Assembly (NCBI GenBank): GCA_021787205.1 | Contig: JAJYME010000002.1 | Location: 1-52,694 of the forward strand | Source: a bacterium | GTDB lineage: Bacteria > Patescibacteriota > Minisyncoccia > UBA6257 > Colwellbacteraceae | Length of the DNA stretch: 52,694 nucleotides | Direction: 5' to 3' | Part shown: in pieces, positions 1 through 52,694 of the stretch | How positions within the stretch are numbered: position 1 is the stretch's first letter | Layout: each line of letters starts with the position of its first letter | Made by a program: the position numbers and the translations under genes | The notes under the pieces: generated by a model | Database searches by the model: none | Told to the model about the DNA's origin: nothing | What the model saw: only the letters and a program-made list of their open reading frames with translations

Positions 1-241
1 GATCTATCTCCCATGGACACATTTTATGCATCGTTGTGCTTAGATATATGTTTTGACCGTCCAAAAATGCAAAATTTTCCATATATGGATATATTATTAT
101 AAAAATAAAGACGCGTAAAAGCGCGTCAAACAAAAAAGAGGAGGTAGCTTAGGTATTTCTCCGTTCGCGCCCTTCCTCGTCGTAATGGCTATATATTAAC
201 ATAAAGTTATCCACAGGTCAACGTCCTTGGATTGTAAAATC

Positions 242-266
242 AAAAACTCCCCTTTCGGGGAGTTTC
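242..266 (-). terminator. Intrinsic terminator downstream of the surface-protein gene
   Basis: AAACTCCCC-TTTC-GGGGAGTTT hairpin. The minus-strand reading is followed by a T-run. Confidence 0.75.
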
Positions 267-303
267 TATTATTGCTAAGTTCTTGAGACATAAGTCTCGC
301 TAA

Positions 304-3144
304 CTACGGCAATTGGACAGTGTTGACAGTGGCAGGAATAGTCCAGACGCCGGCAGCATATCCAACAGCACCATCAGGAGTGGCAACATCGTCGCCAGTT
401 CCGAAGTTGGCGTCGACACCGGCAGTGAGAGATCCGACAAGGACATCGCCAACGGCTTCAACAGACCACTGGAGCTGAGTGTTAGAAGCAAATTTAGAGG
501 TTGAAGTAGTATCAACAATCATCTTCAATTGCTTGGCTTCTCCAGAATTAATGGTGAAGCTAACATTGTGGAAAGTGACAGAGTTAGTAGCAGTATCAAC
601 AGTAACAACGGCAGGAGCTCCAGAGAGCAAGTTGCCATCTCCATCATAGAGCTTGAACAAAGCAGTGTCGCCATTGACGACGCTTCCGAGTCCAGTCTTT
701 GAAGTAAATTTGATTCTGTCGATAGTAGCAGCGGCTTGGGTTGAGTCATAGTTATTGACATCCCAAATACCGGTAACGGTCTGAGAACCACGAGAGATAG
801 ATCCGGAAGGAGTTCCAGAATTCTTCTGAATGGTCACAACCTTGGTGGCCGAGCTAAAGGTTCCTCCAGCATAAGGAGAAGCGATAACAAGGTTGAGGTT
901 GGCAGGATTGTAGGAAGTACCGGAATCCTGTCCGACAAAGGCAGAAGTAGCACCGACGATGTCAAAAGTGACAGAGGCGATAGCACCAGTACCATTGAAG
1001 TTGGCCTTGACTAAGATAGTCTTGTAAACACCCTTAGAGAAGATGATATCGCTAATGATGTTGTCGCTGCTGACAGTATAAGTGTCGGTAGCAGCATCAA
1101 GAGCAATGACATCAGTCAAAGCGGTGACGCCATCATCAGCGAACAAACGAACGCTGGTGACTTGGTCGTTGCCGTTGGCAACGTGAAGCTTTAAAGCGTT
1201 AAGCTTCATATCTTCGCGCTGAGCATAAACCTTGATAGCTCCAACAGTAACGCTGTTAGACGGAGCTAAGACAGCTTGGCTGTAGGGGGTCTTGGTGGAA
1301 TCAGCGGAAGGAGTGGCAATACCAGTCGGGTAGACAGTAATAGCAGTGGTAGAAATACCAGTTGAGCTATTAATGGTTTCACCGGAGGCAAGTCCGTATC
1401 CAGTAGCAGAAGACCAAGAAGCGATGACTGAAGTGGATCCAACAACACCTAAGGTGTTAGTGATACCCTTAACAGTCAAAACTTTAGTGGTTCCGGCAGG
1501 AACGGTAAAGTTCAATGAGAAAGCGTTAGCAGTCTCAGTGCTGACAGTCTTAAGATCAGAGATCAAAGAATCTCCATCATAAAGTCCGACAGAAGAAAGA
1601 TAATGAGTTGCATCAATGTTAGCAGTTCCATCAAAGGCAATGTTAACAGTGTTCAAGATGACATCTCCACCAGTGGCTTTGACATCAAACTTAGCAAGAT
1701 CCTTTCTATTGGTAGTTGTGATGATGTAGCTGTCAGATCCCTGAGGATGAGAGCTAGACATCGCAACAGAGAGGTTCTCATTACCAACGGTTAAATTGTC
1801 GGGAGTGGTATTGCTAGTTGAAGTGATATTGGTTCCGGAGGTGACTCCTCTTCCAACGACACCGCCAGCAGCAATGGAAGCGGAGAATCCTCCGGTTGAT
1901 TGCTCGGCAACATCAGCGAGGACTTCCAAGTTAACAGAAGCTCCCTTGGTCAAGCTGATAGGAGTAGCGAGATTGAAGGTCGCCTTCTTATTAGTGAAGG
2001 AGATAGGTCCAGCAATAACGCTAGTGTTTCCGACTTGTCTCAAACGGATGTTTGAAACGGTAGTGTCGGAACCATTGGTGCGGGTAACGATGACCTGATT
2101 GATGGCGATATCTTCGTTAGATCCGGCAGCGACGTTGAATCTTTCGACAACAACATCTTTTTCGCCAACCTTAACGGAGGTCTTCGGCAAAGAACCGAAT
2201 TGTCCAACAGTCAAACCACCAAGTTGTCCAGCAGGAACAATGGTGAAGCTATTGCCCATAACGGGGTAGTTACCAGTGAAGGTAGTTCCTCCGATAATAG
2301 CAGTAGCGGATTCAACACCATAACGAACAACAGCCATAGTATTGGCGTTAGAACCAATATTGGCAGTGACGGTAATAGTGCGTGAGCCATTCGCAGGAAT
2401 GGTCAAGGCCGGAACGATAACAAAGTTAACTTGGTTTCCGGCAGGAGTGCGATCGTTTCCGATTTGAACTCCATTTTCATCGAAGAGCTTAACAGCCATG
2501 ACATCACCATTAGGATCAGCAGACTTAGTAGCTTCGGTGGTTCCATAGGACTTAAGGGTCAAGCCAGTGACGGTGACAGCTTTGTCAGCAGCACCAGTCA
2601 AGGTGAACTTTAAGACTTGGTTGTTGGCAGAGCCCTTCTGAACGTTGGCAGAGGCAGCAGTATCTGAAGCCAAAGCAATGCTCAAAGGAGCAACTGAGGT
2701 AGTGGTAGTACCAGTGGTAGTACCAGTAGTGGTTCCAGCTTTAGCGTTTACAACGGCTCTAGTCTTAGGGCCAAAGTAACCGGAAGCAGGAGTGATTCCG
2801 TTGGCAGCCTGGTACTTAGCGAGAGCAGCCTTGGTAGCGTTACCAAAATAGGTAGATTCGCTTCCCTTGGAGCCGGCGCCAGTAGTGGCAACAACGAAAC
2901 CATTGTTGTTCAAGAAGACTTGCAAAGCCTTAACTTCTTCTCCCTTTGATCCGACAGTGAGGTCAGAGGTAAAGGTGGTTGAAGCAGCAGTGGAAGTGGT
3001 TCCTGAAACTTTATTGAGTTGAGCTTGGAGAGCCTGAATCTGAGCCATGAGCTCTTGGACGGTTTGCGCATTCGCAGAAGGCGCAACGGCGGCCAAAACA
3101 GCCAATGAAGCAGCGGCAGCTCCGAGTTTTTTTGAAATATTCAT
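304..3144 (-). CDS. Large secreted cell-surface protein (S-layer/adhesin-like). Has a signal peptide, a short coiled coil, a peptidoglycan-binding (PG_binding_1-like) domain, a TTG-repeat Thr/Gly linker and a long beta-rich T/S/V/N-rich region.
   Basis: 946-aa ORF with ATG at 3142-3144. The N-terminus MNISKKLGAAAASLAVLAAVAPSANA looks like a signal peptide. GSKGEEVKALQVFLNNNGF...KAALAKYQAANGITPASGYFGPKTRAVV fits the PG-binding repeat pattern. No catalytic motifs seen. Confidence 0.7.
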   Translation of the reverse strand: MNISKKLGAAAASLAVLAAVAPSANAQTVQELMAQIQALQAQLNKVSGTTSTAASTTFTSDLTVGSKGEEVKALQVFLNNNGFVVATTGAGSKGSESTYFGNATKAALAKYQAANGITPASGYFGPKTRAVVNAKAGTTTGTTTGTTTTSVAPLSIALASDTAASANVQKGSANNQVLKFTLTGAADKAVTVTGLTLKSYGTTEATKSADPNGDVMAVKLFDENGVQIGNDRTPAGNQVNFVIVPALTIPANGSRTITVTANIGSNANTMAVVRYGVESATAIIGGTTFTGNYPVMGNSFTIVPAGQLGGLTVGQFGSLPKTSVKVGEKDVVVERFNVAAGSNEDIAINQVIVTRTNGSDTTVSNIRLRQVGNTSVIAGPISFTNKKATFNLATPISLTKGASVNLEVLADVAEQSTGGFSASIAAGGVVGRGVTSGTNITSTSNTTPDNLTVGNENLSVAMSSSHPQGSDSYIITTTNRKDLAKFDVKATGGDVILNTVNIAFDGTANIDATHYLSSVGLYDGDSLISDLKTVSTETANAFSLNFTVPAGTTKVLTVKGITNTLGVVGSTSVIASWSSATGYGLASGETINSSTGISTTAITVYPTGIATPSADSTKTPYSQAVLAPSNSVTVGAIKVYAQREDMKLNALKLHVANGNDQVTSVRLFADDGVTALTDVIALDAATDTYTVSSDNIISDIIFSKGVYKTILVKANFNGTGAIASVTFDIVGATSAFVGQDSGTSYNPANLNLVIASPYAGGTFSSATKVVTIQKNSGTPSGSISRGSQTVTGIWDVNNYDSTQAAATIDRIKFTSKTGLGSVVNGDTALFKLYDGDGNLLSGAPAVVTVDTATNSVTFHNVSFTINSGEAKQLKMIVDTTSTSKFASNTQLQWSVEAVGDVLVGSLTAGVDANFGTGDDVATPDGAVGYAAGVWTIPATVNTVQLP

Positions 3145-3636
3145 TTCAGAATTAAAGTAAAAAGTGTTTTTTGTTTTTTTGTTTTTTTAAAAAATCGGAT
3201 AACAGAGACTCTTTCGCAATCGACCCGCCACTACCGCTTGTGAGGGAAGTAGAGCATGGCTTGTTACTTAAATCAGAGTTCTAAAAGCATTATTAGATTT
3301 TGGACGGCACCTTGATATAAAAATAAAAATGCCGCCGAAGTCGCTTAAAGCGTGGCGGTACTCTAAAAGGTGAAACTTAATTAAGATGCCAAAAACCTAG
3401 CAAAAATGCGAAGAATCTGGCTAAAATAGGGCTTAATTGCTTCACTAGAGCTTTGCCTCACTTCAAAGCTGAAGACCGGATTTTTGCCTCTAAGAGCCTT
3501 TTTGGAGGCCTCGCGGACTTTACCCGATCAATCGCTATTATAGCGACTCACTAACTATAACGCAATAAGGGGGCAAAAGGTTACAAAATCCCCGTCATCA
3601 CAGCGAGGATTCCCTGCCCCACTCTTATGGCGACGA

Positions 3637-4503
3637 TTAGAGCGGTTTGGGGGTAAATCCATAAAGGTCGGCGTAGGTTGCCCAAATGCCGGGACAGACG
3701 GAGAAATAGCGGCATTCTTGACATTTCTCCGGTTTTGTTTTGCTAAAAGTCTCTGATTCGTCCCCGGTATGCTCGATAGCGTATTGGCGGTTAGCCTCGT
3801 CCAAAAGGCAGAAAGGATAAGCGATGGAACGAAAGGATCGCCAACCTTCCTTGCCGGTCTGGGAAGACCCCAAGTCGTTTTTAGCCAAAACGGCGTTAAG
3901 GAAGGGGGCGGTTTCCTCGATCGAGGGAATCATCTCCGCCAGGTGGTTCATCGCCTCGCCGGCGGGGTGGACAAAGCAGAATTGGACATCAGTGACGCCG
4001 AGATCAAGCAAAAAATCCGCTAATTCCGGCAAATAACCATAGTTTGGGCGGCAAACGACGACATTAACCTTGGCAGGAATGCCGAGCGCTCTTACATTCT
4101 TGATTCCCTGGACCGTCTCCTCAAAGCTGCCCTTAACTCCGGTTATAGCCTCGTGGATCATAGCCGTGTGCCCATTCAGGGAAAAAATGATTTCAAAGTT
4201 CTTGATTTTGGAGAGGGCTTCGGCAAAACCTTTGTCGGCTAGGCGACGGCCATTGGTCTTGAGGGTGATCTTCTCAAAGCCCAAGCTTTCGGCGAAGCGG
4301 ATAATATCCAAAATATCGGGGCGGATGCTTGCCTCTCCCCCGCTTAGGGAAAGGTTAGCATAACCTTGATCCTTCACTTCTTTGATTTTCGCTTTGATAT
4401 CAGCCAAGGAGCGGGCGGCCAAAGACTTGATATCCTCGCGCATGCAGATCAGGCAACGGTTATTGCAGCCGGTATTCACCAGGATAAGCGCCGTATTGTT
4501 CAT
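3637..4503 (-). CDS. Radical SAM protein with a C-terminal Cys-rich (SPASM/twitch-like) segment
   Basis: N-terminal CNNRCLIC (CxxxCxxC) 4Fe-4S/SAM motif, a GGE motif (SLSGGEASI), and C-terminal CQECRYFSVCPGIW. ATG at 4501-4503. Confidence 0.8.
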   Translation of the reverse strand: MNNTALILVNTGCNNRCLICMREDIKSLAARSLADIKAKIKEVKDQGYANLSLSGGEASIRPDILDIIRFAESLGFEKITLKTNGRRLADKGFAEALSKIKNFEIIFSLNGHTAMIHEAITGVKGSFEETVQGIKNVRALGIPAKVNVVVCRPNYGYLPELADFLLDLGVTDVQFCFVHPAGEAMNHLAEMIPSIEETAPFLNAVLAKNDLGSSQTGKEGWRSFRSIAYPFCLLDEANRQYAIEHTGDESETFSKTKPEKCQECRYFSVCPGIWATYADLYGFTPKPL

Positions 4504-4528
4504 AAATTAATTTTATATCAAGGAAATA

Positions 4529-4557
4529 AAAAACACATCCCTGAAGGATGTGTTTTT
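4529..4557 (-). terminator. Bidirectional hairpin terminator between the HTH protein gene and the radical SAM gene
   Basis: AAAAACACATCC-CTGAA-GGATGTGTTTTT. Confidence 0.75.
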
Positions 4558-4561
4558 TCCG

Positions 4562-5380
4562 TTATTCCCCGGGAAGGGAATAATTATTGGTAGAAATCCG
4601 TTTGAAAGTCCCGACTGTTTCCATTTTCTTAGGCGGGACGGGCTCGAAGATACTCGAAGCGATCGGCGCAGCGACTGGCGCGGCTGAGGGATTGCCCAGA
4701 AGAAGGAAATAAAAACGGTTCTGACCCTGCCTGATGACATCAACCCGACCTTCCCGGACGAGGATATCCAAGGCGCGGCGAACAGTGCGGGAGCTGACAT
4801 CAGGGAAAGCCGTTTCCAATTCCCTGAAATTGACTTTGTTGCCCGAACTCAAGAAATCAACGATTCTCTCCGGGTCAAAGACCGGACGGCGGCCGGAAGG
4901 AACGGTCGGTTCGCCATCATTCCTTACGTAATCGCCATAATTGCCAAAGGACTCGTTATCGATCTCATATCGGCCGGCATCATCAGAGAAAGAGACAGGA
5001 GACGGAATTCCCGCCGCCGGATCGGCGCTTTGCGGCGCATCCGGAACAGCGGGAGACAAGTCCGAAACGACATCAGAAAAAGAGAACATCGGCGAGATAT
5101 CAAGAGAAACGGCCTTCTCCGCTTCTTTAGAGACTAACCTCTGGAGATTATCCAGCTCTCTTATCAAGACTTCAATATTGACTGGCTTAACCACTCGCAA
5201 GGAACCGCAGAAAAGGACGATATTCTTGATGTGATCAATCTTCGGGCCGACATTTTCTTCAGAAACAAGCAAAATGGCCGCATTCTCAAATGCATCCCTG
5301 ATTTTTTGGTTTTTAATTATTTCCGCTACCCGGAACATCGCCCCAGCGATTTCCCGGGAAAGAACCAGTATGCCCGACAT
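4562..5380 (-). CDS. Hypothetical protein with a C-terminal winged-helix DNA-binding-like segment
   Basis: 272-aa ORF with ATG start. The C-terminal SRTVRRALDILVREGRVDVIRQGQNRFYFLL resembles a wHTH recognition helix plus wing. The central region is Pro/Asp-rich and low-complexity. Confidence 0.45.
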   Translation of the reverse strand: MSGILVLSREIAGAMFRVAEIIKNQKIRDAFENAAILLVSEENVGPKIDHIKNIVLFCGSLRVVKPVNIEVLIRELDNLQRLVSKEAEKAVSLDISPMFSFSDVVSDLSPAVPDAPQSADPAAGIPSPVSFSDDAGRYEIDNESFGNYGDYVRNDGEPTVPSGRRPVFDPERIVDFLSSGNKVNFRELETAFPDVSSRTVRRALDILVREGRVDVIRQGQNRFYFLLLGNPSAAPVAAPIASSIFEPVPPKKMETVGTFKRISTNNYSLPGE

Positions 5381-5425
5381 CGTCTTATATATAAATCAAA
5401 GTCAGGGTTTTTTCAATGGTGACGG

Positions 5426-5947
5426 CTATAGCCTGACGCCTAAAAGATAAGGCAAGAGAAGGGCGATGGCGGCGGCGTAGACAGCGTCAAACCAAAAGAA
5501 GCGGAGATAATTGGCAAGCTTGAAAATCAAAGCAAAAAGATAAGCAAAGGGTATGAGGAGACCCAAGAAGCGGGCGTGCTTCACGTAGTCGACAAAGTTG
5601 TCCATATCCTCATTGCTCGGAAAGGCGTGCATGCCGATAGAGATCGAGACCCACATCAGAAGCCAGAAGGGCCAAGTCCGAGCGGGAAAAAAATAAAAGG
5701 CGGAAACGGAGGAAAGAAAACAGAACAAGGTGTTAAGGATGAACGGGCCGACGGAAATCAAGAAGGAACTCTTGAGACTGTCTGGCGCGCCATGGACGAC
5801 ATAGCCGGCAGGATTGCCGAAGCGGAAATAGCGAACCTTATAAACCGGCACGCCCAACTCATCGGCAAAAAACTTATGCCCCATCTCGTGGACGATGACG
5901 CCGGGAAAAGTAAGAAAGGAAATGACAGAACCGGGAATCAAAAACAT
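5426..5947 (-). CDS. Integral-membrane putative zinc metallopeptidase (DUF3267-like)
   Basis: HEMGH (HExxH) motif near the N-terminus, followed by several hydrophobic helices. 173 aa. Confidence 0.6.
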   Translation of the reverse strand: MFLIPGSVISFLTFPGVIVHEMGHKFFADELGVPVYKVRYFRFGNPAGYVVHGAPDSLKSSFLISVGPFILNTLFCFLSSVSAFYFFPARTWPFWLLMWVSISIGMHAFPSNEDMDNFVDYVKHARFLGLLIPFAYLFALIFKLANYLRFFWFDAVYAAAIALLLPYLLGVRL

Positions 5948-5969
5948 AAGATCATTTTATCACAGAAAA

Positions 5970-5995
5970 CAAAAAACTCCCTTTCGGGAGTCTTT
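5970..5995 (-). terminator. Intrinsic terminator
   Basis: ACTCCC-TTTC-GGGAGT hairpin. The minus-strand reading is followed by TTTTTT. Confidence 0.75.
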
Positions 5996-6711
5996 TAATA
6001 AAAAAGAATAATGACGGAAACGATAAGGGCGATGATCGGCATAGAGATTACGGCAAACAAGCGATTCTTCTCAAACAACTCCCCTTTGTGATGGGCGATG
6101 ATCGCAAGGACAATGGGGACGACAAACAGGAGGGAAAGAATCGTCTTTGCGACAACCTGGGCAATATCGGAGACAACCATTCCAGAGAACAGGATGGAGA
6201 CGCTCCAGACGATTTCAAAGGTTGAGAGGACGACAAACGAAGAAGAAATCAAAGCCTTGTCCTTCACCTGGAACATGGAGAATAAATCATAAGCGCAAGC
6301 GAAAACCATCAAAAGAAGCAGATAGATCGGCACCTCGCCGGCGAAAAAGCCGCCAAAACAGACGGTGACGACAAAGAAAGACAGGACGCTCAAGGCGAAC
6401 TCCCGATTAGCAACGGCGTAATCCTTGATCAAAAACAGAAGCAGAAGGGTATCGAAGCCATAAGCAAAGCCCCAGTAGCCGCCAAAGGTATTCTGGACGA
6501 CAAAGATGGAATAAATCGAAGCGATGCCCGTAAGCAAGAAGCCGGAGACGGAAGAAAACAGGAAAAGGGAGGCGACGATGAATCCCAAGATGCTGACCCA
6601 GAAGGAGACCAGGGAGAACAACAAGGCCAAAAAGAAGGCCTTGGTCCCGGATCGGACCTTCTGGGTCTCAATCCAAACACTAATTAGTTTTTTGATTTTG
6701 CCTGATTGCAC
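5995..6711 (-). CDS. Polytopic membrane protein, function unknown
   Basis: 238-aa ORF, almost entirely hydrophobic helices. The start at 6709-6711 is GTG and overlaps the clpB stop by 28 nt, so the start is uncertain. Confidence 0.5.
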   Translation of the reverse strand: MQSGKIKKLISVWIETQKVRSGTKAFFLALLFSLVSFWVSILGFIVASLFLFSSVSGFLLTGIASIYSIFVVQNTFGGYWGFAYGFDTLLLLFLIKDYAVANREFALSVLSFFVVTVCFGGFFAGEVPIYLLLLMVFACAYDLFSMFQVKDKALISSSFVVLSTFEIVWSVSILFSGMVVSDIAQVVAKTILSLLFVVPIVLAIIAHHKGELFEKNRLFAVISMPIIALIVSVIILFY

Positions 6712-9341
6712 GTTACTTTTATTTCGGAATCGTTAAAAGAAATCTTGACTTTGGAATCTTGTTTTATCTCGCCGCGGATCATCTTGTCCGCCAATTTATC
6801 CAAGACGTATTTCTGGATGAAGCGTTTTATCGGGCGAGCGCCGAACTCCGGATCAAAACCGTTTTCGGTAATGTATTTCTTGGTATTGGAATCAAAGGAA
6901 ATCTTCACTCCCTTATCCTCCAGACGCTTCGTCACCTCGGAAAGTTGGATATCGACGATCTTGCTGATATCGGTCTTGGTCAAAGAATGGAAAACGATGA
7001 TATCATCAAGCCTGTTCAAGAACTCCGGACGGAAATGATTTTTCAAGGAGTCCTTAAGCTTGATCTGATAATCCTTCTCCTTCTCGCTCACCTCGTCATC
7101 AGAAGACGAAGAGAAGCCAAAACGGGACATCTCTTTTGTCAGCTCCGAGCCGACATTCGAGGTAAGGATGATGATGGTGTTTTTGAAATTGACGATCTTG
7201 CCCTTGGAGTCAGTAAGACGACCGTTGTCCAAGACCTGAAGCAGGATGTTAAAGACTTCCGGATTAGCTTTTTCGATTTCATCAAAGAGAATAAGGCTGT
7301 ACGGCCTGTGGCGGATCATCTCCGTCAGCTGGCCGCCTTCCTCATGACCGACATAGCCCGGAGGAGAGCCGACAAGACGCGAGACGTTATGGCGTTCCAT
7401 ATATTCGGACATATCAATCCTGATCAAGGCGTCCTCCTTGTTGAACATGAACTTTGCCAAGGCGCGAGCGAGCTCGGTCTTACCGACACCAGTCGGCCCT
7501 AAGAACATAAAGGAACCAAGGGGGCGATTAGGATCGGCGAGGCCGGCGCGGGCGCGGCGAAGGGCGTTTGAGATAGCCCCGATTGCCTCTTCCTGGCCGA
7601 CGACACTCTTACCTAACTCATCTTCAATGCGGACAAGCTTCTCCATTTCCGATTCCAGGAGATTCGCGACCGGAATGCCAGTCCAGCGGGCAATGACATC
7701 GGCGACATCTTCCTTCTCGACTGCCTCTCTAGAGAATCTGGCTTCTTCAGTCTTCTTGTTAAAATATTTTCTTTCGTAAGCGAGCAAGTCCTTCTCTGCC
7801 TGAGGCAACTCGCCATAGCGGACTCTGGCGACACGTTCGAGATCAGCTTGGCGTTCAGCAACTTCAGCCTCCTGCTTCAGCTCGTCGACACGACGTCTGA
7901 GATTCCTCATATTTTCCCCAGCCATACGTTCGGCTGACCACTCGGCATTCAATTCATCATACTTGGCGTGAAGCTCGGAAAGGGATTTTTTGACTTCCTT
8001 CAAACGGGCGGCGGATTTGGTCTTGGTAGCTTCAGGGATAAGAGCTTTTTCTTCGATTTCCAAGCCGGTAATCTCCTTTTTAAGCTTAGCGATATCCTGA
8101 GGAACCGAATCGGTTTCCAATTTTCTGGCGGCGGCGGCCTCGTCAATGACATCGACAGCCTTATCCGGCAAGAACCTGTCGGTAATATAGCGGGAGGAGA
8201 GCTGGACGGCGGAGATGATAGCTTCATCGGAAATCTTGAGGCCGTGATGGGCTTCATATTTTTCCTTCAAGCCGCGCAAGATATTGACCGAATCCTCGAT
8301 GGAAGGTTCCTCGACGACAATCGGTTGGAATCTCCTCTCCAAAGCCGCGTCTTTCTCAATATATTTTTGGTATTCCTTGGTGGTGGTGGCGCCAACAGCG
8401 TGAAGCTCACCCCTGGCCAAAGCGGGCTTTAAGAGATTCGAGGCATCAATCGCCCCTTCGGCGCCGCCGGCGCCGACAATGGTATGGATCTCATCGATGA
8501 AAAGAATGTACTTTCCGGCAGCATTCTTGATTTCCTTGACGAAGGCCTTCAACCTGTCCTCAAATTCGCCGCGGAACTTCGTCCCGGCGACAAGAGAACC
8601 GATATCAAGGGACAAGATTTCCTTGTTCTTCAAAGTTTCAGGGACATCGCCGGAAACGATACGTCGCGCGAGACCTTCGACGATGGCGGTCTTTCCGACT
8701 CCCGGTTCGCCGATCAGGACGGGATTATTCTTGGTGCGTCGGGACAAGACCTGGATGACTCTCGTCAATTCATCTTCCCTGCCGATCAAAGGATCAAGCT
8801 TTCCGGCCTTCGCCTTGTCGGTAAGATTCTCGGCGTATTTTTCCAGGACTTTGAATTTGGATTCCGGGGCTTCGTCGGTAATACGGACATTGCCACGCAG
8901 TTCCGCCAGGGATCTGACGATGATGTCTTTTTTGAGACCAAAATTCTCCAAGATGGTCTTGGCTTGGGTCTGAAGATCGGAAAGAGCGAGGAACATATGC
9001 TCGGTCGAGATAAACTCGTCCTTAGAGAGACGGGCAAACTTGGCAGAAAGATCTAAGATCTGGACGGCTTCCTGGGAAAGATAGAGCTGGGAGTTGGAAA
9101 CGACTTCGGTGTGGGTTTTCGGATAGCGATTCATCTCCTTATTAATCTCATCCTCGAGCTCAATCAGGTCAATTCCCGCTTTTTCCAAAATCGGCTGGAC
9201 CAAGGAATCGGGGTCCTGAATCAAAGACAACAGAAGATGCAGGGCGCGAAACTCGCCGTGACCCTCGCCGGAGGCGATATCTTGCGCATACTGGATCGCT
9301 TCTTGAGCTTTAATTGTAAAACGGTTTTGATTATTGTTCAT
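6684..9341 (-). CDS. clpB: ATP-dependent chaperone/disaggregase ClpB
   Basis: Clp_N repeats; two AAA+ modules (GEPGVGKTAIVEGLA and GPTGVGKTELARALA Walker A; LFIDEIH Walker B); long coiled-coil middle domain. 885 aa. Confidence 0.95.
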   Translation of the reverse strand: MNNNQNRFTIKAQEAIQYAQDIASGEGHGEFRALHLLLSLIQDPDSLVQPILEKAGIDLIELEDEINKEMNRYPKTHTEVVSNSQLYLSQEAVQILDLSAKFARLSKDEFISTEHMFLALSDLQTQAKTILENFGLKKDIIVRSLAELRGNVRITDEAPESKFKVLEKYAENLTDKAKAGKLDPLIGREDELTRVIQVLSRRTKNNPVLIGEPGVGKTAIVEGLARRIVSGDVPETLKNKEILSLDIGSLVAGTKFRGEFEDRLKAFVKEIKNAAGKYILFIDEIHTIVGAGGAEGAIDASNLLKPALARGELHAVGATTTKEYQKYIEKDAALERRFQPIVVEEPSIEDSVNILRGLKEKYEAHHGLKISDEAIISAVQLSSRYITDRFLPDKAVDVIDEAAAARKLETDSVPQDIAKLKKEITGLEIEEKALIPEATKTKSAARLKEVKKSLSELHAKYDELNAEWSAERMAGENMRNLRRRVDELKQEAEVAERQADLERVARVRYGELPQAEKDLLAYERKYFNKKTEEARFSREAVEKEDVADVIARWTGIPVANLLESEMEKLVRIEDELGKSVVGQEEAIGAISNALRRARAGLADPNRPLGSFMFLGPTGVGKTELARALAKFMFNKEDALIRIDMSEYMERHNVSRLVGSPPGYVGHEEGGQLTEMIRHRPYSLILFDEIEKANPEVFNILLQVLDNGRLTDSKGKIVNFKNTIIILTSNVGSELTKEMSRFGFSSSSDDEVSEKEKDYQIKLKDSLKNHFRPEFLNRLDDIIVFHSLTKTDISKIVDIQLSEVTKRLEDKGVKISFDSNTKKYITENGFDPEFGARPIKRFIQKYVLDKLADKMIRGEIKQDSKVKISFNDSEIKVTCNQAKSKN

Positions 9342-9404
9342 TTACTTAAATGTATTATTGCAGAAAACTGTTCTGTAGGAAAGTATAACATATTAATCAT
9401 ACTG

Positions 9405-9432
9405 TCAAATAAAATCCGCCCTCGGAGGCGGA
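9405..9432 (-). terminator. Intrinsic terminator of htrA
   Basis: TCCGCC...GGCGGA hairpin with a T-run on the minus strand. Confidence 0.75.
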
Positions 9433-9443
9433 CTTTATTTTAT

Positions 9444-10745
9444 TTATTTTCTTTCCGACAAGGTGGCGGAGAGATCCAAAATCTGATCACCCCTCTTCAC
9501 CTTCAATTTGATGGTATCGCCGGGATAATGTTCGGAGATGACCGAAGAAAGAGAGTTGTTCCCATTCTTCAGACTCTTGCCGTCGGCTTCGATAATGACA
9601 TCATCAATTCTCAGCCCCGCCTTGTCGGCTGGAGAGTCCTTGATGACACCGTTGGGATAAGCGGCGGCGGCCTTAATGATGCAGCCTTCATCGCTTTTGA
9701 GATAATTCACTCCCAAGAAAGCGGTGCTAATCTTCCCCGCCACCCTGTAGGATTCGATGGCGCGCCTGGCGCGATTGATAGGAATGGCAAAGCCGACATT
9801 CTGGGCGCCCTGGACGATAGCGGTATTGATTCCAATTACCTCGCCCCTCAAGTTAATCAACGGACCGCCAGAGTTTCCCGAGTTGATGGAGGCATCGGTC
9901 TGGAAAACGCTATCAATGCTTTCCAGTCGGCCGGTCAATTGGTCGGCTGCCGTCAAGCTCCTACCCTTGCCGGAGATGATGCCGACGGAAACCGTATTTT
10001 GGAACTCGCCCAAAGCGTTACCGATAGTGATGGCTGTCTGCCCCAAGCGGACCTTATCGGAATCCCCGAGAGATAAAGGCTTCAAGCCAGAAGCGTCGAT
10101 CTTCAAGAGAGCGATATCCTGGTAATCATCAGTCGCCACGACTTTGGCGTCAAACTTGCGATCATCGCTCAAAAGGACGCTGTAAAAACCATTCTTATCG
10201 CCGACGACGTGCTTGTTGGTCAGGATCAAGCCGTCAGCAGAAACGATAAAGCCGGTGCCGCCGCCGATCTTTTCCCTGGTCGTCTTCCCCGATTCACAAG
10301 GAACGGAAAGGGCCCAACTGTCGCCGAAAGGATTGCGATTCCCAAATGGATTGATTTCGCAGGTCTTCATGACCGGGACGTCCTTGGAGATGGAAACCGA
10401 GACAACGCTCGGGGCAGTCGAATCGATCACTTCGATCAACTTCCTCTCATGTTCATCCGCCGGCTCGTAAACCTTAGATTCCCGACTCTCCTTAAGAAAG
10501 CCGCCGTCTTCTTTTCCCTTGTTCAGATCAAATCCGGAAATCTCCTTGCCAAATCTGGAGACGATTTCTTCTTTAAGCTCGAGATAACGGTTTCTAAGGT
10601 TGTTGCCGAACTCAGTGAAACGGCCGGAGACGGAGAAAAAGACAAGGGTGCCAAACAAAAGGCCGCCGATGACAAAAGCGGTGATGATAGCAAGGGCAAG
10701 ATTTTTTCTTGCCTGTTCTTTGATGCGATTAATAAGAGACCTCAT
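9444..10745 (-). CDS. htrA: HtrA/DegP-family serine protease with an N-terminal membrane anchor and a C-terminal PDZ domain
   Basis: Catalytic motifs TNKHVV, DIALLK and GNSGGPLIN. PDZ-like C-terminus (GLRIDDVIIEADGKSL). Confidence 0.9.
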   Translation of the reverse strand: MRSLINRIKEQARKNLALAIITAFVIGGLLFGTLVFFSVSGRFTEFGNNLRNRYLELKEEIVSRFGKEISGFDLNKGKEDGGFLKESRESKVYEPADEHERKLIEVIDSTAPSVVSVSISKDVPVMKTCEINPFGNRNPFGDSWALSVPCESGKTTREKIGGGTGFIVSADGLILTNKHVVGDKNGFYSVLLSDDRKFDAKVVATDDYQDIALLKIDASGLKPLSLGDSDKVRLGQTAITIGNALGEFQNTVSVGIISGKGRSLTAADQLTGRLESIDSVFQTDASINSGNSGGPLINLRGEVIGINTAIVQGAQNVGFAIPINRARRAIESYRVAGKISTAFLGVNYLKSDEGCIIKAAAAYPNGVIKDSPADKAGLRIDDVIIEADGKSLKNGNNSLSSVISEHYPGDTIKLKVKRGDQILDLSATLSERK

Positions 10746-10810
10746 TGGTATTTTTACAAGTTAAAACGCCTGATATAAAACAAAGCTTCATAAATTATAA
10801 ATCAAAAAAA

Positions 10811-10840
10811 TAAAATACAAAATCCGCCGAAAGGCGGATT
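10811..10840 (-). terminator. Intrinsic terminator of tyrS
   Basis: AATCCGCC-GAAA-GGCGGATT hairpin flanked by A/T runs. Confidence 0.8.
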
Positions 10841-10844
10841 TTGT

Positions 10845-12035
10845 TTACTTAACAATTTTTGCGAAGCGGCGTTTGCCGGCTTTGATGATCATTCCGTTTT
10901 TGATCTCAAGGATCTGATTGACGTCGGAGATTTTCTCGCCGTCGATTTCCAGACCTCCTTGTTCGATCAATCTCCTGCCCTCGCTCTTCGAGGTGACGAG
11001 ATTGGCAGAGACGATGATATCAAGCGCAGAAAGAGATTTGGCTTCGATTCTTATTTCCTCAATTTCGCTAGGAAGCTCTTTTTTGGAAAAGACTTTCTCC
11101 CACTCCTCCTTTGCCTTCTCGGCTTCTTCCTCGCCGTGATAGAGAGAAACGACTTCCTCAGCCAGATACATCTTGGCCGTCTTCGGATCTCTCGCTATCA
11201 GTCCTTCGATTTCCTCAAATTTGGATTCGTGGACATCGGTCGTGAGAATGAAGTATTTCATAATCAAGTCATCACGGACAGACATGACCTTGCCGAACAT
11301 ATCGTTAGCCGAATCGAGAAGAGAGATGACATTGCCCCAGCTCGATGACATCTTCCTGCCGTCAGTGCCTTCAAGCATTGAGAAGGTTATGATGTCCTGC
11401 TCCTTTTGACCGTAGGCTTTTTGCAAAACCCTTCCGGCTTTCAAATTAAAGAGCTGGTCGAAACCACCGATCTCGACATCGGCCCTGGTCGCAACCGAAT
11501 CATAGCCTTGCATCAAGGGGTACATGAATTCGCGCAAGGAAATCTCGATCTGATTCTCATAACGATCTTTGAAATTGCGGCGTTCAAGCATCTGCTGGAC
11601 GGAGAAGTTCTCCGCCAATTCTGAAATCTCCCTGAAATCAAGCTTCGACAACCAGCGGCTGTTGTAGACGATTTCCATCTTTTTGAGATCGAGAATCTTA
11701 CCGAGCTGCTTCTTGTAGGATTTCAAGTATTCCTTGATGGCCTCCTTCTTGAGCATGGGGCGCTTCCCCGTCTTGTCAGAAGGATCGCCAATCAGGGCGG
11801 TAAAGTCCCCGATGATGAGGACGATCTTATGACCCAACAATTGGAAATCGCGAAGCTTGCGCAAGGGGATGGCACGGCCCAAGTGGATATTCGGGCTGGT
11901 GGGGTCGATGCCGAACTTGATCCTAAGGGTTTTCTTAGACATCAGAGCCTCCTTCAAGTGGTCCTTGTCGATGACATCTTCGATGCCACGAGTGAGGAGC
12001 CGGTCGATAATATCGGCGTCGGTCAGGTGCTCCAT
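10845..12035 (-). CDS. tyrS: Tyrosine--tRNA ligase
   Basis: HIGH-type motif (PNIHLGRAI), KMSSS (KMSKS) motif and a C-terminal S4 domain. The ORF extends to ATG 12101, but that start overlaps clpP. The ATG at 12033-12035 (MEHLTDADIIDRL) fits typical TyrS N-termini. Confidence 0.88.
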   Translation of the reverse strand: MEHLTDADIIDRLLTRGIEDVIDKDHLKEALMSKKTLRIKFGIDPTSPNIHLGRAIPLRKLRDFQLLGHKIVLIIGDFTALIGDPSDKTGKRPMLKKEAIKEYLKSYKKQLGKILDLKKMEIVYNSRWLSKLDFREISELAENFSVQQMLERRNFKDRYENQIEISLREFMYPLMQGYDSVATRADVEIGGFDQLFNLKAGRVLQKAYGQKEQDIITFSMLEGTDGRKMSSSWGNVISLLDSANDMFGKVMSVRDDLIMKYFILTTDVHESKFEEIEGLIARDPKTAKMYLAEEVVSLYHGEEEAEKAKEEWEKVFSKKELPSEIEEIRIEAKSLSALDIIVSANLVTSKSEGRRLIEQGGLEIDGEKISDVNQILEIKNGMIIKAGKRRFAKIVK

Positions 12036-12075
12036 ATGCCTCGGCTTTTTGTTTTTTGCCGTTCTTATAATTTTA

Positions 12076-12681
12076 TTATTTAGCTTTTTTAATGACTTCA
12101 TCTATTATTCCGTATTCTTTGGCTTCCTCGGAAGTCATCCAGTAATCCCTTTCCGTATCTTTCTCAACTTTGGAGAGAGATTGGCCGGTCATCTTCGAGA
12201 GAAGCGAGTTAACCTTTGCTTTTGTCTTAATGATCTGTTTTGCGGCAATTTCGATATCAGTCGCCTGGCCTTCAGCGCCTCCCATGACTTGATGGATCAA
12301 GATCTCGGAGTTGGGCAAAGCAATACGCTTCCCTTTTTCTCCAGCAGCCAGAAGAAAGGCGGCGATGGAGGCAGCGAGACCGACGCAGACGGTTTCAACC
12401 GCCGGCTTGATGAATTGCATCGTGTCATAGATGGCCATACCGGCGGAGACAGAACCGCCCGGAGAATTGACATAGAGCTTAATAGGCTTCTTTTCGTCCT
12501 CACTAGCCAAGAAAATCAACTGGGCGACAATAAGATTAGCCATATGATCGTCAACCGGACCGGATAAGAAAATGATTCTCTCTTTCAAAAGACGGGAGTA
12601 GATGTCAAAGGCTCTCTCGCCATAGGTGGTCTTTTCTATGACCGTAGGAATGAGATAATCCATACTTGTTTCTTTTTTCAT
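12076..12681 (-). CDS. clpP: ATP-dependent Clp protease proteolytic subunit
   Basis: LIPTVIE...[18 protein letters not shown], active-site region [18 protein letters not shown]. The ORF-track start (12696) is TTG; ATG at 12679-12681 is preferred. Confidence 0.92.
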
Positions 12682-12700
12682 GTTGTTATTATACAAAATT

Positions 12701-13948
12701 TTAATTCAAATCGTACTTTTCCTCATCAGAGACAAGGTCCTCTTCGGTGAGCGGAGTCATCGACTCCTCAGCTTCCTTGTCTTTTTCCTCATAAGCGACC
12801 GATTCCGAACGGACATCGATCTTCCAGTTGGTGAGCTTGGCGGCTAAGCGGACATTCTGACCGCCCTTTCCGATGGCGAGGCTTAGCTGGTCGTCGGGAA
12901 CGATTACTTTGGCATAATTATCCTCATAAATCTCGACGCTCTTGACCGCAGCGGGCGCCAAGGAGGCGGCGATGAATTCCTCAGGCTCTTCAGACCAAGG
13001 AATGATATCTACTTTTTCATTGCCGAGTTCCCCGGTGACCGACATAACACGGATTCCCTTTTGACCGACGCAAGAACCGACAGGATCGATAGAAGGTGAG
13101 CTTGAATAAACTGCCATCTTCGATCGGCTGCCCGCCTCCCTTACGATGGCCTTGATCTCGACAGTGCCATCAACGATTTCCGGAACCTCGGCTTCAAAAA
13201 GCTTGGCGACAAAGCGAGGGTGAGAACGGGAGAGGACAATCTGGGGGATTCCCCTTCTGTCTTCCTGGACCGCCAAGATGTAAAACTTCATTTTTTCGTT
13301 GATCGGGTACTTCTCTCCTTGGACGGTCTCAGCGGGAAAGACGACGCCGTTGATCTTTCCCAAATCAACGGTAATGATGCCTCTTTCGACGCGGCTGATG
13401 GTTCCTGAGACAATCGATCCTTCTCTCGCTCGGAACTCTCCAAAGATAGTTTCTTTCTCCGCTTCTCTGAACTTCTGCAAAACGACTTGCTTGGCAGATT
13501 GGGCGGCAATGCGGCCGAAATCTATTTTCGATTCGAGAGGGAACTCCAAAATGTCTCCTAAAATGGCATCTTTTTTTATTTTCTTCGCCTCGTCAAGAAA
13601 GATGTGACGCTCAGGATTGTAGCGAGGGAGCTTGCCTTCCTCATCCTCCTCCTCTTCGTATTCCTTAGCGGCGGCATCCTTGCCCCTTTCTTCTTCTGTC
13701 ATCTCCTCTTCGGGAACTTCCTCAACGATTCTGACCATCGTTTCATCAACGACTTCTTTTTCCTGCCAGAAGCGAGCCTCTCCGGTTTCCATATCAATTT
13801 TGGCTTTGATAATCTCGCCTCTTTCGCCGTATTCTTTCCTGTAGGCGGTAGCGATCGAATCCTCTAAGGCGCCGATGACCTTTTCCGGAGCGATGTTCCT
13901 CTCCTTGGCAACCTGGTTGATTATTGAAATTATTTGTCTGAAATCCAT
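12701..13948 (-). CDS. nusA: Transcription termination/antitermination factor NusA
   Basis: N-terminal domain, S1 domain and two KH domains ([14 protein letters not shown]; [16 protein letters not shown]). ATG at 13946-13948 is preferred over the upstream TTG. Confidence 0.92.
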
Positions 13949-13990
13949 TTTTTTATTTATTTGTTTTTTTATTAAATACGATGTTTGCAA

Positions 13991-14015
13991 AGCCCCGCCA
14001 TTTTCTGGCGGGGCT
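13991..14015 (-). terminator. Probable terminator hairpin
   Basis: AGCCCCGCC-ATTTTCT-GGCGGGGCT. Only a weak T-run on the minus strand. Confidence 0.5.
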
Positions 14016-14084
14016 TCTTAAGATCAATACAAAAGTATTATAAGGTCATTATATCTCGATTTTTTCTTATGTGTCAATCCGATT

Positions 14085-15611
14085 TTAGAAGCCGGCGCGC
14101 TTGATGACTTCCTGCATGGCGTTATAGGAAGTGGCGACAACCAGATACTTCTTTCCAGCTTTATCCTTTATCCAAGCATATTCGAAAGCGGCGCCGATAT
14201 TAGGGAAGGCAACAAAGCGAACGTCCTTTCCTAAGACCTGGCCATCTTTCCACTCCTTGGCTTGGGCACCGGGAGTAATTGAGTAGAGATTGGCAAGAGA
14301 CGATGACTTCTCGATCGAGCCGGACAGTTCAGTGTCGGCCTTGTCGCTTTTAGCGGCAACGATGAAGCCGAGCATCGGATTTTTCTTATCTTGAAAAACG
14401 ACAGCGGTAAAATCATCCTCGAGATCGTTCTTAATCAAGTTATTATCGACATCATGAAGGATGGCGTCGGCAAACTCCGAGAAAGAGATATAGCCACCTT
14501 CAGTCTTAGCCAAGACAACCTCCTTCAAAGAACCGGCCGGATAGGCCTGACCACCTTCATTGGTGAAGAGGGCCGATTTGACGGCAGCAAGGGATAAATC
14601 AGTAGTCTTTTGTTCTACCTTGTCAGCGGGAGTGACCAAAATCGAAGCGTGAGTCTTGATCTGAGGAGTAACAACCACCGGTGTGGGCTGAGTGACAACG
14701 GCCGGAGCCTGAGGAACAGGCTGTTCGACGACCGGCGCGGGCTGTTGAACCGGTTGTTTAGCGGGTTTCAACAAGAAGAATCCGCCAGCGGCAACAACAA
14801 TCAGTCCAACGGCGATAGCGACAATCAAAACGGTCTTTTTCTTAGAGCCGGCAGGGGCAACCTCAGGAACAACAGGAGCTGAGGAGCCGGTGGCGGTGGC
14901 GGCTGTAGCGGCGCCAGAGACAAAGTCATTGACCGAAAAAGTGCTGCCAGCAGCTTCCGCTCCGCCGCTGTTTCTAAGGGATTCGGCATCCGACATCAAA
15001 GTGCGGACATCGACAACGGAAACTGGGGTTGGAGGGGTGGCCACTTCCGGAACCGATTCGGCGGAAGCGAAGAAACTCGGCATGGCCGGTTTCTGAGTCT
15101 GCGGCATCTCAAAAGTCCTCGGAGAAATGACAGTGCTCTCCTCGGAAGGCTGGTTGACCGGGATCGGAGCGAATTGAGGCTCGGCGGTCGAGAGATTGCT
15201 AGCGCCAGTCGGAGTGACCAAGGACGGAGTGGAAAACTCGTTGACGGCCGGCTTTCCTTCAGTGAAAGAAGGGGCAACCGAGCCCGGAACCGAAGCGGAA
15301 ACAACCGGGGAAGGAATGACGGGGGCAGCCGGTTGGCTCTCCGAATAATCGACGGCGACCGGGGCGACCTCCTGAACAATCGGAGTCGGGGCAGCCGGCA
15401 GTTCTTCCGGTTGGACTGGCGAAGACATCAAAGGAGTCGGAGTCGGAGCGGGAATGAAAGGAGTCTCGGCTTTGATCTCGGCGGCATTTACAGGCACGGG
15501 GGCATCGGCCGGAGTGGGGGTGTTAAATGAGGGAATCGCATTCGGGTCCCAACCGATTGGATTTTGATTATTTGTTTGATTTGCATCAAGCGGATTATTT
15601 TGTCCGTTCAT
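14085..15611 (-). CDS. Single-pass membrane protein with a long Pro/Val/Ala-rich N-terminal region and a globular C-terminal domain, function unknown
   Basis: ATG at 15609-15611 (MNGQNNPL) lies 7 nt after an extended -10 (TGATAAAAT). TM segment KKKTVLIVAIAVGLIVVAAGGFFLL. No recognisable motifs. Confidence 0.5.
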   Translation of the reverse strand: MNGQNNPLDANQTNNQNPIGWDPNAIPSFNTPTPADAPVPVNAAEIKAETPFIPAPTPTPLMSSPVQPEELPAAPTPIVQEVAPVAVDYSESQPAAPVIPSPVVSASVPGSVAPSFTEGKPAVNEFSTPSLVTPTGASNLSTAEPQFAPIPVNQPSEESTVISPRTFEMPQTQKPAMPSFFASAESVPEVATPPTPVSVVDVRTLMSDAESLRNSGGAEAAGSTFSVNDFVSGAATAATATGSSAPVVPEVAPAGSKKKTVLIVAIAVGLIVVAAGGFFLLKPAKQPVQQPAPVVEQPVPQAPAVVTQPTPVVVTPQIKTHASILVTPADKVEQKTTDLSLAAVKSALFTNEGGQAYPAGSLKEVVLAKTEGGYISFSEFADAILHDVDNNLIKNDLEDDFTAVVFQDKKNPMLGFIVAAKSDKADTELSGSIEKSSSLANLYSITPGAQAKEWKDGQVLGKDVRFVAFPNIGAAFEYAWIKDKAGKKYLVVATSYNAMQEVIKRAGF

Positions 15612-15678
15612 AAGTATTATTTTATCAGAAAAGAAGCAATGATAAAACCTTCCCTGTGGATAAGAGGCATATATTAAA

Positions 15679-15814
15679 AACAAGCACAGCTTTCCCGGAC
15701 GACGCAGTCTTTGTTTCCAGCGAAACAAATCTGCTCAGACTCGGCAATTTATCGCGTTTCGCGTGAACCGCGCTAAATTGCCTGCGTCATACGCCGGTGA
15801 AGGCTATGCTTGTT
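15679..15814 (-). ncRNA. Candidate structured RNA element, either a pnp 3'-UTR element or an independent sRNA
   Basis: 12-bp closing stem (AACAAGCAUAGC/GCUGUGCUUGUU, with one G-U on the minus strand only) followed by a U-run. Nested helices CCGG..GACGCAG/CUGCGUC..CCGG, GGCAAUUUA/UAAAUUGCC and UUUGUUUC/GAAACAAA. Confidence 0.35.
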
Positions 15815-15829
15815 TTTTATTTTCTAATA

Positions 15830-18046
15830 TTAATTTTTGTGACGATTAAAGAAACCTCTTTTTTCTTTTCTCTCCTCTCGATGAGGCTCGTCATCCTTTC
15901 TTTCTCCGCCAGCATTTTCCTCCTTTGCTTCCGAAGGCGCAGCCAGTTGTTTGATCGAAAGGCTGATCTTGCCCTTGCCAGGATCGATCTTGATGATCTT
16001 AGCCCTGACAAAGTCTCCAATATTCAAAACATCAGTGACATTCTTGACGAAGCCTTCCTTGATTTCGGAAACATGGACCATTCCGTCCTTGCCAGCGCCC
16101 AAATCAACGATGGCGCCAAACTCCATGATTCTCACAACCGTTCCTTCGACGATCTCGCCGACTTGGAACTCCTTGACGATGCCTTTGATCTCAGCGATTG
16201 CAGCCTCGACTTTATCATGATCGGTTCCGGCGACGAAGACTTTTCCGTCATCCTCTATCTCGATGGTGACATTGGTCTTAGCGATGATCGCATTGATCTT
16301 CTTGCCTCCCGGCCCGATGACCTCTCCGATCTTTTCAGGATCGATATGGAAAATCTCAACTTTGGGAGCATATTTGGAAATCTCCGGACGGGGCGCAGCC
16401 AGGGCGCCGGTAATGACGGCCAGGATTTTCAAACGAGCTTCCTTTGCTTGATGCAAACCCTCGAGCAGGACCTTAGGCAAGACCCCTTCGACTTTCACAT
16501 CCATCTGGATGGCATTCACACCGGCATCCGTTCCCGCCACCTTGAAGTCCATGTCGCCATGATGATCTTCAGGGCCTTGGATATCGGTCAAGATCTTATA
16601 TCTTCCCGATTCGTCGCTCATAAGACCCATAGCGATTCCAGCAACCGGCTTTTTAATCGGAACGCCGGCATCCATCAAGGCCAGAGTCGAGGAACAAACA
16701 GTCGCCATCGAAGACGAGCCGTTCGAGCCTAAGATCTCAGAAACGAGACGGATGACATAAGGAAACTCCTCCATTGAAGGAACAACCGGGCGGACAGCTT
16801 TTTCCGCCAAGGCGCCATGACCGATATCCCTTCTGCCAGGGCCGCGATAAGACTTAGCTTCTCCGACGGAATATCCGGGGAAATTATAATTAAGCATAAA
16901 TCTCTCCTTGCCATCGATATTGCGAATGGTCTCGACAATTTTCTCCGTTCCCGGCGCTCCCAGGGTAGCAACCGCGAGAGACTGGGTGTTGCCTCGAACA
17001 AAGACGGCGGATCCATGGACTCTGGGCAGGGTTCCTACCTCAGCATAGAGCTCGCGGATCTCATCAGTCGCCCGACCATCGGGACGCTTCCCGCTTTCGA
17101 TAACATTCTTGTGAACCAAGGCGCTGATTGCCTCGTCAAGAATCGCCTCAGCATCCTTGATGGAGGCTTCGTCGTGGGATTGTCCGATCAAAAATTCTTT
17201 AAGCGACTTGGAAACGGCGGAAAGATTGCTTTCTCTTTCAACCTTGTCTTTGACGTAGACCGCCCCATCAAGTTTCGGAGCGACAAATTCATTAACTTTC
17301 TTTTCAAGCTCAACGTCTCTCACCTTCAAAGCGACTTCCGCCTTCGGTTTCCCGACTTCGGCGCGCATTGACTGGATAAGCTTGTTTATTTTTTCAATTT
17401 CGACAAGAGCCTTTTCGTAAGAAGCGATAATTTCCTCTTCCTTGGCTTCATAACCGTCAAGCTCGATCATATTGATCTTACCGTTCAAGCCGGCAACAAA
17501 GCTGCCAAAAGACTTCTCGGCCAGACGGGCTTTCAGAACGGAATTGACCGGATTCAAAACAACCTCTTCGCCGAACTTGGCGAGAGCCACTCCGGCAATC
17601 GGGCCGTTCCAGGGAATATCGGAAATATGAAGAGCGGCAGAGACAGCAACCAGAGCAACAAAGTCAGGATCGTTTTCCTCATCATAAGTCAAAACCGTGG
17701 CGGTCACCTGGATATCGCGGCGAAGCCTGGAATCAAACAGCGGCCTTACTGCCCTGTCGACGATTCTTCCGGACAAGACGGCATCAGTGGAAGGCCTGCC
17801 TTCGCGTCTGACGTACTGCGAACCCAAGATTTTTCCGACGGCATAATATTTTTCTTCAAAATCAACAACCAAGGGCATAAAGTCAACATCTCTATTTTCC
17901 TTGGACATGACAACAGTCGCCAGGACTGTCGTTCCTTCGTAAGTTGCCATGACTGCCGCATTTGCCTGATCGGCAAGGCGGGAAGTTTCTAACGTCAAGA
18001 CTCTTCCGGCAACTTCGGTTTGAAATTTTTTTCTTTGTAAATCCAT
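15830..18046 (-). CDS. pnp: Polyribonucleotide nucleotidyltransferase (PNPase)
   Basis: Two RNase PH domains, a KH domain (IGEVIGPGGKKINAI), an S1 domain (GEIVEGTVVRIMEFGAIVDL) and a basic C-terminal tail. ATG at 18044-18046 is preferred over the upstream TTG. Confidence 0.95.
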   Translation of the reverse strand: MDLQRKKFQTEVAGRVLTLETSRLADQANAAVMATYEGTTVLATVVMSKENRDVDFMPLVVDFEEKYYAVGKILGSQYVRREGRPSTDAVLSGRIVDRAVRPLFDSRLRRDIQVTATVLTYDEENDPDFVALVAVSAALHISDIPWNGPIAGVALAKFGEEVVLNPVNSVLKARLAEKSFGSFVAGLNGKINMIELDGYEAKEEEIIASYEKALVEIEKINKLIQSMRAEVGKPKAEVALKVRDVELEKKVNEFVAPKLDGAVYVKDKVERESNLSAVSKSLKEFLIGQSHDEASIKDAEAILDEAISALVHKNVIESGKRPDGRATDEIRELYAEVGTLPRVHGSAVFVRGNTQSLAVATLGAPGTEKIVETIRNIDGKERFMLNYNFPGYSVGEAKSYRGPGRRDIGHGALAEKAVRPVVPSMEEFPYVIRLVSEILGSNGSSSMATVCSSTLALMDAGVPIKKPVAGIAMGLMSDESGRYKILTDIQGPEDHHGDMDFKVAGTDAGVNAIQMDVKVEGVLPKVLLEGLHQAKEARLKILAVITGALAAPRPEISKYAPKVEIFHIDPEKIGEVIGPGGKKINAIIAKTNVTIEIEDDGKVFVAGTDHDKVEAAIAEIKGIVKEFQVGEIVEGTVVRIMEFGAIVDLGAGKDGMVHVSEIKEGFVKNVTDVLNIGDFVRAKIIKIDPGKGKISLSIKQLAAPSEAKEENAGGERKDDEPHREERKEKRGFFNRHKN

Positions 18047-18128
18047 TACCAGATAATCATAACCCAAAACGAGCCTATTGTCATACGAAACCCTTCTTGG
18101 CGAATGCCAGCCGTGCTATAATCAAAGG

Positions 18129-18428
18129 ATGAATGTTAATGACATTTTGAACTTTACGGGAACGGGATTTGCCATCGTCCTTCTAATCTTGAACCTCCTC
18201 TCCAGGAGGACGCTAATGGGCTCTTTCTTCAAAGGATATTATACCCTCATGACGGCCGCGATGATTGCCTTGGTAATAAGTTTTCTGGCGGACTTGCCGA
18301 TAACGCCGCTCGGAATGGAAGTGGCTGAAATAGTCCACCATCTTTTCTTCATCGTCTTTACTGTCCTTGCGGTCGTGGCAGCGCGCTATTTGCCAAAGGA
18401 GGCGGCGAAACATTTGGAGAAAGACTAA
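18129..18428 (+). CDS. Small membrane protein, function unknown
   Basis: About 99 aa with three hydrophobic helices; ATG at 18129. No homology recognisable by eye. Confidence 0.4.
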   Translation: MNVNDILNFTGTGFAIVLLILNLLSRRTLMGSFFKGYYTLMTAAMIALVISFLADLPITPLGMEVAEIVHHLFFIVFTVLAVVAARYLPKEAAKHLEKD

Positions 18429-18478
18429 GCATCCGATCTGCTGACATCAAAAGAAATCTGTGTTATAAAGCAGATCAC

Positions 18479-18560
18479 GGGCGGGTGGCGAAACTGGTAG
18501 ACGCGTACGGCTTAGGACCGTATTCCGCAAGGATTGAGGGTTCGAGTCCCTCTCCGCCCA
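18479..18560 (+). tRNA. tRNA-Leu (anticodon TAG), class II with a long variable arm; CCA not encoded
   Basis: Manual fold: acceptor GGGCGGG/TCCGCCC, D arm GCGAAACTGGTAGACGC, anticodon arm TACGG-CTTAGGA-CCGTA, variable arm TTCCGCAAGGATT, T arm GAGGG-TTCGAGT-CCCTC, discriminator A. Confidence 0.9.
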
Positions 18561-18660
18561 CATAATAGGAATTAAAATAAGAATCACGAGTGAGGGAGTC
18601 GAACCGCCGGAAGCTCGCAATATATTCTTACCTTTAGCGAGCTGAGGCGCGGCCCGAAGG

Positions 18661-18706
18661 AAACCCGCAGGGTTTACCTGAGTGGTCGAGTCCCTCTCCG
18701 CCCACA
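18661..18706 (+). pseudogene. tRNA-Leu-derived 3' fragment (variable-arm-like hairpin, degenerate T arm, identical acceptor 3' strand)
   Basis: AAACCC-GCA-GGGTTT hairpin, then GAGTG-GTCGAGT-CCCTC, then TCCGCCCACA. The last 21 nt (18686-18706) are identical to 18542-18562. No matching 5' acceptor strand lies upstream. Confidence 0.5.
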
Positions 18707-18739
18707 AAACAATTTTTTATATTTTGCGACAGATACCGC

Positions 18740-18768
18740 TTGATTTTTTCAAAAAAAAATGATACTAT
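18740..18768 (+). promoter_or_regulatory. rpsO promoter
   Basis: TTGATT, 17 nt, TGATACTAT (extended -10). The -10 ends 8 nt before the rpsO ATG. Confidence 0.6.
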
Positions 18769-18776
18769 GGGCGTAA

Positions 18777-19010
18777 ATGTTAACTTCTAAGTCAAAAGCG
18801 AAAATCATCAAGGAGAACCAAATCAACGAGAAGGACACCGGCTCCGCCAACGTCCAGATCGGAATCCTTACCAAGAGAATTGATGATCTCGCCGGTCATT
18901 TGAAAAAGAATCCTAAAGATGCCCATTCTCGCCGCGGACTTTTGAAAATGGTTTCCAAGCGCAGAAAATTGGAAAAGTATATCGATTCTTCTTCCAAAAA
19001 AACCAAATAA
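18777..19010 (+). CDS. rpsO: 30S ribosomal protein S15
   Basis: 77 aa. [49 protein letters not shown] is a typical S15 sequence. Confidence 0.93.
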
Positions 19011-19017
19011 CAAAAAT

Positions 19018-19048
19018 AAGACAGCCCGAAAAGGCTGTCTTATTTTTT
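19018..19048 (+). terminator. Bidirectional terminator (rpsO / recombinase)
   Basis: AAGACAGCC-CGAAAA-GGCTGTCTT followed by ATTTTTT. Confidence 0.8.
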
Positions 19049-19981
19049 CTCTTCCTCATCGTCGCGACGGGCGGCGTGGAATTGTTTATGGATGTCCCGA
19101 AGCTCAGTGTTCGTCAGATGGGTGTAAATCTGGGTGGTCTGGATATTCGAATGACCGAGCATTTCTTGGACGGAGCGGATATCGGCGCCATTTACCAGAA
19201 GGTCGGTGGCGAACAAATGTCTTAGGGTGTGAGGATGGACCCCTTTCGGAATGCCGGCGGCTTTGGCATAGCGTTCAATCATTCGCTGGACAGCCCGAGG
19301 GATGATCCTGCCAATCGCCTTTGGTTCGGCGGACTTGTCGTAGCTTACAAACATTGCCTCATCGGCATCGTTTCTTTTGTCCAAATATTCCCTGATCGCC
19401 TTTTTGGCGTCACCGGAGAGAAAGACGACCCGGGTGTGTCCGCCCTTACCGGTAATACTTAACTCACCACGATCAAGGTTGGTATAGCGATCCAAGGCGC
19501 AGAGTTCCGAAACACGAAGTCCGGTTGAAAAAAGCACTTCCAGAATGGCCTTGTCCCTCAGGGCCTTCAGATCAGTTCCTTTAGGCGCCTCAAGCAAACG
19601 CTCAAGATCTTCGTATTCGATAACATCAATCTGTCTATCGGGCATGACCGGCAAATCGATCTTTTCCGGAGACAAGACCGGCAAGTCCTGCTTGATGAGG
19701 AATCTCAGGAAGTTCCTGATGGCGATGATATAATACGCCTGGGTATTCTTCTTGAGGTCGGTCTTTTCCGCCAAATAAATCCTGAAAGCCCTGATCCTAG
19801 CATTCGTGATATCCTCGACGGATTTGATTTCCTGGTTCTCAATGAATTTAAGAAGGGCTCTCTCGTAGACTTTCTTAGTCCTGGGCGAACGGTTCTTCTC
19901 GATTTGCAAATAGTCAAAATAATCCTTGAGATGGGATCTTATATCTTTTTTCTCCACCAGATAATTATAACACTGTCGCAA
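19040..19981 (-). CDS. Tyrosine site-specific recombinase, XerC/XerD-like
   Basis: N-terminal SAM-like core-binding domain. Catalytic residues in GLRVSEL, HTLRHLFATDL, LGHSNIQTTQIYTHL. The ORF-track start is TTG at 19981. A GTG at 19955-19957, 6 nt after a TGTTATAAT box, is an alternative start. Confidence 0.85.
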   Translation of the reverse strand: MRQCYNYLVEKKDIRSHLKDYFDYLQIEKNRSPRTKKVYERALLKFIENQEIKSVEDITNARIRAFRIYLAEKTDLKKNTQAYYIIAIRNFLRFLIKQDLPVLSPEKIDLPVMPDRQIDVIEYEDLERLLEAPKGTDLKALRDKAILEVLFSTGLRVSELCALDRYTNLDRGELSITGKGGHTRVVFLSGDAKKAIREYLDKRNDADEAMFVSYDKSAEPKAIGRIIPRAVQRMIERYAKAAGIPKGVHPHTLRHLFATDLLVNGADIRSVQEMLGHSNIQTTQIYTHLTNTELRDIHKQFHAARRDDEEEKK

Positions 19982-19985
19982 AATA

Positions 19986-20009
19986 AAAACACCCGAAACG
20001 GGTGTTTTT
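19986..20009 (-). terminator. Intrinsic terminator after the pilin-like gene cluster
   Basis: AAAACACCC-GAAA-CGGGTGTTTT. Confidence 0.75.
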
Positions 20010-20016
20010 GAGTCGC

Positions 20017-20322
20017 TTATTTGATGAAGTTGGCGACAAAGGCAGGGATGGTCGCGGCGACAGCCATGACAGCGATGCCGATGACGGCGTAAATGATCTT
20101 GTTCTTGGCAGCTTCAACTTTCTTGGGGTCGCCAGCGGCGGTCAAGAATTGGAAACCAGCAAGGAGAATCATGATGACGACCAAGATTCCCAAAACCGCA
20201 AGAATAATGTTCTTAACGGCGGTCAATTTGTCGACGAGATAAGACTCAACTGGCTTATCGATGGTAACCTGGGTAATCTCCGCCATCGCAACCGGAACAA
20301 TTTCTTTAAATATGTTTGTCAT
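20017..20322 (-). CDS. VirB2/TrbC-like small pilin (type IV secretion-type pilin family), paralog 1
   Basis: 101 aa, two-TM hairpin with the shared motif AGFQFLTAAGDPKKVEAAK between the helices. Confidence 0.65.
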   Translation of the reverse strand: MTNIFKEIVPVAMAEITQVTIDKPVESYLVDKLTAVKNIILAVLGILVVIMILLAGFQFLTAAGDPKKVEAAKNKIIYAVIGIAVMAVAATIPAFVANFIK

Positions 20323-20381
20323 TTTATTATAACTTTGACTTTTGTTTGATTAATTTTATAAAAACCCTGGGAAAAAAGCAA

Positions 20382-20768
20382 TTAGGCGCCCAAGAAATTG
20401 GCAATAAGCTTCACTGCGGCGTTAGCAAGGAGGGCGACAGCAACACCAATAGTCGTCCATTTGATGGTATTCCAGCCGCTCTGAGTCTTCTTCGGATCCC
20501 CGCCTGAGGTGACTAATTGCCAGCCGGCATAAAGGTAAAAGATAGGAGCCAAGGCTAAAGTAATGGTGAAAACGAAGCTGCTGATCTTATCAAGCAACTC
20601 CTGGAGGGTGCTTGGACCGCTGGAACCAAGGGGGTTATTAAGCTGGATATTGCCCAGCTTGGCGGTTTGGGTCGTGGATTCAGCCGAAGCAGAATCCAGA
20701 GAAATGGCCGGCAGGACGGTAAGAACAAGAGCGGCGGCAATTAAGATTTTTGATAAGGTTTTTTTCAT
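20382..20768 (-). CDS. VirB2/TrbC-like small pilin, paralog 2 (with signal peptide)
   Basis: ATG at 20766-20768 (MKKTLSKILIAAALVLTVLPA). Motif AGWQLVTSGGDPKKTQS. The stop of paralog 3 abuts this start. Confidence 0.65.
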   Translation of the reverse strand: MKKTLSKILIAAALVLTVLPAISLDSASAESTTQTAKLGNIQLNNPLGSSGPSTLQELLDKISSFVFTITLALAPIFYLYAGWQLVTSGGDPKKTQSGWNTIKWTTIGVAVALLANAAVKLIANFLGA

Positions 20769-20769
20769 T

Positions 20770-21102
20770 TTATTGGATTGGATTAGAGGTCCCGGTGATT
20801 CCCAGGGCACCAATGATAATTTTGATAAGCAGACCGGCGCCATAAGCGATAAAGATGCCGATGACCGTCCCTTTGATGATTTCTTTGGCTGATTTTATCT
20901 TACTATCATTTCCGCCAGCGGTGACAAATTGGAATCCGGCGTAGACAATCATAATGGCGGCAAGAAGAGGGATAATGACGGTAAAGGCCAGATTAATGAC
21001 GTTTTGGACCACCTGGACAAGCTCACCCCAACCGGCCGTCAAAGGATCGAGACCCTGGGGGACGATTTGAGCGTTCGCCTTTGGAATTAGAAAATCGAAC
21101 AT
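20770..21102 (-). CDS. VirB2/TrbC-like small pilin, paralog 3
   Basis: 110 aa; motif AGFQFVTAGGNDSKIKSAK flanked by two hydrophobic helices. Confidence 0.65.
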   Translation of the reverse strand: MFDFLIPKANAQIVPQGLDPLTAGWGELVQVVQNVINLAFTVIIPLLAAIMIVYAGFQFVTAGGNDSKIKSAKEIIKGTVIGIFIAYGAGLLIKIIIGALGITGTSNPIQ

Positions 21103-21130
21103 TTGGTCAAATTATACAAAGAAACGCCCC

Positions 21131-21160
21131 AAAACACAAAATCCGCCCGGAGGGCGGATT
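21131..21160 (-). terminator. Intrinsic terminator of the SBP gene
   Basis: AATCCGCCC-GGAG-GGCGGATT with a minus-strand T-run. Confidence 0.75.
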
Positions 21161-21171
21161 ATTTGTTTGGC

Positions 21172-22362
21172 CTATAACGATCCAAGATCAGATTCGGCGC
21201 GGCGGAGAGCGTCCTCGATCTTATTGCTCGAGTTGGCATAGCCGATCATATCATCGAAAATCTTCTTAAGCTGGTCGGGGTCGGCTTGGGGCCATTGTCT
21301 CGCGATCAAGGATTGCTTAACAAAAACTCCATACTCTTTGGAATCGGAATAGAGTGAGATTAAAGAGCGAAGGGCCGGAGGGCGATTGGCCGCCAAGTCG
21401 AACTTTTCGGCGACAGCTTGAGTAGTCGTGATGTAGGAAACCAATTTCCATGCAGCGACAGGATTCTGTGACTTATTCGAAACGGCAAGACCGTAATAAT
21501 CGGCGATGACCGCGGGAGAGTCAGAGTTGAATTGAGGCAGGGGCGCATAGCCGAAATTAAGAGTCGGGTTCTGGGCATGGATCAATTTGCTGGCCGATTG
21601 GAAATCAAAAATGATATCGTTCTTTTCGGCGGTAAAATCATTGATCGAGCCAGCGCTCTTCGAAGAGTCGAACTTGGTGTAAAAACCAAGCGCCGTCTGG
21701 CCTTCGCTCCCGGAGAGACGAACCGCTCCCAGGGCGGGTTTCAAGCCGTTCTGCATCATCATCGACATAAGAATCTCCTTGGCCCTGGGGATAATGTCAC
21801 TCTTTTCACCCAAAGAGACAATGAGTCTCTTTTTTCTGACTTGAGTTTCAAGCTCATCCCAAGTTTTCGGAGGCAGAGCAACTCCCTTCCTATCAAGAGA
21901 GTCTCTATTGTAAATAAGAGACAGCGTGTCCAAATAAAGAGGCAGGGCATAAACCTTTCCAGAATCGGAAAAATCCGAGGCGACGATCTGCGGATACAGG
22001 GTGTCAAGCTTCGAAGCCGGGACTATTTCCGAGGGAGCCGGGACAATCTTGTTCTTGTGTTGGTTCAACCAATCCGAATGAAACATGAAGATGTCCGGGC
22101 CGTTGCCGGCAGCCAGAGCATCGACTAATTTTTTTTCATAACCGGACTCGTCGATCTTTTCATATTTGATCTTAACGCCCTTATTGACGTCGGAATAGTC
22201 GGCAAAAATGCCGCGGAAGGAGCTTTCATCTTCAGTCCCCCAAACGGTGAGGTTAACTTTTTGGGATCCTTCCTTTATGCCAAAGCCGCCAAAAACGACA
22301 GCTAGGACAAAAATAACAATAAAGCCAACGATGGCTAAAATTATCGCCTGGTTCTTAGACAT
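21172..22362 (-). CDS. Extracellular solute-binding protein (ABC-type, family 1, sugar-like), membrane-anchored
   Basis: ATG at 22360-22362 (MSKNQAIILAIVGFIVIFVLAVVF anchor). Overall SBP_bac_1-like pattern (VWGTEDES..., DIFMFHSDWL...). No adjacent permease or ATPase genes. Confidence 0.7.
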   Translation of the reverse strand: MSKNQAIILAIVGFIVIFVLAVVFGGFGIKEGSQKVNLTVWGTEDESSFRGIFADYSDVNKGVKIKYEKIDESGYEKKLVDALAAGNGPDIFMFHSDWLNQHKNKIVPAPSEIVPASKLDTLYPQIVASDFSDSGKVYALPLYLDTLSLIYNRDSLDRKGVALPPKTWDELETQVRKKRLIVSLGEKSDIIPRAKEILMSMMMQNGLKPALGAVRLSGSEGQTALGFYTKFDSSKSAGSINDFTAEKNDIIFDFQSASKLIHAQNPTLNFGYAPLPQFNSDSPAVIADYYGLAVSNKSQNPVAAWKLVSYITTTQAVAEKFDLAANRPPALRSLISLYSDSKEYGVFVKQSLIARQWPQADPDQLKKIFDDMIGYANSSNKIEDALRRAESDLGSL

Positions 22363-22475
22363 TCTGTTTGTTTTTGAGTTATACCACAAAATTACCCAAT
22401 AATCCATAAAAAGAATCTGAAGTTAATGATCCCTTGCGATGAGACGGAGGCTCGGTCTCGTCAAAGCGACGCGGT

Positions 22476-22509
22476 CAAAAAAATAAAACCGCTCCTTTCG
22501 GATGCGGTT
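22476..22509 (-). terminator. Intrinsic terminator of gyrA
   Basis: AACCGCTCC-TTTC-GGATGCGGTT with a minus-strand T-run. Confidence 0.75.
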
Positions 22510-22522
22510 CTATTTATAAAAA

Positions 22523-24949
22523 TCAGAAACAAGTGACTCCGGCAACTTTGTCGCCATCGTCCAGATCAATGATCCTGACACCTTGGGCGGAACGGGAAGT
22601 GATCCTGACCGACTTAACATCAGTGCGAAGAATCTGCCCCTTGACTGAGATGACGACCAAGTCAGCCGAGTCATCGCCAATTACGTGGGAGGAAATAAGC
22701 TTTCCCGTCTTCTCAGTGATATCGGCGGTAATGATTCCCTTGCCACCGCGAGTCTGAGTCTTATATTCGGACAAGACGGTACGCTTAGCGTAGCCGTTAT
22801 CCATGATATTCAAGAACATCGCCCCCTTGGCTTCCGGCGGGATGATGTCAAAAGCGGTAACCTTATCCTTCGAACCCAAAGTGATAGCCTTGACGCCGGA
22901 AGCGGCGCGAGACATCGGACGGACATCCGATTCTTTGAACCTGATGCTCAATCCCTCCTTGGTAGCAAGGATGCAGTCGTCCTTGCCTGATGAGAGGCGG
23001 ACGGCAACCAAGCTGTCGCCAGGCTTAAGGTTGACGGCGATAATGCCGCTGCGTCTGACGTTCGCGAAGTCCTTGAGGGCGGTCTTCTTGATGACACCAC
23101 TCGAGGTTACCATTATCAGATAGCCTGGAGCCGCCTTCTTGGCATTGGAGTAAGAGATGATGGCTGAGATCTTCTCGTCGGCCGGGATTTCCAAAAAGCC
23201 GTGGATTGCCTTTCCTTTGGCGGTGCGACTGCCGACCGGGATTTCATAAACCTTGGTTTGGAAGACCTTGCCACTGCCGGTAAAGAAGAGGATATTGTCA
23301 TGGGTATTACCCGAGACAAAGTGGGAAACCACATCTTCTTCGCCAACGTCGGAGCCGATAACTCCCTTTCCGCCGCGATGCTGGGTGCGGATTGTCTGCG
23401 GAGGAAGACGCTTGATATAACCGCTCATCGAGAGGGTAATCAAAGCCTCTTCTTCAGGAATCAAATCCTCATCCTTGAAGTCAGTAAGACCATAGGGAAC
23501 GACTTTTGTTCGGCGCTCATCGCCATACTTTTCCTTAATCTCGATAAACTCATCCTTGATAAGGGCAAGCATCTTCTTCTGGCTTGCCAAGAGTTCTTCG
23601 AGTTCCTTGATAATCCTTCTCTTCTCGGCGAGTTCGTCCTCTATCTTGCCCCGCTCCAAAGCGGCCAACATATAAAGTTTCATCTCGGAGATCGCCTCCG
23701 CTTGAAGCTCGGTAAAGTCGAACTTCTTGATCAAGTTAGCCTTAGCGTCAGCCTTGTCATTCGATTTCTTGATGGTCGCAATGACTTCATCGATGATATC
23801 GATGGCTTTAGCCAAACCTTCGAGAATGTGGGCGCGAGCCTTGGCCTTATTAAGATCAAATTCAGCGCGGCGACGGACAACTTCCCTTCTGTGGTTGATA
23901 TGAGCTACTAAAATATCCTTCAAGGACATCACCTCCGGTTGGATGCCGCCAGAAAGGGCAATCATATTCATATGGAAGTCTTTCTGAAGATCGGTGAAAT
24001 TGAAAAGCTGGTTCAAGACCTTCTGAGGGATGGCATCATTCTTAAGATCGATGACGATCCTGATTTGTTTATCAGACTCATCCCTGATATCCCTGATGCC
24101 CTCGATCCTTTTCTCTTGGACCAAAGAGGCCATCTTGATGATGAGCTCTGACTTGTTGACTTGGTAAGGGATTTCAGAAATGATAATCTGCTTTTCCAAA
24201 ACCTCAGCGACGCCACGCATTGTGATCTTCCCTCTTCCGGCAGCATAAGCTTCGGCGATAGCCTTCTTATCAAAGATGATGCCGCCAGTCGGAAAGTCAG
24301 GACCTTTGACAAACTCCATCAACTCGAGAGTCGAAGCCTCAGGATTGTCGATGAGATGGATGGAGGCATCCAAGACCTCGGTCAGATTATGAGGCGGGAT
24401 ATTGGTTGCCATACCGACGGCGATTCCCACCGTGCCGTTGAGCAAGAGGTGGGGAAGCTTCGCCGGAACAACCATCGGCTCCTTGTGGGCGCCATCGTAG
24501 TTAGGAATGAAGTTAACCGTATCTTTCTCGATATCCAAAAGCATTTCTTCGGCGATCTTCGAAAGCTTGGCCTCGGTATACCTCATGGCCGCCGCCCCGT
24601 CACCGTCAATCGAACCGAAGTTTCCTTGGCCGTGGACCAAGGGATAGCGGACGGAAAAATCTTGAGCCAGACGGACCATGGCGTCATAAACCGCCACATC
24701 GCCGTGAGGATGGTATTTACCCAAAACTTCTCCGACGACGTTCGCCGACTTCCTGAACTTGGCGCTCGAGGTGAGACCGGTATTCCACATGGCCCAAAGG
24801 ATTCTCCTCTGGACCGGCTTCAAGCCATCCCTGACATCAGGCAGGGCGCGTTCGACGATGACCGACATCGCGTAGGTGAGGTAAGATTCCCTCATTTCCT
24901 CGGTAATCTCGGTCGGAATTATTCCTTTTTTGTAATTCTGGTCTTCCAT
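22523..24949 (-). CDS. gyrA: DNA gyrase subunit A
   Basis: 808 aa. [17 protein letters not shown], active-site [10 protein letters not shown], and a C-terminal beta-pinwheel with a QTRGGKG GyrA-box-like motif. Confidence 0.97.
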
Positions 24950-24951
24950 AA

Positions 24952-25503
24952 TTATTTATTCAAAATGACGACTTTGGTGTTTTCCATCCCCTCCAAATCC
25001 TTTTTCTTAATGACCAATTTTTCCTCCGGTTCGACGGTCTGACCGAAATCGGTGGCAAATTTCTTCTGATTGCCATCGGCCGGGATGACAATTTTCGGAC
25101 CGATGCGTTTGGTGAACTTGATTCCAAACTCATTGCCGGGAACGACCAAGATATCAACATCAGACAGAATATCCGCTGCCTCCTCCGAAAGCATCTCGGA
25201 TGACATCGGAATCAATCCGAATTTGATATCTTCAAAAATTATCTTGTAGGCGGTGATGATCTTATCCTTTTCCTCCGTCTCCTTCTGGCCTCTGACTTTG
25301 ACTCCTTGGAATTCGTATTCACCGGGACCCAAAATCACATGGTCTTCCTTATTATTGATGGCTTCCTCCAGGTCAGATTCAGTCTTCACAAAAAGATCTC
25401 CCTTCAGACGGCCGCCGGATGCAGAAGAATCAGCATCGGTGATGACGGCAAAATCAGGGGTAGCAATTTTAAAGCAACTCCCTCCGTACCAATTGATAAT
25501 CAT
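24952..25503 (-). CDS. Small metallo-beta-lactamase-fold-like protein (UPF0173-like), function unknown
   Basis: 183 aa; [14 protein letters not shown]-terminus typical of MBL-fold hydrolases, but no HxHxDH motif. Its stop lies 2 nt from the gyrA start, which suggests an operon. Confidence 0.45.
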
Positions 25504-25716
25504 GAGATAATGATAACAAAAACAAAAATCGAAAAAAAGGGCAATTTTACGCCAAAGCGGGGAAAACTTGACAAGATGTTTATCGTTGTTGCCATTCTGG
25601 AGCGGTTATTGCCGCCTCAGCAAGGGAGATCTCTAAAAAGAGGAGTAAAAAAACCGCATCAGCTCTTGTGTTTTGCAATTTTTTTTACTATCATAACGAT
25701 ATATTAAAAAAGTCAA

Positions 25717-26781
25717 ATGGATATTATCGCTCAGTTAATAAAAACCCGCCCCGATATTCTTCCTATTTTAAAGAAAGGAGAAATCGTCGAGGCAAAACTC
25801 ATAGAGAAGACTCCGAAGAAAGCTTATTTTGAGATCTCCCACGTCGGAACCGGAATCGTTTACGGACGCGAAATGATCAACGGACGCGATGTCATCAAGA
25901 ATCTTGAAGTCGGAGAAACCGTCTCTGCCAAGATCGTCGATCCTGAGAATAAAGACGGATACGTCGAACTCTCCCTTACCGAAGCCGACAAGCAAAAGGC
26001 TTGGACCTTAATAAAGGAAGCCCAGGAAAAAGACGAGCCGATCAAAGCGAAGATCGCCGGCGCCAATTCAGGAGGACTTCTTGTCGAATTATTCGATGTC
26101 AGAGGTTTTCTCCCTGTCTCCCAACTCTCAACCGAACACTATCCCCGAACCGCCGAGAATACCAAGGAGCAGACTACTGAAGAGCTTCAAAAGCTCGTCG
26201 GTCAGGAATTCGATGTCAAAATCTTGAGCATCAACCCGAGGACCAACAAACTCATCCTTTCCGAAAAGGAAGTCATGAGTCAGAACGTCAAAGATTTGAT
26301 CAACCAATACAAGCCGGGCGACGTTGTCACCGGAATCATTTCGGGATTGGCCAATTTCGGAGCGTTCATCCGCTTCGCTGACAATCCGGAAGTTGAAGGA
26401 TTGATCCACATTTCCGAGCTCGGACACAAGCTTATTGACTCACCGAAAGAAATCGTTTCCATCGGCGATATGGTAAAAGCCCAGATCATCGACATCAAGG
26501 ACAACAAGATTTCCTTGTCACTCAAAGTTCTCCAAGAAGATCCTTGGAAGGATATCGAGAAACAATTCAAAGTCAAAGACGTCGTCTCAGGACAGGTTTA
26601 CAAATTCAATCCGTTTGGCGCTTTCATCAAATTGAACGAGGACATTGTCGGACTCATCCACGTTTCCGAATTTGCCTCCCCCGAAGAGATGAAATCAAAA
26701 CTTACCTTGAACGAAAAATACAATTTTGTAATTGACGCGATCAAGCCGGAAGAAAGAAGAATAATCTTGAAGTTAAAATAA
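25717..26781 (+). CDS. rpsA: 30S ribosomal protein S1 (short form, four S1 domains)
   Basis: Four repeats of the S1 OB-fold pattern (GxxVxGxV...GAFIxL...GLIHISE). Confidence 0.85.
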   Translation: MDIIAQLIKTRPDILPILKKGEIVEAKLIEKTPKKAYFEISHVGTGIVYGREMINGRDVIKNLEVGETVSAKIVDPENKDGYVELSLTEADKQKAWTLIKEAQEKDEPIKAKIAGANSGGLLVELFDVRGFLPVSQLSTEHYPRTAENTKEQTTEELQKLVGQEFDVKILSINPRTNKLILSEKEVMSQNVKDLINQYKPGDVVTGIISGLANFGAFIRFADNPEVEGLIHISELGHKLIDSPKEIVSIGDMVKAQIIDIKDNKISLSLKVLQEDPWKDIEKQFKVKDVVSGQVYKFNPFGAFIKLNEDIVGLIHVSEFASPEEMKSKLTLNEKYNFVIDAIKPEERRIILKLK

Positions 26782-26795
26782 TCAATTAAGAAATA

Positions 26796-28625
26796 ATGGC
26801 GAAACTTATAAAAAGGTTCGCGTGGATCGCCCTGGCAATAATTGTCATGGCGATTCTTTTTTCAGGAGCGGCAGCATTGAATCAGAGCCAGGAGCTGCCG
26901 TTGAATGAACTAGCGAACAAAATAGAAGAAGGCGCAGTTAAGAACATGACCGTCACCAACGACGGGATCATAAAGGCGGAGCTGACGGACGGGACAAAAA
27001 TAAAATCCAGCAAGGAGCCGGGGGCTGGACTGACTGACAGCTTGAAAAACTACGGCGTCACCCCGGAACAACTGAAAGGCGTGCCGATGACCGTGACTGA
27101 TTCAACCATAGAGATGATCCTTTTGGCATATGTCCTCCCGACTCTCCTTCCGATACTGGTAATAATCATAATCATCGGATTTATGATGAGAAAACAAGGA
27201 GGAGGAGCCCAGGCCCTTTCTTTTGGAAAATCGAACCTGAAACTTTTTACCTCATTTAAGGAAAAAATCACTTTTAAAGACGTCGCCGGCTTGAACGAGG
27301 CCAAACAAGAGCTTGAGGAGGTGGTGGACTTTTTGAAGAATCCTGAGAAGTACGAAGAACTAGGAGCGAAGATTCCGAGAGGAGTCCTCTTAATGGGGAA
27401 TCCAGGATGCGGCAAAACATTGATGGCGAGAGCGGTGGCCGGAGAAGCCGGAGTGCCCTTCTTCCATATCTCCGCCTCCGAATTCGTCGAGATGTTTGTC
27501 GGAGTCGGCGCTTCCCGAACCAGGGATGCTTTCAAAACTGCCAAGTCGGCGGCACCATCCATCCTCTTCATCGACGAGATTGATGCCATCGGCAGGGAAC
27601 GCGGAACGGGAATGGGCGGGGGCCATGATGAAAGAGAGCAGACCCTGAACCAGATATTGGTTGAAATGGACGGATTTGAAAGGGGTGAAAACGTGATAGT
27701 CCTCGCCGCCACCAACAGACCCGATGTCTTAGACCCAGCCCTCTTGCGTCCGGGAAGATTTGACCGAAGGGTCGTTCTCGACTTGCCCGATATAAAGGAG
27801 CGAGAAGAGATATTGAAGATACACGCCAAAGGAAAACCGCTCAGCGAAGATGTCGAGTTGAAAAAGATTGCCGTCAGAACCCCAGGATTCTCCGGAGCCG
27901 ATCTGGCCAACATCGTGAATGAAGCCGCCATCGCCGCCGCAAGAGACGGGAAGAAGAAAATCGACCAAGAGTCCCTTTATGACGCAATTGAAAAGGTAAT
28001 CTTGGGACCGGCCAGAAAAAGCAAAGTCATCTCTGATAAAGAGAAGAAGATTGTCGCCTATCATGAAGCCGGACACGCGCTCGTCGCCGCCGCCTTACCT
28101 GATGCCGATCCCGTCCACAAGGTTTCCGCCATCAGCCGAGGCAGGGCTGGAGGATACACGATGCAACTGCCGATCGAGGAGATAAGGCTTAAAACCAAAA
28201 AGCAGCTCCTAGCGGAACTGAGCTCCTTAGTCGGAGGTTATGCCGCCGAAGAGACCGTCTTTAACGACATCTCGACCGGGGCTTCAAGCGATTTGCAAAG
28301 AGTTTCTGAAATTGCCCGCGCCGTCGTCACCAAGTTTGGAATGAGCGACAAGCTGGGGCCCCTGACTTACGGAGAAACCCAGGAGATGGTTTACATGGGA
28401 AGGGAGATAACCGAAAGAAATTATTCCGACGAGACCGCCAGCCTGATCGACAGCGAGATAAAGAAACTGGCGGAGAACGCCCATACCAAAGCCAAAGAGA
28501 TTTTGAGCGAATACAAGGACGCCTTAAAAGCGATCGCTGAAGCCTTGATCGAAAAAGAAACTTTGGAACAGGATGATTTCTACGCCTTGATCGAGCCTTT
28601 TGGCTTGAAAAAGCAAGAAAATTAA
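26796..28625 (+). CDS. ftsH: ATP-dependent zinc metalloprotease FtsH
   Basis: Two N-terminal TM segments, Walker A GNPGCGKTLMARAVAGE, Walker B ILFIDEIDA, SRH region, HEAGHAL zinc motif. Confidence 0.96.
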   Translation: MAKLIKRFAWIALAIIVMAILFSGAAALNQSQELPLNELANKIEEGAVKNMTVTNDGIIKAELTDGTKIKSSKEPGAGLTDSLKNYGVTPEQLKGVPMTVTDSTIEMILLAYVLPTLLPILVIIIIIGFMMRKQGGGAQALSFGKSNLKLFTSFKEKITFKDVAGLNEAKQELEEVVDFLKNPEKYEELGAKIPRGVLLMGNPGCGKTLMARAVAGEAGVPFFHISASEFVEMFVGVGASRTRDAFKTAKSAAPSILFIDEIDAIGRERGTGMGGGHDEREQTLNQILVEMDGFERGENVIVLAATNRPDVLDPALLRPGRFDRRVVLDLPDIKEREEILKIHAKGKPLSEDVELKKIAVRTPGFSGADLANIVNEAAIAAARDGKKKIDQESLYDAIEKVILGPARKSKVISDKEKKIVAYHEAGHALVAAALPDADPVHKVSAISRGRAGGYTMQLPIEEIRLKTKKQLLAELSSLVGGYAAEETVFNDISTGASSDLQRVSEIARAVVTKFGMSDKLGPLTYGETQEMVYMGREITERNYSDETASLIDSEIKKLAENAHTKAKEILSEYKDALKAIAEALIEKETLEQDDFYALIEPFGLKKQEN

Positions 28626-28689
28626 AGCTATAATAGACATATTCCGAAAAAGTCGGGCTCTCCCACTTTTCCCGACTTCTTTGGAATGC

Positions 28690-37571: not shown

Positions 37572-39482
37572 ATGGAAAATACACCAGAAAAAAACAACGA
37601 AAAAGGCAATATGACTCCTCGACGCCCGCTCAGGGTCAAGACCTTTGAAAAATCAAAAAAAGAAATCCCTCATGGGGATGAAAGAGCCCAGAAAACAGGA
37701 GCTCAAAGAACAGACCGTGGGCAAAGACCAAAGAGAAAAATACAGAAACCGGTAGTAAAAGGAGGTGTTTTTAACGTCACTAACACCGACTTACCCTCGA
37801 CTATGAAGAAACCAAAGGATGATTCAGCGGTTTACTTCGTTGGTTTGGGAGGACTGGAAGAAATCGGACGCAATATGTCCTTTTTTGAATATAAGGACGA
37901 AATCGTGGCGATCGACGCCGGAATCCAGTTTCCGGAAGAAGAAACTCCCGGAGTTGACTACATCATTCCCAATACCGCCTATTTGGAAGGCAGGAAGAGC
38001 GCTGTCAAAGCCCTTATAATCACCCACGCCCACTACGACCACATCGGCGCCATACCTTATCTGATTGATAAGATTGGCAATCCTCCGATTTACACCACGC
38101 GTCTGGGCAAAGAAATGATCCAAAAGAGACAGTCAGAGTTCATCAACTCCCCGAGGCTCGATATAAGAGTGGTCTCCAATGGAGACAAGATTCGTCTCTC
38201 GCCTAACTTTGAAGCTGAGTTCTTCGATGTTTCCCACTCAATTCCGGATTCAACCGGGCTGATCCTTAAGACCCCGGCCGGAAATATGGCTACCTTCGGA
38301 GACTTCAGAATTGAATACAATTCAGAAGGAGTTCCTAAGAATTTGGAAGAGTTGAAGTTCTTAAGGGATGCCAACATCCACACCCTTCTGCTTGATTCCA
38401 CTAACGCTGAGAATCCAGGAAAATCACTTTCTGAGGAAACCGTCGTCAAGAATCTTGAAGAAATTTTCAGACAGGCCGAAGGAAGAATTATCGTCGGAGT
38501 TTTCTCCACCCTCTTGGCCAGAGTCGGAGAAATCATCAAGATTGCCGAAAAGCTCAACAGAAAAGTGGTCTTTTCCGGACGATCAATCAAAGACAATTCG
38601 GAAATAGCCAAGAATCTTGGTTATATCAAGATAAAACCGGATACGGTCATCGCGCCAGAAGAAATGAGGAAGTATAGGGACAACCAACTTCTTGTCTTAT
38701 CAACTGGAGCCCAGGGCGAATCAAACGCCTCCTTGATGAAAATCGTAACCGGGGAACACAGGATGATCCGCATCAAGAAGGGCGACTCAGTCGTCTTCTC
38801 TTCATCAATCATTCCTGGCAATGAACGCAGCGTCCAGATATTGAAGGATAACCTCGTCCGCCAGGGCGCGATTATTTACCACAATAAGCTGGTTGATATC
38901 CATGCTACCGGACACGCGCCCAGCGATGAAATCAAGATGGTCTTACAAACCGTAAAACCAAGATATTTCATCCCCATCCACGGACACCTTTTCCACAGGC
39001 ACGCCAATAAAAGAAACGCGGTTTCTGTCGGAATCGATGAAAAGAATGTCTTAATTCCCGACAACGGAGAGCGTGTAAAAATGACGCCGGAAAAAATCTC
39101 CTTATGTGGAGAGAACCTTCCCGTTTCATACGTCATGGTTGACGGATTGGGAGTCGGTGACGTTTCGGAAGTCGTTTTGAGAGACAGAAGGCTCCTTTCC
39201 CAGGAAGGAATGATAACTATCGTTCTCCCCATCCTCAGGAAAGAAATGAAGTTAATAAAAAATCCAGATATCATCACCAGGGGTTTCATTTATATCAAGG
39301 AGAATCCCAAAATGATTGAAGATATCAGGATGAAAACGAAGAGCATCCTCTCGCGCTTGCCCAAAGATGTCGAGTATGATGGCGAATATTTGAAAACGAT
39401 GCTGAGAGACCAGGTTGGACAATTTGTTTATTCAAAAACAAATCGCCGACCGATGATCTTACCTATCATTATAGAAATGTAA
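37572..39482 (+). CDS. rnj: Ribonuclease J with a Lys/Arg-rich N-terminal extension
   Basis: MBL motif ITHAHYDHIGA, beta-CASP region, HATGHA motif. About 80-aa basic N-terminal tail. Confidence 0.92.
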   Translation: MENTPEKNNEKGNMTPRRPLRVKTFEKSKKEIPHGDERAQKTGAQRTDRGQRPKRKIQKPVVKGGVFNVTNTDLPSTMKKPKDDSAVYFVGLGGLEEIGRNMSFFEYKDEIVAIDAGIQFPEEETPGVDYIIPNTAYLEGRKSAVKALIITHAHYDHIGAIPYLIDKIGNPPIYTTRLGKEMIQKRQSEFINSPRLDIRVVSNGDKIRLSPNFEAEFFDVSHSIPDSTGLILKTPAGNMATFGDFRIEYNSEGVPKNLEELKFLRDANIHTLLLDSTNAENPGKSLSEETVVKNLEEIFRQAEGRIIVGVFSTLLARVGEIIKIAEKLNRKVVFSGRSIKDNSEIAKNLGYIKIKPDTVIAPEEMRKYRDNQLLVLSTGAQGESNASLMKIVTGEHRMIRIKKGDSVVFSSSIIPGNERSVQILKDNLVRQGAIIYHNKLVDIHATGHAPSDEIKMVLQTVKPRYFIPIHGHLFHRHANKRNAVSVGIDEKNVLIPDNGERVKMTPEKISLCGENLPVSYVMVDGLGVGDVSEVVLRDRRLLSQEGMITIVLPILRKEMKLIKNPDIITRGFIYIKENPKMIEDIRMKTKSILSRLPKDVEYDGEYLKTMLRDQVGQFVYSKTNRRPMILPIIIEM

Positions 39483-39485
39483 TAA

Positions 39486-39512
39486 AAGACCGCCCAAAGA
39501 GGCGGTTTTTTA
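39486..39512 (+). terminator. Intrinsic terminator of rnj
   Basis: ACCGCC-CAAAGA-GGCGGT followed by TTTTTT. Confidence 0.8.
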
Positions 39513-39600
39513 TTCCTTCGGAAGAAAAGATTCCAGAATAGCAAGAATGAGAGTAAGTGACAAAAAGAAAAAAGTGTGATAGATTATTACCATCGTCAGA

Positions 39601-39674
39601 GGACAGTTAGCTCAGCTGGTTAGAGCGTCTCGTTTACACCGAGAAGGTCAGGGGTTCGAATCCCTTACTGTCCA
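39601..39674 (+). tRNA. tRNA-Val (anticodon TAC); CCA not encoded
   Basis: Acceptor GGACAGT/ACTGTCC, D arm GCTCAGCTGGTTAGAGC, anticodon arm TCTCG-TTTACAC-CGAGA, T arm AGGGG-TTCGAAT-CCCTT, discriminator A. Confidence 0.9.
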
Positions 39675-39762
39675 CAAAAATCTTAACTATTAATTACAGG
39701 ATTGGAACCACCGAGATAACTCCGCCGGATCTACCTCGGGAGTCCGCCAACCCCTTATTCAT

Positions 39763-40212
39763 ATGATTACCTTTTTATTTGCCGGCGGAAAGACCGAACC
39801 GGATCTGGATTCCGCCTTTTCGCATTATTTGGCTAAACTTAACAAGATTGCCGACTCAAAAGTCATATTCATCAACTCCAGAGAAACTTCACCAGAAAAG
39901 ATAAAGAAAGACGAGAGCGATAAAATCTTAAAAAACATAGCTAAGAACTCTCTCACGATTCTCTTTGATGAGACCGGCAAGGTCGGAGATTCTTTGGAAT
40001 ATGCCAAAGTCATCGAGTCATCGCCATATTCCGACCTCTCAATCATCATTGGCGGATCTTACGGAGTTTCCGACGAAATAAAGGCAAGGAGCCAAAGAAT
40101 CATTTCTTTTGGAAGAATGGTCTTTCCCCACCAATTAGCCAGACTGATGGCAATCGAGCAAACCTACCGAGCGATTCTCATAAACAAAGGATCGGACTAT
40201 CATCACAAATAA
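39763..40212 (+). CDS. rlmH: 23S rRNA (pseudouridine1915-N3)-methyltransferase RlmH (SPOUT)
   Basis: IIGGSYGVSDEIKARSQRIISFGRMVFPHQLARLMAIEQTYRA is the typical RlmH C-terminus. Confidence 0.88.
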   Translation: MITFLFAGGKTEPDLDSAFSHYLAKLNKIADSKVIFINSRETSPEKIKKDESDKILKNIAKNSLTILFDETGKVGDSLEYAKVIESSPYSDLSIIIGGSYGVSDEIKARSQRIISFGRMVFPHQLARLMAIEQTYRAILINKGSDYHHK

Positions 40213-40235
40213 ACCGCCCAGGGGGGCGGTTTTTA
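40211..40235 (+). terminator. Bidirectional terminator (rlmH / RNHCP gene)
   Basis: AAACCGCCC-AGGG-GGGCGGTTT followed by TT. Confidence 0.8.
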
Positions 40236-40700
40236 GTTCTTTATAAAATTGCCAAATAGCTGGCGATAGACCTCATCCTTATCTTTTTCCTCAAGGATCT
40301 CGATCTTTTCCTCCTTCAATGATTCTTTCTCCGCCTCCGATAAAGACAGAGTCTTAGAAAACAGTTTCAAGATCTCGGCCTCATCATCGTCGCCAGCCAA
40401 ACGGTTTATCGATATTTTGCGACACTTGTCACATAGATGGACGATCATCAACTCCCCCTGTTTTTTTCTCCCATACTTATCGACGCCCTCCTGTTTAAAG
40501 GTCAGGGCAACCGGCACCATGATTCCCAAGCAATCAGAGGCGCGGTCTCCGGAGACATCCCGATCGAGGTGTCTCGAGCTCAAACACTTGCGACAATGAT
40601 TCCTATTCTTTGTGCCGATAAGATTGCTAATCTCGTTTCTTTCACCGCAAACCGAACAGATGAATGGACCAAAAGTATCTTCGCTATTTCTAGTAAGCAT
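40233..40700 (-). CDS. RNHCP-domain zinc-ribbon protein
   Basis: FICSVCGERNE...NRNHCRKCLSSRHLD...VHLCDKCRKISINR (Cys pairs plus an RNHC motif). ATG at 40698-40700 lies 7 nt after TGATAGTAT. Confidence 0.7.
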   Translation of the reverse strand: MLTRNSEDTFGPFICSVCGERNEISNLIGTKNRNHCRKCLSSRHLDRDVSGDRASDCLGIMVPVALTFKQEGVDKYGRKKQGELMIVHLCDKCRKISINRLAGDDDEAEILKLFSKTLSLSEAEKESLKEEKIEILEEKDKDEVYRQLFGNFIKN

Positions 40701-40743
40701 TGTCAAAATACTATCAGAGATTTCAGCAAAACTCAAAAATCCA

Positions 40744-40770
40744 CAAGTTATCCACATTGTGGATAACTTG
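40744..40770. promoter_or_regulatory. 27-bp perfect palindrome containing two convergent perfect DnaA boxes
   Basis: CAAGTTATCCACA-T-TGTGGATAACTTG (TTATCCACA at 40748-40756, TGTGGATAA at 40758-40766). An extra ATCCACA lies at 40737-40743. Confidence 0.75.
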
Positions 40771-40870
40771 TGTCATTCTGTCGCAAAATATACCGTCACT
40801 CAATTCTCAACCTTCCCCTGATCGGCAAGCCAGGATAGGTCGTTTCCAACAAACAAGCTAGGAGAACCGG

Positions 40871-40957
40871 TGACAGCGCCTGGCGATGACAAACCACAAT
40901 GACTGACAAGCTTGTGACAAGGCGGTGACAAGATGGTGACAATGGAGTCTTGTCACA
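40871..40957. repeat. Cluster of (G)TGACA(A) boxes, three of them phased at exactly 11 bp
   Basis: TGACA at 40871, 40887, 40904, 40915, 40926 and 40937, and inverted (TGTCA) at 40951. A second cluster lies at about 41296-41425. Confidence 0.8.
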
Positions 40958-41109
40958 AACTTGTGGCCAATTCCTTTGACATTAGGAGTGAAGGATAAGA
41001 CAAATGACAAAAAAGACGAGTTCTTTTTGAACTCTGTTTACACATTTTGTTTTCACATGTCGCAAAATAATGTGTAAACAAAATGTGTAAACAGCAATAG
41101 TAAAAGTAA

Positions 41110-41133
41110 AAAATGTTTGCCGGCAAACATTTT
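41110..41133. repeat. 24-bp perfect palindrome AAAATGTTTGCC|GGCAAACATTTT
   Basis: Read directly from the sequence. Outer arms TGTTT...AAACA match the architecture of the parS consensus TGTTTCACGTGAAACA. Confidence 0.9.
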
Positions 41134-41224
41134 GAAACAAAAAACAGGCAAAGCGTGTGTAAACGGCAAACATCATCCCCTGTTTTTGTGTAAACAGCAA
41201 ACACTTTGTCCAAAAATACGCTAA

Positions 41225-41824
41225 AAGTGTTTGACGTTTACACACCTGCCGTTGTTTTTGTGGAAACAGTGTGTAGACGGCAAACACTGATCCCCCTCGT
41301 TGACAGTGACAAAGCCGTTGACAAGAGAGCTGACAATACCAGTGTCAAAGCAAAAAGACAAGACAAAGACCAAGCTCCGGACAGTGAAAAGGAAAAAGAG
41401 ACGTGTAAAAAGAGGGGGTGACAAAAAACAAGAAGTGTTTGACGTTTACACACCTGCCGTTTTTTTGTGGAAACAATGTGTAGACGGCAAACATTTTGTG
41501 CAGAAAAAAGATATAAGTGTTTGACGTTTACACACCTACCTTTGTTTTTGTGGAAACAGTGTGTAGACGGCAAACAAAAAGATCAAGAACAAACAAGGAG
41601 TGTGTAGACGGCAAACATTTTGTGCAGAAAAAAGATATAAGTGTTTGACGTTTACACACCTGCCTTTGTTTTTGTGGAAACAGTGTGTAGACGGCAAACA
41701 AAAAGATCAAGAACAAACAAGGAGTGTGTAGACGGCAAACATTTTGTGCAGAAAAAAGATATAAGTGTTTGACGTTTACACACCTGCCTTTGTTTTTGTG
41801 GAAACAGTGTGTAGACGGCAAACA
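41225..41824 (+). repeat. Array of iteron-like units. One 62-bp unit, one 82-bp unit, two full 124-bp tandem units and one truncated unit.
   Basis: Units start at 41225, 41433, 41515, 41639 and 41763 (AAGTGTTTGACGTTTACACACCTGCC...). Seven perfect TGTGTAGACGGCAAACA boxes, plus two variants upstream (41156, 41187) and five inverted partners TGTTTGACGTTTACACA. Confidence 0.92.
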
Positions 41825-41830
41825 CCAGTC

Positions 41831-41864
41831 AGCAGAAAATGTTTGCCGACAAACATTTTCTGCT
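41831..41864. repeat. 34-nt palindrome/hairpin AGCAGAAAATGTTTG-CCGA-CAAACATTTTCTGCT
   Basis: 15-bp perfect arms. Shares the core AAAATGTTTGCCG.CAAACATTTT with the palindrome at 41110. Confidence 0.9.
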
Positions 41865-41904
41865 CTTCCGTGATATACTAGAGAGAGACATCCATTAATG
41901 ATAA

Positions 41905-41914
41905 GGGGGGGGGG
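41905..41914. repeat. G10 homopolymer tract
   Basis: ATAAGGGGGGGGGGACAC, 55 nt upstream of the yraN start. Confidence 0.9.
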
Positions 41915-41969
41915 ACACTAATTATTTTGCGACAGTATTAACGGATGCTAACGAAATAAAAAATAACAA

Positions 41970-42350
41970 ATGTCAAGCAAAGACGTGGGTGATTTGGGCG
42001 AGAGCTTAGCCGTCGATTATCTGCAAAAGAAGGGTTGCAAAATCATTGCAAGAAACTGGCGTTGCAGATTCGCCGAGCTGGATATCATAGCCACAGATCC
42101 CGACAATACCCTCTTGATCGTGGAGGTTAAAAGCTCAAAAACGATAATTGACAAAAGTGCCGATTTCTTTCCTGAAATTCACTTTAACGCAACCAAAAGA
42201 AATCGGGTAAGGGCGGCGGGGCTTTACTACGCGAACGCCCAAAAAGATCCGACTAACAAGGATGGGGGTTTCAGGGTCGACCTGATATGCGTCGACATCG
42301 ATCAGGATAAAAAAGGATTCCGGATAAGGCATTATAAAAACGTCACCTAA
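41970..42350 (+). CDS. yraN: YraN-family (UPF0102) putative endonuclease
   Basis: GESLAVDYLQKKGCKIIARNWRCRFAELDIIA...LLIVEVKS matches the YraN/PD-(D/E)xK pattern. Confidence 0.85.
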   Translation: MSSKDVGDLGESLAVDYLQKKGCKIIARNWRCRFAELDIIATDPDNTLLIVEVKSSKTIIDKSADFFPEIHFNATKRNRVRAAGLYYANAQKDPTNKDGGFRVDLICVDIDQDKKGFRIRHYKNVT

Positions 42351-42400
42351 GGACAAAAAAATATTTACAAATAACAAAAAATGTTTAACATATCAAACAT

Positions 42401-42667
42401 ATGCCAAGAACTAAATCCGCTAAAAAAGCGCTCAGGCAATCAATTACCAAAAAAGAACACAATATCGAAAAGAATAAGGTTCTTAAAAGCGTAATTAATA
42501 CATACAAAAAAGCTGCCGCTTCCGGTAATACCAAAGAAGCTGCAGAAATGTTGCCTAAGGTTTATAAGACTCTTGATAAAGCGGCTAAAACCAATCTTAT
42601 TAAAAAGAATAAGGCTAATCGCTTAAAAGGAAGATTAACAAAGACCATAAACAAAAAAACCGCCTAG
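42401..42667 (+). CDS. rpsT: 30S ribosomal protein S20
   Basis: MPRTKSAKKALRQS... 88 aa, basic helical protein typical of S20. Confidence 0.92.
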   Translation: MPRTKSAKKALRQSITKKEHNIEKNKVLKSVINTYKKAAASGNTKEAAEMLPKVYKTLDKAAKTNLIKKNKANRLKGRLTKTINKKTA

Positions 42668-42681
42668 TTGGCGGTTTTTTA
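42655..42681 (+). terminator. Bidirectional terminator (rpsT / holA-like)
   Basis: AAACCGCC-TAGTT-GGCGGTTT followed by TTTT. Confidence 0.8.
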
Positions 42682-43473
42682 TTTCAGGGCAAAATCTAAT
42701 AAGACCTCTTCGTAATTCAAGTTGCCTGATTTGACAGCAACATCATAATCGGCAAAACGAGCATACCAATCTTCAGCTCTTTCAGATTTGGGAGCCGTAG
42801 CGCTCAGGAGATTAAAAGCGTGCCCGGCGTCGGCATCCAGATAGGAAAAGATTATTTCGAGATAGAACATCTTTTCGGCTCTGGTTTTAGAGTAGCGGAG
42901 TTTGCTAATGGCAGAGAACAGCTCATAGCCCGAGTAATCATCCTTCTGGATATTCTCATGGGAAAAGGAGAGGCGGTCAATTTCATTAACCATCCCGGTA
43001 AGATCGTTTCCGAAACTCTCGATCATACTCGAAGCATCGGAATCAGTCAGGGACAAACCTCTTCTTCTGGCCTCCTTCTGGATAAAATCCACCAAAGAGC
43101 GACTTTCAGGAACCGAAAATTCCTTAGTAATTGAAGCCTCCGAGAGAAGGGCATTGAACTCAGCCGGAAGTTTGGTGGCCGAGATGAGAATGACGTTCCT
43201 TTCATCCTTTTTGACCAATTCCAGCAGAGTGAGGAAATCTTTAAGATCTGATTTCCCCAGGGTAGCAGAATCAAATCCTTGAAAGGAACAAAGCTTTATA
43301 GGGCTGAAAAAGGAGAAGTTTCTGACAAAATCGACAACCTCTGGAAGGGAGTTCTCGGGAAAAGAGAACTTCTGGACGCCGAGATTTCCATGTTTTTTAA
43401 CAAACTCATCAACCAAGGCGTTGGCATATCGGGATCTCTCAAACTCATTGTCTCCGGAGAGTAAAATCAGCAT
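42679..43473 (-). CDS. holA: DNA polymerase III delta subunit-like protein (short)
   Basis: 264 aa. The MLILLSGDNEFERSRY N-terminus and overall helical pattern resemble short HolA proteins. No sharp motif, so this is tentative. Confidence 0.55.
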   Translation of the reverse strand: MLILLSGDNEFERSRYANALVDEFVKKHGNLGVQKFSFPENSLPEVVDFVRNFSFFSPIKLCSFQGFDSATLGKSDLKDFLTLLELVKKDERNVILISATKLPAEFNALLSEASITKEFSVPESRSLVDFIQKEARRRGLSLTDSDASSMIESFGNDLTGMVNEIDRLSFSHENIQKDDYSGYELFSAISKLRYSKTRAEKMFYLEIIFSYLDADAGHAFNLLSATAPKSERAEDWYARFADYDVAVKSGNLNYEEVLLDFALK

Positions 43474-43482
43474 ATGAACGAA

Positions 43483-44346
43483 TTATCGCCTAATCTGGCA
43501 TTTAGGGCAATATCTGGCCGTCCGACCGGCTATTTTCATCTTTTTGATCGGCATCTTGCAGCGCCTGCAGAGCTGCCCTTCACGCTTGTAAACCAAGGTA
43601 TCCAAAGCGTAGCGGCCAGCCGCCCCCTCGACGTTCCGATAATCGGAAATGGAAGATCCTCCCAGCTCTATCGCCAAAGCCAGGATCTCGTGAATCGACT
43701 TCAAAAGCATCTTGATTTCCTTGTCCGACAAAGATCGAGAAACTGTTTCCGGATGGATCTTTGATTTCCACAGAACTTCATCCGCATAAATATTACCAAG
43801 GCCGGCAATCTTTGTTTGGTCAAGGAGGACTTGTTTTATTTTTCTGCCGCTCGCATTAAGAACTGTCTTCAATTCCTTAAAATCAATTGTCGGAGCCTCC
43901 GTTCCGAACTTTCCGATCTCGGCTTCAATCATTTCCGTCGGACCGGAAATCATCTTTCCAAACTTCCTAAGATCAGAGAAACCCAACATCCTTTTATCAT
44001 CCAGGGTGAAAATCGCCCTGATATATCCGTTGACTTTCTCCCTGACTGATCCGTCCGAGACGGGAAGCATCTTTCCTTTTTCAATCTTCCATTTGGCAAA
44101 AATGAAATGACCCGTCATCTTCAGATGAACCAGCAGGGAATAACCGCCCTCAAAATCGACGATAATATTCTTGGCCCGCCTGCGAACATTAATTATTTTT
44201 TTGTTTTTTATCTCGGATACGAATTGGTCTACCGACTTGTTCTTGATCAGCTTAGGGGTATCCGTCCAAAAAGAAACGATTTTTTTATTAAGAAGGTTAG
44301 GTCTTAGCCCCCTGACAACCGTCTCCACTTCCGGTAATTCTGGCAT
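43483..44346 (-). CDS. mutM: Formamidopyrimidine-DNA glycosylase
   Basis: N-terminal MPELPEVE, H2TH region, C-terminal zinc finger CRRC...CPKC. Confidence 0.93.
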   Translation of the reverse strand: MPELPEVETVVRGLRPNLLNKKIVSFWTDTPKLIKNKSVDQFVSEIKNKKIINVRRRAKNIIVDFEGGYSLLVHLKMTGHFIFAKWKIEKGKMLPVSDGSVREKVNGYIRAIFTLDDKRMLGFSDLRKFGKMISGPTEMIEAEIGKFGTEAPTIDFKELKTVLNASGRKIKQVLLDQTKIAGLGNIYADEVLWKSKIHPETVSRSLSDKEIKMLLKSIHEILALAIELGGSSISDYRNVEGAAGRYALDTLVYKREGQLCRRCKMPIKKMKIAGRTARYCPKCQIRR

Positions 44347-44361
44347 AACATTAGTTTGGCA

Positions 44362-44394
44362 AAAAACAAAAAATCCCGCAAATGCGGGATTTTT
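44362..44394 (-). terminator. Intrinsic terminator of the histidine kinase gene
   Basis: ATCCCGCA-AA-TGCGGGAT flanked by A/T runs. Confidence 0.75.
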
Positions 44395-45688
44395 ATTCGA
44401 TAGTCGTTTCAGATGGGGGGATAAGGGAAGCGTCGGTCGGGAGGGTGACGGTGAAGATACTGCCCCGGCCGATTACCGAGTCGGCAGTTATTGTGCCGCC
44501 ATGGCGGACAATGATGTTTTTAGCGATATAAAGGCCGAGTCCGGTTCCATCCGTTTGTTCTTTGACGACGTTCTCGCCGCGATAGAACTTGGAAAAGAGT
44601 TTTTTCAAATCATTCTTTGGTATTCCGATGCCGGTATCCTTTATGGTCAGAGTGACAAAAGGCTTGTCTGCCATCTTTTCTATCTTGACGGTCACATTGC
44701 CGTTTTTAACATTATACTTGATACCATTGTCGATGATGTTCGACAAAGCCAACCCGAGCTTATTAGGATCAGCGGTAATCTTCACCGGCTCAGATGGTCT
44801 GTCAAAGTAGACCGCCACCCCAAACTGCTTTGCCAGAAGATTGGCGTTTCTAAGGATGTCGTCGATAAAGGCGACGGTGTCTATCTCTTTGAATTCGTAA
44901 CCAAACTTTCCTGATTCGATTTTTGAGGCATCAAGCAAATCGGAGACGATCTTTAGCAATTTGACCGAAACCTCCAACCCGTTATCAATAAGCTCCTTAT
45001 CCGGTCCGGTAACTGACTTTTCCAAAGTCTCAAAAGTCCAATGAACGGCGGTAAGGGGAGTGCGGAGCTGGTGGGCGGCGACGGTGATGAATTCCGATTT
45101 TGAATGGATCAACTCAACTTCTCTCGTCCTGTTTTCAATCGATTTGATGAACCCGACTGGAATCTCATTCTTCAATATCCTTTCGGTCCGGGTAGTCAGG
45201 TGAAGCTCCGGCTCCATAAAGTCAATATCGGCGACCTGCGGATATTCCCCGGGATCGCTCTTCTTGACCACTGAGGGCGAAAGAGAGGGGAAGATCACCT
45301 GAGTGATAACAGAATATCTCTCATCACCGATCAGGGCAGGCGAAATGATCTTTCCGACGATATCTTCCTTCTTAATATTGAATAAGGTTTCCGAAACTCT
45401 GTTAAACCCGGTAATCCTGAAGTTATTATCATAGGTGAGAACGGCGTCGCTTGAGATGTCGGCTAGTTTATCCGTGCCAGCCGAAGCAACCTTCAGAAGG
45501 ATCTCCGTATCTTTTATATTCTTCCTGACCCGGTTCATCATAAAGAGAATAAAGAGGGTAAAGAAAATGACGGTAGTGGCGGCGACTAATTCCTTAACAG
45601 AGGCAAAGAAGGCGGCGAGAAGAACGCCGACGATAAGAAAAAAGATCATACCAGCCAAGGAGAAAACTTTTTTATAAAAATTATTCAA
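44393..45688 (-). CDS. Membrane-bound sensor histidine kinase (PAS, HisKA, HATPase_c)
   Basis: H-box AAHQLRTPLT, N-box IIDNGIKYN, G1 DTGIGI, G2 GTGLGLYIAK. The ORF-track start is TTG; ATG at 45647-45649 is an alternative. No response-regulator gene lies adjacent. Confidence 0.85.
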   Translation of the reverse strand: MNNFYKKVFSLAGMIFFLIVGVLLAAFFASVKELVAATTVIFFTLFILFMMNRVRKNIKDTEILLKVASAGTDKLADISSDAVLTYDNNFRITGFNRVSETLFNIKKEDIVGKIISPALIGDERYSVITQVIFPSLSPSVVKKSDPGEYPQVADIDFMEPELHLTTRTERILKNEIPVGFIKSIENRTREVELIHSKSEFITVAAHQLRTPLTAVHWTFETLEKSVTGPDKELIDNGLEVSVKLLKIVSDLLDASKIESGKFGYEFKEIDTVAFIDDILRNANLLAKQFGVAVYFDRPSEPVKITADPNKLGLALSNIIDNGIKYNVKNGNVTVKIEKMADKPFVTLTIKDTGIGIPKNDLKKLFSKFYRGENVVKEQTDGTGLGLYIAKNIIVRHGGTITADSVIGRGSIFTVTLPTDASLIPPSETTIE

Positions 45689-45749
45689 GGTAATGATTGT
45701 TTTGTTTTATAAATTATACCTTAGATAAGCAAAAAATCCCACGATTCGC

Positions 45750-46625
45750 TTATGACACCGACTTCCTGACTCTCTCCGCCAGATTGTAGAATCCGACTTC
45801 CTCCAGCCTATTCGAAAGATCTTCAAGACTAAGCTTCTTTAATGACAACTCTTCCAAATCAATCTTGCCTATTGGAACATCGTACCGGACAGTAGCCAGA
45901 TATTTGGAGAATAGGGCGGTCTCTTTGTTTTCCAAAACTTTTTTTATGGCAGAGTTTTTGGGAGCGGGGGCCAGCTGGTAGAAATCTTCCAGAGTGCCAT
46001 AAGTATTGATGATCGAAGCGGCTGATTTCGGACCGATGCCGGAAACTCCAGGAATATTGTCGGAGGTATCGCCGACCAGACCTTTGTAATCGGGGATGAA
46101 CTCCGGGGAAACTCCGGTTCGCTCGATAACATCATCATAACCATATTCCTTGAATTCGGAAATGCCCTTCTTCGGAATCATGGAGACGACCTTCTGCCTA
46201 TCGACCAGTTGGAGAGAATCGTGGTCTCCGGTCAGGATGATGATCTTCTTAAGAAGATTGCTATCTTTGAACCGGGAGCAAAGGGTAGCGATAACATCAT
46301 CAGCTTCAAACCCAGCGCTGTCAAAAGTCTCAATGTTGAAAATCTTGAAGATGTCTTTGGCTTTTATCAATTGATCAATCAATTCCTTTGGCGCCGCCGA
46401 ACGGTTTATCTTATACTCCTTGAACTCTTTTTTCCTGAAGGTCTCCTCCGGCCGATCAAAGGCGGCGGCGATGAAATCCGGCTTGAGGTCTTGGATAATC
46501 TTGATCAACATGCTAGACAGGCCATAAAGGGCACCTACCTGGTTCCCATCCTTGTCGGTCAGAGGAGGAAGGGCGTGAAAAGAACGATGAATAAGGGAAT
46601 TAGCGTCAATAATTAGCAGTGTCAT
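45750..46625 (-). CDS. 5'-3' exonuclease (FEN/Pol I N-terminal domain-like, stand-alone)
   Basis: LLIIDANSLIHRSFHAL, acidic-cluster motifs, H3TH motif GDTSDNIPGVSGIGPKSA. ATG at 46623-46625. Confidence 0.88.
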   Translation of the reverse strand: MTLLIIDANSLIHRSFHALPPLTDKDGNQVGALYGLSSMLIKIIQDLKPDFIAAAFDRPEETFRKKEFKEYKINRSAAPKELIDQLIKAKDIFKIFNIETFDSAGFEADDVIATLCSRFKDSNLLKKIIILTGDHDSLQLVDRQKVVSMIPKKGISEFKEYGYDDVIERTGVSPEFIPDYKGLVGDTSDNIPGVSGIGPKSAASIINTYGTLEDFYQLAPAPKNSAIKKVLENKETALFSKYLATVRYDVPIGKIDLEELSLKKLSLEDLSNRLEEVGFYNLAERVRKSVS

Positions 46626-46648
46626 AGGTATATTATACAAAAACCCCG

Positions 46649-47089
46649 TCAAATGACGAGGTTTGTTTTTATCAGGCGTTCGTTCTCGGTCTTGCCGTGG
46701 TTGATAATGATGTTTTTCCCGCGACCGTATTTGCCGGCTTTTTCAGGCCATTCCATAAGAACGATATTTTCAGGATCAGACAGGATGTCTTTGATTTTCA
46801 ATACCTCCAACTCCTCCGGTGACCCCAGGCGATAACAATCAAAATGATAAAGATGCTTGAACTCGGAACCCTTGAGGTTGTAGCGTTTCATAACGACAAA
46901 GGTCGGAGACAGGACCTTCTTAATCCCGAAGGCGGATAAGAAGCCTTTGGAAAAAACAGTCTTCCCGGCTCCCAAATCCCCCTTTAAGGAGATGACAACC
47001 GCCCGTTTATTTTTCAACTCGGAGACCATACCCGCGACTTTGACGGCAAAAGCCTTCGTCTCCTTATCTGAATTAGTTTTGTGAATCAT
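46649..47089 (-). CDS. tsaE: tRNA t6A37 biosynthesis ATPase TsaE
   Basis: GDLGAGKTVFSKGF Walker A, SPTFVVMKRY, HFDCYRL motifs. Confidence 0.85.
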   Translation of the reverse strand: MIHKTNSDKETKAFAVKVAGMVSELKNKRAVVISLKGDLGAGKTVFSKGFLSAFGIKKVLSPTFVVMKRYNLKGSEFKHLYHFDCYRLGSPEELEVLKIKDILSDPENIVLMEWPEKAGKYGRGKNIIINHGKTENERLIKTNLVI

Positions 47090-48071
47090 GATTCTTTTTC
47101 AAGTATTCGATGCCTTTTTCAGAAATGACACGTCCTCCGGAAGTGCGTTTTAAGAAACCTAGGTTAATGAGATACGGCTCATAGATATCCTCGATGATAT
47201 CACGATCGTCGCCAAGGGCGGCGGCGAGCGAGTTTATCCCGACCGGACCGCCATTAAATTGCTCGCTGATGATATCAAGCAACCTCCTGTCCTGATATTC
47301 AAGCCCATATTCATCGATATCCAAGATCTTAAAGAGATCGCTTAAGTCTTCAGTCTTTATGAGGCCTAATTTTCTGACTTCCGCCAGATCCCTGGCGCGG
47401 CGGACGAGGCGGTTGGCAATGCGCGGAGTAAAGCGGCTAGCCTTTGCCAAGGAGCCAATAGCGGATTCATCCAAATTAATGCCGACAAGGCTGGCCGATC
47501 TCCTGATGATTTCCGAAATATCCGGGACGGAATAATAATCCAAACGGAAACTGGCGCCGAAGCGAGACCTTAATGGATTGGAAATCATATTCACCCTCGT
47601 CGTAGCGGCAATCAGGGTGAAGGGGGGAAGATCAAGAGAGATGGTTCTCGCCGCCGGTCCCTTTCCGATGACGATATTTAACTGGCGTGATTCCATCGCC
47701 GGATAGAGGACTTCTTCAATCATCCTATTCAAGCGGTGGATTTCATCGATAAACAAGACGTCGCCGGCCTCAAGATTGGTCAAAATTGCCGCCAGGTCGC
47801 CTGATTTCTCAATAGCTGGCCCAGAAGTTATCTTAAGGTTTCCACCGAGCTCATTAGCGACGATATTGGCTAAAGTCGTCTTTCCTAAACCAGCCTGACC
47901 GTAGAAGAGGATGTGGTCAATTGGCTCTTTCCTTAGCTTAGCCGCCTCCAAAATGATTTTCAGGCTCTTTTTGACGGTGTCTTGACCGATATATTCGTCA
48001 AAAGAGGAGGGGCGGAGGACGGTATCCAGATTCTGCTCGTCTAAATTGGTTTTAATAGGGGTATCGTTCAT
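47073..48071 (-). CDS. ruvB: Holliday junction branch-migration helicase RuvB
   Basis: GQAGLGKTTLANIVANE, LFIDEIHRL, TRVNMISNPLRSRFG. ATG at 48069-48071 is preferred over the TTG at 48083. Confidence 0.95.
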   Translation of the reverse strand: MNDTPIKTNLDEQNLDTVLRPSSFDEYIGQDTVKKSLKIILEAAKLRKEPIDHILFYGQAGLGKTTLANIVANELGGNLKITSGPAIEKSGDLAAILTNLEAGDVLFIDEIHRLNRMIEEVLYPAMESRQLNIVIGKGPAARTISLDLPPFTLIAATTRVNMISNPLRSRFGASFRLDYYSVPDISEIIRRSASLVGINLDESAIGSLAKASRFTPRIANRLVRRARDLAEVRKLGLIKTEDLSDLFKILDIDEYGLEYQDRRLLDIISEQFNGGPVGINSLAAALGDDRDIIEDIYEPYLINLGFLKRTSGGRVISEKGIEYLKKNHDSQN

Positions 48072-48076
48072 AGCTC

Positions 48077-48105
48077 TTGACAATATATTTTATATATGAT
48101 AGTAT
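48077..48105 (+). promoter_or_regulatory. Near-consensus sigma70-type promoter facing the candidate sRNA
   Basis: TTGACA (48077-48082), 17-nt spacer, TGATAGTAT extended -10 (48097-48105). Confidence 0.5.
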
Positions 48106-48111
48106 TATATC

Positions 48112-48255
48112 AAATCCATAAAGATTTCGCCCGGACTTTCACTTAGTTAACGGATATCTTGGTTTCGGCTGGGATATTCCTCAGTAAAGTCTTTTTCCTT
48201 TTCACTTCGGTGGAAAATCAATAACCAGCGAAATCCTTGTGGATTTTTTTATTTT
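48112..48255 (+). ncRNA. Candidate structured small RNA (about 140 nt), unknown family
   Basis: 19-bp closing helix AAAUCCAUAAAGAUUUCGC/GCGAAAUCCUUGUGGAUUU followed by UUUUUUAUUUU. Internal helix GGACUUUCACU/AGUAAAGUC and a CAC-UUCG-GUG tetraloop hairpin. Starts about 7 nt after the promoter -10. Confidence 0.4.
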
Positions 48256-48275
48256 CGTTTGTTAAATCATAATAT

Positions 48276-48307
48276 AAAAACTCCCGGCATAAAAGCTGGG
48301 AGTTTTT
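48276..48307 (-). terminator. Bidirectional terminator downstream of the PilB-like gene
   Basis: AAAACTCCCGGC-ATAAAA-GCTGGGAGTTTT. Confidence 0.75.
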
Positions 48308-48312
48308 AGATC

Positions 48313-49620
48313 TTACCAATTAAGAGGCCCGGTGATCCTTTCCACCTCATCAAGAGTGGTAATCCCGTTTAAGGCCTTTAGGATTCCATCTTCTTGGAAA
48401 GAGACAAATCCTTTGCTTCTCGCAAATTCCTCCACATCATACTCAGAGGGGGATTCGCGGATAATCTTTTCGTATTCCTTATCAAGCTCGATAATCTCGA
48501 ATATGCCGAGTCTTCCCTTAAAGCCGCCGTGACACTTATCACATCCCGTCGGTTGATAGAGTTTGATCTCCTTATATTCCTCCTTGCTGATTTTCCCAGG
48601 CATCCTATTGATGAACTTGGAAATTTTTTCTTTCATCTCCTCAGTGACGGCGACTTCTTGTTTGCAATAAGGACAGATCTTTCTGACCAAGCGTTGGGCA
48701 ATCAGGAGAGTGACGGCTGAACCGATGATTTGCGGTTTTATTCCCATGTCAATCAAGCGGGGGATGGCTCCCGAGGCGGAATTGGTATGCAAGGTCGAGA
48801 AGACCAAGTGACCGGTCAAAGACGCATGCATTGCGGTTTCCGCTGTCGGAAAATCACGGATTTCACCAACAAGAATCATATCCGGGTCTTGCCTTAAGAT
48901 CGATCTTAAGCCGTTATCGAAGGTATATCCAGCCGCTTCATTAACTTGCGTCTGTTGGATACCGTCGAGATGATATTCAATCGGATCCTCAATAGTAATG
49001 ATCTTTATTTCCGGAGTCCTGATTCCTTGAAGGAAGGCATAAAGGGTGGTTGTCTTTCCTGAGCCGGTGGGACCGGTAACTAGGATTGCCCCTTGAGGCT
49101 TCATCAGATTGCTCTGGACAGTCTTATAATCATCGATCCTAAAACCGAGATCGGGAATCTCAACCATGATTCCTTTTGGATCAAGCAAGCGAGTGATGAT
49201 AGCATCGCCATATTCTGAAGGAGCGATGGCGACACGGACCTCAATATCGCGTCCATCATCAGCTTTAATGGTAAACCTGCCATCCCCGGCGGCTCCCTCC
49301 AAATTGAATTTGATCCCGGAGAGGAGCTTGATTCGGCTGACGACGTATCTGTAGTCGTCGAGTGGCATCTTGTGAATTTCACTCAAAACGCCATCAACTC
49401 TGAAACGGATGATAACATTACCGTCTCTTCCCGGTTCGAAGTGAATATCGGAGACACCCAAGTCGACCGCGGAAGAAAAGATGTTGCTTATTATTTCGGT
49501 GGTAGTGGAAGTTTGCTGATTCAAGCCAGACAGTTTTTGGGTAATCTCCGGCAAAGAATGGTATTGCCCTCCCTTAACCAAGATCTCGTCGCTTATTTTT
49601 CCTATATTTTCCTGTTCCAT
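48313..49620 (-). CDS. Type II/IV secretion-family ATPase (PilB/GspE-like type IV pilus assembly ATPase)
   Basis: Walker A GPTGSGKTTT, Asp/His boxes, Walker B ILVGEIRD, tetracysteine CPYC...CDKC typical of PilB/GspE. Confidence 0.88.
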   Translation of the reverse strand: MEQENIGKISDEILVKGGQYHSLPEITQKLSGLNQQTSTTTEIISNIFSSAVDLGVSDIHFEPGRDGNVIIRFRVDGVLSEIHKMPLDDYRYVVSRIKLLSGIKFNLEGAAGDGRFTIKADDGRDIEVRVAIAPSEYGDAIITRLLDPKGIMVEIPDLGFRIDDYKTVQSNLMKPQGAILVTGPTGSGKTTTLYAFLQGIRTPEIKIITIEDPIEYHLDGIQQTQVNEAAGYTFDNGLRSILRQDPDMILVGEIRDFPTAETAMHASLTGHLVFSTLHTNSASGAIPRLIDMGIKPQIIGSAVTLLIAQRLVRKICPYCKQEVAVTEEMKEKISKFINRMPGKISKEEYKEIKLYQPTGCDKCHGGFKGRLGIFEIIELDKEYEKIIRESPSEYDVEEFARSKGFVSFQEDGILKALNGITTLDEVERITGPLNW

Positions 49621-49697
49621 TTTATGATTGAATTATAGAGAAAATAAGCCTCTTTGTCATCAATTGAAAAAATAATTAAAAGGTATATATTTGAAGG

Positions 49698-50237
49698 ATG
49701 TCAGGACATAACAAGTGGTCGCAGATCAAAAGAAAGAAAGAGGTTACCGACCAAAGAAAAGCAAAGATATTCACCAAGCTTTTAGCGGCAGTCTCGATTG
49801 CTGCCAAGACCGAGCCAAACCCTGATTTCAATCCGCGCCTTCGAGCGACGATAGATAAGGCCAGAGAGGCTTCCGTCCCTCAAGAAAATATCGAAAGAGC
49901 TATTAAGAGGGCTAAGGAAAATCCGACCGACGAGTTGATTATCGAATCTTATGGTCCGGACGGAACCGCCTTTGTCATAAAGGCCATCACCGACAGCAGG
50001 AATAGGACGATTGCCGAGGTTAAAAAAATACTCTCGGATAACAACGCCAAGTTCGCAGAGCAAGGTTCGGTCTTATGGTGCTTTGATATTGATGACGAAG
50101 GAAACTACGAGCCAAAATTCAACCAGAGCATCTCTCCCGATTCCCAAGAGAAGATCTTGGCTTTGATGGAAGCGCTAGATGAGAATAACGATGTGACCGA
50201 CGTCTTCACTAACGCCGAGCTGACAATTGAAGAATGA
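49698..50237 (+). CDS. yebC: YebC/PmpR-family protein (short, 179 aa)
   Basis: MSGHNKWSQIKRKK...KIFTKL...NPRLRATIDKAREASVPQENIERAIKRA is canonical for the YebC N-terminus. The C-terminal part is shorter than the usual ~240 aa. Confidence 0.85.
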   Translation: MSGHNKWSQIKRKKEVTDQRKAKIFTKLLAAVSIAAKTEPNPDFNPRLRATIDKAREASVPQENIERAIKRAKENPTDELIIESYGPDGTAFVIKAITDSRNRTIAEVKKILSDNNAKFAEQGSVLWCFDIDDEGNYEPKFNQSISPDSQEKILALMEALDENNDVTDVFTNAELTIEE

Positions 50238-50257
50238 TTATGAAGAAGCGCCTAACA

Positions 50258-50288
50258 AAAAAACAGGATTTTGATTCCTGTTTTTTTG
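50258..50288 (+). terminator. Intrinsic terminator of yebC
   Basis: ACAGGA-TTTTGAT-TCCTGT followed by TTTTTTT. Confidence 0.75.
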
Positions 50289-50317
50289 TTTTATCCAAAA
50301 CAATATATATAATGTAA

Positions 50318-50806
50318 ATGCTTATGAAGGATTTTAATTCGCAGATAATCTTAGGGATAGATCCGGGAACTCACAGGATGGGGTGGGGAATAATCCAAGC
50401 CGAAAAAAGAAAAGCGACTTATTTGGATTGCGGGGTCATCGAAGAAAGAAAAGAGACAAAGGCAGAACAGCTTCTGGCGCTCTATAAAGGACTCTCCGCA
50501 TTGATAGAAAAACATCGCCCGGAAATGATCGGAATCGAAAAGTTATTTTTTATGAAAAACCAGACGACGGCGATGGCGGTGGCAGAAGCAAGAGGAGTTG
50601 TCCTTCTTTTGGCGGCTGAAAACAATCTGCCCGTGGTCGAGGTGGCGCCGACCGAGGTAAAACAGTGCGTCACCGGATACGGCCAGGCTGATAAAAAAGC
50701 GGTTACAAAAATGGTCAAATTGATACTAGGAACCGACAAGTTAAAGGTTTTGGACGATGCCACCGACGCCCTGGCGATAGCCATAAGTGCCATGATTTTA
50801 AAGTAA
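50318..50806 (+). CDS. ruvC: Crossover junction endodeoxyribonuclease RuvC
   Basis: ILGIDPGTHRMGWGI, IGIEKLFF, TGYGQADKKAV, DATDALAIAI. A second ATG at 50324 may be the true start, because a TATAAT box lies at 50308-50313. Confidence 0.9.
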   Translation: MLMKDFNSQIILGIDPGTHRMGWGIIQAEKRKATYLDCGVIEERKETKAEQLLALYKGLSALIEKHRPEMIGIEKLFFMKNQTTAMAVAEARGVVLLLAAENNLPVVEVAPTEVKQCVTGYGQADKKAVTKMVKLILGTDKLKVLDDATDALAIAISAMILK

Positions 50807-50886
50807 GTTATTCACATCTTGATAATATTTCAAACTCCTTTATACTTTCCAAATAACAAACAAAGAAAAACTTTTTTAAAATTAAA

Positions 50887-51192
50887 ATGGCAGTAAAAGA
50901 TTTTAACTTAGAAGACGATCAAGACGAGAAAGACATTTTGGATGACATGGAAGAAATGGACGAATTGGAAGAGGAGGATGACCTGGACGACATTGACAGC
51001 ATTCACATAACATCTGAAGACGACCTCGAAGAAGAAGAAGAAGAGGAGGAGGAGTTTGAAGATGAAGAGGAAGAGTTTGAAGATGAAGATTTCAAAGCCG
51101 CAGCGGCCGATGAGGAAGAAGAGGAAGAGGAGGAAGAAAAGAAAAAGGAAGAAGAGGAAGAGGAATACGACGAAGAAGGCATTTTCTTTTAA
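50887..51192 (+). CDS. Small hyper-acidic Asp/Glu-rich protein, function unknown
   Basis: 101-aa ORF that is predominantly D/E (runs such as EEEEEEEEFEDEEEEFEDED). Has its own terminator at 51196-51231. Confidence 0.5.
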   Translation: MAVKDFNLEDDQDEKDILDDMEEMDELEEEDDLDDIDSIHITSEDDLEEEEEEEEEFEDEEEEFEDEDFKAAAADEEEEEEEEEKKKEEEEEEYDEEGIFF

Positions 51193-51195
51193 CAG

Positions 51196-51231
51196 AAACA
51201 GCGAGTAGTTAAGACTATTCGCTGTTTTTTA
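51196..51231 (+). terminator. Intrinsic terminator
   Basis: AAACAGCGA...TCGCTGTTT hairpin followed by TTTT. Confidence 0.75.
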
Positions 51232-51295
51232 TATTGCTATTTGCCACATTTTGTTATAATAAATAAAGATTCCGGAATCCCGGGAAAAGAACAAT

Positions 51296-52694
51296 ATGAA
51301 AAAAATAAGCAATCACCTCCATAAGATCAAGGATTTGAAAAACATCGATTGGAGAAAAGTTGATTTTAAGGAAGGTGCGAGAAAGATAAGATCCGTCCCT
51401 CCTAAAAAGATAATTTTAGGGCTGGTCGGATTTTTTGCCGCCTGCCTCATAGCGCTGACACTTCTTACAGTCTATTATATCTTCACCTTGCCGACAGTAG
51501 ATGAAATCCAAAGAAGGGAGATAACCGAATCGACAAAAATCTACGATAGGACAGGAAACCAGCTGTTATATGAAGTCTATGATGAGGAAAAACGCACGGT
51601 CATTCCTTGGGAAACAATACCGGAAATCGTAAAAAAAGCGACAATCTCAATAGAGGATAAGAACTTTTATCAACACCAAGCCCTCGATCTTAAGGCTTTC
51701 GTCAGAATGCTGCTAGCCAACTTGACGCGAGGATTCGGAACCCAAGGGGGTTCAACGATAACCCAACAACTGGCAAAAAACGCTTTCTTAACCAGAGAAA
51801 AGACACTGACTAGAAAGATAAAGGAAGCGATTCTAGCTTACAGAATAGAGCAGATCTATACAAAGGACCAAATACTTAATCTTTATCTAAATATCATTCC
51901 TTACGGACAGAATGCTTACGGTATTGAGGCTGCTTCCGAGGTTTACTTTGGAAAACACGCCAGCGACCTGACCTTATCCGAAGCTTCACTCCTAGCCGCC
52001 TTGCCGCAAGCTCCCAGTTATTATTCACCTTGGGGAAGCCACACCGACGAGCTTGAAAACAGGCGCCGCTACGTCTTAAAACAGATGCAGGAAAACGGAT
52101 ACATCACGGAAGACCAGAGGCAATATGCAGCAACTCACCCGCCGATAATCAAAGATAAACCAGTGAAGGCCCAGTTCGCCTTGGCACCGCACTTCACCAT
52201 TTATGTCCAAGACTACTTGAATAATAAGTATGGAGAGGATTTCGTCTCACGGTCAGGTCTAAAAGTGATTACCACGATCGATGCGGACATCCAGAACATC
52301 GCTAACGAAACGGTAAAAGCCTACGCAGACAGAAATACCGCCGATTATGGCGGACACAACGCGGCGATGATTGTCGAAGATCCAAAGACCGGACAGATCC
52401 TGGCGATGGTCGGTTCAAAAGGATATTCAGCCAAATCAGAACCCCAAGGATGCATAAGCGGCAAGAGTTGCGAATTTGAAGGGCAATTTAATATCGTTAC
52501 CCAAGGATTAAGGCAACCCGGATCGTCATTCAAACCTTTTGTTTATATGCTTTCCTTCATACAAGGCTTCACTCCAGACACGATTTTATATGATGTTCCA
52601 ACCGAGTTTTCTCAAAGACCAGAATGCGCCGGGGTTCCTGATTATTCGAACGAAAACAAAAATTGTTATCATCCCCAAAACTACGACATGACAT
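51296..52694 (+). CDS. Class A penicillin-binding protein (PBP1A-type transglycosylase/transpeptidase), 3'-truncated by the window end
   Basis: My translation from ATG 51296 gives an N-terminal TM anchor and GT51 motifs EDKNFYQH, GGSTITQQLAKNAFL and RKIKEAILAYRIE. The frame stays open to the window end. Confidence 0.9.
   Translation, partial: MKKISNHLHKIKDLKNIDWRKVDFKEGARKIRSVPPKKIILGLVGFFAACLIALTLLTVYYIFTLPTVDEIQRREITESTKIYDRTGNQLLYEVYDEEKRTVIPWETIPEIVKKATISIEDKNFYQHQALDLKAFVRMLLANLTRGFGTQGGSTITQQLAKNAFLTREKTLTRKIKEAILAYRIEQIYTKDQILNLYLNIIPYGQNAYGIEAASEVYFGKHASDLTLSEASLLAALPQAPSYYSPWGSHTDELENRRRYVLKQMQENGYITEDQRQYAATHPPIIKDKPVKAQFALAPHFTIYVQDYLNNKYGEDFVSRSGLKVITTIDADIQNIANETVKAYADRNTADYGGHNAAMIVEDPKTGQILAMVGSKGYSAKSEPQGCISGKSCEFEGQFNIVTQGLRQPGSSFKPFVYMLSFIQGFTPDTILYDVPTEFSQRPECAGVPDYSNENKNCYHPQNYDMT

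What the first reader, a model, noticed from the sequence alone, without database searches (positions are those of the whole stretch)
18536..18706. tRNA-Leu(UAG) is followed by an inverted T-arm copy and a degenerate second 3' half
This is the same architecture as at tRNA-Ile.
- About 40 nt after the tRNA comes GAGGGAGTCGAACC (18592-18605), whose reverse complement matches the tRNA T-loop plus 3' T-stem at 13 of 14 positions.
- Next is a 7-bp hairpin with an 18-nt loop (AGCTCGC...GCGAGCT).
- Then follows a fragment that looks like the 3' half of a class II tRNA: a variable-arm hairpin AAACCC-GCA-GGGTTT and a T arm with one mismatch and G54.
- The last 21 nt (18686-18706) are identical to the real tRNA 3' end (18542-18562). 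The repeat distance is 144 bp, against 146 bp at the Ile locus.
- No 5' acceptor strand exists for the second copy.
- A weaker inverted T-arm-like segment (GGATTGGAACC) also follows tRNA-Val at about 39700.

Two independent tRNAs showing the same unusual layout argues for a common mechanism: integrase footprints, a tRNA-targeting mini-element, or a processed tRNA-like RNA.
Basis: partly seen in the sequence, partly recalled or inferred. Interest (0 to 1): 0.62.

Follow-up and report, generated by a model that had tools for sequence, protein, structure and literature searches.

The report
tRNA-linked structured repeat behind tRNA-Leu
The odd stretch behind tRNA-Leu(UAG) is one copy of a small folded, non-coding cassette found behind about a third of this tiny bacterium's tRNA genes and behind tRNA genes across its phylum; it is built like the long-unexplained "tRNA-linked repeats" of E. 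coli and is not a leftover of an integrated virus or island.

Summary
tRNA-Leu(UAG) (18479-18561) is followed by an inverted copy of its T-loop/3' T-stem (18592-18605), an 80-nt body, and an exact 21-nt copy of its own 3' end (18686-18706).

It is not a second tRNA or an integrase scar.
- The same layout follows at least 14 of the genome's 42 tRNA genes, with three unrelated body types. Two further loci hold relics.
- A covariance model built only from copies in other genomes picks out the Leu, Ile and Ala elements as its top three hits.
- That family is a three-way-junction RNA with strong covariation (37 of 38 pairs).
- It occurs in about 23% of sampled genomes of the order, and in other classes of the phylum.
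- It almost always lies just 3' of a co-oriented tRNA of any identity.
- The closing stem and 3' tail are copied from each host gene. One copy sits behind a protein gene with an 85-nt duplication.
- The nearest relative of the Leu copy is the copy behind tRNA-Ala(CGC) in the same genome. So the core moves between unrelated tRNA genes.

The closest known thing is the E. coli tRNA-linked repeats (RtT/RttR, rrA/B/F). The layout is the same, but I found no sequence homology.

Function and spreading mechanism are inferred, not shown.

The parts
18479..18561 (+). Host gene tRNA-Leu(UAG), intact; CCA not encoded
   Evidence: ARAGORN; Rfam tRNA 54.2 bits
18542..18562 (+). b1: first copy of the 21-nt direct repeat. 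It covers T-loop position 55 to one base past the discriminator-C, and is part of the functional tRNA.
   Evidence: Exact repeat found
18563..18591 (+). c: 29-nt AT-rich spacer with no terminator, so the element lies in the tRNA transcription unit
   Evidence: No terminator or promoter found; sequence
18592..18605 (+). d: inverted copy of the host T-loop plus 3' T-stem; 5' strand of closing helix P1
   Evidence: 13 of 14 match to the reverse complement of the tRNA; pairs with 18687-18696 in the minimum-energy fold
18606..18685 (+). e: conserved body. P2 is 18605-18608/18646-18649 enclosing hairpin 18612-18618/18637-18643. P3 is 18651-18655/18682-18687 enclosing 18658-18666/18670-18679.
   Evidence: 86% identical to the copy behind tRNA-Ala(CGC), with 2 compensatory pairs. 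Family model R2 aligns 18592-18697 end to end, 26.2 bits.
18686..18706 (+). b2: second exact copy of the tRNA 3' end; 3' strand of P1 plus a single-stranded acceptor-strand tail
28690..28762 (+). Host gene tRNA-Ile(UAU)
   Evidence: ARAGORN, Rfam 71.6 bits
28769..28791 (+). Intrinsic terminator CCACCTC-GCAA-GAGGTGG-TTTTT between tRNA-Ile and the element. It is the apex of the long palindrome formed by b1 and d.
   Evidence: Sequence; fold of b1..d. The consensus terminator scan did not call it.
28807..28914 (+). Complete element behind tRNA-Ile: d at 28807-28819, body at 28820-28889, b2 at 28890-28914 (25-nt repeat of 28744-28768)
   Evidence: R2 31.8 bits, E 4.8e-5, best hit in the window; folds and covariation with the tRNA-Tyr copy
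28915..29003 (+). Second, truncated unit: terminator copy, d copy (28954-28966) and the first 37 nt of the body
   Evidence: BLAST 28968-29003, 97%; weak R2 hit 28954-29014
39699..39709 (+). Possible decayed relic behind tRNA-Val(UAC): a T-loop complement with one mismatch, followed by a GCCGGA-containing hairpin and no clear 3'-end copy
   Evidence: Sequence; no repeat; no R2 hit

Best explanation
The stretch 18592-18706 is one copy of a tRNA-linked structured repeat. This is a roughly 100-nt non-coding cassette attached to the 3' end of a tRNA gene.

Shown:
- The conserved core folds into a three-way junction. P2 carries the invariant CCGGA...GAGGYG internal loop, and P3 is the second arm.
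- The closing helix P1 is not part of the core. It is made from an inverted copy (d) and a direct copy (b2) of the host gene's own T-loop/3' T-stem. b2 runs on to the end of the tRNA as a single-stranded tail.
- The family is multi-copy, occurs across the phylum, and follows tRNAs of any identity. Occupancy at the same tRNA differs between related genomes.
- The core has been copied between non-homologous tRNA genes of this genome (Leu-UAG and Ala-CGC), and each copy has ends derived from its own host.

Inferred:
1. The cassette is transcribed with the tRNA, because there is no terminator between them here. It is then released by the tRNA 3'-end machinery as a stable RNA with a tRNA-like 3' end, as shown for E. 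coli tRNA-linked repeats.
2. New copies arise by a replication or recombination copy-choice event, not by a dedicated transposase. The event is seeded by the near-palindromic T-loop (TTCGAA). It duplicates the host 3' end directly and in inverted form around the core.

What the released RNA does is not known. My best guess is that it binds a protein or a tRNA-processing factor.
For: Genome census:
- Exact 3'-end repeats follow 13 of 42 tRNAs.
- All body copies are tRNA-adjacent and co-oriented, in three body types.
- The inverted copies match the host tRNA best in 6 of 13 loci and rank in the top 6 in all.

Family membership:
- Model R2 was built only from six foreign copies.
- It scores the Ile, Ala and Leu elements as its top three hits in 58 kb, at 31.8, 26.2 and 26.2 bits.

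Structure:
- 17 of 38 pairs are compensatory in six sequences.
- In 44 distinct sequences, 93.6% of cells pair, against 63.7% in shuffles and about 40% in slid controls. 37 of 38 pairs have double changes.
- G-U pairs outnumber A-C by 50 to 23, which favours RNA of the tRNA sense.

Distribution:
- The motif is in 93 of 401 genomes of the order.
- R2 finds the family in 17 of 401 genomes of the phylum under strict filters.
- 24 of 30 loci have a co-oriented tRNA just upstream, of at least 12 amino-acid identities.
- tRNA-Leu(UAG) sites in the family are variously empty or occupied, with different bodies.

Movement:
- The Leu copy's nearest relative is the Ala copy of the same genome (0.78 identity, against at most 0.40 elsewhere).
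- One copy lies at the end of a protein gene, with an 85-nt direct repeat and an inverted copy of its first 10 nt.

Transcription context:
- There is no terminator between tRNA-Leu and the element.
- A terminator follows b2 directly in about 12 of 20 foreign copies.

E. coli analogy:
- The RtT unit has the same d/b2 closing helix.
- E. coli tRNA-linked repeats are transcribed and processed at the repeated 3' end (PMC8144298).
Against: - There are no expression data.
- In many loci of this genome, including tRNA-Ile, an intrinsic terminator lies between the tRNA and the element. Expression would then need read-through.
- The covariation in P1 would arise automatically from a copying mechanism, so it says nothing about RNA function.
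- The G-U excess is only 2 to 1.
- The alignment used for covariation counts was fitted to the model.
- No sequence homology to the E. coli repeats was detected, so that comparison is by layout only.
- The copy-choice insertion model is my construction and has no direct test behind it.
Confidence: 0.62

Rival explanations
1. It is a purely selfish, non-autonomous DNA element, like a MITE or REPIN. On this view the conserved hairpins are read as single-stranded DNA by a host or trans-acting enzyme, and no functional RNA is made.
For: - The element is multi-copy, patchy among relatives, and found in tandem partial units.
- Copies within a genome tend to be closer to each other than to copies elsewhere (mean identity 0.55 against 0.39).
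- One copy was inserted at a protein gene with a long duplication.
- b1, the terminator and d form one long palindrome that could extrude as a DNA hairpin.
- Terminators often lie between the tRNA and the element.
Against: - Unpaired nucleotides (CGGA, GAG, and the CAGCAG and GAGCGACGGCGAG loops) are conserved across classes.
- G-U pairs exceed A-C pairs on the tRNA-sense strand.
- Orientation relative to the tRNA is constant, and a terminator often follows the element.
- No transposase-like gene was seen. The only tyrosine recombinase in the genome is Xer-type, and the only reverse transcriptase belongs to a diversity-generating retroelement.
- Reverse transcriptase presence does not track the element.
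Confidence: 0.2
2. It is a cis-acting device of the tRNA operon. The inverted copy d can pair either with the tRNA's own 3' half (b1) or with the decoy b2. The cassette would then tune folding, 3' processing or termination of the tRNA precursor.
For: - d is complementary to both b1 and b2.
- b1..d folds into a long hairpin around the terminator.
- The element lies inside the tRNA transcription unit.
Against: - Only a third of the tRNAs carry it, and orthologous tRNAs in relatives do without it.
- The conserved three-way-junction core is not needed for such a switch.
- One copy sits behind a protein gene.
Confidence: 0.1
3. [quoted passage not shown]
For: - There is a 21-nt direct repeat of a tRNA 3' end starting in the T-loop.
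- A tyrosine recombinase gene lies 480 bp away (19040-19981).
Against: - The recombinase is the genome's only one and is Xer-type.
- It is syntenic with tRNA-Leu(UAG) in other genera, and rpsO lies between them.
- The same layout occurs at at least 14 different tRNAs, with 94-172-bp gene-free inserts.
- The insert is a conserved structured family found behind tRNAs of at least 12 identities.
Confidence: 0.03
4. It is a degenerate tandem duplicate: a pseudo-tRNA, or the 3' half of a split or permuted tRNA.
For: - The last 21 nt are identical to the tRNA.
- A hairpin and a near-T-arm precede them.
Against: - No tRNA model matches, even at E<=10.
- The 'variable arm' and the 'T-stem 5' strand' are conserved core positions, also present behind a class I tRNA-Ala.
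- There is no 5' half anywhere.
- The intact tRNA upstream makes a second 3' half unnecessary.
Confidence: 0.03

Closest known systems
E. coli tRNA-linked repeats (TLRs): RtT/RttR units of the tyrT-tyrV operon (Rfam RF00391) and rrA/rrB/rrF behind 5S rRNA (Egan & Landy 1978; Rudd 1999; PMC8144298)
   Same: - They lie directly 3' of a stable-RNA gene, on the same strand.
- Each unit ends in an 18-19-nt copy of the upstream gene's 3' end, starting in the T-loop.
- Units are about 100-180 nt, often in tandem and partial (3.14 copies at tyrT; 1.2-2.3 here).
- I checked on the E. coli sequence that the RtT unit also holds an inverted copy (GGGGAAGGAT) of the tRNA-Tyr 3' T-stem/acceptor. It pairs with the terminal copy to close a multi-branch fold.
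- Some sit between two terminators and are made by read-through.
   Different: - No sequence or covariance-model similarity was found. RF00391 does not hit the window elements, and models R1 and R2 do not hit the E. coli locus.
- The Patescibacteria elements have their own conserved three-way-junction core.
- They follow tRNAs of at least 12 identities and occupy a third of the tRNA genes of a 0.6-Mb genome.
Integrative elements that target tRNA T-loops (tyrosine-integrase islands and prophages)
   Same: A direct repeat of the tRNA 3' end begins in the T-loop, and the upstream copy keeps the tRNA intact.
   Different: There is no integrase and no cargo. The inserts are about 100-150 bp. Many different tRNAs carry the same core, and the inverted copy of the target lies inside the insert.
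CTX-phi-type IMEX elements and integron attC sites (folded single-strand recombination sites)
   Same: An inverted copy of the attachment sequence is separated by about 90 nt from the junction copy, so a single strand can fold into a hairpin that mimics the duplex target. Tandem arrays occur.
   Different: This is an analogy from my own knowledge only. No phage or cassette genes are present. Nothing shows that Xer acts here, and the target differs at every copy.
Enterobacterial and pneumococcal intergenic repeats (ERIC/IRU, BOX, RUP, REPIN)
   Same: They are short, multi-copy, hairpin-forming, transcribed intergenic repeats without genes.
   Different: Those have their own terminal inverted repeats and no tie to tRNA 3' ends. 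Here the terminal inverted repeat is copied from each host gene.

Membership tests
   R2 was built from six copies of other genomes. It scores 18592-18697 at 26.2 bits (E 8.6e-4 in 58 kb, filters off), 28807-28900 at 31.8 bits, and the Ala-CGC copy at 26.2 bits. These are the top three hits.
GA-GGYG flanking a covarying hairpin | tested here: met
   GAACCGCCGGA...GAGGCG at 18601-18649 is listed among the pattern matches.
   The same holds in 24 of 30 foreign loci.
E. coli tRNA-linked repeats (TLR; RtT RNA RF00391) | [quoted passage not shown] | tested here: met
   21 nt exact at Leu and 25 nt at Ile. The defining feature is as stated in PMC8144298.
E. coli tRNA-linked repeats (TLR; RtT RNA RF00391) | Sequence or structure homology to the Rfam rtT model or to the E. 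coli units | tested here: not met
   No RF00391 match at E<=10. R1 and R2 give no significant hit on the tyrT-tyrV locus.
E. coli tRNA-linked repeats (TLR; RtT RNA RF00391) | Transcribed with the upstream gene and processed to a discrete RNA | not testable with these tools
Only the context could be read: no terminator between tRNA-Leu and the element.
tRNA (second, split or permuted copy) | Cloverleaf recognised by tRNA models | tested here: not met
   ARAGORN and the Rfam tRNA model find only 18479-18561.
Integrase-mediated integrative element (att scars) | Element-encoded integrase and cargo between the repeats; one integrase per target | tested here: not met
   123 bp lie between the repeats with no ORF. 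The genome has a single Xer-type recombinase, syntenic in relatives.
MITE / transposase-dependent repeat | Element-specific terminal inverted repeats and a target duplication of fixed length | tested here: not met
   The terminal inverted repeats are host-derived and differ at every copy. Duplications range from 16 to 85 nt.

The most novel reading that the evidence does not exclude
These cassettes, and by extension the E. coli tRNA-linked repeats, may be a distinct kind of gene-less mobile element. It would spread without a transposase of its own, by a snap-back or copy-choice event. That event would copy the 3' end of the host gene twice, once inverted and once direct, around a conserved RNA core. 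Every copy would thereby be born with a host-specific closing stem and a tRNA-like 3' tail, which hands it to the tRNA-processing machinery.
Probability: 0.3. Interest if true: 0.8.

Novelty: new variant of a known kind. Interest (0 to 1): 0.55.

Why it matters
tRNA-linked repeats have been known in E. coli since 1978. Apart from three rRNA-linked copies, they still have no function or origin story.

The same design appears here in a very distant, genome-reduced phylum.
- It has its own strongly conserved and covarying core.
- It occupies about a third of the tRNA genes of a 0.6-Mb genome.
- So the design is either useful or a very successful parasite of stable-RNA genes.

Consequences:
- It gives a large set of sequences for working out how the host-specific ends are made.
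- It marks a widespread RNA family that has no match among Rfam release 15 families.
- It warns annotators that duplicated tRNA 3' ends in these genomes are not integration scars.

Tried and rejected
- **Direct searches for family B.** BLAST of the body in 60 relatives and a covariance model from its two copies in 400 genomes of the order found nothing convincing. The one hit, L006, is not next to a tRNA.
- **Exact-pattern scans of public collections.** They gave only two chance matches in high-GC genomes and none in metagenomes. Family B as such is private to this lineage. Its membership in a wider family showed only with the motif pattern and model R2.
- **Rfam.** At gathering and at E<=10 it gives no family for the elements. 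A weak BTnc231 match (E 0.024) covers only the b2/terminator part, and I treat it as noise.
- **Homology to E. coli RtT.** Short shared motifs exist (GRCCCGAAGG, a CCGCAGG-centred hairpin, GAGCGNNNGCGAG, GGATGAGAA), but they lie in a different order and the models do not support homology.
- **Reverse-transcriptase-driven spread.** The genome's only reverse transcriptase belongs to a diversity-generating retroelement. Across 401 genomes, 49 of 93 element-positive genomes have a reverse transcriptase, against 135 of 308 element-negative ones. Genomes with 5-7 copies (G325, G199, G381, G333) have none. I rejected it as a requirement.

Full report
**1. The observation**

The window is contig C11 of a 616-kb, 11-contig genome with 46% G+C. 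It has 42 tRNA genes and one tmRNA, which is the look of a Patescibacteria/CPR genome.

tRNA-Leu(UAG) lies at 18479-18561.
- the inverted T-arm copy GAGGGAGTCGAACC at 18592-18605, a 13 of 14 match to the reverse complement of the tRNA;
- the 7-bp hairpin with an 18-nt loop;
- the hairpin AAACCC-GCA-GGGTTT;
- an exact 21-nt copy of the tRNA 3' end at 18686-18706, 144 nt after the original;
- at tRNA-Ile(UAU), a 25-nt repeat with spacing 146.

No tRNA model sees a second tRNA.

**2. The layout is genome-wide**

I scanned all 42 tRNAs.
- 13 have an exact copy of their own 3' end 18-172 nt downstream.
- BLAST with the bodies finds further copies behind tRNA-Val(GAC) and tRNA-Gly(UCC), and one at a contig edge.
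- No copy lies away from a tRNA, and all are in the tRNA's orientation.

The loci read a-b-c-d-e-b(-c-d-e'):
- a is the tRNA 5' part;
- b is its 3' end from the T-loop onward;
- c is the trailer, usually with a terminator;
- d is an inverted copy of b;
- e is a 70-105-nt body.

There are three unrelated bodies.
- A follows Glu, Met, Gly x2, Arg, Leu-UAA, Pro x2 and Val x2.
- B follows Leu-UAG and Ala-CGC.
- C follows Ile-UAU and Tyr-GUA.

d is specific to its host.
- It matches the host tRNA best in 6 of 13 loci and ranks in the top 6 in all.
- At tRNA-Met it copies the C1xA72 side of the acceptor. That shows it is an inverted copy of the 3' strand, not a direct copy of the 5' strand.
- The repeats match the genomic trailer (ACA), not a mature CCA end. 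So they derive from DNA or the primary transcript.

**3. What the Leu element belongs to**

The two B copies are 86% identical in the body and show compensatory changes in both hairpins. B itself was not found elsewhere.

The elements behind tRNA-Leu(UAG) in two related genera, and the C copies, share three things with B:
- the start GAAC-(N)CC-GGA;
- the motif GA-GGYG;
- a three-way-junction fold.

A pattern built from these motifs hits 93 of 401 genomes of the order, against few control hits. The hairpin between the motifs covaries freely.

I built model R2 from six copies of other genomes only. In those six sequences, 17 of 38 pairs are compensatory.
- With filters off, R2's three best hits in 58 kb are the Ile element (31.8 bits), the Ala-CGC copy (26.2 bits) and the Leu-UAG element (26.2 bits), each aligned end to end.
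- So the 'variable arm' and the 'T-stem with G54' are arm P3 of a conserved core. Only the last 21 nt are tRNA-derived.

In a phylum-wide sample, R2 finds up to 9 copies per genome in 17 of 401 genomes under strict filters.
- 24 of 30 loci have a co-oriented tRNA just upstream.
- Those tRNAs are of at least 12 amino-acid identities.

On 44 distinct sequences:
- 93.6% of cells pair, against 63.7% in shuffles and about 40% in slid controls;
- 37 of 38 pairs show double changes;
- the alignment was fitted to the model, which leans towards the structure;
- G-U pairs outnumber A-C by 50 to 23, and several unpaired motifs are conserved across classes.

**4. Signs of movement**

- The nearest relative of the Leu copy is the Ala-CGC copy in the same genome (0.78 identity in the core, against at most 0.40 elsewhere). 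Their closing stems and tails each match their own host.
- Among 15 tRNA-Leu(UAG) loci of the family, some are empty. Some carry this core type, some carry type A, and two congeneric genomes carry different bodies.
- One copy (L079) lies at the 3' end of a protein gene. It is flanked by an 85-nt direct repeat (92% identical) and preceded by an inverted copy of the repeat's first 10 nt. So the duplication and the inverted copy are made at insertion, whatever the host.
- An 'orphan' copy (L076) follows a promoter and a 5' tRNA fragment.
- In this genome, the stretch from the T-loop of b1 to the end of d is one long imperfect palindrome in most loci, with the terminator hairpin at its apex.
- At tRNA-Thr(CGU), d abuts b2 with no body between them.

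**5. Enzymes**

- The genome has one tyrosine recombinase (19040-19981). It is Xer-type and lies next to tRNA-Leu(UAG) in two other genera as well.
- Its one reverse transcriptase belongs to a diversity-generating retroelement.
- Across the order, reverse transcriptase presence does not track the element, and copy-rich genomes lack one.
- I did not search for HUH endonucleases, Cas1 or other transposases.

**6. How it most likely works**

Shown:
- a conserved structured core;
- host-derived closing stem and tail;
- tRNA linkage and constant orientation;
- copying between unrelated tRNA genes.

Inferred from context:
- At tRNA-Leu there is no terminator before the element.
- In about 12 of 20 foreign copies a terminator follows b2 directly.
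- So the cassette is part of the tRNA transcript.
- Its 3' end is the tRNA's own 3' end. The same 3' maturation enzymes could therefore trim it, as proposed for E. coli RrB.

Inferred for origin:
- A copy-choice or snap-back event uses the near-palindromic T-loop as microhomology.
- This would give d, the body and a second b followed by the trailer again, as seen.
- I could not test this model.

**7. Comparison with what is known**

The design is that of the E. coli tRNA-linked repeats. There are 22 copies at ten loci, each ending in 18-19 nt of the upstream tRNA or rRNA. None has a known function, except that rrA/B/F bind Hfq and CsrA in vitro (PMC8144298).
- On the E. coli tyrT-tyrV sequence I confirmed the terminal copy and also an inverted copy that closes the unit.
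- No homology is detectable.
- So this works like, and is laid out like, a tRNA-linked repeat. It belongs to a separate family that matches no Rfam family.

Earlier notes of this scan reach the same reading for other copies. I treated them as leads and re-derived the points above.

**8. Verdict**

'Integrase footprint' and 'second tRNA half' are rejected. The element is a diverged member of a phylum-wide tRNA-linked structured repeat family. Its function and its mode of spread remain open.

Noticed in passing
window 15696-15799 (-): The structured element just 3' of pnp is the fourth-best hit of family model R2 (17.7 bits, E 0.065). It aligns end to end as a three-way junction, although no tRNA is nearby. 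It could be a distant non-tRNA-linked relative or chance.
   Followed up: no
G000:C2:87621-87740 (tRNA-Thr CGU): A body-less form of the layout. The tRNA 3' end is followed after 8 nt by GGGCGAGAT (inverted copy), which directly abuts a 19-nt direct copy of the 3' end. It may be an empty or excised site, or a precursor.
   Followed up: partly
L079:1380-1682: A family member inserted at the 3' end of a zinc-ribbon protein gene. It has an 85-nt direct repeat (92% identical), and the first copy keeps the reading frame and the stop codon.
   Followed up: partly
L076:1500-1760 (-): An 'orphan' copy preceded by a good promoter, the first ~23 nt of a tRNA (acceptor 5' strand plus D-arm) and a terminator. 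The element's 3' tail supplies the matching acceptor 3' strand. It could be a broken or split tRNA.
   Followed up: no
G000:C3:121113-124412: A diversity-generating retroelement: a target gene ending ...NYNVGFRCAR, an Avd-like four-helix protein, a template repeat (...NNNVGFRCAV), and a reverse transcriptase read in two overlapping frames (123323-123760 and 123729-124412), which suggests a frameshift.
   Followed up: partly
window 19040-19981 (-), L012, L013: The single Xer-type recombinase gene keeps its place next to tRNA-Leu(UAG) in three genera.
   Followed up: partly
L010 (E. coli K-12 1286000-1288200): The RtT units share short motifs with the Patescibacteria cores: GGATGAGAA after the inverted copy, GAGCGNNNGCGAG, GRCCCGAAGG and a CCGCAGG-centred hairpin. 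They lie in a different order and have no model support.
   Followed up: partly
G000:C3:1-240 and G000:C9:1-260: Two contigs start inside type-A elements (behind tRNA-Gly UCC and at the C9 edge). These repeats probably break the assembly.
   Followed up: no
window 28690-28762: tRNA-Ile with a genomically encoded UAU anticodon, alongside tRNA-Ile(GAU) and two CAU tRNAs elsewhere in the genome.
   Followed up: no

Follow-up and report, generated by a model that had tools for sequence, protein, structure and literature searches.

A putative diverged parS array upstream of yraN as a candidate origin-proximal partition site in a Patescibacterial chromosome

The gap between the RNHCP gene and yraN

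The stretch of DNA analyzed here (the window), from an uncultivated bacterium of the Patescibacteria (CPR), measures 52,694 nucleotides. Its biggest gene-free gap spans 1269 bp (40701–41969); the runners-up measure 492, 479, and 411 bp. On the left, the gap is flanked by a minus-strand gene for an RNHCP-domain protein (40233–40700; Pfam PF12647), and on the right by the plus-strand gene yraN (UPF0102; 41970–42350), assigned by Pfam and NCBIfam. This agrees with the 1.27-kb ORF-free spacer noted in a preliminary description of this DNA. The ORFs that can be drawn within the gap code for no more than 111 residues, start mostly with TTG or GTG, and extend across the repeats described below. An alternative ATG of the RNHCP gene at 40757 would bring the DnaA-box palindrome into the ORF; alignments of RNHCP homologues start at residue 13 of the 155-aa form. 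Comparison of the gap with Rfam (gathering thresholds; E-value 1) gave subthreshold hairpin noise and no family above threshold. As stated earlier, and now borne out by family scans of its ORFs, the window contains no dnaA, rep, or parAB gene: parA and parB are absent from the entire contig, dnaA is absent from the window, and no Rep family matched the neighboring ORFs scanned (RNHCP, yraN, rpsT, and holA). The neighboring ORF of 264 residues is HolA (TIGR01128, 83 bits).

Every repeat class listed in the preliminary description was found in the gap, far above chance. These repeats are real and confined to the gap. At the left end, two perfect TTATCCACA DnaA boxes (40748–40756, plus strand; 40758–40766, minus strand) lie within a palindrome that had been given as 27 bp and is in fact a perfect 31-bp palindrome (15+1+15; 40742–40772). 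Read on the minus strand, it is in addition scored as a terminator-like hairpin with a T-run after it. The contigs of relatives end short of this position. Next to it, a copy of the 12/13-mer TATTTTGCGACA(G) (40779–40790, minus strand) points toward the RNHCP gene. The gap does contain three copies of this previously described 12-mer (TGTCGCAAAATA), but it is not specific to the gap, since three more occur elsewhere in the window. These six exact copies compare with approximately 0.006 expected; they point toward RNHCP, yraN, and a xerC-like gene, and the motif looks like a promoter or operator element. The copy in front of yraN, the 13-mer TATTTTGCGACAG (41923–41935, plus strand), has the ATG 35 nt downstream and is kept in a relative (L023).

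Seven copies of (G)TGACAA form a first cluster (cluster A, 40871–40956) with the central copies in 11-bp phase and the last one inverted. The GTGACAA boxes at 40914, 40925, and 40936 (plus) and 40950 (minus) confirm the period of 11. The most AT-rich part of the gap (30% GC; 41000–41150) contains an inverted repeat with 25-nt arms (41034–41094), in which four stand-alone B-type 9-mers (GTTTACACA, GTTTTCACA, and two copies of TGTGTAAAC) surround the 12-mer copy at 41058–41069. The motif TGTGKAAAC occurs 15 times in the window, every time in the gap, with 0.46 copies expected by chance. The AT-rich stretch also holds the described TAG-TAA-AAG-TAA-AAA run (41098–41112, plus strand), which resembles a DnaA-trio element and is located 3' of TGTG-type boxes. 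The 24-bp palindrome AAAATGTTTGCCGGCAAACATTTT is indeed present at 41110–41133; its core (41114–41129) is the first of two putative variant parS sites.

The most abundant element is the 17-bp box TGTGTAGACGGCAAACA. At up to 3 mismatches, we recovered the 14 copies previously reported, all between 41156 and 41824, against 0.08 expected. Each box is an asymmetric hybrid of two halves, TGTGTAGAC and GGCAAACA. Boxes 1–4 (41156–41286) start at 41156 (+), 41187 (+), 41228 (−), and 41270 (+) and follow the pattern TGTGTARAC + G/A-N-CAAACA. The TGTGTARAC half is also found alone and resembles a DnaA box. A second plus-strand cluster (cluster B, 41301–41336) consists of TGACAG at 41301 and TGACAA at 41307, 41319, and 41331, with a period of 12 bp and a lone further copy at 41419. 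Boxes 5–14 (41436–41824) are spaced by 41–42 bp in a repeating (+,−,+) pattern, and TTTTTGTGGAAACAG precedes each plus-strand box that comes after a minus-strand box. The tandem units measure 124 bp (2.8 copies, 99% identical; 41477–41824, in this region) and 83 bp. The related palindrome GCAGAAAATGTTTGCCGACAAACATTTTCTGC (41832–41863) is present, with a length of 32 nt and one central mismatch instead of the 34 nt given before; its core (41840–41855) is the second putative variant parS site. Together, the two palindromes and 14 hybrid boxes amount to 16 sites packed into 0.75 kb. The reported G10 tract is found at 41905–41914 (plus strand). Since this tract is not kept in L023, it is probably incidental.

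parS arrays upstream of yraN in relatives

The palindromes resemble the centromere site of chromosomal ParABS systems. Canonical parS is TGTTTCACGTGAAACA. The core palindrome of the window, TGTTTGCCGGCAAACA, occurs in two copies, is identical to parS at 12 of 16 positions, and differs at half-site positions 5 and 6 with the dyad symmetry intact. The outer TGTTT and the central CG are retained. No match to canonical parS (TGTTNCACGTGAAACA) was found in the gap at up to 3 mismatches; the best parS-like sites are TGTTTGCCGGCAAACA (12/16) and TGTTTGCCGACAAACA (11/16 identical). Therefore, the gap holds a variant and not a canonical member of this family.

We surveyed orthologous loci by aligning YraN proteins and counting TGTTNNNCGNNNAACA 16-mers within 1 kb upstream of yraN. 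At least one such 16-mer was found at 21 of 46 CPR loci (49 sites) and at none of 33 non-CPR loci. The density upstream of CPR yraN is 1.12/kb, compared to 0.025/kb elsewhere. One relative (L286, on an 806-kb contig) has eight perfect parS sites in a 936-bp gap upstream of yraN; others have three (L294 and L198) or four plus one near-perfect (L136). In L286, a canonical DnaA-trio origin lies between dnaA and dnaN, approximately 5–6 kb from the parS array. The window and its relatives share the gene order gyrA-lactamaseB-S1-ftsH ... gap-yraN and, to the right of yraN, (rpsT-holA-fpg-HK-exo-tsaE-ruvB-T2SSE)-yebC-ruvC-x-PBP. The gene yraN serves as an anchor for the element across Patescibacteria.

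Several loci connect the canonical and the variant forms. Three contain hybrid sites, TGTTTCACGACAAACA (L128, L147, and L152), which are intermediates between the two, and one contains variants, TGTTTGYCGGCAAACA, side by side with canonical parS (L132). A Wolfebacteria MAG (L134) has the identical 24-bp palindrome upstream of yraN. In L023, whose YraN is 66% identical, the boxes and palindrome are kept as well as the 13-mer, and the DNA between the boxes has acquired substitutions and indels. Distant MAGs (L001, L034, L095/L164, and L104) also carry the exact 17-mer in front of yraN. In scans of genome and metagenome collections for the 17-mer, most single matches were chance occurrences; the real ones are only L001, L011/L095/L164, L034, L038, and L059/L104, with L042 (two box-like matches) left out of this sorting. 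These comparisons show that boxes and palindromes stay conserved amid diverging spacer DNA and that the perfect parS arrays of relatives are orthologous to this locus. The motif GCATAAAACCTAC, which is conserved in the gaps of relatives, is absent from the gap of the window.

Alignment of the syntenic spacers in relatives, as proposed in the preliminary description, thus revealed comparable arrays upstream of yraN and a preserved box footprint in L023. The suggestion that the architecture may be undescribed holds only in part, because the gap appears to be a diverged form of a parS array; our literature search found no report of parS in Patescibacteria or of a link between yraN and parS.

A candidate partition site and its possible binders

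On balance, we read the gap as an origin-proximal chromosome partition site, namely, a lineage-specific, expanded, and diverged parS array upstream of yraN. Most likely, the variant palindrome and the 14 asymmetric 17-bp boxes have replaced standard parS at this locus. The orthology to perfect parS arrays and the footprint in L023 support the centromere or protein-loading function that had been among the earlier proposals. We infer that the sites are bound by ParB, which would be encoded off this contig. ParB dimers could nucleate on the two symmetric TGTTTGCCGGCAAACA sites and would probably also engage the 14 hybrid boxes via their GGCAAACA halves. Since these boxes recur every 41–42 bp, or about four helical turns, all of them would be on one face of the DNA. 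On palindromes and boxes together, a dense partition complex may then assemble and flag the origin region for SMC loading and for segregation. For the TGTGTARAC half, the binder may be another factor, or ParB itself if its specificity is relaxed. Against this reading stand the absence of parA and parB from the window, the fact that the organism's own ParB is not among the sequences read, and the shape of the sites: 14 of 16 are asymmetric and 17 bp long, which is not the kind of site that a symmetric ParB dimer should favor.

Similarity to chromosomal ParABS centromeres lies in the orthology to perfect parS arrays approximately 5–6 kb from a dnaA-dnaN origin module, in the confinement of the sites to a single locus near the predicted origin, and in the 12 of 16 parS positions retained with the dyad. 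Unlike in those systems, the core TGTTTGCCGGCAAACA departs from parS at half-site positions 5 and 6, asymmetric 17-mers make up most of the array, a regular spacing of 41–42 bp fits 16 sites into 0.75 kb, and the ParBs of two related genomes have Ser at the otherwise invariant Gly-201. The layout resembles that of sopC on the F plasmid, which consists of 12 repeats of 43 bp; in every one of them, SopB binds a 16-bp inverted repeat (PMC3177203). Both are compact loci with more than 10 evenly spaced ParB-type sites about four turns apart and a variable number of units. In contrast to sopC, the array of the window is chromosomal, is unrelated in sequence, and has no sopAB-like genes adjacent; furthermore, sopC units are symmetric sites repeated in one direction, whereas the boxes lack symmetry and switch orientation along the array.

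Jalal et al. (2020) have reported that residue 201 of ParB reads half-site position 6, that this residue is an invariant Gly, and that Ser or Thr at 201 is tolerated by proteins whose sites have C at this position (PMC7383237). In the variant of the window, position 6 is changed from A to C. Two ParB proteins from genomes with such sites contain the motif NESQAR with Ser at 201. One is from H41-bin263, in which parA-parB is 6.5 kb from the box cluster, and the other from the Wolfebacteria genome Zod_Metabat.1002 (two TGTTTGCCGGCAAACA sites). Both ParBs also contain H202Q. The remaining non-Noc ParBs of the 81-locus survey have Gly at 201. Hence, GGCAAACA-type half-sites go together with a Ser-201 ParB in both genomes in which sites and ParB are readable, and from these two genomes we infer that the site change accompanies the G201S change. 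In other clades with Ser-201 ParB (L206–L210, L239, and L290–L292), the DNA up to 10 kb from parB lacks parS-like 16-mers, which weakens the link between residue 201 and the variant sites; CPR ParBs with Gly-201 (L211–L215) have none within this distance either, so that no additional protein/site pairs were gained. A search of Saccharibacteria-labelled ParB loci for palindromes found none.

The Noc-NBS pair (PMC7383237) provides a precedent for such a change: the differences between its site and parS are symmetric and include position 6 (A to C), and the protein is changed at residue 201. Unlike NBS, the site of the window retains G at position 1, is also changed at position 5, and is clustered instead of dispersed; unlike in Noc, residue 201 is Ser and not Arg, R173 is retained, and there is no sign of a second paralogue. 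It is conceivable, if doubtful, that we are looking at a third natural ParB/Noc specificity class, in which a G201S ParB would have co-evolved with a re-coded centromere (TGTTTGCCGGCAAACA) whose half-site was fused to TGTGTARAC and amplified to a phased array of 14 sites. If so, a second factor, which might be DnaA, could meet the partition protein on the same DNA face of the composite array, and segregation could thereby be coupled to initiation control.

The array could instead be bound by a sequence-specific protein other than ParB. We consider this rather unlikely, yet it is the most credible of the alternatives. The binder could be a Noc-like ParB paralogue, a nucleoid-organizing or regulatory factor, or a monomeric protein that reads the 17-mer with two modules and whose dimers would sit on palindromes built from one half; canonical parS would then have been lost or displaced from its position upstream of yraN. 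Apart from the asymmetry of the boxes and the unseen ParB of this genome, the existence of three site types favors this idea, namely A'A (TGTTTGCC|GGCAAACA), BA (the 17-mer), and BB' (TGTGTAGAcaTCTACACA, in L023; palindrome TGTGTAGACATCTACACA). In L164, direct repeats and a 23-bp palindrome are built from the box centre GTAAACGGCAA by itself. A CGGCAA-type repeat class occurs beside canonical parS in L137, and likewise in L104 and L164; the GGCAAACA half could descend from this separate class instead. The neighbors of the gap (RNHCP, yraN, rpsT, and holA) offer no candidate gene for such a binder, and Rep is absent among them. Moreover, the palindromes retain 12 of 16 parS positions, including the outer TGTTT and central CG, and hybrid sites at this same position form a graded series from them to canonical parS.

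Operator logic of this kind is known from Rep-type plasmid origins, in which iterons and operators are organized as asymmetric units plus palindromes made from one half. The F RepE iterons may contain TGTGACAA. The gap is similar in its many asymmetric 17-bp units and in its palindromes made from one half; it differs in that no Rep gene is nearby, the setting is chromosomal, and box orientation alternates. A Rep/iteron-type origin was rejected, as the 264-aa neighbor is HolA and no Rep gene was found.

Taken as a diverged parS array, the locus bears on the view of ParB-parS recognition as nearly universal (Jalal et al.). Across Patescibacteria, centromere sites keep their place upstream of yraN, the central parS bases drift there from lineage to lineage, and there are ParBs with Ser at 201, among them those of the only two genomes with GGCAAACA-type sites whose ParB was readable. 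Position, drift, and Ser-201 ParBs together may form a natural series for studying the co-evolution of centromere and binder in reduced genomes. On the practical side, the array upstream of yraN is a landmark of the origin region when CPR genome bins are fragmented.

DnaA boxes and the position of the origin

The relaxed DnaA box TTWTNCACA (up to one mismatch) matches 23 times in the gap, including the two perfect TTATCCACA boxes. This corresponds to 18/kb compared to 1.7/kb outside, an 11-fold enrichment. In addition, TGTGGAAAC-ag-TGTGTAGAC pairs are 2 bp apart with an 11-bp period. Low-affinity DnaA sites in E. coli oriC are arrayed in the same manner, 2 bp apart with an 11-bp period. The gap might therefore be a DnaA-box cluster outside oriC, similar to datA or the clusters of B. 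subtilis, that titrates or regulates DnaA or puts the flanking genes under DnaA control; its predicted distance of about 15 kb from oriC would fit. We find this improbable. Since 18 of the 21 matches with one mismatch deviate alike, with G at position 1 (GTTTNCACA), they point to a distinct motif and not to degenerate DnaA boxes, although the share of GTTTNCACA among all matches (18 of 23) leaves DnaA a candidate binder. True DnaA boxes at the origins of relatives are canonical or near-canonical (TGTGGATAA in L137, TGTGGACAA and TGTGCATAA in L286, and TGTTGATAA in L294), the orthologous gaps of relatives carry parS instead of DnaA boxes, and the palindrome with the perfect boxes doubles as a terminator-like hairpin.

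The gap was also proposed to be a replication origin, and its appearance invites this idea: a long gene-free region with divergent flanks and an AT-rich segment (30% GC, 41000–41150) combines perfect DnaA boxes, many DnaA-box-like 9-mers, and a TAG/TAA run, much like origins with a DnaA-box/DnaA-trio unwinding system (PMC8287927, PMC6669920), and small repeat arrays have been reported at CPR origins (PMC7111523, PMC4736985). Strand asymmetry, the polarity of boxes and trios, and synteny contradict this proposal. Plain and third-position GC skew, the check suggested before, gave no replichore signal. GC skew is dominated by a coding-strand effect (a = −0.18), and for this reason, we used third-position AT (AT3) skew instead. 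Measured on the plus strand, AT3 skew has a positive sign in 29 of the 30 genes that precede the gap and in 11 of 11 that follow it, whichever strand the gene is on. Its sign is constant over all 52.7 kb, and a constant model fits better (RSS 1078) than a switch at the gap (RSS 1855). In the positive control L286, the sign of the skew changes precisely at dnaA|rpmH, and no such change occurs at the yraN gap; in L294, the second control, it was too weak for reading. In line with the earlier remark that gene orientation lacks origin-like divergence, minus-strand genes account for 30 of 41 and are found to the left of the gap as well as to its right.

A DnaA-trio unwinding module in the gap was rejected because of wrong polarity, with both strands and the perfect-box palindrome tested. 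The dnaA-dnaN spacers of relatives read 5'-TAG trios, GC spacer, TGTGGATAA, whereas the run in the gap is 3' of its TGTG-type boxes. Relatives L286, L294, and L137 share the order yebC-ruvC-x-PBP-dnaN-dnaA, and in the window the PBP gene runs off the right end. Because of this synteny and the strand asymmetry, we place oriC with dnaN-dnaA just past the right end, presumably about 14–16 kb from the gap. The gap is not the origin, and a chromosomal oriC located here, apart from dnaA, is very improbable; a false origin call is thereby removed.

Least probable of all is that the repeats expanded recently and have no function, that they stem from faulty assembly, or that they belong to a long noncoding RNA. 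In favor of such ideas, the 124-bp units show 99% identity and vary in number between two almost identical assemblies, strain L021 having two units fewer than the window, and the short-read contigs L022 and L023 end inside the array; but the boxes are kept at the same locus in the relative with 66% YraN identity and in distant MAGs, no Rfam family scored above threshold, and the occurrence of boxes in both orientations is as expected of DNA sites and not of RNA. The array itself accounts for the assembly breaks upstream of yraN.

The yraN-upstream gap and the parS arrays of relatives

The window comes from the chromosome of an uncultivated member of the Patescibacteria (CPR) and carries, among others, gyrA, nusA, pnp, clpB, clpP, ftsH, ruvABC, pilus genes and the genes for RNases J and Y. 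Its closest protein matches and its gene order are those of MAGs labelled Wolfebacteria, Colwellbacteria and Paceibacterota. Between the RNHCP gene (40233–40700, minus strand) and yraN (41970–42350, plus strand) lies a gap of 1269 bp, the largest in the window (the second largest measures 492 bp), in which we found no credible ORF and no match to an Rfam family. The ORF-free spacer of about 1.27 kb in the preliminary description is therefore real, and every repeat class listed there is present.

A YraN-alignment search returned L001 again and 79 new yraN loci (L numbers denote loci or contigs from other genomes), 46 from CPR and 33 from other bacteria. Sites of the form TGTTNNNCGNNNAACA occur 49 times in the 1 kb upstream of yraN across the 46 CPR loci (in 21 of them), at a density of 1.12/kb against 0.025/kb elsewhere, and in none of the 33 non-CPR loci upstream of yraN. 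Many are the universal parS, TGTTTCACGTGAAACA: L136 carries four perfect copies and a near-perfect one, L198 three perfect copies, and L127, L129, L133 and L137 two apiece. The 806-kb contig L286 has a yraN-upstream gap of 936 bp with eight perfect parS, the gene order yraN-yebC-ruvC-x-PBP-dnaN-dnaA|rpmH-rnpA-yidC-jag, and a textbook DnaA-trio/DnaA-box unwinding module (TAGTAGttTTAGTAGggcgTGTGGACAAtgTGCATAAC) in the dnaA-dnaN spacer. In L294 (244 kb) parS occurs in three perfect copies, the genes follow the L286 order, and a module of similar build is present; the dnaA-dnaN spacer of L137 contains TAGTAGTAG...TGTGGATAA, about 4.6 kb away from the parS-bearing yraN gap. The two long contigs are decisive: since parS-filled yraN gaps and separate dnaA-dnaN modules are found together in L286, L294 and L137, the yraN-upstream gap in this phylum is a parS array that lies near oriC but is distinct from it.

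Other lineages carry hybrid sites TGTTTCACGACAAACA upstream of yraN (L128, L147, L152) or variants such as TGTTTGTCGGCAAACA, TGTTTACCGGTAAACA and TGTTTATCGATAAACA (L132, L143, L148, L138, L180), and in L132 canonical and variant sites stand next to each other. The exact 24-bp palindrome of the window recurs in L134, a Wolfebacteria MAG of 30% GC. These sites form graded variants at one and the same position. The gap element in the window has a putative parS-centromere-like function, and its position is inherited from a parS centromere. On balance we lean, with only slightly better than even confidence, toward a centromere-type ParB loading array, orthologous to relatives' parS arrays, that this lineage has re-coded and amplified. 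Clusters of parS close to the origin are well known. The literature that we searched contained no report of a conserved yraN-upstream parS location in Patescibacteria, of drift of the central parS bases between those lineages, of Ser-201 ParB clades or of a phased array of asymmetric composite boxes.

Other elements recur in these gaps. The motif GGTAAGCGCATAAAACCTAC(A/G)YTTT, often after GTGAAACA..ATGTTTAACA, occurs upstream of yraN in L134 (about 4745–4770 and 4815–4845), L160, L131, L164, L136 and L128, and is absent from the window's gap; its first 8 nt are identical to those of the Thermotoga maritima DnaA box, AAACCTACCACC. The site cluster of at least six CPR lineages contains, on the strand opposite to yraN, a single-motif LAGLIDADG_1 gene of about 150–170 aa (minus strand in L034, 6606–7070; L104, 9105–9572, equivalent to L059; L126, 4451–4960; L131, 1380–1820; L293, 9367–9876; partial in L038). 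The encoded proteins can be aligned with one another. The gene is either a homing endonuclease that has long been resident or become domesticated, or the outcome of several homing events at a conserved site. In L001 this position is taken by an IS200-like Y1 transposase; neither gene is present in the window.

Half-site composition of the array

The 17-bp box TGTGTAGACGGCAAACA occurs 14 times with at most 3 mismatches, always within 41156–41824 (expected 0.08). The boxes are 41–42 bp apart, which is 124/3 and about four helical turns, and a 124-bp tandem unit is present in 2.8 copies that are 99% identical. This geometry resembles that of F sopC, where a 16-bp inverted repeat lies in every one of 12 units of 43 bp (PMC3177203). 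The array can be described by two half-sites, A (GGCAAACA, reverse complement TGTTTGCC) and B (TGTGTARAC, reverse complement GTYTACACA). Two palindromes have the arrangement A'A, TGTTTGCC|GGCAAACA at 41114 and a one-mismatch version at 41840; they match parS at 12 and 11 of 16 positions, respectively, and keep its outer TGTTT, central CG and symmetry. The second parS-like palindrome measures 32 nt instead of the 34 nt first described. No 16-mer in the gap comes within 3 mismatches of canonical parS, so the element falls outside strict canonical parS membership. The 14 boxes are 17-bp BA arrangements. Four stand-alone B-like 9-mers occupy a large inverted repeat (41034–41094), the B variant TGTGGAAAC precedes five plus-strand boxes by 2 bp, and L023 contains a BB' palindrome, TGTGTAGAcaTCTACACA.

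The asymmetry of the boxes would also suit a DNA-binding protein other than ParB, as would a distinct class of CGGCAA repeats in relatives; we consider such a protein unlikely. These inverted and direct repeats (AATTCGGCAA...TTGCCGAATT, six ATCGGCAA, four GTCCGGCAA) form the distal border of the yraN-upstream cluster in many lineages and coexist with canonical parS (L001, about 935–1010; L034, about 6335–6375; L104, 8830–8925; L137, 4500–4560; L038, L147, L152, L131). They may be the ancestor of half-site GGCAAACA.

Less probable still is a DnaA-box cluster. TGACAA clusters and, as first described, a perfect palindrome with two consensus DnaA boxes lie in the left third of the gap; the palindrome measures 31 rather than 27 bp and also scores as a minus-strand hairpin with a T-run. 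DnaA-box-like 9-mers are enriched 11-fold, and B-type 9-mers agree with the relaxed DnaA box TTWTNCACA at 8 of 9 positions. However, they nearly always have the same G at position 1 and thus constitute a separate motif; TGTGKAAAC occurs 15 times in the window, each time inside the gap (expected 0.46). The gap further contains GTGACAA boxes phased at 11 bp, a TAG-TAA-AAG-TAA-AAA run, the 24-bp palindrome, a G10 tract and the 12-mer TGTCGCAAAATA. Perfect TTATCCACA boxes also occur outside it, at 207–215 and 15655–15663 (4 in the window, about 0.4 expected by our own arithmetic).

Location of the replication origin

The preliminary description allowed for an origin, a centromere or another protein-loading locus. 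Orthology to parS arrays and the footprint described below speak for the centromere-type option; skew, polarity and synteny contradict oriC, which is very improbable. GC3 skew in the window is a coding-strand effect, and AT3 skew (at third codon positions) has a large component independent of gene orientation, with A exceeding T on the plus strand in 29 of the 30 genes to the left of the gap and in all 11 to its right. A constant AT3 of +0.23 fits better (RSS 1078) than a switch at the gap (RSS 1855), and no switch is seen within the window. In L286, on which this positive control rests (L294 values are too noisy), AT3 is positive from yebC through dnaA and negative from exactly dnaA|rpmH (rpmH −0.25, rnpA −0.17, yidC −0.16, jag −0.44, pilin −0.16); just left of the L286 yraN gap it is near zero and never reversed, and hence there is no switch at that gap. 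Minus-strand genes predominate (30 of 41) on either side of the window's gap, a further argument against an origin at this place. In the origins of relatives, 5'-TAG trios lie 5' of boxes reading TGTGGATAA, a polarity that we also read in R1/DUE of E. coli; the trio-like run in the window lies 3' of the TGTGTAAAC pair, the opposite polarity to relatives' origins.

From yraN on, the window reads rpsT, holA (TIGR01128), fpg, HK, exo, tsaE, ruvB, T2SSE, yebC, ruvC, x and PBP, identical to Colwellbacteria L293, and its right end falls inside the PBP gene. Since dnaN-dnaA comes next after PBP in L286, L294 and L137, the origin is predicted 3–6 kb past the right end. This predicted oriC, about 14–16 kb from the gap, agrees with leftward fork movement across the entire window. 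At 50940–51178, where the PBP gene begins or shortly before it, GAA/GAG-rich tandem repeats (periods 9, 15, 18 and 21) probably code for an acidic segment of low complexity.

Conservation of the array and candidate ParB proteins

The near-identical strain L021 (GCA_027424005.1, 99.4–99.8% identity) shares this gap but lacks two of the 124-bp units; two short-read contigs end within the array. L023, with a YraN 66% identical to that of the window and shared downstream synteny, keeps the 17-bp boxes, TTTTTGTGKAAACAG preceding them, the palindrome AAAATGTTTGCCGACAAACATTTT and TTATTTTGCGACAGT, amid inter-box DNA with substitutions and indels and lacking the G10 tract. Boxes kept in diverged DNA are a phylogenetic footprint of DNA-level function; this comparison concerns the gap beyond its left third, as relatives' contigs stop short of the DnaA-box palindrome and TGACAA clusters. 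Exact copies of the 17-mer are likewise found upstream of yraN in Patescibacteria MAGs that are distant from the window (L001, L034, L095/L011/L164, L104/L059), with YraN only 32–38% identical. Junk expansion, artefact or RNA, the least probable reading, is contradicted by these conserved elements.

The window contains no parAB gene, and a tblastn search over its full length with Spo0J and Soj gave no match. In H41-bin263 (L011/L164), a bin with 17-bp boxes, parA-parB lies 6.5 kb from the box cluster in the order parAB-relA-topA-dprA-x-tRNA-boxes-yraN. Its ParB (GKSR...NT.LRLLD...NESQAR) has Ser-201 and Gln-202 (Caulobacter numbering). Among ParBs from 81 loci, S201/Q202 occurs in a Wolfebacteria-type clade (L206–L210, L239, L011) and G201 in the remaining ParBs, other CPR included; two Noc proteins have Q/K/R, as expected. 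Additional CPR ParBs with ESHAR or ESHGR have S201/H202. The Wolfebacteria MAG Zod_Metabat.1002 combines a Ser-201 ParB (L209) with two yraN-upstream sites TGTTTGCCGGCAAACA (L134). Gly-201 has been reported as invariant among ParB orthologues; residue 201 sets which base is read at position 6 of the half-site, with Arg of Noc reading C, and proteins that bind sites with C there tolerate Ser or Thr at 201 (Jalal et al. 2020, PMC7383237). Position 6 of the variant site is C, so the direction of site change fits a Ser-201 ParB; protein and site were both read in two genomes only, and the window's ParB is not among them.

Saccharibacteria-labelled ParBs (L235, L259, L267, L277) have GKAT, GKAA or GKAN instead of GKSR and lack Arg-173, which is reportedly invariant and reads parS position 1; a search within 10 kb gave no parS-like palindromes. 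In Wolfebacteria-type L208 and L210, clpB lies within about 2–2.5 kb of parB. Downstream of the window's clpB (3637–6711, minus strand), ORFs of 238, 173 and 272 aa match no Pfam family with confidence; the 272-aa protein gives weak sub-threshold winged-helix matches (DsrD, GntR, ArsR). L290, with a Ser-201 ParB, has an RNHCP gene (18751–19140) after parAB-relA-topA-dprA, where H41-bin263 has boxes and yraN, and RNHCP may be a recurrent neighbour of the parAB/box region.

The 12/13-mer TATTTTGCGACA(G) is probably a promoter or operator element of this lineage and not part of the array. Its six copies (18720–18731, 19974–19985, 40413–40424, 40779–40790, 41058–41069 and 41923–41934; about 0.006 expected by our own arithmetic) are oriented toward RNHCP, yraN and a xerC-like recombinase gene; one copy includes the TTG listed as the start of the recombinase gene, and the element is conserved upstream of yraN in L023. 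The XerC/D-type tyrosine recombinase gene (19040–19981, minus strand) is flanked by unusually long gaps of 411, 479 and 400 bp that hold a tRNA and two TATTTTGCGACA copies.

What the first reader, a model, noticed from the sequence alone, without database searches (positions are those of the whole stretch)
40737..40770. Two perfect DnaA boxes forming a 27-bp perfect palindrome
CAAGTTATCCACA-T-TGTGGATAACTTG contains TTATCCACA and its reverse complement head-to-head, 1 nt apart. A third partial box (ATCCACA) lies immediately upstream. The palindrome extends 4 nt beyond each box, so selection acts on more than the 9-mer. It sits about 23 nt upstream of the predicted -35 of the RNHCP gene promoter (TTGAGT, 17 nt, TGATAGTAT). 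It could therefore be either an origin element or a DnaA-dependent operator.
Basis: partly seen in the sequence, partly recalled or inferred. Interest (0 to 1): 0.62.

Follow-up and report, generated by a model that had tools for sequence, protein, structure and literature searches.

The report
DnaA-box palindrome beside centromere-like hub
Two perfect binding sites for the replication initiator DnaA, plus a weaker third, sit just upstream of a small gene's promoter about 14 kb from the replication origin of a tiny uncultured bacterium; this is a real but familiar kind of off-origin DnaA site, not the origin itself.

Summary
The perfect palindrome is 31 bp (40742-40772): two consensus DnaA boxes head-to-head, 1 nt apart, with a third 7/9 box 2 nt further on.

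It is not the chromosomal origin. The usual rpmH-dnaA-dnaN origin lies on contig C6. Gene order in relatives places the palindrome about 14 kb from it.

The same palindrome occurs in at least 119 genomes of many phyla (about 0.5 expected). It lies mostly away from dnaA, and in 59% of loci a third box follows. The layout matches the E. coli DARS core, with tighter spacing.

Five of six related genomes that carry the neighbouring parS-like repeat hub have DnaA boxes at the same hub edge. There the boxes are direct repeats, so the palindromic form is specific to this species.

In this genome, perfect DnaA boxes are strongly intergenic. Eight of 18 lie 27-34 nt upstream of a -10 hexamer, and the RNHCP promoter fits that spacing (34 nt).

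Best reading: a high-affinity DnaA site outside the origin, at the hub boundary, that also acts as an upstream operator of the RNHCP promoter. It is a new member of a known kind and moderately interesting.

The parts
40742..40772 (.). 31-bp perfect palindrome: two consensus DnaA boxes head-to-head with a 1-nt centre at 40757
   Evidence: I23. Identical in two other assemblies of the same species.
40758..40766 (-). Box I: perfect TTATCCACA read on the minus strand; the box farther from the promoter, and the one in opposite orientation
   Evidence: Corresponds to box I of the E. coli DARS1 core, read.
40748..40756 (+). Box II: perfect TTATCCACA on the plus strand; 34 nt upstream of the RNHCP -10 hexamer
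   Evidence: The spacing matches that of other perfect boxes in this genome.
40737..40745 (+). Box III: AAATCCACA (7/9), same orientation as box II, 2 nt away; abuts the -35 hexamer
   Evidence: A third box in the same orientation at a 2-4 nt gap occurs in 71 of 120 loci with this palindrome.
40708..40736 (-). Predicted RNHCP promoter: -35 TTGAGT (40736-40731), 17-nt spacer, extended -10 TGA-TAGTAT (40716-40708). The -10 ends 7 nt before the ATG at 40700, so the mRNA would have little or no leader.
   Evidence: read directly. Not listed by the strict scan because TAGTAT is only 4/6.
40233..40700 (-). RNHCP-domain gene (155 aa from the ATG at 40700); function unknown
   Evidence: Pfam PF12647. 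Start chosen from ortholog N-termini. No NCBIfam match and no fold match.
40779..40790 (+). 12-mer TGTCGCAAAATA marking the hub boundary. Its inverted partner is at 41924-41935. It lies 6 nt from the palindrome.
   Evidence: (D12, I24). Relatives show the same order, 12-mer then DnaA boxes. In G001 an inverted pair flanks the hub.
40773..41969 (.). 1.2-kb non-coding repeat hub. It contains GTGACAA boxes, GTTTACACA-type boxes, 124-bp tandem units, and two parS-like palindromes TGTTTGCCG(G/A)CAAACA at 41114 and 41840.
   Evidence: Homologous hubs in relatives carry 4-11 such palindromes at a 41-43 bp period.
41970..42350 (+). yraN (UPF0102) gene on the far side of the hub
   Evidence: gene order in relatives.

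Best explanation
The palindrome is a high-affinity docking site for DnaA, the replication initiator, outside the replication origin.

**Layout.** It is a three-box module. Read towards the RNHCP gene it is TTATCCACA-N1-TGTGGATAA-N2-TGTGGATTT. Box I faces boxes II and III. This is the layout of the E. coli DARS core, with tighter spacing.

**Position.** It lies about 14 kb from the dnaA-dnaN origin, at the outer edge of a conserved parS-like, centromere-type repeat hub. Related genera keep DnaA boxes at this same edge.

**Likely action.** In this species the boxes abut the -35 hexamer of the RNHCP promoter and cover about -36 to -65. The nearer perfect box has the same spacing to the -10 hexamer as single DnaA boxes at other promoters in this genome. 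DnaA bound here therefore most likely sets RNHCP transcription according to DnaA level or nucleotide state. My estimate is about 60:40 that it helps RNA polymerase at low occupancy, rather than purely repressing. The site would also hold DnaA next to the centromere-like hub.

**Shown:** the sequence, its non-random recurrence, its position, and the conservation of boxes at the hub edge.
**Inferred:** DnaA binding, the effect on the promoter, and its direction.
For: **DnaA can read these boxes.**
- The genome has one DnaA and one DnaA domain IV.
- The base-contact residues of E. coli DnaA (R399, P423, D433, H434, T435) are kept.
- The same 9-mers cluster at rpmH-dnaA and at dnaA-dnaN.

**The palindrome recurs widely.**
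- GTTATCCACA-N-TGTGGATAAC occurs in at least 119 genomes of many phyla, against about 0.5 expected. The centre base is free. Only DnaA is common to all these phyla.
- Only 6 of 102 loci have dnaA nearby.
- Its settings include upstream of rlmH (yydA) in the Bacillus cereus group, upstream of nrdB, and upstream of rsmG. The region upstream of yydA is an experimentally bound DnaA region in B. subtilis (PMC4447404, PMC3245932).
- 71 of 120 loci have a third box in the same orientation 2-4 nt on.
- The E. coli DARS1 core reads TTATCCACT-N5-TGTGGATAA-N3-TGTGTATTA (PMC6868365).

**DnaA boxes in this genome behave like promoter elements.**
- 12 of 18 perfect boxes lie outside ORFs (p = 7e-10). Among 300 control 9-mers of the same composition, the maximum is 5.
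- 8 of 18 lie 27-34 nt upstream of a -10 hexamer, RNHCP included.
- Boxes with up to one mismatch peak at the same distance.

**Position near the origin and at the hub edge.**
- Relatives show the order dnaA, dnaN, PBP1A, further shared genes, rpsT, yraN, hub, RNHCP. This puts the site about 14 kb from the origin.
- DnaA boxes sit at the same hub edge in 5 of 6 hub-bearing relatives. In G036 they lie directly upstream of RNHCP.
Against: - No binding or expression data exist.
- The palindromic form is not conserved. Relatives have direct repeats (TTGTCCACA ... TTATCCCCA-N3-TTATCCACA), and their distance to the next gene varies from 95 to 250 nt. The conserved role may therefore belong to the hub rather than to a promoter.
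- RNHCP orthologs that lie apart from the hub have GTTTACACA-type boxes and a parS-like palindrome upstream, not consensus DnaA boxes.
- The promoter is predicted only, and the -10 is weak (TAGTAT).
- On the minus strand the palindrome also looks like a terminator.
Confidence: 0.6

Rival explanations
1. The DnaA boxes belong to the hub, not to the RNHCP gene. DnaA docked at the edge of the parS-like centromere array would serve control of replication initiation. That could be titration as at B. subtilis DnaA-box clusters or E. coli datA, or DARS-like nucleotide exchange through the head-to-head pair. Alternatively it could couple DnaA to ParB-driven segregation, as at the Caulobacter centromere. 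Any effect on RNHCP would be incidental. This overlaps with the best explanation; the difference is which role is primary.
For: - Boxes sit at the same hub edge in 5 of 6 hub-bearing relatives, whichever gene follows: an NTP-transferase-like gene at 200-250 nt in three genera, RNHCP in G036 and here.
- The site is near the origin.
- The box topology is DARS-like.
- ParB is encoded, and the genome has no canonical parS other than the hub palindromes.
- Precedents: PMC3245932 (DnaA-box clusters acting with Spo0J/Soj), PMC6667618 citing Mera 2014 (DnaA binds the centromere), PMC6868365 (DARS).
Against: - Box I-II spacing is 1 bp against 5 bp in DARS.
- There are only three boxes, fewer than in datA or the B. 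subtilis clusters (4-12 boxes).
- One hub-bearing relative (G001) has no DnaA boxes within 1.5 kb.
- The exact match to the genome-wide spacing between box and -10 hexamer argues for a role in transcription here.
Confidence: 0.25
2. The hub together with the palindrome is the true replication origin, displaced 14 kb from dnaA. The perfect boxes would be the high-affinity anchors and the GTTTACACA-type boxes the low-affinity DnaA sites.
For: - The cumulative GC-skew trough of C6 joined to reversed C11 is a plateau from dnaA to about C11:39 kb. The value at the palindrome (-1087) is close to the global minimum (-1098 at C11:48644), and a rise follows.
- GTTTACACA matches the relaxed box TTWTNCACA at 8/9. 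Such boxes number more than 20 in the hub.
- An AT-rich stretch lies at 41000-41150.
Against: - The dnaA-dnaN spacer has the usual origin parts: several boxes, a CCCC cluster, and an AT-rich tract just before dnaN. The rpmH-dnaA spacer has four boxes. Relatives show the same.
- GTTTACACA-type boxes always start with G and are absent from the dnaA-flanking box clusters of relatives. This suggests another binding protein.
- Relatives' hubs are 41-43-bp-period arrays of 16-bp palindromes, like plasmid centromeres such as sopC.
- Skew on C11 is weak and irregular.
Confidence: 0.06
3. The palindrome works as RNA. It would be an intrinsic terminator hairpin on the minus strand that stops transcripts leaving the hub before they reach the RNHCP promoter.
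For: - The terminator scan lists it: 14 pairs, a 3-nt loop, then GATTTTTGAG.
- The RNA fold is -28.1 kcal/mol, z = -4.2.
- Many DnaA boxes in this genome sit next to terminators.
Against: - The stem consists of exactly two consensus DnaA boxes, which a terminator does not need.
- The stem is only 40% GC.
- No gene lies upstream on that strand within the hub.
- The same palindrome in more than 100 other genomes has no T-tract after it.
- The T-run is part of the region upstream of the -35 hexamer.
Confidence: 0.05
4. The palindrome is the operator of a dimeric transcription factor other than DnaA, and only happens to resemble DnaA boxes.
For: - Perfect two-fold symmetry over 31 bp is typical of operators for dimeric regulators.
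- The hub holds motifs for other, unidentified binding proteins.
Against: - Both arms are the exact 9-mer consensus.
- The arm equals the box pair of the dnaA promoter at 17 of 18 positions.
- The palindrome recurs across phyla that share no regulator other than DnaA.
- The centre base varies freely.
Confidence: 0.04

Closest known systems
E. coli DARS1/DARS2 core (DnaA-reactivating sequences)
   Same: Both have three DnaA boxes, with box I opposite to boxes II and III, a consensus box II and a degenerate box III. E. coli DARS1 reads TTATCCACT-N5-TGTGGATAA-N3-TGTGTATTA. This site reads TTATCCACA-N1-TGTGGATAA-N2-TGTGGATTT. Both are intergenic and outside oriC. [quoted passage not shown]
   Different: Box I-II spacing is 1 bp, not 5, and box II-III spacing is 2 bp, not 3. 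No IHF or Fis sites were looked for. ADP-DnaA preference and ADP release are untested. DARS function has been shown only in E. coli (my own knowledge).
Bacillus subtilis DnaA-box clusters outside oriC (sda, ywlC, ywcI, yydA, gcp, trmE regions)
   Same: Both are intergenic clusters of consensus boxes near the origin, next to promoters that DnaA regulates. They act together with Spo0J/Soj (ParB/ParA) in initiation control (PMC3245932, PMC4447404). The same palindrome lies upstream of rlmH (yydA) in the Bacillus cereus group.
   Different: This site has only three boxes, against 4-12 in the B. subtilis clusters. YabA/DnaN involvement and any titration effect are unknown.
DnaA-regulated promoters (E. 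coli dnaA, nrdAB; B. subtilis dnaA, sda, ywlC, yydA)
   Same: Boxes are placed at or just upstream of the -35 region, with DnaA acting as a transcription factor. In one Saprospiraceae genome the same palindrome lies upstream of nrdB.
   Different: Here a fixed spacing of 27-34 nt between box and -10 hexamer recurs at many promoters of one small genome, including pilin-like and surface-protein genes. I know of no description of this in model organisms.
DnaA binding at the Caulobacter crescentus centromere (parS region)
   Same: DnaA boxes lie beside ParB-type centromere sites a few kb from the origin (Mera et al. 2014, cited in PMC6667618).
   Different: The hub here is only parS-like (12/16 to the canonical site) and has not been shown to bind ParB. 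Its architecture, a dense palindrome array, is closer to plasmid sopC-type centromeres.
E. coli datA
   Same: Both are DnaA-box clusters near the origin but outside it that could hold DnaA.
   Different: datA needs about four or five boxes plus IHF and promotes ATP hydrolysis. Nothing here speaks for or against that activity.

Membership tests
High-affinity DnaA box | 9-mer matching TTATCCACA (relaxed form TTWTNCACA) | tested here: met
   Two perfect 9-mers and one 7/9.
High-affinity DnaA box | Host DnaA with conserved base-contact residues in domain IV | tested here: met
   R399, P423, D433, H434 and T435 equivalents are kept. H439 is replaced by Y, as in M. tuberculosis DnaA. There is a single domain IV in the genome.
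High-affinity DnaA box | Physical binding by DnaA | not testable with these tools
   Needs EMSA, footprinting or DAP-seq.
Chromosomal origin oriC | Located at dnaA/dnaN or at the GC-skew switch | tested here: inconclusive
   The site is about 14 kb from dnaA-dnaN. The skew trough is a plateau that covers both places.
Chromosomal origin oriC | Array of same-orientation boxes next to an AT-rich unwinding element or DnaA-trios | tested here: not met
   No AT-rich element lies within about 230 nt of the palindrome. These features are present in the dnaA-dnaN spacer on C6.
DARS core | Three boxes, with box I opposite to boxes II and III | tested here: met
DARS core | Conserved spacing: boxes I-II 5 bp, boxes II-III 3 bp | tested here: not met
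   The spacings here are 1 bp and 2 bp.
DARS core | Promotes ADP release from ADP-DnaA | not testable with these tools
   Needs a biochemical assay.
Non-oriC DnaA-box cluster (B. subtilis type) | Intergenic, outside oriC, near the origin | tested here: met
Non-oriC DnaA-box cluster (B. subtilis type) | Cluster of at least four boxes binding DnaA cooperatively | tested here: inconclusive
   There are three boxes. It is unknown whether the more than 20 GTTTACACA-type boxes nearby count as DnaA sites.
DnaA-regulated promoter | Boxes overlapping or abutting core promoter elements | tested here: met
   The boxes cover about -36 to -65. The spacing equals that of seven other perfect boxes in this genome. 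The promoter itself is predicted only.
DnaA-regulated promoter | Expression responds to DnaA | not testable with these tools
Intrinsic terminator | GC-rich hairpin followed by a U-tract at the end of a transcription unit | tested here: inconclusive
   The pattern matches on the minus strand. However, the stem is 40% GC and no gene lies upstream on that strand.
REP/MITE-type dispersed repeat | Multiple copies in the genome | tested here: not met
   There is a single copy in the 616-kb genome.

The most novel reading that the evidence does not exclude
The three-box module with a 1-bp gap between boxes I and II (TTATCCACA-N1-TGTGGATAA-N2-4-TGTGGnnnn) may be a widespread, so far uncharacterised DnaA-handling element with DARS-like topology. 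It occurs in Actinomycetota, Acidobacteriota, Chlorobi, Bacillota, Spirochaetes and here. [quoted passage not shown]
Probability: 0.15. Interest if true: 0.75.

Novelty: new member of a known kind. Interest (0 to 1): 0.42.

Why it matters
Replication control in Patescibacteria (very small, mostly uncultured bacteria) is almost unstudied. This locus gives a concrete, testable DnaA target outside the origin.

Three points go beyond an ordinary DnaA box:
- **Conserved pairing with the hub.** DnaA boxes are paired with a dense parS-like centromere hub across several genera. This recalls DnaA at the Caulobacter centromere and the interplay of DnaA-box clusters with Spo0J/Soj in B. subtilis.
- **A recurring module.** The palindrome belongs to a three-box module that recurs in more than 100 genomes. 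It has the topology of a DARS core but a different spacing. If functional, it would extend DARS-like or dimer-forcing DnaA sites well beyond E. coli.
- **Fixed promoter spacing.** In this genome DnaA boxes sit at a fixed distance upstream of -10 hexamers, including those of pilin-like and surface-protein genes. This suggests DnaA is a general transcription factor in a genome with very few regulators.

If none of this holds, it is an ordinary off-origin DnaA site.

Tried and rejected
- **Rfam, permissive thresholds, 40000-42800:** only sub-threshold chance hits.
- **tRNA scan:** nothing in the region.
- **Close relatives:** the reference set has no genome of the same genus. The metagenome scan with the RNHCP protein found only relatives at 50-62% identity. 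Exact-protein look-up with the 155-aa form found nothing. The 174-aa form found same-species contigs only.
- **GC skew:** on single contigs and on C6 joined to reversed C11, it cannot separate dnaA-dnaN from the hub.
- **Canonical parS:** none within 2 mismatches anywhere in the genome.
- **Second DnaA-like DNA-binding domain:** none.
- **Dispersed repeat or mobile-element end:** rejected, single copy.
- **RNHCP function:** no NCBIfam match. The AlphaFold model is moderate (pLDDT 75.5). The PDB fold search had no hit below E = 1. No literature on the domain.
- **Literature on this exact palindrome:** none found.
- **Head-to-head pairs in 400 Patescibacteria:** gaps of 4-6 nt dominate, and a 1-nt gap occurs only here. 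No third box was evident next to the pairs listed.

Full report
**1. Observation**

The sequence at 40737-40772 reads AAATCCACA-AG-TTATCCACA-T-TGTGGATAA-CTTGTG.
- Perfect TTATCCACA lies at 40748 on the + strand and at 40758 on the - strand.
- The repeat finder gives 15-nt arms, 100% complementary, 1 nt apart, at 40742-40756 and 40758-40772 (I23). The perfect palindrome is therefore 31 bp, not 27.
- The window is the whole of contig C11 of a 616-kb, 11-contig genome.
- That genome has 18 perfect boxes against about 4.7 expected.
- Two other assemblies of the same species (99.9% identity) carry the palindrome unchanged. One of them lacks 248 nt of the neighbouring 124-bp tandem array.

**2. Local anatomy**

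The RNHCP-domain gene (PF12647) is on the minus strand.
- The ORF on record (174 aa) starts at the ATG in the palindrome centre. Orthologs have short hydrophilic N-termini that match a start at 40700.
- Upstream of that ATG lie the -35 hexamer TTGAGT (40736-40731), a 17-nt spacer, and the extended -10 TGA-TAGTAT (40716-40708). The -10 ends 7 nt before the ATG, so the mRNA would have little or no leader.
- With a transcription start near 40701, the three boxes cover about -36 to -65.

On the other side of the palindrome lies a 1.2-kb non-coding repeat hub that reaches to yraN.

**3. Not the origin**

dnaA is on contig C6.
- The rpmH-dnaA spacer holds TTATCCACT, TATCAACA, TTATCCACA and TGTGGATAA.
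- The dnaA-dnaN spacer holds TTATACACA, TTATCAACA and TTATCCACC, then CCCC and an AT-rich tract just before dnaN.
- Four relatives have dnaA and the RNHCP ortholog on one contig, 13-17 kb apart.
- Their gene order is dnaA, dnaN, PBP1A, then the genes of C11 in reverse, then rpsT, yraN, hub and RNHCP.
- Residues 1-99 of dnaN end C6, and residues 1-435 of the PBP start at the end of C11. So C6 joins reversed C11 across a gap of about 2 kb, and the palindrome is about 14 kb from the dnaA-dnaN spacer.
- GC skew does not help. The trough of the joined sequence is a plateau from dnaA to about C11:39 kb, and the value at the palindrome is near the minimum. The origin rival is therefore kept at low probability rather than excluded.

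**4. DnaA is the likely reader**

- The genome has one DnaA and one DnaA domain IV.
- Aligned to the E. coli domain IV-DNA structure 1J1V, the base-contact residues are kept. H439 is Y, as in M. tuberculosis DnaA.
- The symmetry beyond the 9-mers has a simple cause. Nine of the 18 perfect boxes carry an AG 5' flank.
- The arm ATCCACAAGTTATCCACA differs at one of 18 positions from the box pair ATCAACAAGTTATCCACA in the dnaA promoter. Each arm is therefore a tandem box pair at 11-bp spacing, with the outer box decayed.

**5. The palindrome is a recurrent module**

About 0.5 are expected.
- The centre base is free. The taxa include Corynebacterium, Arthrobacter, the Bacillus cereus group, Acidobacteriaceae, Clostridia, Elusimicrobia, Prosthecochloris, Saprospiraceae and Treponema.
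- The hits are phylogenetically clustered, so 119 is not a count of independent events.
- Only 6 of 102 loci hold dnaA.
- Sampled neighbours are rlmH (yydA), nrdB, rsmG, a 3-methyladenine glycosylase and others.
- The region upstream of yydA is one of the strong DnaA-bound regions outside oriC in B. subtilis (PMC4447404, PMC3245932).
- In 71 of 120 loci a third box (up to 2 mismatches) follows one arm in the same orientation. The gap is 2 nt in 23 cases, 3 nt in 8 and 4 nt in 39. Only 10 loci have a flanking box in the other orientation. The window has the 2-nt form.
- The E. coli DARS1 core, read directly from MG1655, is TTATCCACT-N5-TGTGGATAA-N3-TGTGTATTA. The topology is the same and the spacing differs.
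- DARS works through a head-to-head DnaA dimer on boxes I and II (PMC5742627, PMC6868365).
- In 401 Patescibacteria genomes, perfect head-to-head pairs with a 0-20 nt gap occur in 20 genomes, against 1 for the reversed control pattern. Gaps are mostly 4-6 nt, and the 1-nt gap is unique to this genome.

**6. Relatives**

There is no genome of the same genus. RNHCP orthologs at 54-61% identity were compared.
- Where RNHCP lies apart from the hub, its upstream region has two or three TGTG(T/G)AAAC boxes and a palindrome of the type AAAATGTTT..CCG..AAACA. It has no consensus DnaA boxes.
- The hub next to yraN is conserved in 6 of 53 genomes of the family. It holds 4-11 palindromes TGTTT(G/C)(C/A)CG(A/G)CAAACA at a 41-43 bp period, flanked by GTTT(T/A)CACA boxes and the 12-mer TGTCGCAAAATA.
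- In 5 of those 6 genomes, DnaA boxes (TTGTCCACA ... TTATCCCCA-N3-TTATCCACA, all in one orientation) lie at the edge away from yraN. This is the position of the palindrome in the window.
- In G036 these boxes lie about 95 nt upstream of RNHCP, as in the window. In three genera an NTP-transferase-like gene follows at 200-250 nt.

So DnaA boxes at this hub edge are conserved, and the palindromic form is not.

ParB is encoded in the genome. The genome has no canonical parS within 2 mismatches, and the only parS-like palindromes are the two in the hub.

**7. DnaA boxes as promoter elements in this genome**

- Twelve of 18 perfect boxes lie outside even generously called ORFs, where 8% of the genome is non-coding (p = 7e-10). 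Among 300 control 9-mers of the same composition, the mean is 0.31 and the maximum 5.
- Eight boxes lie 27, 28, 30, 30, 30, 30, 34 and 34 nt upstream of a -10 hexamer, in either orientation. Most of these -10 hexamers are TG-extended.
- With one mismatch allowed, the distance histogram peaks at 20-39 nt. Eleven TG-extended -10 hexamers have a box at 27-34 nt.
- The genes served include three pilin-like proteins, three large surface proteins and pyrG. A box also lies upstream of infC, at 53 nt.
- Box II of the palindrome is 34 nt from the RNHCP -10 hexamer and fits this pattern.

**8. Mechanism**

*Shown:* a three-box consensus module at about -36 to -65 of a predicted promoter, at a conserved position at the edge of a hub near the origin.

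*Inferred:*
- DnaA binds the module. Boxes I and II are both perfect, so both should be occupied at low DnaA levels. Box III would fill cooperatively.
- Occupancy modulates RNA polymerase at the RNHCP promoter. I lean to activation, because the single-box promoters of this genome lack good -35 hexamers and place the box around -44 to -51. Repression once box III, which abuts the -35 hexamer, is filled is equally conceivable.
- The site also holds DnaA next to the centromere-like hub. This is a role with precedents in B. subtilis and Caulobacter.

**9. Rivals**

The rivals are a role at the hub only, the true origin, a minus-strand terminator, and an operator for another dimeric regulator. They are weighed in the Rival explanations section.

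**10. Dead ends**

- RNHCP function stayed unknown.
- Rfam gave nothing.

**11. Verdict**

This is a genuine, non-random DnaA-box module of a known general kind, a DnaA site outside the origin. Its form is derived and specific to this species, and its setting is of some interest. Notes from earlier agents of this scan on similar DnaA-box pairs and on this hub agree with this reading. They were treated as leads only.

Noticed in passing
window 40773-41969: A 1.2-kb non-coding hub. It contains GTGACAA boxes phased at 11 bp, more than 20 GTTTACACA/GTCTACACA/GTTTCCACA boxes joined to GCAAACA half-sites, 124-bp tandem units, and two parS-like palindromes. Relatives have 41-43-bp-period arrays of 4-11 such palindromes at the homologous place, which resembles plasmid sopC-type centromeres.
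   Followed up: partly
window 41477-41824 versus L186: Another assembly of the same species lacks 248 nt, exactly two 124-bp units. Either the copy number varies or one assembly collapsed the repeat.
   Followed up: partly
own genome, e.g. C1:36228, C2:316, C2:81087, C2:101279, C3:121059, C7:82314, window 15655: Perfect DnaA boxes lie 27-34 nt upstream of -10 hexamers, most of them TG-extended. The promoters served include those of pilin-like and large surface-protein genes. DnaA boxes look like a general upstream promoter element in this genome.
   Followed up: partly
window 18722, 19974, 40779, 41058, 41925; C2:27153, C2:27754: The motif TTTTGCGACA recurs at eight sites, one of them inside the RNHCP gene. 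It flanks the hub as an inverted pair here and in relative G001. Its distance to -10 hexamers is not constant. The binding protein is unknown.
   Followed up: partly
window 40700-40757: The RNHCP ORF on record (174 aa) is probably 19 codons too long. The likely start at 40700 lies 7 nt after the -10 hexamer, so the mRNA would have little or no leader.
   Followed up: yes
window 39763-40212: rlmH (SPOUT methyltransferase) lies 530 bp from the palindrome. In the Bacillus cereus group the same palindrome lies about 90 nt upstream of rlmH (yydA), a known DnaA-bound region in B. subtilis. Here the genes converge, so the resemblance is probably coincidental.
   Followed up: no
C2:44057-44200 and C2:63640-63765 of the own genome: An intergenic segment of about 115 nt, consisting of a terminator and a perfect DnaA box, is duplicated at two places.
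   Followed up: no
G316 (same class), e.g. C5:23000, C8:8415: One Patescibacteria genome has 16 copies of TTATCCACA-(15 nt, GGTAAGGGTGGTGGG)-TGTGGATAA. This is a dispersed repeat family built on inverted DnaA boxes.
   Followed up: no
L021, L037, L059 and about 30 other Corynebacterium loci: The palindrome and its flanks are conserved across the genus Corynebacterium: ...aaattacaaaaatgta-GTTATCCACANTGTGGATAAC-..tgtggaattctttcgcaca. In one strain it lies between a rhomboid gene and an FAD-oxidoreductase gene.
   Followed up: partly
window 42679-43473: The 264-aa ORF with no Pfam hit matches holA, the DNA polymerase III delta subunit (TIGR01128, 83 bits). The stretch near the origin is rich in replication and repair genes: holA, fpg and a 5'-3' exonuclease.
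   Followed up: partly

What the first reader, a model, noticed from the sequence alone, without database searches (positions are those of the whole stretch)
41110..41864. Two related parS-like palindromes bracket the iteron array
AAAATGTTTGCC|GGCAAACATTTT (41110-41133, perfect 24-mer) and AGCAGAAAATGTTTG-CCGA-CAAACATTTTCTGCT (41831-41864) share the core AAAATGTTTGCCG.CAAACATTTT. They sit at either end of the repeat array.
- Their outer arms TGTTT...AAACA are those of the canonical ParB site TGTTTCACGTGAAACA. The central bases differ (GCC/GGC instead of CAC/GTG).
- A weaker relative (ATGTTT-AACATATC-AAACAT) overlaps the rpsT promoter at 42381-42399.
- These could be divergent centromere or Noc-like sites, operators of a dimeric regulator, or cruciform-forming boundaries of the array.
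Basis: partly seen in the sequence, partly recalled or inferred. Interest (0 to 1): 0.62.

Follow-up and report, generated by a model that had tools for sequence, protein, structure and literature searches.

The report
Drifted parS centromere sites near origin
The two palindromes are most likely this tiny bacterium's chromosome-segregation (parS) sites, whose central bases have drifted from the near-universal bacterial sequence, so they offer a natural case of a centromere sequence changing.

Summary
Both palindromes are real, at the stated coordinates, and far beyond chance. They are the only near-perfect TGTTT-N6-AAACA palindromes in the 616-kb genome. The parS-like reading is supported, mainly by comparison with relatives.

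- **Same place in relatives.** In the same Patescibacteria order, the stretch just upstream of yraN-rpsT, 6-15 kb from dnaA, carries tandem arrays of 2-12 such 16-mers.
- **A continuous series of site types.** Some genomes have only canonical TGTTTCACGTGAAACA. Others have TGTTTGCCGGCAAACA, exactly the core here. Others have hybrids with one canonical half and one variant half.
- **The binding system is present.** The genome encodes one complete parA-parB operon and no canonical parS, even at two mismatches or fewer.
- **Conservation.** Both palindromes are kept in sister species at about 78% DNA identity, while their flanks diverge.
- **ParB does not track site type.** ParB DNA-contact residues are the same in canonical and variant genomes. 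The whole order has Ser where ParB normally has Gly201, the residue facing base pair 6.
- **The "iteron" array.** It consists of conserved 17-mers that join a parS half-site to a DnaA-box-like 9-mer. No Rep gene is nearby.
- **The third palindrome.** The weak site at the rpsT promoter is an accident of a 1-nt deletion.

ParB binding itself is untested.

The parts
41110..41133 (.). Palindrome 1, a variant parS. The core TGTTTGCCGGCAAACA lies at 41114-41129, with 4 further complementary pairs on each side.
   Evidence: Seen. The identical 16-mer occurs in parS-type arrays of G014, G001, G033, G091, G130 and others. It is kept at the same place in sister species L207 (one change) and L208 (GCCGAC form), with diverged flanks.
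41831..41864 (.). Palindrome 2, a variant parS. The core TGTTTGCCGACAAACA lies at 41840-41855, within 15-nt complementary arms. Its right arm CAAACA sits where the -35 of the yraN promoter would be.
   Evidence: Seen. The core is conserved in L035, L037, L036 and L206, while the outer arms change in a compensatory way: AGCAG/CTGCT, TGCAT/ATGCA, GCAC/GTGC.
41156..41824 (.). Array of 14 composite 17-mers, TGTGTA[G/A]AC-G-[G/T]C-AAACA. Nine lie on the + strand, starting at 41156, 41187, 41270, 41477, 41560, 41601, 41684, 41725 and 41808. Five lie on the - strand, at 41228, 41436, 41518, 41642 and 41766. Each joins a DnaA-box-like 9-mer to a parS half-site. The array includes three 124-bp tandem copies (41477-41848).
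   Evidence: Seen. The units are conserved in sister species among unalignable spacers. They vary only at position 7 and positions 10-12. The copy number of the 124-bp unit differs in L035, which has one copy.
41034..41094 (.). A 61-bp dyad: TGTTTACACA-tttt-GTTTTCACA / TGTGTAAACA-aaa-TGTGTAAACA around TGTCGCAAAATA. These are free-standing copies of the DnaA-box-like 9-mer.
   Evidence: (I2) shows 25-nt arms that are 96% complementary. The same arrangement is present in L206, L207 and L208. GTTTACACA...GTTTTCACA also occurs on C6 at two promoter regions.
40742..40772 (.). A perfect 31-bp palindrome holding two consensus DnaA boxes, TTATCCACA and TGTGGATAA, at the start of the RNHCP gene.
   Evidence: Seen (I16). 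It is conserved in L035, L206, L207 and L208. G006 and G014 have TGTGGATAA..GGGATAA..TGTGGACAA at the corresponding place.
40868..40965 (.). GTGACAA repeats phased at 11 bp. A second, looser cluster lies at 41296-41425. The binding protein is unknown.
   Evidence: Seen (period 11, 3.5 copies). Equivalent GTGACA/GTCACA clusters are present in L206-L208.
41871..41879 (+). Extended -10 (TGATATACT) of the yraN-rpsT promoter, 18 nt downstream of the CAAACA arm of palindrome 2.
   Evidence: Read directly from the sequence. The equivalents are TGGTATAAT in L036 and TGGTAGAAT in L206, with a 17-nt spacer after CAAACA. This element is an inference; the promoter scan did not list it.
41970..42667 (+). 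yraN (UPF0102, 41970-42350) and rpsT (42401-42667). These are the conserved genes that mark the position of the centromere array across the order.
   Evidence: Pfam assignments; synteny.
42381..42399 (.). The weak palindrome ATGTTTAACATATCAAACAT. It is not a member; it belongs to the rpsT promoter and leader (-35 TTTACA at 42364, -10 TAACAT).
   Evidence: The window differs from 9 of 9 related contigs by a 1-nt deletion, and that deletion creates the TGTTT arm.

Best explanation
**What the palindromes are.** The two palindromes are the chromosomal parS (centromere) sites of this Patescibacteria genome. Their central hexamer has drifted from CACGTG to GCCGGC and GCCGAC, while the outer arms TGTTT/AAACA are kept.

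**How they would work (inferred).**
1. The single ParB is encoded on contig C2, next to parA. It has an LGKGLESLI N-terminus, a GERRLLAAK CTP motif, an HTH and a C-terminal dimerisation domain. It binds each 16-mer as a dimer.
2. ParB closes as a CTP clamp and spreads over the roughly 1-kb locus, about 13-15 kb from dnaA.
3. ParA, and probably SMC, then act on this origin-proximal nucleoprotein complex to segregate the chromosome.

**Why the variant centre is tolerated (inferred).** ParB of this whole order appears to read half-site positions 5 and 6 loosely. It carries Ser at the position of Gly201, the residue that faces base pair 6. Its other contact residues are identical in genomes with canonical, variant or mixed arrays.

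**The units between the palindromes.** These are composite sites. Each joins one ParB half-site to a 9-mer, TGTGTARAC, which is the site of a second protein. DnaA is the best candidate for that protein.

**Possible effect on transcription (inferred).** The right arm of palindrome 2 overlaps the -35 position of the yraN-rpsT promoter, so ParB occupancy may also damp that promoter.

**Shown versus inferred.** Shown here: sequence, synteny, conservation, the gene set, and the absence of canonical parS. Inferred: ParB binding, relaxed specificity, the identity of the second protein, and the promoter effect.
For: 1. **Significance.** Both sites are real and unique in the genome.
2. **Synteny.** Canonical parS arrays lie immediately upstream of yraN in G013, G008, G026, G027 and G011.
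3. **Sequence continuum at that locus**:
   - G014 has TGTTTGCCGGCAAACA and TGTTTGTCGGCAAACA.
   - G006 and G001 mix GCCGGC, GTCGGC, GCCGTG and CACGGC.
   - Hybrid sites carry one canonical half.
4. **Spread of the variant.** It occurs in 17 of 151 genomes of the order, mostly as tandem clusters with 48-59 bp period. The reversed control pattern occurs in 1 of 151.
5. **Gene set.** There is a complete parA-parB operon with ParB_N, HTH_ParB and ParB_C, and TIGR00180 above its cut-off. Only one ParB-family gene is present. No canonical parS is found at 2 mismatches or fewer.
6. **Origin-proximal position.** dnaA lies 6-15 kb from the array in six relatives. By synteny with G006 and G014, C6 (dnaA-dnaN) continues into the right end of C11.
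7. **Conservation in sister species.** Both palindromes are kept in sister species and in L206, with diverged flanks.
8. **ParB contact residues.**
   - Q162, G170-K171-S172-R173, N178 and R204 are all present, and residue 201 is Ser in 27 of 27 ParBs of the order.
   - Residue 201 is Gly in 26 of 29 ParBs elsewhere in the phylum.
   - PMC7383237 reports that residue 201 faces base pair 6.
   - The same paper reports that Ser at 201 occurs among both parS-specific and NBS-specific (C6-reading) variants.
9. **Half-site variation in the composites.** The half-site part of the composite 17-mers varies at the same positions as parS does in the order. It is the canonical GTGAAACA in one unit of L206.
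Against: - No binding data exist.
- The cores match canonical parS at only 12 and 11 of 16 positions. In Caulobacter ParB, a C at position 6 abolishes binding (PMC7383237).
- No ParB residue tracks site type, so co-evolution cannot be shown. Relaxed specificity is an assumption.
- Only two full palindromes remain here, against 5-12 in relatives.
- The assembly is 96% complete, so a canonical array in a gap cannot be strictly excluded. The syntenic locus itself is fully assembled.
- Covarying outer arms are not expected for a pure protein site and hint at a structural or mutational component.
Confidence: 0.8

Rival explanations
1. The palindromes are operators of a different dimeric transcription factor that regulates yraN-rpsT and/or the RNHCP gene. 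Their likeness to parS is coincidental or purely historical.
For: - Palindrome 2 overlaps the -35 position of the yraN promoter in the window, L036 and L206.
- The locus is dense in other regulatory motifs: TGTCGCAAAATA, the GTGACAA repeats and the GTTTACACA boxes.
Against: - The sites are positional and sequence homologues of canonical parS arrays, with hybrid intermediates.
- Relatives carry 5-12 copies, which is unlike an operator.
- The motif occurs nowhere else in the genome.
- No candidate regulator gene is adjacent.
Confidence: 0.07
2. The palindromes matter mainly as DNA structures, either cruciforms or hairpins on single strands. Alternatively, they are products of quasi-palindrome template-switch mutation, without sequence-specific protein recognition of the variant centre.
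For: - Outer arms differ between species yet stay complementary.
- 17 of 70 sites across the order have 4 or more extra complementary flank pairs, up to 12. Shuffled partners give a mean of 2.8 such sites and a maximum of 10 in 2000 shuffles.
Against: - The TGTTT/AAACA arms and the central CG are conserved across dozens of genera, whereas the flanks are free. That pattern points to sequence-specific recognition.
- Many sites in relatives have no extended symmetry.
- The stems are A+T-rich, and no terminator-like or Rfam signal is found.
Confidence: 0.06
3. The whole gap is a replication origin (oriC or a plasmid-type iteron origin). On this view the palindromes are origin elements, such as initiator or DUE-flanking sites, rather than centromere sites.
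For: - A perfect DnaA-box palindrome lies at 40742-40772, and 16 GTTTNCACA boxes lie in the gap.
- The region is about 13-15 kb from dnaA.
- holA is adjacent.
- The cumulative GC skew is near its minimum at 40-49 kb, but the profile is noisy.
Against: - No Rep gene is nearby.
- Consensus DnaA boxes also flank dnaA itself, at C6 26310, 26469 and in the dnaA-dnaN spacer.
- The palindromes do not resemble DnaA boxes.
- An origin function of neighbouring elements would not conflict with the palindromes being parS, because parS sites are normally origin-proximal.
Confidence: 0.05

Closest known systems
Chromosomal ParABS centromere: parS TGTTTCACGTGAAACA bound by ParB/Spo0J (B. subtilis, Caulobacter, Thermus)
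   Same: - The site is a 16-bp palindrome with identical outer arms TGTTT/AAACA and a central CG.
- It is origin-proximal.
- The genome encodes parA-parB with a CTP motif, an HTH and a dimerisation domain.
- Relatives carry the canonical sequence at the same locus.
   Different: - Half-site positions 5 and 6 are G and C (or G and T) instead of C and A.
- ParB has Ser instead of Gly201, and it has a 150-aa Q/P-rich insert after the N-terminal ParA-interaction peptide.
- In this order the sites form dense tandem arrays within 0.3-0.8 kb, rather than being scattered over tens to hundreds of kb.
- In this genome only two full sites remain.
Noc-NBS of Firmicutes (TATTTCCCGGGAAATA)
   Same: It is a ParB-family site that differs from parS in the central part. 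Position 6 is C, as in the palindromes here. It is the documented example of parS specificity change through residue 201.
   Different: - NBS has A at position 1, read by Q173. Here position 1 is G and the protein has R173.
- This genome has a single ParB-family gene, next to parA, and it scores below the Noc model cut-off (214 against 315 bits).
- NBS sites are scattered over the chromosome, not clustered near the origin.
Plasmid centromeres made of tandem repeats (F sopC: 12 x 43 bp, each with a 16-bp inverted repeat)
   Same: The architecture in the relatives is a head-to-tail array of units of about 48-59 bp, each holding one 16-bp palindrome for a ParB-type protein.
   Different: - This locus is chromosomal, uses Type Ia ParB with host parS arms, and shows no plasmid genes.
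- In the window the regular array is replaced by composite 17-mers.
DnaA-box clusters outside oriC (E. coli datA, B. subtilis DBCs)
   Same: The gap holds many DnaA-box-like 9-mers. GTTTACACA and GTTTCCACA match TTWTNCACA at 8 of 9 positions. They are clustered in a non-coding region near the origin, next to consensus boxes.
   Different: - Each 9-mer is fused at fixed spacing to a parS half-site.
- The 9-mer also forms its own palindromes, which suggests a dimeric binder.
- DnaA binding is not shown.

Membership tests
Chromosomal ParABS / parS | The genome encodes ParB with a ParB_N (CTP-binding GERR motif), an HTH and a C-terminal dimerisation domain | tested here: met
   The C2 ORF of 422 aa hits PF02195, PF17762 and PF23552. 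TIGR00180 scores 178 bits against a cut-off of 58. The motif reads IAGERRLLAAK.
Chromosomal ParABS / parS | A ParA (Soj) ATPase is encoded next to parB, and ParB carries the N-terminal ParA-interaction peptide | tested here: met
   A 270-aa ParA lies directly upstream in the same operon. ParB starts MLGKGLESLIPQ. That this motif is the ParA-interaction peptide rests on established knowledge.
Chromosomal ParABS / parS | The site matches the consensus 16-mer TGTTTCACGTGAAACA (usually with 2 mismatches or fewer) | tested here: not met
   The cores match at 12 of 16 (TGTTTGCCGGCAAACA) and 11 of 16 (TGTTTGCCGACAAACA). No site at 2 mismatches or fewer exists anywhere in the genome. This is why it is filed as a variant, not a canonical member.
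Chromosomal ParABS / parS | The site is homologous by position to accepted parS sites in relatives | tested here: met
   Canonical arrays lie upstream of yraN in G013, G008, G026, G027 and G011. Variant and hybrid arrays occupy the same place in G014, G006, G001, G033 and G009.
Chromosomal ParABS / parS | The location is origin-proximal | tested here: met
   dnaA lies 6-15 kb from the array in 6 of 7 relatives checked. The C6-C11 junction inferred by synteny places the array about 13-15 kb from dnaA here.
Chromosomal ParABS / parS | ParB DNA-contact residues are conserved (Q162, G170, K171, S172, R173, N178, G201, R204 in Caulobacter numbering) | tested here: inconclusive
   All are present except G201, which is Ser here and in all 27 ParBs read from the order. 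PMC7383237 calls G201 absolutely conserved in ParB orthologues but finds Ser tolerated.
Chromosomal ParABS / parS | ParB binds the site specifically and loads as a CTP clamp | not testable with these tools
   This needs EMSA or BLI, and clamp cross-linking or ChIP.
Noc / NBS | A second ParB paralogue with Q173, K179/K184 and R201, and A at site position 1 | tested here: not met
   The genome has one ParB-family gene. It has R173, N179, N184 and S201. The Noc model scores below its cut-off. The sites have G at position 1.
Iterons of a Rep-dependent origin | Direct repeats next to a gene for a Rep initiator | tested here: not met
   The neighbouring genes are RNase J, rlmH, RNHCP, yraN, rpsT, holA, fpg and a histidine kinase. 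The locus is chromosomal and syntenic across the order.
DnaA-box cluster | 9-mers that fit TTWTNCACA and are bound by DnaA | tested here: inconclusive
   Two consensus boxes lie at 40748 and 40758. GTTTNCACA (8 of 9) occurs 16 times in the gap, against 14 in the rest of the genome. Binding was not tested, and the motif also forms palindromes.

The most novel reading that the evidence does not exclude
**A drifting centromere under a loosely reading ParB.** In this order of Patescibacteria, ParB carries Ser in place of the otherwise invariant Gly201 and reads half-site positions 5 and 6 loosely. The centromere sequence is therefore free to drift. It has switched repeatedly between CACGTG, GCCGGC, GTCGGC, ATCGAT and even AGATCT centres.

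**A hybrid origin/centromere array.** In this genome most of the array has been rebuilt into hybrid sites. Each pairs one ParB half-site with a DnaA-type box at fixed spacing, so a segregation protein and a replication or regulatory protein would assemble side by side on the same 17 bp.
Probability: 0.25. Interest if true: 0.78.

Novelty: new variant of a known kind. Interest (0 to 1): 0.6.

Why it matters
Chromosomal parS is one of the most conserved DNA motifs in bacteria. Work on how ParB-family specificity changes has relied on the ParB/Noc pair and on mutant libraries.

This locus, with its relatives, gives a natural series within one order:
- canonical, hybrid and fully variant centromere arrays all sit at one syntenic place;
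- ParB proteins share their DNA-contact residues across all these site types;
- all of them carry Ser at the position that discriminates base pair 6.

The series makes two questions directly testable with a handful of purified proteins and oligonucleotides: whether centromere sequence can drift under a permissive ParB, and what Ser201 does.

It also has a practical side. Annotation pipelines and origin or centromere predictors that search only for the canonical parS will miss the centromere in many Patescibacteria. The arrays are also a frequent cause of contig breaks.

Tried and rejected
1. **Composite 17-mer in relatives.** A search of 40 relatives at 1 mismatch or fewer found it only in this genome, plus one copy in G022. 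The unit is therefore genus-level and was useless for wide comparison.
2. **Repeat search upstream of yraN.** The first search looked at the wrong side for minus-strand loci, because genome-search loci are not re-oriented. It was redone.
3. **Metagenome scan with the 17-mer.** Only L105 had two copies and proved related.
4. **ParB residue that tracks site type.** None was found. The HTH is the same in canonical and variant genomes, even within one family, so a specificity switch was rejected in favour of relaxed reading. H202, seen here and in G006 and G014, also occurs in G028, which has canonical sites.
5. **RNA element or terminator.** No Rfam family reaches its gathering score, and the palindromes are not terminator-like.
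6. **Iteron/Rep origin.** No Rep gene is nearby.
7. **Third palindrome at the rpsT promoter.** Rejected as a member.
8. **Literature.** No paper in the library contains the variant 16-mers, and none on parS in Patescibacteria surfaced.
9. **GC skew within the window.** It is too noisy to place an origin.
Full report
**Observation**

The window is the whole contig C11 of a 616-kb, 11-contig, 96%-complete genome. Homologues of its proteins are named by their sources as Patescibacteria/Paceibacterota.

The finding lies in a 1.2-kb ORF-free gap (40758-41969). The gap sits between a minus-strand RNHCP-domain gene and the plus-strand yraN (UPF0102) and rpsT genes.

- Palindrome 1 is a perfect 24-mer at 41110-41133.
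- Palindrome 2 has 15-nt perfectly complementary arms at 41831-41845 and 41850-41864.
- Their 16-bp cores are TGTTTGCCGGCAAACA and TGTTTGCCGACAAACA.
- With up to two mismatches, the pattern TGTTTGYCGRCAAACA matches only these two places in the window. The expected number is 0.07.
- Among all 25 GTTT-N6-AAAC sites in the genome, only these two are near-perfect palindromes.

Two details need correction.

- The half-site CGGCAAACA is not peculiar to the palindromes. It is the right half of the array's own unit, TGTGTARAC-GK-CAAACA, which has 14 copies, all between the palindromes.
- The 'weaker relative' at 42381-42399 exists only because the window has a 1-nt deletion relative to nine other contigs. 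Those contigs read tgttAtaacat, and the sequence is the rpsT promoter.

- The genome has exactly one ParB-family gene. It lies on contig C2 directly after a parA gene.
- This ParB has the N-terminal LGKGLESLI peptide, the GERR CTP motif, and ParB_N, HTH_ParB and ParB_C domains. It passes TIGR00180 and fails the Noc model cut-off.
- No sequence within two mismatches of TGTTTCACGTGAAACA exists anywhere in the assembly.

So there is a complete partition system with no canonical site.

**Relatives**

No genome of the same genus is held, and yraN proteins of the nearest genomes are about 40% identical. Even so, a search for canonical parS in 40 relatives gave an unexpected picture. 13 of the 41 genomes searched (40 relatives plus this one) have it, nearly always as tight tandem clusters of 4-8 sites.

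Comparing coordinates with the yraN hits shows that the cluster lies immediately upstream of yraN in G013, G008, G026, G027 and G001.

Reading the same place in the genomes whose ParB is closest to ours showed arrays of 7-11 palindromes of the type TGTTTG[C/T]CG[G/A]CAAACA. These genomes are G006 (75% identical) and G014 (83% identical), and neither has canonical parS.

- G014 contains the exact 16-mer of palindrome 1.
- Both genomes contain hybrids with one canonical half: TGTTTGCCGTGAAACA and TGTTTCACGGCAAACA.

A catalogue over 13 genomes gives a continuum:

| Genomes | Central hexamers |
|---|---|
| G013, G008, G027 | pure CACGTG |
| G026 | CACGTG with ATCGTG and GACGTG |
| G001 | mixtures of GCCGGC, CACGGC and GCCGTG |
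| G033 | GTCGGT, ACCGGT, GCCGGC |
| G034 | AGATCT, AGAAAT |

The arms TGTTT/AAACA are constant, and the central CG is kept in all but a few sites of G033 and G034. Half-site positions 5 and 6 float.

- Across 151 genomes of the order, the GYCGRC type occurs in 17, in at least nine families, mostly as arrays with 48-59-bp period. The reversed control pattern occurs in one.
- On a ParB tree, our genome, G006 and G014 form a 100/100 clade of variant-site genomes with a canonical-site sister (G024). Elsewhere canonical and variant genomes are interleaved. The centre has therefore changed several times.

**Position on the chromosome**

dnaA lies 6-15 kb from yraN and the array in six of seven relatives checked, and 57 kb away in the seventh.

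Synteny with G006 and G014 shows that the dnaA-dnaN end of contig C6 continues into the right end of C11 read backwards. This places the array about 13-15 kb from dnaA in our genome.

**Conservation at close range**

Contigs carrying an identical RpsT fall into two groups: one at about 99.7% DNA identity and a sister species at about 78%.

- A same-species contig (L035) keeps both palindromes but has one instead of three 124-bp repeats.
- The sister species keeps palindrome 2 with an identical core and different, still complementary, outer arms: TGCAT...ATGCA instead of AGCAG...CTGCT.
- It also keeps palindrome 1, as GCCGGC with one change or as GCCGAC, amid diverged flanks.
- A more distant relative (L206, RNHCP 73% identical) has two full palindromes, GCCGAC and GCTGGC. 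The promoter-proximal one again has its own complementary outer arms, GCAC...GTGC.

**ParB specificity**

According to PMC7383237:

- ParB contacts parS through Q162, G170, K171, S172, R173, N178, G201 and R204.
- Residue 201 faces base pair 6, and G201R lets Noc read C6.
- In the mutant library, Ser at 201 occurs among both parS-specific and NBS-specific binders.

Our ParB has every contact residue except G201, which is Ser. Ser201 is present in all 27 ParBs read from this order, whatever their site type. Among 29 ParBs from other orders of the phylum, 26 have Gly. In that wider sample the clustered sites found are canonical.

No HTH residue distinguishes canonical-site from variant-site genomes, even within one family (G038 against G091 and G130).

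The simplest reading is that this order's ParB reads positions 5 and 6 permissively, which lets the centromere drift. This is an inference: the Ser201 link is a correlation at the level of one clade.

**The array between the palindromes**

Fourteen distinct copies of the 17-mer, from six sources, vary only at position 7 and positions 10-12. Positions 10-12 are the same half-site positions that vary among parS sites in the order.

One unit in L206 reads TGTGTAGAC+GTGAAACA, which contains the canonical half-site. The spacers between units are unalignable between species, so the 17-mers are under selection.

The left 9-mer, TGTGTARAC (reverse complement GTYTACACA), fits the relaxed DnaA box TTWTNCACA at 8 of 9 positions in its TGTGTAAAC form; the more frequent TGTGTAGAC form fits less well (6 of 9 against TTATCCACA). 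It has these other properties:

- It occurs free-standing in a 61-bp dyad at 41034-41094.
- It forms its own palindrome in L036.
- Outside the gap it is found only in two triplets on the dnaA contig, upstream of a VirB4-like gene and a Kef-like gene, and once in the dnaA-dnaN spacer.

I read the unit as a composite of a ParB half-site and the site of a second protein. DnaA is the best but unproven candidate. 'Iteron' is not apt, because no Rep gene is near.

**Extended symmetry**

Seventeen of 70 sites across the order carry four to twelve further complementary pairs, with site-specific sequence. With shuffled partners the mean is 2.8 such sites.

This fits either a role for hairpin or cruciform formation, or quasi-palindrome template-switch mutation that perfects existing palindromes. 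It does not conflict with ParB binding.

**Promoter overlap**

In the window, L036 and L206, the CAAACA arm of the promoter-proximal palindrome lies 17-18 nt upstream of an extended -10: TGATATACT, TGGTATAAT and TGGTAGAAT respectively. ParB occupancy could therefore occlude the -35 region of yraN-rpsT. This is an inference.

**Verdict**

The palindromes are best explained as drifted chromosomal parS sites (confidence 0.8). They are a new variant of a known kind.

- I found no paper containing these sequences, and none on parS in Patescibacteria surfaced.
- ParB binding, the role of Ser201 and the partner of the 9-mer remain to be tested.

Noticed in passing
window 41477-41848 vs L035 3300-3430: The 124-bp tandem repeat is present three times in the window and once in a 99.7%-identical contig from another sample. 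Most public contigs of this species and its sister break inside the array.
   Followed up: partly
window 18720, 19974, 40413, 40779, 41058, 41923: The 12-mer TGTCGCAAAATA occurs six times in the genome, all on this contig (0.07 expected). It is conserved upstream of yraN in L036, L206, G006, G014, G001 and G022. It is probably a promoter-associated protein site.
   Followed up: partly
window 40742-40772: A perfect 31-bp palindrome of two consensus DnaA boxes sits at the start of the RNHCP gene. It is conserved in the sister species and in L206.
   Followed up: partly
window 40868-40965 and 41296-41425: GTGACAA repeats are phased at 11 bp. Equivalent GTGACA/GTCACA clusters occur in L206-L208, and G013 has ATCCGGCAA/ATCCGGAAA repeats at the corresponding place. 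This may be a response-regulator-type site in the origin region.
   Followed up: no
window 41905-41914: A G10 run in the window is G5 in L035 and L037, so the homopolymer length varies between populations.
   Followed up: partly
genome contig C6 4944-4977 and 20911-20952: Triplets of GTTTACACA, GTTTTCACA and TGTGGAAAC boxes lie upstream of a Kef-like antiporter gene and a VirB4-like ATPase gene. They are the only clusters of this box outside the gap.
   Followed up: partly
whole genome: The canonical parS half-site GTGAAACA occurs 7 times, against 22.7 expected from base composition. The variant half CGGCAAACA occurs 12 times outside the gap, against 4.4 expected genome-wide.
   Followed up: no
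genome contig C2, L002 994-2262 (-): ParB has an insert of about 150 aa, rich in Q, P and A, between the N-terminal LGKGLESLI peptide and the ParB_N domain. Relatives have open frames of 283-538 aa, so the insert length is variable.
   Followed up: no
window 42679-43473 (-): The ORF without a Pfam hit is DNA polymerase III delta (holA). TIGR01128 scores 83 bits against a cut-off of 80.
   Followed up: yes
G211 (other order of the phylum), C2:427882, C3:67138, C4:76099, C4:79438: A second palindrome type, TGTTTCGCGCGAAACA, occurs four times dispersed over the genome. The same genome also has a 7-site canonical parS cluster.
   Followed up: no
L003 (G022) 200-600 and L105 6600-7080: In two relatives a small reverse-strand gene is inserted between the repeat array and yraN.
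   Followed up: no

What the first reader, a model, noticed from the sequence alone, without database searches (positions are those of the whole stretch)
41225..41824. 124-bp tandem repeats built from a 17-bp box in direct and inverted orientation
Units begin at 41225, 41433, 41515, 41639 and 41763. The last three are spaced exactly 124 bp apart and are nearly identical.
- Each unit starts with TGTTTGACGTTTACACA, then a 25-nt spacer containing TGTGGAAAC, then TGTGTAGACGGCAAACA, which is 15/17 its reverse complement.
- Full units carry a second direct TGTGTAGACGGCAAACA 41 bp later.
- In total there are seven perfect and two variant direct boxes (41156, 41187, 41270, 41477, 41560, 41601, 41684, 41725, 41808) and five inverted ones.
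- Box spacings of 41, 83 and 124 bp are close to 4, 8 and 12 helical turns.
- The left half of the box (TGTGTAGAC/TGTGTAAAC/TGTGGAAAC) is a degenerate DnaA box (TGTGGATAA). The right half (GGCAAACA) is a half-site of the flanking palindromes.

This is iteron-like, but no Rep gene is nearby.
Basis: partly seen in the sequence, partly recalled or inferred. Interest (0 to 1): 0.8.

Follow-up and report, generated by a model that had tools for sequence, protein, structure and literature searches.

The report
Diverged parS-like centromere array upstream of yraN
The 17-bp boxes are real and belong to a 1.2-kb non-coding hub, conserved in Parcubacteria (tiny uncultured bacteria), that most likely loads the chromosome-partition protein ParB at a diverged form of its usual site, not at a plasmid-style replication origin.

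Summary
Fourteen copies of TGTGTAGACGGCAAACA (at most 2 mismatches; 9 direct, 5 inverted) all lie in 41156-41824, against 0.08 expected. This includes 2.8 copies of a 99%-identical 124-bp unit.

They sit in a 1212-bp intergenic region between an RNHCP-domain gene and yraN-rpsT, on a Parcubacteria chromosome contig. The region is conserved, in the same order, in four other species: DnaA boxes, then TGTGNAAACA boxes, then an array of 7-14 sites, then yraN.

In three of those species the array consists of 16-bp palindromes (TGTTTGCCGGCAAACA), not 17-mers. Many are hybrids with one exact half of the universal parS site (TGTTTCAC|GGCAAACA). Site spacing falls on whole helical turns in every species. 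A canonical parS array occupies the same place before yraN in another lineage. ParB proteins of this clade carry Ser-Gln where ParBs next to canonical parS carry Gly-His, at a known specificity position.

Best reading (about 0.45): a diverged, tandemly expanding parS-type ParB loading array beside DnaA boxes. An origin is not favoured: no Rep, dnaA or dnaN nearby, and no strand-composition switch across the region. The binding protein is inferred, not shown.

The parts
40742..40772 (.). 31-bp perfect palindrome CACAAGTTATCCACAtTGTGGATAACTTGTG holding two perfect DnaA boxes (40748-40756 on +, 40758-40766 on -). On the minus strand it also reads as a hairpin followed by a T-run.
   Evidence: It is 100% identical in the sister species L137. 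Three direct DnaA boxes hold the equivalent place in L143, L267 and L268.
40779..40790 (-). 12-mer TATTTTGCGACA ('P12'), oriented toward the RNHCP gene; promoter-like.
   Evidence: six copies in the window. Copies precede rpsO, a tyrosine recombinase gene, RNHCP and yraN, each oriented toward its gene.
40870..40981 (.). GTGACA/TTGACA box cluster I, partly at 11-bp spacing.
   Evidence: (period 11, 3.5 copies). An equivalent cluster is present in L137.
41035..41093 (.). Inverted cluster of four 10-bp boxes (TGTGTAAACA, TGTGAAAACA) around a third P12 copy (41058-41069, minus orientation).
   Evidence: (I2, 96% complementary). It is 97% identical over 62 bp to L137. Clusters of the same box flank the arrays in L143, L267 and L268.
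41110..41133 (.). Left 16-bp palindrome TGTTTGCCGGCAAACA (41114-41129) inside the 24-bp palindrome AAAATGTTTGCCGGCAAACATTTT; parS-like.
   Evidence: It is 100% identical over 24-25 bp to L267 and L143. It shares 10/16 bases with canonical parS TGTTTCACGTGAAACA.
41156..41286 (.). Proximal group of four 17-mers (41156+, 41187+, 41228-, 41270+) with one TGTGGAAACA box (41259-41268).
41300..41423 (.). GTGACA/TTGACA box cluster II, which separates the two 17-mer groups.
   Evidence: L137 has a TGTCACA cluster at the same place.
41436..41824 (.). Distal array of ten 17-mers (4 inverted, 6 direct) interleaved with four TGTGGAAACA boxes. It includes 2.8 copies of the 124-bp tandem unit (41477-41824).
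   Evidence: Two units are absent from the same-species MAG.
41840..41855 (.). Right 16-bp palindrome TGTTTGCCGACAAACA.
   Evidence: Conserved in L137.
41923..41934 (+). P12 copy oriented toward yraN (start codon at 41970); probable yraN-rpsT promoter region.
   Evidence: Conserved in L137.
41970..42350 (+). yraN (UPF0102), the gene that follows the array in every lineage examined.
   Evidence: Pfam. Same position in L137, L143, L267, L268, L270, L011 and L264.

Best explanation
The 17-mers are the species-specific form of a chromosomal array of parS-type sites. The array is a loading and assembly platform for the ParB partition protein of this Parcubacteria clade.

The ancestral site is a 16-bp palindrome, TGTTTGYCGRCAAACA. 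This is the universal parS site (TGTTTCACGTGAAACA) changed at bases 5-6 of each half.

In this species and its sister, most array positions hold a 17-bp asymmetric derivative instead. It keeps one good half (G[GT]CAAACA). The outer arm of the other half is changed from TGTTT to TGTGTA, which makes that half look like the neighbouring TGTGTAAACA boxes.

Seven to fourteen sites sit a whole number of helical turns apart, so bound dimers face one side of the DNA and can act together. The array grows and shrinks by tandem duplication: 124-bp units here, 53-bp units in the sister species.

The array lies next to conserved DnaA boxes and directly upstream of the yraN-rpsT promoter. It may therefore also dampen or time expression of the flanking genes.

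Shown: the sites, their conservation, their order, their phasing and their kinship to parS. Inferred: that ParB is the binder, and that the array acts as a centromere.
For: 1. The module is conserved. The same order (DnaA boxes, TGTGNAAACA cluster, site array, yraN) occurs in five species with RNHCP protein identity down to about 60%. Unconstrained spacer DNA in the same intergenic regions is not alignable.

2. The sites are interchangeable.
- L143 has 7 palindromes where the window has 17-mers; L267 and L268 have 8 each.
- The window and L137 keep two palindromes at or near the ends of the array.
- L267 palindromes are spaced 39-42 bp, like the window's 17-mers at 41-42 bp.

3. The sites are kin to parS.
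- The outer pentamers and the central CG are identical to parS.
- 7 of 8 array sites in L268, 3 of 8 in L267 and 1 of 7 in L143 are hybrids with one exact canonical half, TGTTTCAC|GGCAAACA.
- L137 has the 17-mer TGTGTAGACGTGAAACA.

4. Canonical parS arrays have the same architecture in other lineages.
- Dense canonical parS arrays are common in metagenomes.
- L169 has 15 sites in 1 kb just upstream of dnaA-dnaN.
- L264 has 6 canonical sites plus DnaA boxes directly upstream of, and inside, a yraN homologue.

5. ParB is linked to the boxes in one genome. In L270, a genome found only through the 17-mer, parA-parB lie 6.3 kb from the boxes. No canonical parS (at most 3 mismatches) exists in those 21 kb.

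6. The ParB clade has changed at a specificity position.
- All 120 closest ParB homologues have S-Q-[A/G]-R, apart from one with S-H-A-R. Among 55 ParBs encoded next to canonical parS, G-H-A-R is the residue in at least 80% at each of those positions.
- That Gly is Caulobacter G201, one of four residues that set parS versus NBS specificity. It reads base 6 (PMC7383237). The mapping was checked against Noc, which has R-H-A-R there.
- Base 6 is one of the two bases changed in the variant half-site.

7. The phasing is strong. Adjacent-site distances cluster at 31-33, 39-42, 51-53, 62-64 and 71-72 bp. Rayleigh R is 0.85 at 10.3-10.5 bp, reached by 0 of 5000 random sets.

8. The sites are exclusive to this region. 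Neither 17-mers nor variant palindromes occur elsewhere in the window or in the flanking DNA of the sister loci.
Against: - No binding data exist, and ParB of this species was not seen. There is no parA or parB in the 52.7-kb contig.
- The 17-mer is asymmetric and one base longer than parS. Known chromosomal ParB dimers bind 16-bp palindromes.
- S201 is also tolerated by parS-specific ParB variants in the published library. The residue change is therefore suggestive only.
- Two other parB neighbourhoods of the clade (L272, L273) have no arrays within 10 kb.
- The tightest genomic link is to yraN, not to parB.
- Canonical parS arrays are not helically phased (R = 0.10), so the strict phasing here is not a general ParB property.
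- The TGTGNAAACA and GTGACA box families are not explained by ParB.
Confidence: 0.45

Rival explanations
1. The region is the chromosomal replication origin, or a second iteron-type origin. DnaA binds the perfect boxes and the many GTTTNCACA-like boxes, including the left half of each 17-mer. The arrays then act like iterons or low-affinity DnaA sites that build an initiation complex.
For: - Perfect DnaA boxes are conserved at one end of the module in all five species.
- All 16 TGTGNAAAC matches in the window, and 23 of 24 TGTGNARAC matches, lie in this region. GTTTACACA is 8/9 to the relaxed consensus TTWTNCACA.
- It is the largest non-coding stretch of a compact genome, and its GC is 40% against 47%.
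- parS arrays lie next to dnaA in L169.
Against: - There is no dnaA, dnaN or Rep gene within 41 kb to the left or 11 kb to the right, or in any sister locus.
- The strand-specific composition at four-fold sites has the same sign and a similar size on both sides: AT component +0.31 (0.26-0.36) on the left and +0.22 (0.10-0.30) on the right. No replication polarity switch is seen.
- No clear AT-rich unwinding element or DnaA-trio is apparent by eye.
- The G at box position 1 is invariant, although this organism uses canonical TTATCCACA.
- In L143, L267 and L268 the array sites are full parS-like palindromes, not DnaA-like boxes.
- L270 has the 17-mers but no DnaA-box cluster.
Confidence: 0.15
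2. The boxes are operator or scaffold sites for an unidentified, lineage-specific DNA-binding protein. Candidates are a nucleoid-associated protein or regulator, or DnaA acting as in datA-like titration clusters. The array controls the divergent RNHCP and yraN-rpsT promoters or sequesters the protein. The resemblance to parS is convergent or only ancestral.
For: - The array is always directly 5' of yraN, in eight lineages.
- RNHCP keeps its own TGTTTACACA boxes when it is separated from the array.
- Promoter-like P12 motifs bracket the region.
- Strict helical phasing is typical of cooperative repressor or looping systems, and canonical parS arrays lack it.
- Three further box families share the region.
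Against: - Fourteen to seventeen sites over 700 bp is far more than an operator needs.
- Hybrid sites with exact canonical parS halves are hard to explain without a ParB-family reader.
- YraN itself is reported as an ssDNA endonuclease acting with the ComM helicase on transformation D-loops; sequence specificity was not checked in the text (bioRxiv 10.1101/2024.02.06.579203). It is therefore an unlikely site-specific binder.
- No candidate regulator gene is conserved next to the region.
Confidence: 0.25
3. The repeats act as RNA or single-stranded DNA hairpins, that is, a transcribed structured repeat or REP-like element, and not as duplex protein-binding sites.
For: The inverted-then-direct 17-mer pair folds into a 17-bp stem (z = -3.9 for 41636-41704; z = -9.0 for the L137 pair). 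A promoter-like site lies inside the region.
Against: - The stem follows trivially from the inverted repeat.
- The tandem units in L137 carry only direct boxes.
- L143, L267 and L268 have self-palindromic 16-mers with unrelated spacers.
- There is no Rfam match.
- Conservation lies in the boxes and their spacing, not in paired arms.
Confidence: 0.03
4. The 124-bp tandem repeat is an assembly artefact and the boxes have no function.
For: The same-species MAG lacks two units, and short-read contigs break in the array. Sister assemblies carry N gaps in their arrays.
Against: The boxes are present in every assembly. The module is conserved across species with different repeat units. Only the copy number is uncertain.
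Confidence: 0.02

Closest known systems
Chromosomal ParB-parS centromeres (universal parS TGTTNCACGTGAAACA, clustered near oriC)
   Same: A 16-bp palindrome with identical outer arms and central CG. Hybrid sites carry exact canonical halves. The sites are clustered. DnaA boxes are adjacent. In L270, parAB lie 6.3 kb from the boxes. Canonical arrays occur in the same place (before yraN) in L264 and next to dnaA in L169.
   Different: Bases 5-6 of each half are changed (CA to GC). Most sites in this species are asymmetric 17-mers. Spacing is strictly in whole helical turns. There are 14-16 sites within 700 bp, whereas model bacteria have a few sites spread over kilobases. No parB is present on this contig, and binding is untested.
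F-plasmid sopC: 12 tandem 43-bp repeats, each with a 16-bp palindrome bound by the ParB-family protein SopB (details recalled from my own knowledge)
   Same: A tandemly repeated unit carries one binding palindrome per about four helical turns. Copy number varies by unit.
   Different: This array is chromosomal. It is unrelated in sequence and has no adjacent partition operon. Its units hold three boxes in mixed orientation.
Iteron origins (RK2 oriV 17-bp iterons, P1 oriR, pSC101), which combine DnaA boxes and iterons (details recalled from my own knowledge)
   Same: 17-bp repeated boxes in phased arrays next to DnaA boxes. Inverted copies also occur, as at the regulatory sites of such origins.
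   Different: No Rep gene. No similarity to plasmids or phages. The setting is a conserved housekeeping synteny, and no strand-polarity switch is seen.
ParB/Noc specificity divergence (Jalal et al. 2020, PMC7383237)
   Same: A ParB-family site changed at base 6 goes together with a change at residue 201, the residue that reads base 6.
   Different: Here residue 201 is Ser, not Arg, and residue 202 is also changed (His to Gln). Base 5 is changed as well. There is no evidence of a paralogue.
DnaA-box clusters outside oriC (E. coli datA and DARS, B. subtilis DnaA-box clusters; recalled from my own knowledge)
   Same: A cluster of perfect and degenerate DnaA-like boxes in an intergenic region away from dnaA.
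   Different: Most of the repeated sites here are parS-like rather than DnaA-like. Titration activity is untested.

Membership tests
parS/ParB chromosomal centromere | 16-bp palindromic site matching the parS consensus | tested here: inconclusive
   The palindromes at 41114 and 41840 match parS at only 10/16 bases, with none within 3 mismatches in the array region; one isolated 13/16 match lies at 15712, outside it. Sister species have hybrids with one exact parS half. The 17-mers are not palindromes.
parS/ParB chromosomal centromere | A ParB protein encoded by the genome binds the site | not testable with these tools
   No parB lies on the 52.7-kb contig. ParB is present in the related genome L270, 6.3 kb from the 17-mers. 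Binding needs an experiment.
parS/ParB chromosomal centromere | Sites restricted to one (origin-proximal) region of the chromosome | tested here: inconclusive
   All sites in the available DNA fall in this one region. The distance to the origin is unknown because only a contig is available.
parS/ParB chromosomal centromere | ParB specificity residues compatible with the site | tested here: inconclusive
   The clade's ParBs have R173 and S201-Q202 instead of G201-H202. Residue 201 reads base 6. However, S201 is also allowed in parS binders.
Iteron-type replication origin | An initiator (Rep) gene in cis with the iterons | tested here: not met
   Pfam scans of the flanking genes in the window find none. 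The neighbours listed for the sister loci also lack one.
Iteron-type replication origin | Directly repeated 17-22 bp boxes in helical phase plus DnaA boxes | tested here: met
Iteron-type replication origin | Relatives on plasmids, phages or other mobile replicons | tested here: not met
   No blastn match in PLSDB plasmids or INPHARED phages. Only single chance hits or none in IMG/VR.
Bacterial oriC | A cluster of DnaA boxes | tested here: met
   Two perfect boxes here and three in L143, L267 and L268, plus many 8/9 matches to the relaxed consensus.
Bacterial oriC | A switch of replication-strand composition at the site | tested here: not met
   The four-fold-site AT component is +0.31 on the left and +0.22 on the right, the same sign. 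Power is limited: only 13 genes lie on the right side.
Bacterial oriC | An AT-rich unwinding element, and adjacency to dnaA or dnaN | tested here: not met
   No dnaA or dnaN on the contig. No distinct AT-rich DUE was seen by eye. This part was inspected, not computed.

The most novel reading that the evidence does not exclude
The 17-mer is a true composite site: one half is read by ParB and the other by DnaA, or by a second box-10-binding protein. The phased array then assembles initiator and partition proteins on one face of the DNA. That would make it a chromosomal origin-centromere coupling device, or a DnaA- and iteron-driven origin without a cis initiator, specific to Parcubacteria. It would also evolve by tandem unit gain and loss.
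Probability: 0.12. Interest if true: 0.85.

Novelty: new variant of a known kind. Interest (0 to 1): 0.6.

Why it matters
Parcubacteria and other candidate-phyla bacteria are mostly uncultured. Almost nothing is known about how they replicate and segregate their small chromosomes.

This region offers a concrete, testable cis element:
- a conserved 1-2.4 kb non-coding hub in otherwise compact genomes;
- a parS variant that can be followed through hybrid intermediates;
- a matching clade-wide change at a known ParB specificity residue.

If ParB binding is confirmed, this would be a natural example of ParB-parS co-evolution within a chromosome lineage. It would also show an asymmetric, phased site array, which current ParB models based on 16-bp palindromes do not predict. 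In practice, the array explains recurrent contig breaks and scaffold gaps next to yraN and RNHCP in these MAGs. It could also serve as a landmark for the partition locus.

Tried and rejected
- Scanned species-representative genomes for the 17-mer. Only two Patescibacteria contigs (L011, L069) were informative.
- The first metagenome scan, for two 17-mers 20-50 nt apart, found nothing.
- The second metagenome scan, for two generic TGTTTNNCGNNAAACA sites, was swamped by canonical parS. It served as a comparison set, but found only one further variant locus (L259).
- Plasmid and phage blastn and three viral scans found nothing.
- Rfam found nothing in the region or in sister regions.
- Raw GC skew in 2-kb windows was uninformative because codon bias dominates. 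It was replaced by a four-fold-site model that separates coding strand from replication strand.
- The idea that 16-nt inverted repeats (40775-40790 and 41923-41938) mark a mobile or invertible element was dropped. The shared 12-mer also precedes rpsO and a recombinase gene and always points toward its gene, so it looks like a promoter element. All assemblies have the same orientation.
- YraN as the site-specific binder was set aside after the D-loop nuclease report.
- The 264-aa neighbour (42679-43473) gave no Pfam hit. By eye it looks like the DNA polymerase III delta subunit; this was not tested.
- Helical phasing as a general parS-array property was tested and rejected (R = 0.10).
- Literature searches for the site sequences, for RNHCP, and for parS in candidate phyla returned nothing relevant.
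Full report
**1. Observation**

The window is a complete 52,694-bp contig of a Parcubacteria (Paceibacteria) bacterium. Its RNase J is closest to homologues from Colwellbacteria, Wolfebacteria and Liptonbacteria.

The finding lies in a 1212-bp intergenic region (40758-41969). On the left is an RNHCP-domain gene (40233-40757, minus strand). On the right are yraN/UPF0102 (41970-42350, plus strand) and rpsT (Pfam; gene list).

It occurs nowhere else in the contig, against 0.08 expected.
- Tandem Repeats Finder reports a 124-bp unit, 2.8 copies, 99% identical, over 41477-41824.
- Two 16-bp palindromes flank the boxes: TGTTTGCCGGCAAACA at 41114 and TGTTTGCCGACAAACA at 41840.

**2. Copy number**

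A MAG (metagenome-assembled genome) of the same species, GCA_027424005.1 (L001), is identical over the whole region except for four differences:
- the absence of exactly two 124-bp units;
- an extra 11-bp TGTGTAAACGA box;
- a poly-G tract of 5 rather than 10;
- a 3-bp indel.

Two short-read contigs end inside the array. Sister-species assemblies carry 100-N gaps in their arrays. The boxes are real in every assembly. The unit number is either polymorphic or collapsed in short-read assemblies, and that cannot be decided here.

**3. The rest of the region**

The 17-mers are one of several box families in a fixed order:
- a 31-bp perfect palindrome containing two perfect DnaA boxes (40742-40772);
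- the 12-mer TATTTTGCGACA ('P12') at both ends and once inside;
- two clusters of GTGACA boxes (40870-40981 and 41300-41423);
- an inverted cluster of 10-bp boxes, TGTGTAAACA (41035-41093);
- the left palindrome, four 17-mers, ten more 17-mers interleaved with TGTGGAAACA boxes, and the right palindrome.

All 16 TGTGNAAAC matches in the contig lie in this region.

**4. Conservation**

I fetched relatives through RNase J and RNHCP homologues. Four further species carry a syntenic region.

| Locus | Relatedness | Intergenic length | Array sites |
|---|---|---|---|
| L137 (same species as L142) | RNase J 82% identical | 1147 bp | at least eight 17-mers TGTGTAGACGTCAAACA, in 53-bp tandem units |
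| L143 / L144 | RNHCP 61% | 848 bp (yraN side) | seven 16-bp palindromes TGTTTGYCGRCAAACA, no 17-mers |
| L267 | RNHCP about 60% | 2449 bp | eight palindromes |
| L268 | RNHCP about 60% | 2322 bp | eight palindromes |

- L137 also has the identical 31-bp DnaA palindrome, both P12 copies, both GTGACA-type clusters, the TGTGTAAACA cluster (97% identical over 62 bp) and two palindromes.
- In L143, five genes separate RNHCP from the array. Even so, RNHCP keeps three GTTTACACA/GTTTCCACA boxes upstream.
- L267 and L268 have no gene and no Rfam hit in their intergenic regions. The order next to yraN is again three DnaA boxes, a TGTGNAAACA cluster, the eight palindromes, and more TGTGNAAACA boxes.
- Between L267 and L268, the 680 bp next to yraN align at 71% identity, while the 1.4-1.6 kb spacer does not align at all. 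Conservation therefore reflects constraint on the boxes.
- The 24-bp palindrome AAAATGTTTGCCGGCAAACATTTT is 100% identical between the window and L267.

Two more distant Patescibacteria contigs, found only by their 17-mers, show the same position.
- In L011 the boxes are followed by an IS200-like transposase gene and then yraN.
- In L069/L270 two perfect 17-mers and GTAAACGGCAA repeats fill the 763-bp region between a tRNA gene and yraN.

**5. What the sites resemble**

The palindrome is the universal parS site, TGTTTCACGTGAAACA, changed at bases 5-6 of each half (CA to GC or GT).

The link is more than a resemblance. Seven of eight array sites in L268, three of eight in L267 and one of seven in L143 are hybrids, TGTTTCAC|GGCAAACA, with one exact canonical half. 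One 17-mer in L137 ends in GTGAAACA. Canonical and variant halves thus occupy equivalent positions in one array. This suggests a single ParB-family reader.

The 17-mer keeps the central six bases and one arm of the palindrome. This is clearest in L137, where the box reads TGTGTA-GACGTC-AAACA. The other arm has changed from TGTTT to TGTGTA. That half then looks like the neighbouring 10-bp box and, less closely, like a DnaA box: GTTTACACA is 8/9 to the relaxed consensus TTWTNCACA (the consensus is recalled from my own knowledge).

**6. Comparison set**

A metagenome scan for pairs of TGTTTNNCGNNAAACA sites returned 120 loci, almost all with canonical parS (338 of 353 sites).
- Dense arrays are common. 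L169 has 15 sites in 1 kb immediately upstream of dnaA-dnaN.
- L264 has six canonical sites plus DnaA boxes directly upstream of, and inside, a yraN homologue. Its layout matches the window's, but with the canonical site.
- Sixty-two of the 120 loci encode a ParB, detected by tblastn. The probe was a Spo0J sequence written from memory and was used only as a probe.

**7. ParB of the clade**

- L270 encodes parA-parB 6.3 kb from its 17-mers. It has no canonical parS (at most 3 mismatches) in 21 kb.
- All 120 closest homologues of that ParB (annotated as Paceibacterota, Wolfebacteria or Patescibacteria group) have S-Q-A/G-R, apart from one with S-H-A-R. Among 55 ParBs encoded next to canonical parS, G-H-A-R is the residue in at least 80% at each of those positions.
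- The Gly corresponds to Caulobacter G201. That is one of four residues that switch ParB between parS and the Noc site, and it reads base 6 (PMC7383237). The alignment to Noc, which has R-H-A-R there, confirms the mapping.
- Base 6 is one of the two bases that differ in the variant half-site.
- This is suggestive only, because Ser at 201 is also tolerated by parS-specific variants in that study.
- Two other parB neighbourhoods (L272, L273) have neither arrays nor canonical parS within 10 kb.

**8. Phasing**

Centre-to-centre distances between adjacent 17-mers and palindromes in five species fall at 31-33, 39-42, 51-53, 62-64 and 71-72 bp.
- Rayleigh R is 0.85 for periods of 10.3-10.5 bp. None of 5000 random sets reached this.
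- Canonical parS arrays in the comparison set show no such phasing (R = 0.10).

The sites therefore face one side of the helix. This points to cooperative assembly and is a real difference from ordinary parS clusters.

**9. Is it an origin?**

In favour:
- conserved DnaA boxes;
- the largest non-coding stretch on the contig;
- lower GC than the surroundings.

Against:
- No dnaA, dnaN or Rep gene on the contig or in any sister locus.
- No plasmid, phage or viral relatives.
- No polarity switch in strand composition. Coding-strand bias and replication-strand bias were separated at four-fold degenerate sites. The plus strand then carries an A-over-T excess of +0.31 (gene-bootstrap 0.26-0.36) left of the region and +0.22 (0.10-0.30) right of it.

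The skew test has limited power, with only 13 genes on the right. Even so, it argues that the whole contig lies in one replichore.

**10. Other rivals**

- An unidentified regulator or scaffold protein remains a serious alternative. The array is tied more tightly to yraN than to parB, the phasing is operator-like, and three box families remain unexplained.
- YraN itself is reported to be an ssDNA endonuclease that resolves transformation D-loops with the helicase ComM (bioRxiv 10.1101/2024.02.06.579203). It is therefore an unlikely sequence-specific binder.
- Hairpin or RNA function is not supported. The stems follow from the inverted boxes, the arrangement is not conserved, and Rfam is silent.

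**11. Verdict**

The iteron/Rep interpretation is not supported.

The best-supported reading, at moderate confidence, is a diverged and tandemly expanding parS-type ParB loading array. It forms part of a conserved hub of DnaA boxes, parS-like sites and promoters upstream of yraN in Parcubacteria.

The identity of the binder, the role of the TGTGNAAACA and GTGACA boxes, the distance to the true origin and the real copy number all remain open. No paper in the searchable library mentions these sequences.

Noticed in passing
window 18720-18731 (+), 19974-19985 (-), 40413-40424 (+), 40779-40790 (-), 41058-41069 (-), 41923-41934 (+): The 12-mer TATTTTGCGACA occurs six times in 52.7 kb, where chance predicts about 0.006. 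Four copies lie just upstream of a gene and point toward it: rpsO, a Xer-like tyrosine recombinase gene, RNHCP and yraN. One copy is antisense inside RNHCP. It looks like a promoter or operator element. It contains TTTTGCGA, which equals a CRP-S competence half-site, but that may be coincidence.
   Followed up: partly
window 15712-15727, with a perfect DnaA box at 15655-15663: An isolated parS-like site, TGTTTCCAGCGAAACA (13/16 to canonical parS), lies about 50 bp from a perfect DnaA box. Both sit at the 5' end of the 547-aa gene 14085-15728. This may be a second ParB or DnaA contact point.
   Followed up: no
window 41905-41914: A run of 10 G between the right palindrome and the yraN promoter-like motif is only 5 G (GGGGGAG) in the same-species MAG and in a Logan contig. 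This is either a homopolymer sequencing error or a phase-variable tract upstream of yraN.
   Followed up: partly
window 40742-40772, minus strand: The DnaA-box palindrome also scores as an intrinsic terminator or attenuator on the minus strand: a 14-bp stem followed by GATTTTTGAG. It lies between the P12 motif and the likely RNHCP start codon (about 40700). It could end a leftward transcript from the internal P12 at 41058, or attenuate RNHCP expression.
   Followed up: no
L267 3327-5775 and L268 4414-6735: Sister species have 2.3-2.4 kb with no detectable gene or Rfam family between yraN and RNHCP. This includes a 1.4-1.6 kb spacer that is not conserved between them, which is unusually long non-coding DNA for these compact genomes.
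   Followed up: partly
L264 7880-8060 and 8780-8910: The canonical-parS and yraN locus carries its own lineage-specific repeated boxes (GGACATGTCCTTTAGAA and TGTCCGTTAGAA) on both sides of yraN. They are analogous to the GTGACA clusters in the window. In addition, parS sites lie inside the yraN coding sequence, where they encode V-S-R-E-T.
   Followed up: no
L259 1040-1502: A 1.5-kb metagenome contig alternates pairs of GTGTGAAACA boxes (13-bp spacing, each box containing the canonical parS half) with the hybrid palindrome TGTTTGCCGCGAAACA. This is a third flavour of the same kind of array.
   Followed up: partly
P0121-P0125: The closest RNHCP homologues sit on very short contigs (0.8-3.4 kb). 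This fits assemblies that routinely break at the adjacent repeat array.
   Followed up: no
window 42679-43473 (-): A 264-aa protein with no Pfam hit is conserved next to rpsT and fpg in all sister loci. By eye its N-terminus resembles the DNA polymerase III delta subunit (HolA). This was not tested.
   Followed up: no
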